Source: Candidatus Bathyarchaeia archaeon (lineage in GTDB: Archaea > Thermoproteota > Bathyarchaeia > Bathyarchaeales > Bathycorpusculaceae). From it: 27,465 nucleotides of DNA. Position numbers and translations under genes: made by a program. The stretch covers positions 1 to 27,465 of the forward strand of contig JBEKKX010000033.1 of NCBI GenBank assembly GCA_050010515.1. The letters are read 5' to 3'. The notes beneath the pieces were generated by a model that saw only the letters and a program-made list of their open reading frames with translations, had not been told where the DNA came from and made no database searches. Position 1 is the stretch's first letter, and each line of letters starts with the position of its first letter. Of the stretch, positions 1-27,465 are shown in pieces.

Positions 1-74
1 TAGATTTGAAAAAGGCGGATACTGCAAAGAAAATAGGAGAAACTGTAGCGCTCAAAATTGCCTTCAAATCATAA
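1..74 (+). CDS. Possible 3' end of an upstream gene (partial, unknown product)
   Basis: Frame 3 is open from the window edge (DLKKADTAKKIGETVALKIAFKS) to TAA at 72-74; too short to identify. Confidence 0.3.
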   Translation, partial: DLKKADTAKKIGETVALKIAFKS

Positions 75-122
75 AAAGCAAATAAATACCATTTAAAACC
101 ATTTTTGCAACAAGCTGGCGCG

Positions 123-251
123 CGCTATACGCTAGCATTGATATAGTTGAAGCGGGAAAACGACTCACAGTGAGAAAGCAGAGTTGTTGAGAAACTAATC
201 TTTGAAGCAAAAGCACGAGGCATACACGTTAGCATTGTGCTGCTTGACCGA
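123..251 (+). pseudogene. ISH3-family-like transposase remnant
   Basis: Two frames read ALYASIDIVEAGKRLT and VVEKLIFEAKARGIHVSIVLLDR, resembling the YAt..iv..g.RfTL and vlLDRgF segments of ISH3 DDE transposases; deleted and frameshifted. Confidence 0.5.
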
Positions 252-336
252 GTGCTGGTGGGCGCTATAATAATCAAAAACATCTACGCGTCTTCAGCAG
301 TAAAGTTCGGTTCGGTTAGCATTGCCTAAACGAGCT

Positions 337-364
337 TTTATTTCTAGCGCTTTATTTCTAGCGC
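337..364. repeat. 14-bp tandem duplication TTTATTTCTAGCGC x2
   Basis: Exact copies at 337-350 and 351-364. Confidence 0.85.
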
Positions 365-496
365 GGCTGGCGATACATAAATCTTAAATCGAAAAGCAAG
401 CATTATCATTTAACAGTTAGCGCTGAATAATATATTACATCTTGCTTTAAAACAGAATCTTGCTAGTTTCTATTAAGTCAAAGAATGTGCGCTTGC

Positions 497-919
497 TTAA
501 GAGAGCTGTTTTCCGCATTGTTCGCAGAAAATAGAATCACTTTTATTCTTGGTTCCGCAATTAGAGCAGAACTTATCCGTGGGACCAACTTTAGCTGTAA
601 TTGCTCCAGTTAATTTCCTCCCGCAATTCTGACAATAAGCAGAATCCTTAAAATTTTTAAACCCACAGTATCCGCAGTAAACGGCAGGTGACGGTTCCGT
701 TGGAGAAGGCACAGGAATGTTTACGCTGGTTTTTGTCATTGCAGTTTCCGGACGAACCTCAGTCGCGGTGGGAACTGCTGTTTTAGCGACCCCGCTTTGG
801 GGTGAACCCTGCTGCAGTATGAGAACACCGCCTATCACCGCAATAAAACTTGACACGAGCCCAAGCAAGATAACAAACGATGATATTACAAGGGCGATCC
901 ATCCGATAATAAAAACCAA
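497..919 (-). CDS. Membrane protein with P/T-rich linker and double zinc ribbon; probably 5'-truncated
   Basis: Hydrophobic N-terminus, then CGYC-x10-CQNC and CSNC-x10-CEQC. The TTG start lies inside the TM segment, and an in-frame ATG at 979 is separated from it by a TAA. Confidence 0.7.
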   Translation of the reverse strand: MVFIIGWIALVISSFVILLGLVSSFIAVIGGVLILQQGSPQSGVAKTAVPTATEVRPETAMTKTSVNIPVPSPTEPSPAVYCGYCGFKNFKDSAYCQNCGRKLTGAITAKVGPTDKFCSNCGTKNKSDSIFCEQCGKQLS

Positions 920-1152
920 AAAGCCATTAAGGGCACGCGTAGGCGAATTAAATAATTAAGGAGAGCCTGACCTCGTCATATTGGGTGAAAAATGAAGAGA
1001 TCAGGTTCTCCAATCCTTCTATTCGAGAACTTGGATTTAAAACCTATTCGTCCTATCCTCTGGATTACCACTAATGAAACTAAGAGCAACCCCCCATTTT
1101 AAGCGACTGCTAGAACCTTTCGAAGGCTGAGCGCTCGTTAAAGGATTGCACG

Positions 1153-1572
1153 TCATTGAATTTTTCCGCCACAATTCGGACAGAAATTCACTGCATCAGA
1201 AGGTAGCTCTTTTCCGCAATACCTGCAAAACTTAGCCGTTCGAACAGTCGGAGGAGCAGCAGTCGGAGGAGCAGCAGTCGGAGGAGCAGCAGTCGGAGGA
1301 GCAGCAGTCGGAGGAGCAGCAGTGCTTATGTTGATTCCTAAGAATTTGAGGCCTAGCAACGCTAGTACGGCCGCTATGGCGAGGTATATCAAATCTATAA
1401 GCACGCCCAAATAATTGGATGCGATGGCACGTGCTCCTACATAACTGTAACTAGCTTCTATGAATCCTACGATTGCCTCGAAGAAGAAAGACGCGCCCCA
1501 AAGAATCAGAAAGTATCCTATTAGTTTCTCTTTCGTGAGACTGCCAAGAAAGCTCTTTGTTGAAGCCCACAT
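1153..1572 (-). CDS. 2-TM membrane protein with (TAAPP)5 linker and C-terminal zinc ribbon
   Basis: Two hydrophobic helices, then CRYC-x11-CPNC; TATA-like element upstream on the minus strand (about 1602-1612). Confidence 0.8.
   Translation of the reverse strand: MWASTKSFLGSLTKEKLIGYFLILWGASFFFEAIVGFIEASYSYVGARAIASNYLGVLIDLIYLAIAAVLALLGLKFLGINISTAAPPTAAPPTAAPPTAAPPTAAPPTVRTAKFCRYCGKELPSDAVNFCPNCGGKIQ
1245..1323. repeat. Perfect 15-bp coding tandem repeat (CAGTCGGAGGAGCAG), 5 full copies plus 4 bp
   Basis: Identical units read directly; they encode TAAPP repeats on the minus strand. Confidence 0.95.
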
Positions 1573-1678
1573 TTAAGTCACCAAATCCCAGTTTCTTTGT
1601 CTTAATATAAAAGACTTGTGTAAAGTTAGCACGCTACCTCCTCCCGATAGTATGCTCTGTGTCTAACTGGGCGCGTTT

Positions 1679-2110
1679 TTATGGATTGAAGGTGTAGGCA
1701 GTCTGGGTGATGACGCCGCTTTGCAGAGTGCCCTGCCAAGAAACGATGACTTCTCCAGGTGTAACTTGCGATGTATAGGTTGCCGTTACACTGTAACTTA
1801 TGCCCGACCATGATGCAATGTTGGGTGGTAACGCGACTGGATACAGGATTGTTACGTTCCAGCCTGCACTCTGATAGGAATACAATTGACTGCCTGCCCA
1901 GCCCTCAGGCGTTATATTTTCGCCTGTCCACGAGAACCCTTGCATGTACTGTTCCGTTTCGTTATGGTGCGTTTTGATGTATGCCATGGTCATGTCTCGC
2001 ACTTGCGCCAATGAGGGGCGGTTTATGTAGTAGCTCCAGCCAATGTATCCGCTGATAATTACAATGATAAGCACAGCAACTAAGATTATGATTATTGATT
2101 TTCGCTTCAA
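1679..2110 (-). CDS. Membrane-anchored/secreted hypothetical protein
   Basis: MKRK plus hydrophobic signal-anchor, then an S/T/Y/W-rich extracellular-like domain. Confidence 0.75.
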   Translation of the reverse strand: MKRKSIIIILVAVLIIVIISGYIGWSYYINRPSLAQVRDMTMAYIKTHHNETEQYMQGFSWTGENITPEGWAGSQLYSYQSAGWNVTILYPVALPPNIASWSGISYSVTATYTSQVTPGEVIVSWQGTLQSGVITQTAYTFNP

Positions 2111-2188
2111 CTTCTTTCACTTAATACTTTCACAGTTAACATCAATGAACTACCGCTTGAATATGTTTAAGGCAGGCATTATTGGTTT

Positions 2189-3610
2189 TTATTGGGTATT
2201 TTTGGGTTTTAAGTCTGCTCCGCAATTTGTGCAAAAACTCGCATTGTAAGCTACTCTGTTGTTGCACTTTGGACACATCGTCAATCCTGCTTGTGTGGGA
2301 TTGGGTTGCTGTTGAACCTTTTGTGTTGTCGGAACCGCGCGAGCTTTCAATCTGTTTTGTAACATTAAGAAAACTACTGCGGCAGCAACAATAACAGCCG
2401 CAATTACCACCCCGATTACAATGTTGGTTGATGCAGGTGATGAGCTTGAACTTGAAGCTGATGGGCTTAAACTTGCGGTTGGTGTTGGAATATTTGCTTC
2501 AGGATTTGTCACGCCATACAGGATTGACACATCTTCCTTTCCGCCAAGAATGGTTGTGTAACTCGCCGTGTTGGAATCGTACAGAATTGTGTAAGTGCCC
2601 ATATTTAGAAGCACGCTTCCTTCGCAAGCGTCAATACCTTTCAACCCGACACCTGTCTCATTGGTAGATTGAGTAGTGATGGTCTGGGCACTGCTGAACC
2701 AGTAATTAGGGCCGTTCGGGACGTTGCCATTCTCGAATTCCGTCAAGGGTATGCTCCAAAGGTAGATGATTGGTGAACTATTTGCATCAGGGCTGTACTG
2801 TGCAGCGATGTAGAACGCATTTTGGTCTGCTGAGAGACACCAATCTGAAAAAGCTTCATTGTTGGGAGCAAGCGGAAGGGTTAGGTCCGCCCCCTGCACA
2901 ATTTCTCCTGTGCCTAAATCCAGTTGATTGATGGTGATATTTGCATTTGCGAATTCATAAGTAAAGAGGTTACCTCCAGCTGAAAGTAATCTACCGAAGT
3001 TGGATGGACACGCCGATAACAATTGTGTTTCGGCACCGGAGGTGAGATTAACAGCCTTTAATTGATTGCCTTCCCATTTACCGCCAAATTCATTATACCA
3101 CATCCCAGCTTGGAAATAAAGACTGTTGCCGACAATCGCAAAAGATACTGGTTCGTAAAAACTGAATTCTTGGGAGGTAATGGCTGGCCCAGCCGCGCCA
3201 TTGCCATTGAGGGGAACTTGGTCGATAGAGGCGGTTTCATCGCCACTAGTTTGATCGATTAAATACCTAGTAAACACGAATAGTCTGTTATCAACTGTGT
3301 ATGGAAAAGTGTCGCTTGGAGAATAAACCTCGGAAGCGGCGTACGTTTTGGCTACGGCGGTAATGTTTAGCGCTGGTATGTAACAAAAGATTGCGCCTTC
3401 AGATCCGCCCCCCATATTGACTTCCTGTCCGTCAATGTTAAGATACGAAGGACCACTTGAATTGGTAAGTGAGCCTGCGTAAATCACAGCAAAATATTGC
3501 GCCGATCCATTGGTTTGGGCGTATGTTAAGCTGACACCGGTGTTTAACATAAAGGTGCATAACAAAAGCATTATGGATATGCTGATTGCGCTTATTGAGT
3601 TCAGTTTCAT
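2189..3610 (-). CDS. Cell-surface protein: signal peptide, beta-rich extracellular domain, S/T/P linker, TM helix, cytoplasmic zinc ribbon
   Basis: Signal peptide ending YA-Q; PTPTASLSPSASSSSSSP linker; TM IVIGVVIAAVIVAAAVVFLML; CPKC-x10-CTNC. Confidence 0.85.
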   Translation of the reverse strand: MKLNSISAISISIMLLLCTFMLNTGVSLTYAQTNGSAQYFAVIYAGSLTNSSGPSYLNIDGQEVNMGGGSEGAIFCYIPALNITAVAKTYAASEVYSPSDTFPYTVDNRLFVFTRYLIDQTSGDETASIDQVPLNGNGAAGPAITSQEFSFYEPVSFAIVGNSLYFQAGMWYNEFGGKWEGNQLKAVNLTSGAETQLLSACPSNFGRLLSAGGNLFTYEFANANITINQLDLGTGEIVQGADLTLPLAPNNEAFSDWCLSADQNAFYIAAQYSPDANSSPIIYLWSIPLTEFENGNVPNGPNYWFSSAQTITTQSTNETGVGLKGIDACEGSVLLNMGTYTILYDSNTASYTTILGGKEDVSILYGVTNPEANIPTPTASLSPSASSSSSSPASTNIVIGVVIAAVIVAAAVVFLMLQNRLKARAVPTTQKVQQQPNPTQAGLTMCPKCNNRVAYNASFCTNCGADLKPKNTQ

Positions 3611-3822
3611 CGGGCTTTCTCCTTTAGATTAATTTTAATCTCAAGCGCTCAAGTTTCCACTGTACTTTTCATGTTAGCGTCGATTAGCTATATTATACTT
3701 TTGGATAATACGTTAATCCGATGAACTCCCAAGCCTGTACCGTAATCTTTCAATTAGGCACAAATCCACAGAATACACCTGGATCTACGTTCAACTTGCA
3801 AAATTTACAAAATGAAGGCGCG

Positions 3823-4920
3823 CTGCCTTGTCCCGATATTATGTGTTGAAGTAGGTTGGCGAGACTGCCTTGTCTGGTCTTCCCAAGTTTTGAGCTGCTT
3901 CTCTGTTTAATACTAAGCAAAGTATGCTCAACAACGCATAAGATGCGACTTGCTTCAAACCTCTAACCTTGCTTATGATCATGCTATATTGAGTCTTCAA
4001 GAAGCTGTTTACAGCTTCTATCGGAGGCCTCTTATGATACTCTACCTTTTGGTCTTCAGGTCCATAAGTTCTAAACTTCTTGTCTACTCGCAGAGCATCT
4101 CTGGCACCTCGTTTCTGGTTGGACGGATATGGAATAATCGTCTTTTCTAGCCATTCTGATTTTGTTGTCGCTGTACTGACTGTCCGCTATCACGCTTCGC
4201 AGTTTAGTCCCTGAATTCTTCAGAACCTGCTTTGCCTTTTCAAGAATAGTCAATGAATGTTTTTTCTCGTTCTGGTTTGCTGAAGCAAACAAACTCGATA
4301 AAGGAAGCATTGTTTCAGAATCTATTGATAAATGTAGTTTGTAGCCTAAAGCAAAGGTTCTGCCTGCTCTTCCAACTCTCGCTTCTGAGTCTGAGTATCC
4401 CGTTTGGTTGTCTGTTGGGTTACGTGTGCTCCAAGCTTTGATAAAGGAAGCATCCAGCACGATGTCAACCTCTTTAGTTTGGCTGCTCTTGAGGAGCGAG
4501 ATGACTTTCTCATCGATTATTTGGTTGAGGTTGTCTTCTCCAACCTTTCGGGTGAACCTGCTTAGAACGCTTCTCGGATAAGCTGCCTCGTCTGTCTTGA
4601 TCAAGCATAGCCTTCTCAGTCTTTGGTCAACGTCAAGAATTCTTGCCATTTCCCTAAGGCTGCGAACACCTTTCATGCGCATGACGATGAACGTTCTTAA
4701 AACGCCTAATGGATTTCTCGGGGGTCTTCCTGCACCATTGGTGTGGAAGCAACTACGCAAAATGTTCTTGGCAAAGCTTAAGTCTACGTTTCTGAAGAGG
4801 ATTTCTAGGGTCTCGTGTTCATCTTGTCCCGCTAGGACTCACCTCCTGTGCATGGACGTTGTTCACAAAATACGAGATCCCTCTTCTCAAAATAAGCTTT
4901 TCAATTTCGGGACAAGCCAG
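3823..4920 (-). mobile_element. Insertion sequence (IS5/IS1182-like DDE type), about 1.1 kb, with 16-bp TIRs and CGCG flanks
   Basis: Left end CTGCCTTGTCCCGATA (3823-3838) matches the reverse complement of right end TTTCGGGACAAGCCAG (4905-4920) at 14/16. CGCG at 3819-3822 and 4921-4924 is either the TSD or the outer part of the TIR. Confidence 0.85.
3839..4835 (-). pseudogene. DDE transposase, frameshifted near 4150
   Basis: Motifs GRPPRNP...SLRE, VLDAS, GYKLHL, ADSQYS. After a frame change it continues EKTIIPYPSNQKRG...KRPPIEAVNSFLK...SPTYFNT to a stop at 3839. The frame is open up to about 4838, just after an SD-like GGAGGTGA, but there is no canonical start codon there (CTA). Confidence 0.85.
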
Positions 4921-5040
4921 CGCGGCGAACTTGATACGGAACGATTTAGAGACAACCCAGCGCAATACAATCCTCCATCAACTCCAAACGTGAGCTTTTC
5001 CGAGTTGTAACCCGAGTATGGAGCTAGGCCGGAGCACCAA

Positions 5041-5244
5041 TTATTCATGCGCCTTAGTATGTGTTTTTTCTGGGGTTCCATGCATTTGTTTCATGTGTCT
5101 GTCTAGTTGGGTGTGGGTTTTGAAGGTTTTTCCGCATATTTGGCAGACTACTTTACCCGCTTCTAAGCTGCGTATGGGTTCCTCATGCAAAGGAGGTGCT
5201 TTAGGCAGAATGGACCGAGTTTTGACTTTTTTACGTTCAACCAT
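5041..5244 (-). CDS. Small C2H2 zinc-finger protein
   Basis: CQICGKTFKTHTQLDRHMKQMH is a canonical C-x2-C-x3-F-x5-L-x2-H-x4-H. Confidence 0.85.
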   Translation of the reverse strand: MVERKKVKTRSILPKAPPLHEEPIRSLEAGKVVCQICGKTFKTHTQLDRHMKQMHGTPEKTHTKAHE

Positions 5245-5318
5245 AAAAACAGCACTTCATGATAAAGAGAGGGTGACGGTTTTACGTATAGTTTAGCTTA
5301 AAATGGAAAAAGTGCTTT

Positions 5319-5915
5319 TTAGTTTGTTTTTGTTGTTTTTCCAAGTATAAGTATCATGGATTTTATCCATTGGTCGTGTACATCTTTGTTTGGGAATCCA
5401 AGGACCAGTTTTTCCATCGTTCCCATAAATAGTGCGGTGAAGAGTTCAGCTATGGTTTGAGCGTCAACATCGGTTCTCATCAGACCTTGTTTCATTTTTT
5501 CTTCTACAAATGCTTGAACCGTTTTGACATCTCTTTGGTAATCATCCATGATGATTTTTTTAATTAGGGGATCATGTGAGGCCAAAGCGACTTGTTCGAA
5601 ATGTCTGTGCAAGTTGCCCTTGTATCTTTCAGTCACCATGCTGTAAACTTCTTCAAACGCTTGCGCTAAATCAGGTTTTTCGGACGCTGTATTGATAATG
5701 GTTCTGAGTGTTTGGTGGGTTTGCAGATAAGTTTCTTTCAGGATGTCTTCTTTACTTTTAAAATATGAGTAGAGGGCGCCTTTGCTTACGCCGACTTCTT
5801 TGGCGACATCGTCCATTGTTGAATCATGATACCCTTTTTTGGCAAAAACTATGCGAGCGGCTTCGACAATTTTGGATTTGGCTTCTTCTTTGTATTCGGG
5901 AACTACTTTAGGCAT
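5319..5915 (-). CDS. TetR/AcrR family transcriptional regulator
   Basis: IVEAARIVFAKKGYHDSTMDDVAKEVGVSKGALYSYFKSKEDIL; start adjusted to the ATG at 5915 (MPKVVPEYKEEAK). Confidence 0.95.
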   Translation of the reverse strand: MPKVVPEYKEEAKSKIVEAARIVFAKKGYHDSTMDDVAKEVGVSKGALYSYFKSKEDILKETYLQTHQTLRTIINTASEKPDLAQAFEEVYSMVTERYKGNLHRHFEQVALASHDPLIKKIIMDDYQRDVKTVQAFVEEKMKQGLMRTDVDAQTIAELFTALFMGTMEKLVLGFPNKDVHDQWIKSMILILGKTTKTN

Positions 5916-5983
5916 GATAACCATCATTAAATATAACCAATGCACTTTAAAACATTACTATTAACGACGATAAGTATATTAAT

Positions 5984-5996
5984 TGACTAATAGTCA
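5984..5996. promoter_or_regulatory. Palindrome TGACTA-A-TAGTCA, probable TetR operator
   Basis: Perfect inverted repeat just downstream of a TATA-like TATATTAA, in the divergent tetR/MFS intergenic region. Confidence 0.7.
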
Positions 5997-6023
5997 TTAT
6001 TTTTAAAAAAGCAGTGGTCTAAC

Positions 6024-7505
6024 ATGAACTCAAGCAGCACACCCAGCGCAAACTCAAACACATCTAAAAGCGGCTTAAGTTACCCCACTAAAGTTCTACT
6101 AACCGTAACCGCCGTTTCGCTACTAGTCAACTATGTGGAAACTATGGTCATTCCAGGAATCCCAGTCATCCAAAAAGATTTATCAACAACAGCAACCGTT
6201 GCGTCATGGATTACATCTGCCTTTCTAATTGTCGGAGCTGCAGTTTCGCCGCTGTTCGGAAAACTCGGCGACATCTATGGCAAGAAAAAAATCTTTCTCA
6301 CAGTCTTACTTTTCTACATTGCAGGAGTAGGATTAGCCGGTTTTTCTCCAAGCATAGACATGCTAATCGCCTCAAGAGCTATTCAAGGCGTGGGCTTTGC
6401 CATAATCCCATTAGGCTTAGCTATAATCACTGACATTTTCCCCAAAGAAAGAGTAGCGACTGCTCAAGGCATAATCAGCGGAACCTTCGCCATAGGCGCC
6501 GCAGCAGGCCTAGTCATAGGCGCTTATGTTGTACAAGACCTCAGTTGGCATTGGGCTTTTCACACCGCCTTCATACTTAGCATAGTCCTATTCTTCCTTG
6601 TCGCAGTAATGCTCAAAAAAGATGTTCCTGGCGAAAAGAGCAAGGTTGACTTAACAGGTGCAACGATACTAATGGCTGGTATAGTTCTCGTGTTGGTATA
6701 CCTAACAGAGGCACCAACCTTAGGCTGGCTATCCTACGAAAACATTGCATTCCTTATACCAGGCTTAATCTTAACCGTTTACTTCTTTGTCTTTGAAAAC
6801 AAACGCACCAGCCCGCTTATTCAATTAAGCTTGCTAAAAATCAGGAACGTACTCGTCGCAAACTTGGTTGGCATAATGTCTAGCCTTTCCATGTTTCTAG
6901 TGTTCTTTGCTGTCATCTATTACGCTCAGTACCCTGCGCCGTACGGACTGGGACTTGACATTATCACTACGGGACTGACACTTGCACCTGCAACACTCGT
7001 AATGCTTGTAGTAGGGCCAATTATGGGTAGACTTGTAACCAGAATAGGACCAAAACCCATACTTGCTCTAGGCGCATCCGTCAGCATCATTGGTCTGCTA
7101 CTATTCGCTTTCTACAGAGGAACTACAACAGAACTGACCATAGACGTTGCCGTTGCACTCGTCGGACTCGTGTCCCTGATTATACCAATAGTAAACATGA
7201 TTTCAGTATCAGTGCCCAGAGAAAACACAGCAGTAGGCTTAGGAATGAATACCATGCTGCGAAACCTTGGAGGCGCAATTGGTCCAGTCCTTGCCACCAC
7301 TATAATGTCAACGTACTATGACACTGTAAAATTACCTGTACCGCCATACGTTATGACGTTTGGAAATAAAACAGCCTTTAACACAATCTTCGGCATAGGC
7401 ATTGCTTTAATGATATTAATAATTGCCCTAAGCTTAACAATCAAAAACTACACCTTCGCCAAAAACAGCGGCGAAACAAAAAACGCAGAAAATATAGAGA
7501 CATAA
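6024..7505 (+). CDS. MFS transporter, DHA2/EmrB-like (about 14 TM)
   Basis: Motif A GKLGDIYGKKK, LIASRAIQGVG, WHWAF; divergent from TetR. Confidence 0.93.
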   Translation: MNSSSTPSANSNTSKSGLSYPTKVLLTVTAVSLLVNYVETMVIPGIPVIQKDLSTTATVASWITSAFLIVGAAVSPLFGKLGDIYGKKKIFLTVLLFYIAGVGLAGFSPSIDMLIASRAIQGVGFAIIPLGLAIITDIFPKERVATAQGIISGTFAIGAAAGLVIGAYVVQDLSWHWAFHTAFILSIVLFFLVAVMLKKDVPGEKSKVDLTGATILMAGIVLVLVYLTEAPTLGWLSYENIAFLIPGLILTVYFFVFENKRTSPLIQLSLLKIRNVLVANLVGIMSSLSMFLVFFAVIYYAQYPAPYGLGLDIITTGLTLAPATLVMLVVGPIMGRLVTRIGPKPILALGASVSIIGLLLFAFYRGTTTELTIDVAVALVGLVSLIIPIVNMISVSVPRENTAVGLGMNTMLRNLGGAIGPVLATTIMSTYYDTVKLPVPPYVMTFGNKTAFNTIFGIGIALMILIIALSLTIKNYTFAKNSGETKNAENIET

Positions 7506-7834
7506 AATTGAATGACACAAACACCCCTCTCCATTTTTATTTTCCAACTTAGAAAACAATTTCTAAGACCCGATTCAGCTTCCGCTGCTCCTATTGGACA
7601 TTGGCTTAAATGGAGAAAAGCGACGTTCTAGTTGATTTAAGCGCTAAGGAATCTCGGCGCTGATAGGGCCCACTTTTAGCTGGTGAATACTTAACAAGCG
7701 AGTAGGGGGAGGGTAGGTCTATTTAGCTAGTGAAACTAGGCCTAAAAAGAGGACAGAGGTAGGTCAAACAAGCCTTATATGCCCCTCATGAAAGCAAGCT
7801 TTTAAAGTTGAGAAATAAAAAAAGAAAGTTGTTT

Positions 7835-8506
7835 TTATGGTGGTAATTGTTTTCCGCAGTGAGGACAAAAAGCGGTGTTTGGCTCTACAGGGGCACCACA
7901 GTTAGGGCAGTATCGTGTTGCTTGTGTTGGCTGTGCTACTGGTGGTGTAGTAGGTGGAGTATAACCATATGGTTGTGAAGCGTATGGTTGCTGTGGTTGA
8001 AGTCTCATGGAGAAGAAGCCTATTGTGGAAAATATCCAAGCGATGAATATCAGTATTAAGCCGACAAAAATTATCGTTAGTATGGCGCCCCACCATAGTA
8101 AGGTGCCAGCGGTCGCAAACGATTGTTCTCCTGATTTTTGTGCAAGTACATCGAAAGTTTTTCTTAAGTGCATAGCTGCAAGTAAATAGAATATGAAAGC
8201 AACGATTAGAGCTAGGATGAAAACTATTATGCCAACTGCAAAGCCGATTATAGATGCGAAGCCAATTACTAATGCAACGACGGCTACTGCTGCCGCTATT
8301 AGAGCGATTATGTAGAATATGACGCCCGTTAGTGAGTTTTGGTAGATTTCGTTGTTTTGATAGTAACTTGCAAGTCCCTTGATACCTATGAGCAGTAGGA
8401 TTATACCGATGATACCTAATACCGCGCCTGCGTAAGGAACTATGCTGAGTATAAGCAGTATTGAGCCGACGCCAGCTAATGTCTTACTAGATTCTACGTT
8501 ACTCAT
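7835..8506 (-). CDS. DUF996-family membrane protein with C-terminal zinc ribbon
   Basis: KTLAGVGSILLIL...IIGIILLLIGIKGLASYY...FATAGTLLWWGAILTII; Q/P linker; CPNC-x10-CPHC; start adjusted to ATG 8506. Confidence 0.85.
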   Translation of the reverse strand: MSNVESSKTLAGVGSILLILSIVPYAGAVLGIIGIILLLIGIKGLASYYQNNEIYQNSLTGVIFYIIALIAAAVAVVALVIGFASIIGFAVGIIVFILALIVAFIFYLLAAMHLRKTFDVLAQKSGEQSFATAGTLLWWGAILTIIFVGLILIFIAWIFSTIGFFSMRLQPQQPYASQPYGYTPPTTPPVAQPTQATRYCPNCGAPVEPNTAFCPHCGKQLPP

Positions 8507-8630
8507 TTGACTTTCCCTCAATAAATCGGCATTTATAATGTTTTTGGATAAAAGCTTTTTCAATCAGATTAGCGTTAATTTGATTACAGGCGAACAATAA
8601 ATAAACCGAATTTCAGTATAAAATACAGAA

Positions 8631-10166
8631 GTGACAAAAGTGACCATCATTCGGTCTTATAATGAATTATTATCAAAAACTAAAGATGTTATAGTGTTTG
8701 GAACCGCTGAGGGCATAATTCACTGGGACATGGAAACTTACATGCCTCCAAACGCAGTGGAGCAACGAAGCCTGCAACTCTCCTTGCTAAGCCGTATTCA
8801 TCACAAAATGGGCACAGACCCACAAATCGGAAAACTACTCAACGACATACAAGCAAGCCCCGCGTACGAAGCGCTCGGCCAAGCGGAGAAACGCAACATT
8901 TACCTGATCAACAAAAGCTATCGAGAACAAAATAGTTTGCCTGAAAAACTCGTGGCTGAGCTTGCCAAGCAAGAAGCAGTAACAGTAAACGTTTGGAAAA
9001 AAGCTAAAGCCCAAAAAAACTTCAGCCTCTTCAAAGCGGACTTACAAAAACTTTTAGATTTAAGCAAGCGAGCGGCAGAAATCCTCATGAAGGTTAAGGA
9101 AACCAAAACGCCATATGAAGCGTTGATTGATAACTTTGAGCCTAAAATGACTACGGATCAGATTACGGCAACATTTAACCAACTCCAAGGCGGCTTGAAA
9201 CAGCTGATAAGCAAGATCCAAGCCAGCTCAAACAAGTCAGATACAGCAATACTTTATCAGCCAGTTCCAGCAGAGAACCAACGCCAAATTACACAACTCT
9301 TAACAAAAACATTAGGTTACGACACTGCCTCTCCTGCGGCACATGGGAGAATTGATGAGACAGAACACCCATTTACCACAGGCTACTACGATGATGTACG
9401 CATAACGACTCATTATTACCCAAGCAATTATGCGAGCTCAATCTTCTCTGTACTTCATGAGAGTGGACATGCGCTCTATGAGCAGAACCTTAACCCAAAA
9501 TGGAAATATCAACCAATAGGCTCCACATGCTCCTATGGAATACATGAGTCGCAATCACGCTTTTATGAAAACGTAATTGGCCGCTCGAAAGAGTTTTGGA
9601 CAAGCTTTATGCCTAAACTTAAAAAAGCAGCTCCCAGCCTTGCAAACGTTGAATTAGACAAGTTCTTCAGAGCTATCAACAAGGTTGAGTTTTCAAAAAT
9701 CCGCATTGAAGCCGACGAGGTAACATACAACTTGCATGTGATTATTCGTTTTGAAATTGAAAGAGACCTTTTCGCCGATAAAATCGCAGTCAACGAACTC
9801 CCTGAGGCTTGGAACCAGAAATATGCTGATTATCTAGGCGTAAAAGTTGAAGATGACTCTGAAGGAGTAATGCAGGACACACATTGGGCAAGCGGCTTAT
9901 ACGGTTATTTCCCAAGCTACGCACTTGGCAACATTTACAGTGGACAAATAACCGCTACAATCAGCAAAGATCTGCCGGATTGGCGCAATCAACTTGCATC
10001 GGGAAAACTAAACCACGTTAACGATTGGCTAAAGAGAAACATTCACAGCCAAGGAGACCTCTATGACCCAGAAGAACTAATCAAAAAAGCGACTGGCAGA
10101 AACCTGAATTCTGAACTTTACCTGCAATACTTAAATGAAAAATACAGTAACATTTACGGATTTTAA
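8631..10166 (+). CDS. Carboxypeptidase Taq (peptidase M32)
   Basis: HPFT, DVRITT, HESGH (HEXXH), HESQS, IRIEADE, QDTHW, GYFPSYALG. Confidence 0.97.
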   Translation: MTKVTIIRSYNELLSKTKDVIVFGTAEGIIHWDMETYMPPNAVEQRSLQLSLLSRIHHKMGTDPQIGKLLNDIQASPAYEALGQAEKRNIYLINKSYREQNSLPEKLVAELAKQEAVTVNVWKKAKAQKNFSLFKADLQKLLDLSKRAAEILMKVKETKTPYEALIDNFEPKMTTDQITATFNQLQGGLKQLISKIQASSNKSDTAILYQPVPAENQRQITQLLTKTLGYDTASPAAHGRIDETEHPFTTGYYDDVRITTHYYPSNYASSIFSVLHESGHALYEQNLNPKWKYQPIGSTCSYGIHESQSRFYENVIGRSKEFWTSFMPKLKKAAPSLANVELDKFFRAINKVEFSKIRIEADEVTYNLHVIIRFEIERDLFADKIAVNELPEAWNQKYADYLGVKVEDDSEGVMQDTHWASGLYGYFPSYALGNIYSGQITATISKDLPDWRNQLASGKLNHVNDWLKRNIHSQGDLYDPEELIKKATGRNLNSELYLQYLNEKYSNIYGF

Positions 10167-10345
10167 GCAGACGGTTTCTTAGTCAATTCCTTGTACAGGT
10201 ATATTATAACGTAGGCTGCGATTGCGCCGATGAATAGGTAAACGCCAGTGTAACCGACAATTGCATTATAAATGTTGGCGCCGTACAGGAACAGCAAAAA
10301 ACCAAGTATGAATATTCCTAAGCATGCCCAGTTAATCCAAGACAT
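10163..10345 (-). CDS. Small 2-TM membrane protein
   Basis: Two hydrophobic helices with a basic C-terminus; start at 10345 (MSWINW) or 10366. Confidence 0.65.
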   Translation of the reverse strand: MSWINWACLGIFILGFLLFLYGANIYNAIVGYTGVYLFIGAIAAYVIIYLYKELTKKPSA

Positions 10346-10517
10346 CCGATTCCTCATAGGATGCATTCAATAAAACTTCAAGGTATATAGATTTACCGCT
10401 GGATCTTTTCCCTGAGGAGCAAGTTGTTTCAGCTGCCCCAAAGAAAAAAACATTAAACGACAACCTGCCGCTAAAACCACCTTAGCCCTCCTTAATACTG
10501 TTCCAAGCTTCCGACAC

Positions 10518-10529
10518 TTTTATATATAA
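10518..10529 (+). promoter_or_regulatory. TATA box of fae-hps
   Basis: TTTTATATATAA about 32-43 nt upstream of the ATG at 10561. Confidence 0.6.
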
Positions 10530-10560
10530 GATAGGATACAGAGAGCACTGAGGCTAAAAA

Positions 10561-12003
10561 ATGTCGGGAGCAGATGTCAAAAAACCAGAAACTCGAGAAG
10601 AATTTGTTAAAATGTTGAATGAAGCGGCGAAAAAAGAAGGCGGCTCAAAAAATAAGCCGACAAAACCGACAGTTGTCGGAACAGCAAAAGAAATGGACAT
10701 TCACAGGGATACACTTTACACGTGGTTAAAAGAGTTCAATGTCGATTTCAAAGAGATTGTTGACCATATGCCGACAATGGTTGCCAAGGGCGCTGAAGAA
10801 AATTCAGGAAGCACTTACTTAATCGGTGAATCTCTGGTTGGAGAAGGAAACGAAGTTGCACACATCGACCTGATGATAGGTGACAAGAATGGCCCAGTTG
10901 GCCAAGCATTCGCTAATGGCATGACAAGTTTATCAGCCGGTCATACGCCACTGCTGGCAGTAATAAGACCGAACTTGCCGCCGAAACCCCACACGCTAAT
11001 AGTGCCTAAAGTAACCATTAAGAACATGGAGGACACAGGAAAAATTTTTGGTCCAGCACAAGCAGCAGTTGCCAAAGCTATCGCTGATTCTGCAGAAGAG
11101 GGAATTATTCCCGCAGACAAACTTGATGACTGGGTTATAATTTGCAGCGTATTTGTTCATCCGCAAGCAAGCGATTACCGAAGAATATACCAGTATAATT
11201 ATGGCGCAACAAAAATGGCGCTTCAACGAGCATTAAAGAATTACCCATCACAGGAAAAGATAATTTATGAGAAAGACCGCGCAAAGCATCCGATAATGGG
11301 CTTTAAAGTTCCACGCTTATGGAGACCACCATACCTGCAGATTTCTATGGATGCACCTGAGCTTGAGAAAACCAAAAAAATCCTCGCTCAACTTCCAGGA
11401 AGTGACAGAATCATCATTGAAGCCGGAACACCACTAATCAAACGTTACGGAACAAGAGTAATCAGCGACCTGAGACAAGTAGCGAAAGACTCGTTCATAG
11501 TTGCAGACCTAAAAACCCTTGACGTTGGAAAAGTCGAAGTAGACATAGCATATGAAGACACCGCAGACGCAGTGGTTGCTGCTGGATTGGCGCCTCCTGA
11601 AACTCTTGATGCGTTCGTTCATGAAGCCAAAAGACTTGGAATATACGCGGTTATAGACATGCTAAATGTTGAAGATGTTCTTGGAAAACTTGAGTCACTC
11701 AAAGAGTTCCCAGACGTCGTAATATTGCACCGAGGAATAGATCAAGAAAGCGGAAGAACCTGCGGACTTGAACGTATAAAAATAATACGCCAAGCTTTCC
11801 CAAACAAGAAATTCCTAATAGCGGTTGCAGGCGGAATAGTACCAGAAACAGCCAAAGAAGCTTTAGAGCAAGGTGCTGACATCCTAATCGTCGGAAGATA
11901 CGTAACACAATCAAAAGACATTGAACGCTCAGTAAGAGACTTCCTTGAGCTAACACCAAGCATGCGAGAAGACATCGACTTATTCAGAGTCCACACAGAA
12001 TAA
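10561..12003 (+). CDS. fae-hps: Bifunctional formaldehyde-activating enzyme / 3-hexulose-6-phosphate synthase with an extra N-terminal HTH
   Basis: Fae: [46 protein letters not shown]: [45 protein letters not shown]. Confidence 0.95.
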
Positions 12004-12032
12004 GCTTGAACCCCGAGCGCAAACTCGCTCAA

Positions 12033-12066
12033 TTTTTTCTTTCATTTGTCTTCTTTTTTTTATTTG
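12033..12066 (+). terminator. Oligo-T tract, probable archaeal terminator
   Basis: TTTTTTCTTTCATTTGTCTTCTTTTTTTTATTT about 30 nt after the fae-hps stop. Confidence 0.5.
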
Positions 12067-12476
12067 CTACCCAACAGGATCAAAAAGTGTTTTTCTATTT
12101 TTCGAATAAGCCAAAACACCGGCTGCCTTAACGCTTACCTGCTGCCTATTTGGAATAAGTTATAGCTGTTTTTAATTTTAAGATATTATTCACTTTTCAG
12201 TTACCCCGCAATTGAGGGGATAAGCCTTTTCTAGATGGTTTATTAGGCGTAAACATTCCTCTGTGCAGTTATTTAACATGCAAAAGCAACCATTTTCATG
12301 TTGAAAAGCGAAGGCGTCACTTCTATGTTGAAGTATGTTAAATCATATTTGGGGCATATTAGAAGCATATCGTAGACCGGGAGGGTAGGTTGTAAGAGCA
12401 AACACGACCCGCCCTATAGGGTACCCTACTATTTGTGACAAAATTCCACCATAAAAAGGGCATGCACCTTGATGCT

Positions 12477-13706
12477 TTAACGGAACAGTTTCAGAGCCAA
12501 AAAGGCGACTAAGAAAATCACGGCGGTTATGACGAACATTGGAACATAATTCAGGTGAAAAGCAAGGAAAGGCCCGAGAAAAGCGCCCAGTGCGGATCCT
12601 AACCCGACCATTCCATCGAAAAGCCCTGCCTTGCCCTGCGGTATAACCTCCATTGACAGCGAAAGCATCATGATGTAGTACATGGCATATGCAAATCCAA
12701 TAAAAATCAGCAGGACGCCCGTCATGATCTTAGGTGAAAAATGCAATAGAATAACCCCGACCAGTATGAAGATGATTATGCTACGTGAAAGCACAAAACG
12801 GGGCATCTGCTTTCTTATATCCATTGACTGCGCCCGGCGACCAATCAGGAAGTAACCTGTCGTCCCCCCAACGGAGTTTAAAATATACGCAACATAAACC
12901 CAACTTGTCGACAAACCTAAACCGTGCCTAAGAAAGATCGGCAAAGGCGTAAAGAACAGGCTTGTCGCAAGAGCAAACAAAACTATTGCTACGACGAACC
13001 CAGCGAAACTTTCCTCCTTAAGCGAACCATCCCACCGCAGACCATCCATAAGCCTCGATGAACCCTCAAAACCACGATTAGCATAATCCATCTTCCTCTC
13101 AATGCCGACCAGCCGCCTCTCGAAAATCATCAATGGATCCGCAACTAGCAGCACCGCCAGAATCAACGCCACTACGCTTAGGCCACTGCATAGATAAAAC
13201 GTGTAGATCGACAGCACAGAGAAGCTAAGAGTAGACGCAAACATGAATATCCCCATAGCCAAGCCGACAATTGTGCCAATTTCGGTGATACCCTCATAAA
13301 ACCCGAAAGTTCTCTCCCAATTATTGCGGCTGTAATGCTCAGTGACAAGAACGTTCTTCGGCGATTCATGCGCCACATGAAGCATCTGCATAGCCACATA
13401 CAAGGCAACAAAGAAAATTAGATTCTGAGCGAAGGGAAGCGTCATAAGGAAAAGAATCGTGGCTATCGATGCGAAAGAAAGAAGAATGAAGATTTTGTAG
13501 TGACGGGTAGCATCGCAGAGGTACCCCCAGAGGAACGAAGCAGGGATCGAGCAAAAGATCGCTATTGAAGTCATAACGCCCAGAGCAAGCAGCGGCCCAC
13601 CCAAGATACTGGTATTCTTGAACGCCACGACATAGAGCGGTATGAAGACCGTTAACAATCCGAAAGCCATGTCATGGAAGAAGAACCCTAGCCGCCACAT
13701 AGCCAA
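12477..13706 (-). CDS. MFS transporter (about 12 TM)
   Basis: About 12 hydrophobic segments; motif-A-like WGYLCDATRHYK; C-terminal GLGSALGAFLG. Confidence 0.85.
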   Translation of the reverse strand: MAMWRLGFFFHDMAFGLLTVFIPLYVVAFKNTSILGGPLLALGVMTSIAIFCSIPASFLWGYLCDATRHYKIFILLSFASIATILFLMTLPFAQNLIFFVALYVAMQMLHVAHESPKNVLVTEHYSRNNWERTFGFYEGITEIGTIVGLAMGIFMFASTLSFSVLSIYTFYLCSGLSVVALILAVLLVADPLMIFERRLVGIERKMDYANRGFEGSSRLMDGLRWDGSLKEESFAGFVVAIVLFALATSLFFTPLPIFLRHGLGLSTSWVYVAYILNSVGGTTGYFLIGRRAQSMDIRKQMPRFVLSRSIIIFILVGVILLHFSPKIMTGVLLIFIGFAYAMYYIMMLSLSMEVIPQGKAGLFDGMVGLGSALGAFLGPFLAFHLNYVPMFVITAVIFLVAFLALKLFR

Positions 13707-13942
13707 AGAACGGCTTCAAAGATGCATTAAAGCTTTTGCATGAAAAATACTAAGTTGTTTGAAAAGCAGGCATAGAGCTAAAATTTTTCATAAATCCTTA
13801 TCGGGTAATCTGTGGAGACATCTCCCGCAACCAATTTCTTTTTTTACAACAGGAAAGCCAAAATTCAAGTACCCATCTTATTTTTATACTTGCTGAAAAA
13901 GATAACATCAGTCACGTAATTGTAGTGGGAATGATGAGTTAG

Positions 13943-14572
13943 ATGCTTAAGCATGAACGACTCGGCAGGAGTAACCAAGACTCCGTTGCAATTGGTCTAT
14001 GCGGAGAGATGTATTCTGGGAAAGACACAGCCGCTGATTACATTGTTTCAAAATACGGTTTTAGGAAATTTAGTTACAGCACTGATGTTTTAAAGCCAAT
14101 AATCTCTTTTTGTCAAGGAAAAGAGACACGAGAAGTATACATTAATCTTGGCGCTTCGCTTGACAAAGTGTTTGGAGACTTTTGTCTTGACTCGCTTTTG
14201 CACAGAAGAATTAGCCAAGAAGCCAGCAAAAAAGTAGTAATTCCAAATATTAGGCTCTTTAACAATGTTGACTACTGGAAGAACGCGAGCGGCTTTGAGT
14301 TTTACTTAATTCTTGTGTTAGCAGAACAGAGGTTGAGGCTCAGCAGGTGGATGAAGCTATTGTCTGAGAAACCTTTGCACGAATATGACAAGGCGCTCAA
14401 GACCAAAGAGGATTTTGAGATTTTAAATAGGAAGGACTTGGAGGAGACGGATTTGTTTAATTTACTGCATAACCGAAAATTCGACTTTACAATTGTCAAC
14501 AACTCGGATTTAATGAACTTGTACGTTCAAATTGATACAATAATGAAGGTTATTGAAAAAAAGCCTACTTGA
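13943..14572 (+). CDS. P-loop nucleoside/deoxynucleoside-monophosphate kinase-like protein (dNMP kinase / UPF0200-like)
   Basis: IGLCGEMYSGKDTAADYI (Walker A), GFRKFSYS.DVLK, VVIPNIR, R..R lid, DFTIVNN. Confidence 0.8.
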   Translation: MLKHERLGRSNQDSVAIGLCGEMYSGKDTAADYIVSKYGFRKFSYSTDVLKPIISFCQGKETREVYINLGASLDKVFGDFCLDSLLHRRISQEASKKVVIPNIRLFNNVDYWKNASGFEFYLILVLAEQRLRLSRWMKLLSEKPLHEYDKALKTKEDFEILNRKDLEETDLFNLLHNRKFDFTIVNNSDLMNLYVQIDTIMKVIEKKPT

Positions 14573-14707
14573 TTTTCCCTCCTAAAAAATGAACACCAAA
14601 AGAGCTAGTCAGATGATTTCCCAATTAAAATTTTTACCAAACTTTCGGTATTTATGAGTTCATCGCTTATATAGATAATGAACTGAATATTAAGCGAGGT
14701 CATCAAG

Positions 14708-15052
14708 TTGGACTCTGCGGAAATGTTTGTTGCAATTGTAGGTTTGTCAGCTGCAACCTTAGTGATATTGTGTGCTATCTATTTAGATTACAGAGTCAAA
14801 TCTAAGAGGCTGACCCTAATTGGCAGAGGCATCTGGAAGATAGAGTATGACCAAACAAGACAGAAAAACGCTGTTCTTGCCGGTTCGGCTTTAATAGCAA
14901 TGGGGATATCAATTCTTGTCGGAACCTTCTCACCTGGTGGGGTTTGGTCCAGAATAGAGTTATCAGTAGGGTTAGCTCTTATAATGGTTGGAGGCATGTT
15001 TGTCGCAAATCATCTATTTAGGGACTGTCGCATGAATGCTAGCCAGAAGTGA
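14708..15052 (+). CDS. Small 3-TM membrane protein (DUF6249-like)
   Basis: TM, then KRLTLIGRG, then two TMs, resembling the DUF6249 pattern; overlaps the next gene's start. Confidence 0.6.
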   Translation: MDSAEMFVAIVGLSAATLVILCAIYLDYRVKSKRLTLIGRGIWKIEYDQTRQKNAVLAGSALIAMGISILVGTFSPGGVWSRIELSVGLALIMVGGMFVANHLFRDCRMNASQK

Positions 15053-16433
15053 AACAATGGATTCTTTCTTTGATGTTGTAATAGTCGGCGCCGGTCCTTC
15101 CGGCTTAATGGCTGCATATGAGCTTAGTTCTAAAACTAGATGCTCCATATGCATAATGGACATGGGAACTGAAGTTTCCTCAAGAGAGTGCGGACTCATA
15201 ACTTATGGAAAATGTCAAAGATGTGAAACTTGCAAGGTTGTTCACGGTTTTGCTGGGGCTGGTCTTTTTTCGGACGGAAAGCTTTGTTTATCTAACAAAG
15301 TTGGTGAGCGATTGGGGGATACGAACAAATTTACTCCTGCCCTCGTCAAAACAGTTGACAAATTCCTCGGGGTTCAGGCTCAGGAAAAACAAAGTTCAAA
15401 GAAACATGCCGATCGAATGAAGAAGATTGCAGATGAGGCAGGATTAGGTTTAGAACTTTATCCGGTGAAGGCAATACCGCATAAAGAATCCGTAGGTTTT
15501 CTTTCGGGATTACAGAGAGAAATCTACGCACGAAGGGTTACTTTCTATGCTAACGCCTATGTCTCAGAGTTTCATAAACTTCCTTCGGGAGAATGGGAGA
15601 CTGTTGCAAAAAAGCAAGGCGGAAATTTCATTATTCGATCTCGCTTTCTTCTCATAGGGATAGGAAAATCTGGATCTCGGTGGCTGATTGAACAGCTTTC
15701 TAAGCTAGGAGTAGAATCGAAGCCAACGGCTTTCTATTTTGGGGTTCGAATAGAAACCAAACGAGAAATAATGAATAATGTTATGAGATTATCATACAAC
15801 CCGAAGTTCTTCGCTGGAAAAGATGGTCCTTTTTATGTAAAGTCCCACTGCTTCGCGGAGGGCGGGTGCGTAATCGCCTATGTCTATGATGGCATAATAG
15901 TGGCTGGAGGGTTCACTGACAACACAAATAATACAAGTTTCTCTGTGCTGGTAAAGCATAACCCTCCTTTTCCCTTTCGTACAGTCGACTATTCGCGCTG
16001 GATGTGTGAGCTGATCAATCATTTAGGAAAGAACAAAGTTATTCTTCAAAGATTGGGCGATTTTAAAGAGGGAAGAGCGTCAAAAAGGATTGATATTGAG
16101 AACAATCTTGTTACGCCTACAATGAAAGATTATTCCCTTTATAATCTGTCATCTTTCTTTGAGAAGAACATCCGTTTTGTGATTCTGGATTTCATCAAAA
16201 AACTTGATTGTCTCTGCTCTGGTCTGGACAAGGAGTCAACACTTGTTTATGGTCCTGCTTCTGAGTGGGTTGTCGACAGAATCTCTCTTAACAGTGAGAT
16301 GGAGACAATTTGCGAGAACCTGTACGTGATAGGTGATGGATCCGGAGCAACGCAGGGGATCGTTGCAGCCGCCTCGACTGGACTCATAGCTGCACAGAGC
16401 GTAGCAGATAAAATTTCAAAGACTGTTATCTAA
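15036..16433 (+). CDS. FAD-dependent oxidoreductase (COG2509-like) with a Cys cluster
   Basis: DVVIVGAGPSG, C-x6-C-x2-C-x2-C, GFAGAGLFSDGKL, GVRIET, NLYVIGDGSGATQGIVAAASTG; start may be 15057. Confidence 0.9.
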   Translation: MLARSETMDSFFDVVIVGAGPSGLMAAYELSSKTRCSICIMDMGTEVSSRECGLITYGKCQRCETCKVVHGFAGAGLFSDGKLCLSNKVGERLGDTNKFTPALVKTVDKFLGVQAQEKQSSKKHADRMKKIADEAGLGLELYPVKAIPHKESVGFLSGLQREIYARRVTFYANAYVSEFHKLPSGEWETVAKKQGGNFIIRSRFLLIGIGKSGSRWLIEQLSKLGVESKPTAFYFGVRIETKREIMNNVMRLSYNPKFFAGKDGPFYVKSHCFAEGGCVIAYVYDGIIVAGGFTDNTNNTSFSVLVKHNPPFPFRTVDYSRWMCELINHLGKNKVILQRLGDFKEGRASKRIDIENNLVTPTMKDYSLYNLSSFFEKNIRFVILDFIKKLDCLCSGLDKESTLVYGPASEWVVDRISLNSEMETICENLYVIGDGSGATQGIVAAASTGLIAAQSVADKISKTVI

Positions 16434-16456
16434 TGAATTCTTGATATTCCATGTTC

Positions 16457-17107
16457 TTATAATCCGAGCAGTAGTTTCCCAATTAACAATCCCAATATTG
16501 CAATAACGATAGTAATGATTGTGAGGAACTGTGTATAGAAGCGGTCGACCTTTTTGGTAAGTTGAGTTTTCATCTCTTTAAAGTCGTCGCTGAGCGCCTT
16601 TAAACCACTCTCGGGCAAGATTTCTTTCACGACATCAGGAATATGATCAGAACGTTGGAATGCACCACTATACACTTCGGCAGTGCTTTGAGTAGTTTCG
16701 AATTCTATTGTTGCGAAAGTCTTATTGTAGGTGAGGATCACGGGTCTATCTGTCAAATTATAGAGCAGACAGAATAGTCTACCTTTATATCCAGGATCGA
16801 TTTGCGGTTCATTGTTCAAAACCAATCCCTTCATCGCCAGGCTAAATCTTAAACCAAACCGGGCAATCAAATTTTCTGGAATGTTGACTTTCTCTTGGGT
16901 GCAAACTACAACGAGGTCGTGCGCTGGAATCTCTAAGTATGGCGCTGTTTTTTCATCCAGTTTATAATATTGCCCCCCTCTTAGATACTCATCCCCTAAT
17001 CGCAGGTCATATGATGCAGGTTTCAAAGAATCAGGTTGGAAATCTTCAACTAGCGGTGGATCGATGTTGACTCGATTTAATATCTCACTCTTTGTTAGAA
17101 TTGGCAT
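16457..17107 (-). CDS. dCTP deaminase/dUTPase-fold protein with C-terminal coiled coil and TM helix; catalytic residues degenerate
   Basis: PASYDLRLG, TQEKVNIP, IDPGYKG, YSGAFQ; ends FLTIITIVIAILGLLIGKLLLGL; start adjusted to ATG 17107. Confidence 0.85.
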   Translation of the reverse strand: MPILTKSEILNRVNIDPPLVEDFQPDSLKPASYDLRLGDEYLRGGQYYKLDEKTAPYLEIPAHDLVVVCTQEKVNIPENLIARFGLRFSLAMKGLVLNNEPQIDPGYKGRLFCLLYNLTDRPVILTYNKTFATIEFETTQSTAEVYSGAFQRSDHIPDVVKEILPESGLKALSDDFKEMKTQLTKKVDRFYTQFLTIITIVIAILGLLIGKLLLGL

Positions 17108-17253
17108 TATTATCAACCAAAATGACGTTCATCTGAAGATGAATTTAAGTCTTTTTGGTCTCAAATCGTCCGAGGTTCTCTAAAATTCTGGAATATTATA
17201 TTCAAAAAATGTTGATGGCAATGCTTAAGAAAGATTGTGATCCACTCAGATAC

Positions 17254-17889
17254 ATGAATCCTCGCGAAAACAGGAAACTGAAACGTTCTTTCTATGAAAA
17301 CGATCCGTTTACTGTCTGTAAGGATATGCTGGGCAAGTTAATCGTTAATCAAAGTAATTGTGGCATAATGACTGGCGAGATCGTTGAAACAGAAGTATAC
17401 ATTGGACCAGATGACAAGGCTTCGCATGCCTATTGTAATAAGAGAACAAAGAGAACGTCAGTGCAATTTGGGGAAAGGGGGCACGCATACATTTTCAGGG
17501 TGTATGGAATGTACAATTGTTTTTGTGCTGTTGTTGGACCTCCTTATGTACCTGCAGTTGTTCTGGTCAGAGCCGTGAGACCCATTGATGGGATTGACTT
17601 TATGAGAAAGAACCGCAGATTAAGCGCGGGTGCTCCTATTCACAAGTTAACTAATGGACCCTCAAAATTCTGCCAGGCCTATGGAATCACAGATGAGCTT
17701 AACGGTATCGATCTTCTTGGACAGAAACTATTTTTATGCGAACAAGAACAGTCAGAATTTAAAATTGCCACCTCAGCGAGAGTTGGAATTGATTATGCTG
17801 AGGAATACAAAGATGTCTGTTGGAGGTTCTACAAGGAAGGTGACATCTTTGTGTCAAAAGTAATCACAAAGAGAGACGCAAAACATTAG
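17254..17889 (+). CDS. mpg: DNA-3-methyladenine glycosylase, AAG/MPG family
   Basis: LGKLIV, IVETEVY, DKASHAY, YGMY, VLVRA, NGPSK, RVGI, WRFY; start uncertain (17209-17254). Confidence 0.93.
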   Translation: MNPRENRKLKRSFYENDPFTVCKDMLGKLIVNQSNCGIMTGEIVETEVYIGPDDKASHAYCNKRTKRTSVQFGERGHAYIFRVYGMYNCFCAVVGPPYVPAVVLVRAVRPIDGIDFMRKNRRLSAGAPIHKLTNGPSKFCQAYGITDELNGIDLLGQKLFLCEQEQSEFKIATSARVGIDYAEEYKDVCWRFYKEGDIFVSKVITKRDAKH

Positions 17890-18297
17890 ACTTGGAAACT
17901 AAGTTTAGGGTCGAGGGCACGGAAAACTCATGTGATGCTTAAAACAGCGCCGACCAGCCAAGCTTGACTCTACTCCTTCATTTTGTCTAATTCTATTAAC
18001 AGCCAGAATGGCTTAAGGCTCCTTGTCATCAATTTCTCTTTGGGAAAATTAATCTACACTACTATTATCCTCGACATAAGAGAGCATTTAAGTTTTTAAA
18101 AAAATATTCCGTCCTAAATGTGTACTAAACTCCTTATGTAAACTAAACTTAATCAGCGAGATGATATGTCTCACATTATTTCGCGTTTAAGCGAGATTGT
18201 GGCTGTTGAAACAAAATGGACTCATGATATCTTTAAAAGCTAAGCTCTAGATTAAGTAATTTATTAAATTGAATTTGTTGGGATAGCGGGAGTGAAT

Positions 18298-26810: not shown

Positions 26811-27359
26811 ATGACTATAGTCTACACTTTAACACCAGAGCTCCGAACGAAATTCAAAGAACCATTCGGCACCTTAATTCAAGGCTCATTTGATAAAACA
26901 ATGGGTAAAATGAAAGAGTTAGTGGACAAGGAGAAACCGCCAAAGGTAATTTCAGTTGGAGATGTAGTTTCCCGCAACCTTCACGAGTACAACATCCACC
27001 CACAACTAACAATTATTGACACTAAATTTCTCAGAAACCAAAACATGCCCGAAAAAGTCTCAGTAAAAAAAACAGTCCATGTGAATAATCCCAGAGGAAC
27101 AATCACTGAAGAAGCAATTTTTGCAATCAAGGAAGCCCTAGAAAAAAATGAACATACGCACATAGTCGTTGACGGGGAGGAAGATTTACTTACACTCATA
27201 GCCGTTTTATGCGCTCCAGAAAACGCTATTGTAGTTTATGGACAACCGTATTCGGGCATAGTTGTTGTCAAAGTTACTCCAGAAAAAAAGGCTCAGGCTA
27301 AGGAGTTTCTGAAAGCTATGAAACCCTTCGAAAAGCTAAATAAGAAGAAAACTGTATGA
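26811..27359 (+). CDS. GTP-dependent dephospho-CoA kinase (DUF359)
   Basis: LR..FKEPFG, VGDVVS, NPRGTIT, VDGEEDLL, YGQP; start adjusted to ATG 26811. Confidence 0.92.
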   Translation: MTIVYTLTPELRTKFKEPFGTLIQGSFDKTMGKMKELVDKEKPPKVISVGDVVSRNLHEYNIHPQLTIIDTKFLRNQNMPEKVSVKKTVHVNNPRGTITEEAIFAIKEALEKNEHTHIVVDGEEDLLTLIAVLCAPENAIVVYGQPYSGIVVVKVTPEKKAQAKEFLKAMKPFEKLNKKKTV

Positions 27360-27382
27360 ACTTACGCCTTAAGTGAATATTA

Positions 27383-27465
27383 ATGCAAATCAAAATAGAA
27401 TCAACCAAGAATAACCCGCTTCTGAAAAGGAAAGAAGTAGGCTTCACTATTATTCAAGGTCCAAA
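27383..27465 (+). CDS. rps24e: 30S ribosomal protein S24e (5' partial)
   Basis: MQIKIESTKNNPLLKRKEV (NPLL.R.E motif) in its canonical position; runs off the window. Confidence 0.92.
   Translation, partial: MQIKIESTKNNPLLKRKEVGFTIIQGP

Follow-up and report, generated by a model that had tools for sequence, protein, structure and literature searches.

The gene at positions 16460..17107 (minus strand) of the window, the 27,465-nt stretch of Candidatus Bathyarchaeia archaeon DNA analysed here, codes for a protein, designated P0001, that combines a Dcd/dUTPase-type fold with a predicted C-terminal membrane anchor and is situated in a strain-specific island. Hundreds of tail-anchored homologues of P0001 occur in bacteria and archaea, and their genes are linked to a recurrent group of enzymes. 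We tentatively favour the reading that P0001 is tethered to the membrane, binds dNTPs, probably as a pyrophosphatase, and serves as a subunit within a mobile cassette whose products edit nucleotide pool and DNA bases, likely as a protection against phages.

The coding sequence begins with the ATG at position 17107 and ends with the last codon at 16460-16462, followed by the stop codon at 16457-16459. A TTG situated three codons upstream is an alternative start that would extend the product to 219 aa; the ATG is favoured because homologues begin with MPILTK or MGILTK. The gene and its parts are as follows.

16460..17107, minus strand: coding sequence of P0001, 216 aa, tail-anchored Dcd/dUTPase-like protein
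16628..17107, minus strand: Dcd/dUTPase-fold domain, residues 1-160, with landmarks SYDLRLG, R87, GPQIDPG with D104, Y107, C113, L114 (Glu column), FATIEF and Y146-x-G-x-F-Q
16532..16627, minus strand: linker with a conserved LPxSGLxxL motif plus a helical stalk, residues 161-192, from the homologue alignment and the AlphaFold2 model
16460..16531, minus strand: predicted C-terminal hydrophobic membrane anchor, residues 193-216, from hydropathy, the model and conservation

The Pfam DCD family (PF22769) matched residues 3-138 of P0001 with an E value of 2.3e-18. The dCTP-deaminase equivalog TIGR02274 gave 77.8 bits, below its cut-off of 92.8, which leaves P0001 outside the equivalog. The SYDLRLG, IDPGY and Y.G.FQ strings that the initial annotation had quoted as retained are all present (SYDLRLG at residue 32, IDPGYKGRLFCLLYN at 103 and YSGAFQ at 146-151), together with RFSLAMKG at residue 87. 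In the AlphaFold2 model (pLDDT 95.5), residues 168-214 form a single continuous helix, and the Kyte-Doolittle profile peaks in a 19-residue window from residue 197 (mean 2.63). The hydrophobic helix previously proposed as a C-terminal addition is thus borne out by prediction; the coiled coil proposed with it corresponds to a predicted helix only.

We examined the columns that hold the deaminase residues, which we take to be Ser111, Arg115 and Glu138 in E. coli Dcd and E145 in the M. jannaschii enzyme, with their presumed catalytic roles. A HMMER alignment with M. jannaschii DCD-DUT placed Leu114 of P0001 in the column occupied by A in 2hxd and by Q in 3gf0, which are named in their Foldseek titles as the E145A and E145Q variants, and placed Phe88 and Met92 at the first Ser and the last Arg, respectively, of the GRSSLGR motif. 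The column assignments were identical in a MAFFT alignment with the canonical Dcd of a same-genus genome (locus L009, GRSSLGRLGL...TCELTN). The replacement of Glu, Ser and Arg, as originally claimed, was therefore reproduced, and the alignment to DCD-DUT structure sequences did not restore the catalytic residues in P0001. A Glu was likewise absent from the deaminase column in all 99 family proteins and in all 78 homologues from genome loci. Judged by the usual residues, this pattern supports the view that P0001 is not a dCTP deaminase.

Other positions of the domain are strongly conserved. Q102 and D104 are invariant in the locus homologues (78/78), and a 51-row alignment showed invariant Y33, E72, G94, Q102, D104, P105, G106, G109 and N117; Y146 and G148 of the C-terminal motif are nearly invariant in the family, and Glu135 (FATIEF), in the neighbouring strand, is invariant. 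Cys113 is invariant in the cassette-linked classes only and, as far as the alignments indicate, is a feature specific to the branch of the Dcd/dUTPase family that contains P0001. Binding of a nucleotide by P0001 is plausible. In motif II, the close subfamily keeps Arg87 and has Phe or Leu throughout in place of the first Ser, and 40 of the 42 class I sequences have T, S, K or A at the position of R87, which suggests that pyrophosphatase chemistry may be impaired or changed.

The best Foldseek matches to P0001 were the dUTPases 9ln0 (TM 0.90 by target length, 30 % identity) and 8y1w; Dcd structures were matched with a probability of 1.00. Archaeal dUTPases of the 9ln0/8y1w type were also the top sequence matches among proteins of solved structure (E values of 3e-19 and 1e-18). 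These archaeal Dcd-like trimeric dUTPases (P. furiosus-type P45, 9ln0/9ln3; Thermococcus pacificus, 8y1w) lack the deaminase Glu, as does P0001, and their GNLTLMLFN aligns with GRLFCLLYN of P0001. Both also share A-x-YDLR-x-G, a DPG-aromatic motif, an N after the strand and Y-x-G-x-YQ (YSGAFQ in P0001). The Asp of the dUTPase (I/V)DPG motif and the following aromatic residue are present in P0001 as D104 and Y107. P0001 differs in having LRFSLAMKG instead of LRSSLAREG, so that Arg is kept and the first Ser of the dUTPase Arg-Ser-Ser motif II is replaced, PQIDPG instead of AWVDPG, Cys113, and some 60 additional residues (linker, stalk and membrane anchor), whereas the archaeal dUTPases are proteins of 155-156 aa without this extension. 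With Dcd and DCD-DUT (E. coli 1xs1/2v9x; M. jannaschii 1ogh/2hxd/3gf0), P0001 shares the fold, the Pfam family and a partial TIGR02274 match, but it departs from them in its Leu, Phe and Met in the Glu, Ser and Arg columns, its score below the cut-off and its membrane anchor. Since the nearest solved relatives are bona fide dUTPases devoid of the Glu, a dUTPase-type chemistry explains P0001 at least as well as a dead sensor. Of the original proposal that P0001 binds a nucleotide and does not deaminate it, the loss of the deaminase residues stands and binding is plausible, although the dead sensor has no advantage over the residual dUTPase activity, through the Asp of IDPGY, offered with it as an alternative.

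Species-representative genomes contained 272 confirmed stretches of the family, and longer proteins formed at least 292 clusters, certain of which are spread over more than 100 contigs. Among the matches listed, 119 of 120 longer homologues carried a guanylate-kinase-like domain (PF00625), which was also found in 12 of 16 class-I-type proteins scanned. A hydrophobic segment with no more than 12 residues beyond it was present in 75 of 98 matches of a length near that of P0001 (12 had a longer tail and 11 no segment), in 119 of the 120 longer matches among those listed, and in 59 of the 78 genome-locus ORFs (16 had a longer tail and three were just under the threshold). A single tail anchor with so few residues beyond it in most members would suit tethering better than the formation of a pore. 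Taxonomy was scrambled in a quick tree of the family with SH-aLRT support, and its flanks contain mobile-element genes (integrases, a relaxase with NikA, transposases and recombinases) and genes of defence or toxin type (AbiEii, Fic, PIN, HNH, DruA and MmeI; OLD-family nuclease, PD-(D/E)XK nuclease and Fic in the close subfamily). Of the class I cassettes, one lies on a viral contig, as do nine stand-alone forms. None of 156 matching plasmid records covered at least 80 % of a class I protein, and none of 16 phage records covered at least 80 % of P0001.

Comparison with same-genus genomes delimited an island of ca. 8 kb, between an MFS gene and the gene for rpS6e, that contains all the parts listed here.

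13831..21862, no strand: strain-specific island
13943..14572, plus strand: P-loop dNMP-kinase-like gene, Walker A GEMYSGKD, similar to the kinase portion of the dCTPase model in PADLOC
14708..15052, plus strand: small membrane protein with several passes, its end overlapping the start of the flavoprotein gene; homologues in loci L097 and L101 match DUF6249
15036..16433, plus strand: COG2509/VP0956-type FAD-dependent protein with a Cys cluster, conserved partner of the gene for the Dcd-like protein with a transmembrane segment (Dcd-TM)
17155..17889, plus strand: MPG/AAG-family DNA glycosylase, conserved partner in the subfamily of the window; its true start is probably an internal ATG
18292..20031, plus strand: homologue of SAMHD1-like HD dNTP triphosphohydrolases, akin to the HD gene of class I cassettes
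20082..20939, minus strand: M78 (ImmA/IrrE, CapP-like) metallopeptidase, HEMGH, which also adjoins the HD gene in locus L109
21184..21711, plus strand: 175-aa ORF with no family match at the edge of the island, a candidate cassette member only

In most same-genus genomes the MFS gene directly abuts rpS6e and the island is missing, and two of them (G046 and G043) hold other inserts at this spot; in none of the same-genus genomes compared did we find the island with P0001. There was no close homologue of P0001 in 40 relatives, 24 of them of the same genus, the best match having an E value of 9.3e-10 and 34 % identity. We found no flanking direct repeats of note at the ends of the island, no replication or virion genes within it and no tRNA gene in the window. 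In PADLOC, the kinase-like gene matched the kinase portion of the dCTPase model and the HD gene matched the dGTPase model, in weak and partial alignments (1.4e-7 and 4.3e-7, respectively). PADLOC detected no signal synthase in the island, and none of its models matched P0001, the flavoprotein or the class I fusion, so that these models give no direct support to a role in defence.

The genes surrounding the homologues define a cassette. Within four ORFs of the gene, in 78 loci whose ORFs were called by a crude longest-ORF heuristic, we found a DNA methylase in 42, an HD protein in 41, a flavoprotein in 39 and a small membrane protein (155-aa type) in 19. The commonest cassette includes a COG2509-type flavoprotein, a SAMHD1-like HD dNTPase and a DNA methylase; the cassette of the subfamily of the window comprises the flavoprotein, Dcd-TM and the MPG glycosylase. 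A five-gene arrangement (small membrane protein, flavoprotein, HD dNTPase, methylase and GK-Dcd-TM) was also observed, as was a variant with MPG. The flavoprotein of the window matches members of the neighbouring flavoprotein cluster in 35 loci (best E value 1e-37, over the full length), and the HD protein of the window matches members of the HD cluster in 39 loci and scores 3.5e-31 against the class I HD profile. In 14 metagenome loci of the close subfamily, Dcd-TM is adjoined by the flavoprotein gene in 11 and by MPG in eight, the loci without them being short contigs; in three loci (L106, L107 and L109) flavoprotein, Dcd-TM and MPG form a co-directional operon. Within this subfamily, the HD gene is near the cassette only in the window and L109, and the kinase-like gene of the window is conserved beside the cassette only in L097 and L098. 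This kinase could not be equated with the fused guanylate-kinase-like domains, to which it had no blastp and no HMM match (best E value 3.1). Kinase and Dcd-TM are separate adjacent genes in locus L042. At class II loci, a gene for dNK or ADK is the neighbour, and the Dcd-like gene pairs with a short enzyme of AdSS type, a relative of archaeal AdSS and a more remote one of PurZ. The interpretation of class II as a 2-aminoadenine cluster was not adopted, the AdSS-like gene being nearer to archaeal AdSS (E value 1e-76) than to PurZ (1e-37 and 6e-25). Among structures, only VP0956 (3nlc) matches the flavoprotein well; the remaining matches are generic two-domain flavoenzymes with a TM of about 0.5, and no function follows from them.

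Nucleotide depletion is an established defence, as in AvcD, a defensive dCTP deaminase with a P-loop kinase-like domain and a zinc deaminase, and in dGTPase/SAMHD1-like enzymes. The cassettes resemble these systems (PADLOC PDLC02373 and PDLC02374) in uniting a P-loop kinase-like module with a module handling dCTP or dUTP, and in the HD dNTPase. The nucleotide module differs, however, having the trimeric Dcd/dUTPase fold in P0001 and the zinc cytidine-deaminase fold in AvcD-type defence, and the flavoprotein, the methylase or glycosylase and the membrane anchor are without counterpart in those systems. The zinc-type phage dCTP deaminases treated in PMC12697855 have no bearing on the P0001 family.

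The initial annotation had proposed a protein that binds a nucleotide without deaminating it and signals or disrupts the membrane. In such a model, the domain would be a dead sensor that, upon binding its ligand, would disrupt the membrane through its helix, perhaps with the small membrane protein, and abort infection. Transmembrane effectors of nucleotide-signalling immunity include CBASS Cap14/Cap15, Pycsar TM effectors and CRISPR Cam1/Csx23, and P0001 resembles them in joining a putative nucleotide-binding domain to a predicted membrane segment within a variable island. The degraded phosphate-binding motif II, the nearly universal membrane segment, the co-encoded small membrane protein (of the 155-aa type in 19/78 loci, DUF6249-like in the window, L097 and L101) and the CapP-like M78 peptidase of the island all fit such an effector. 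However, P0001 has a single C-terminal tail anchor and no SAVED, CARF or cNMP-binding domain, and among the conserved neighbours in 78 genome and 14 metagenome loci we found nothing similar to a synthase of signal nucleotides (CD-NTase, cyclase, TIR or Cas10). Since no such synthase accompanies the gene, little speaks for a sensor that opens the membrane. The conserved partners are instead enzymes of metabolism or of DNA, the conservation of D104, Q102 and the C-terminal motif is that expected of an active site, and a lone tail anchor that leaves hardly any residues outside is a poor candidate for a pore, all of which makes this effector decidedly unlikely. A housekeeping role, as a membrane-bound sanitiser of dUTPase/dITPase type that acts with MPG base excision repair outside any conflict, appears less probable still, even though P0001 is the only gene of the Dcd/dUTPase superfamily found in a genome that is 98.5 % complete, its nearest structures are true dUTPases, and the island MPG is the only MPG of the genome, with ETEvY and SHa motifs that align to human AAG. 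Against it, no orthologue was found in the 24 same-genus genomes, and 19 of them have no Dcd-family match at all, indicating that the genus manages without one; the genome also carries a dCMP-deaminase-family gene and a ThyA-like gene, and the gene itself lies in a strain-specific island and belongs to a family scattered across phyla beside mobile-element genes.

The cassette might instead synthesise a non-canonical deoxynucleotide, with the Dcd-like protein producing a dNMP, the flavoprotein (plus the methylase or, in class II, the AdSS-like enzyme) modifying it, the kinase rephosphorylating it and the HD dNTPase clearing the competing canonical dNTP; the product would serve to mark host or element DNA or to protect it. 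Phage hypermodification follows this logic, as in T4 gp56/gp42/gp1 and in DatZ/MazZ/PurZ. The grouping, by fusion or adjacency, of genes for a pyrophosphatase-like protein, a kinase and an HD dNTPase agrees with it, as do the class II cassettes with an AdSS-like enzyme and dNK or ADK, the conserved flavoprotein, the restriction of an invariant Cys113, beside the pocket, to cassette-linked classes, and the cassette and stand-alone forms on viral contigs. Biosynthesis is nevertheless hard to reconcile with an island devoid of replication and virion genes, a glycosylase that fits the removal of bases better than synthesis, and an AdSS-like gene nearer to the ordinary archaeal enzyme than to PurZ, and we regard it as unlikely. 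Also doubtful is that the tail-anchored Cys113 branch, which has hydrophobic residues and an invariant Cys around the pocket in place of the deaminase Ser, Arg and Glu, has acquired a new specificity or reaction, on purine nucleotides or by a Cys-assisted, flavin-dependent modification of bases. The protein would then join the COG2509 flavoprotein in a complex at the membrane that produces or eliminates a non-canonical dNTP, and the five-gene cassette and its MPG variant would be a new anti-phage or DNA-modification system of small mobile elements. Guanylate-kinase-like, AdSS-like, ADK and MPG partners point toward purine nucleotides.

According to the reading that we favour, of P0001 as a membrane-tethered pyrophosphatase-type subunit, P0001 would be a tail-anchored member of the clade of Dcd-like dUTPases whose cytoplasmic domain retains the clade's D104 (GPQIDPG), Y107 and C-terminal Y-x-G-x-F/Y-Q, with the hydrophobic F88, M92 and L114 occupying the places of the deaminase Ser, Arg and Glu. 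The conserved linker and the one long helix would hold this domain, probably a trimer by analogy with the fold, at the membrane. There it would most probably bind a 2'-deoxynucleotide and either convert a dNTP to dNMP and pyrophosphate or pass the nucleotide to partner enzymes. P0001 would act as a subunit within a multi-gene cassette that moves horizontally, with the COG2509-type flavoprotein, the MPG/AAG glycosylase (replaced by a DNA methylase in the commonest variant), the SAMHD1-like HD dNTPase and the nucleotide kinase as its putative partners in the window. Jointly, these enzymes would alter both the supply of dNTPs and the bases contained in DNA, most plausibly against phages or other mobile genetic elements.

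The fold of P0001 is a textbook one; what is unusual is the tail-anchored architecture, in which most homologues also have a fused guanylate-kinase-like domain, the fixed association with a VP0956/COG2509-type flavoprotein, and the other conserved partners, namely a dNTPase of SAMHD1 type and a methylase or glycosylase of DNA. We found no description of this architecture or of the cassette in the literature searched. The P0001-type gene is the hallmark of a widespread and seemingly undescribed mobile gene set that probably manipulates the building blocks of DNA, perhaps against viruses. If the cassette is a system for defence or DNA modification, it would give cells or mobile elements a new means of manipulating their dNTP supply, provide a first function for COG2509 flavoproteins, and be a case of the dUTPase fold rebuilt for another substrate.

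The P0001 gene lies on the minus strand, from an ATG at 17107 to codon 16460–16462 (stop codon at 16457–16459), and its 216-aa product matches the DCD family of Pfam over residues 3–138 (PF22769, E 2.3e-18), scoring 77.8 bits against the dCTP-deaminase equivalog TIGR02274, under the cut-off of 92.8. All motifs quoted in the initial annotation were found, with SYDLRLG at residue 32, RFSLAMKG at 87, IDPGYKGRLFCLLYN at 103 and YSGAFQ at 146. That annotation also held that the deaminase Ser, Arg and Glu, which we take to be Ser111, Arg115 and Glu138 of E. coli Dcd in number and role, are replaced, and alignment to DCD-DUT structures agrees. In HMMER alignments, Phe88 and Met92 of P0001 fall on the first Ser and last Arg of GRSSLGR in M. 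jannaschii DCD-DUT, and Leu114 on a column that 2hxd fills with A and 3gf0 with Q, two entries whose Foldseek titles name the variants E145A and E145Q of this enzyme; the canonical Dcd of a same-genus genome (locus L009, GRSSLGRLGL...TCELTN) gives the same column mapping. Out of four features that define Dcd, P0001 shows one and lacks three. The proposed C-terminal hydrophobic helix is borne out by an AlphaFold2 model (51-row alignment, pLDDT 95.5), in which a beta domain is followed by an unbroken helix (residues 168–214) whose final 20-odd residues are strongly hydrophobic (Kyte-Doolittle mean 2.63).

The best solved-structure matches of P0001, both by sequence (8y1w, E 3.3e-19; 9ln0, E 1.3e-18) and by fold (TM 0.90 by target length, 30% identity, Foldseek), are chains of 155–156 aa that were deposited as dCTP deaminase and are titled in Foldseek Thermococcus pacificus dUTPase with dUMP and thermostable dUTPase P45. 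The Glu column of these true dUTPases is occupied by Met (GNLTLMLFN). Lack of Glu is therefore normal for the dUTPase clade; none of 99 family proteins and none of 78 locus homologues has Glu there. The pseudo-deaminase claim stands as to the lost deaminase residues, but the nearest structures are dUTPases likewise without Glu and, judged by sequence and fold, P0001 has more in common with a dUTPase than with a dead deaminase. Archaeal Dcd-like dUTPases are its closest kin and the most similar in their presumed working, yet P0001 departs from them at motif II; P0001 and its kin have LRFSLAMKG and PQIDPG, as against LRSSLAREG and AWVDPG in 8y1w and 9ln0, and are further set apart by an invariant Cys113 and an invariant Glu135 (FATIEF). 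Glu135 (window 16703–16705), invariant in the close subfamily formed by the nearest kin of P0001, may be an alternative general base. Residues Y33, E72, G94, Q102, D104, P105, G106, G109 and N117 never vary in the 51-row alignment of the wider family, and we thus read the pocket as maintained, not decaying. P0001 combines this dUTPase-type pocket, devoid of deaminase residues, with a predicted tail anchor and with mobility.

The family is large and is defined by its membrane anchor. A near-length search retrieved 98 relatives, and at least 292 longer proteins were also matched, 120 of them listed. Scanning one genome per species with a sequence pattern led to 272 stretches that could be confirmed, the best 80 being kept.

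C-terminal anchors among P0001 homologues (C-terminal anchor: hydrophobic segment with at most 12 residues beyond it)
98 near-length homologues: C-terminal anchor, 75; anchor and longer tail, 12; none or under threshold, 11, most of them fragments by appearance
120 listed longer homologues (of at least 292): C-terminal anchor, 119; anchor and longer tail, 1; none, 0
78 genome-locus ORFs: C-terminal anchor, 59; anchor and longer tail, 16; under threshold, 3, narrowly

A guanylate-kinase-like domain (PF00625) is present in 119 of the 120 listed longer homologues (of at least 292), and was verified in 12 of 16 scanned proteins of the class I type, the cassettes with a fused kinase and Dcd-like gene (GK-Dcd-TM); at locus L042, kinase and Dcd-like protein are encoded by separate, adjacent genes. 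Crude ORF calls at 78 loci, with four ORFs clustered on each side, revealed a co-directional class I set upstream of the fusion gene.

Class I neighbours
DNA methylase: 42 of 78 loci; PF01555 and PADLOC MTase_II on representatives
HD protein: 41 of 78 loci; PF01966 on representatives
Flavoprotein: 39 of 78 loci; weak FAD-family matches on representatives
Single-pass membrane protein, 140–200 aa: 19 of 78 loci

In a second context (class II, 9–11 loci), the Dcd-like gene occurs with an RNase_H_2/DUF429 gene and with one for a short enzyme of adenylosuccinate-synthetase (AdSS) type, followed by a deoxynucleoside kinase or adenylate kinase gene. This four-gene cassette was seen at L039, L046, L054, L059, L064, L076, L077, L084, L086, L089 and L092; its synthetase-like enzyme is closest to archaeal AdSS, with PurZ farther off, and its membrane-anchored Dcd-like protein has Pro in the Glu column. 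The third group comprises stand-alone forms that retain RS..AR, for which no conserved neighbours were seen in the 78-locus set, and to which 9 of 10 viral-contig matches belong. Many class I clusters are on contigs of 6–8 kb, and cassette flanks are rich in mobile-element genes (integrases, a relaxase with NikA, transposases, recombinases) and also carry genes of toxin or defence type (AbiEii, Fic, PIN, HNH, DruA, MmeI).

A quick tree of the Dcd-like domains clusters the cassette-linked groups (SH-aLRT 91) away from stand-alone forms and canonical Dcd, with taxonomy thoroughly mixed. Cys113 follows these groups, being found in 21/21 sequences of the close subfamily, 41/42 of class I, 10/11 of class II and 5/23 of the rest; the residue (window 16769–16771) adjoins the Glu column and is invariant in cassette-linked classes only. 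The domains of L072, L078 and L079 are almost identical (branch lengths 0.006–0.085), on contigs labelled ANME-1, Halobacteria and Heimdallarchaeota, suggesting either a very recent mobile-element transfer or mis-binning. The Dcd-like proteins (ca. 172 aa) of seven loci from order-level relatives (L007, L008, L010–L014) keep the deaminase Glu (ALEIVN) and have VHSG in place of the family IDPG, a loss opposite to that of P0001.

The window bears its own version of the cassette, including:

15036–16433, flavoprotein gene; matches the conserved flavoprotein cluster in 35 loci (best E 1e-37, over the full length)
18292–20031, HD gene; matches the HD cluster in 39 loci, and the class I HD profile at 3.5e-31

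The HD protein resembles SAMHD1-type dNTP triphosphohydrolases of solved structure, and the sole good structural match of the flavoprotein is VP0956 (3nlc), a structure without known function. The MPG glycosylase of the island could be aligned with human AAG via ETEvY, SHa and YGMY; the dNMP-kinase-like P-loop gene matches PADLOC dCTPase in the kinase portion of that model (1.4e-7), and protein and profile comparison found no link between it and the fused GK domains. An M78 peptidase with HEMGH matches PADLOC capP (4.3e-12), and homologues of a small membrane protein match DUF6249. Among the 14 metagenome loci of the close subfamily (40–72% identity), the flavoprotein gene adjoins the Dcd-like gene in 11 and the MPG/AAG gene does so in 8, the contigs being too short in the remainder. 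The three genes form a tight co-directional operon at L106, L107 and L109, the last also having HD and M78 genes. Toxin or defence-type genes in the flanks of the close subfamily encode OLD-family and PD-(D/E)XK nucleases and Fic. From its adjacency, MPG therefore seems to replace the class I methylase in this subfamily.

The MFS gene abuts rpS6e in the majority of genomes of the genus, and the 8 kb at window 13831–21862 are extra. This slot (13707–21922) is a variable hotspot, empty in most relatives, that holds 8 kb here, ca. 5.2 kb of other DNA in genome G046 and ca. 10 kb in G043. No close P0001 homologue was found in 40 relatives (24 same-genus), and 19 of the 24 same-genus genomes lack any Dcd-family match. 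P0001 is the sole Dcd/dUTPase-superfamily gene found in its 98.5%-complete genome, where a member of the dCMP-deaminase family and a ThyA-like protein are also encoded. The locus is an island, not core metabolism. At least half of the sampled words of island DNA (13900–21000) occur in each of 20 DNA runs from 19 studies (2014–2025), and 8 of these runs may be its source. Elsewhere in the window, a second variable piece (22454–23704) holds a DUF4760 gene; a repeat of ca. 190 bp at 22542–22730 and 3818–4006 (minus strand), with many copies in this and same-genus genomes (75–86% identity), looks MITE-like; and 10561–12003 encodes a Fae and OMP-decarboxylase-family fusion (Fae-Hps type) with an N-terminal extension of ca. 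85 aa and a weak HTH match.

P0001-type genes are thus in fixed linkage with flavoprotein, HD dNTPase and nucleotide kinase genes and with a gene for either a DNA methylase or a DNA glycosylase. At the membrane, on its cytoplasmic side, the Dcd-like domain would bind a 2'-deoxynucleotide, and would release pyrophosphate from a dNTP to leave the dNMP or hand the nucleotide to partners; the whole cassette would reshape the dNTP pool and the DNA bases. We tentatively favour a role in conflict, which the cassette might well have, given its island setting, the mobile-element genes around such cassettes and the parallels with defences that deplete dNTPs; its likeness to defensive P-loop-plus-deaminase enzymes is by analogy only, since the folds differ. 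The strongest rival, in our view unlikely, is a pathway making a non-canonical nucleotide. The initial proposal that P0001 senses a nucleotide and disrupts the membrane is less likely again, and keeps some weight because motif II is degraded in the family and small membrane partners are co-encoded; however, no conserved neighbour like a signal synthase was seen at the 78 genome and 14 metagenome loci, and the anchor is minimal. Least likely, and improbable, is a housekeeping pool sanitiser.

Neither the literature searched nor the PADLOC models yielded a description of this architecture or cassette. P0001 is a real, conserved feature: it presents a known fold in a new architectural variant and is the marker of a mobile cassette that is apparently undescribed.
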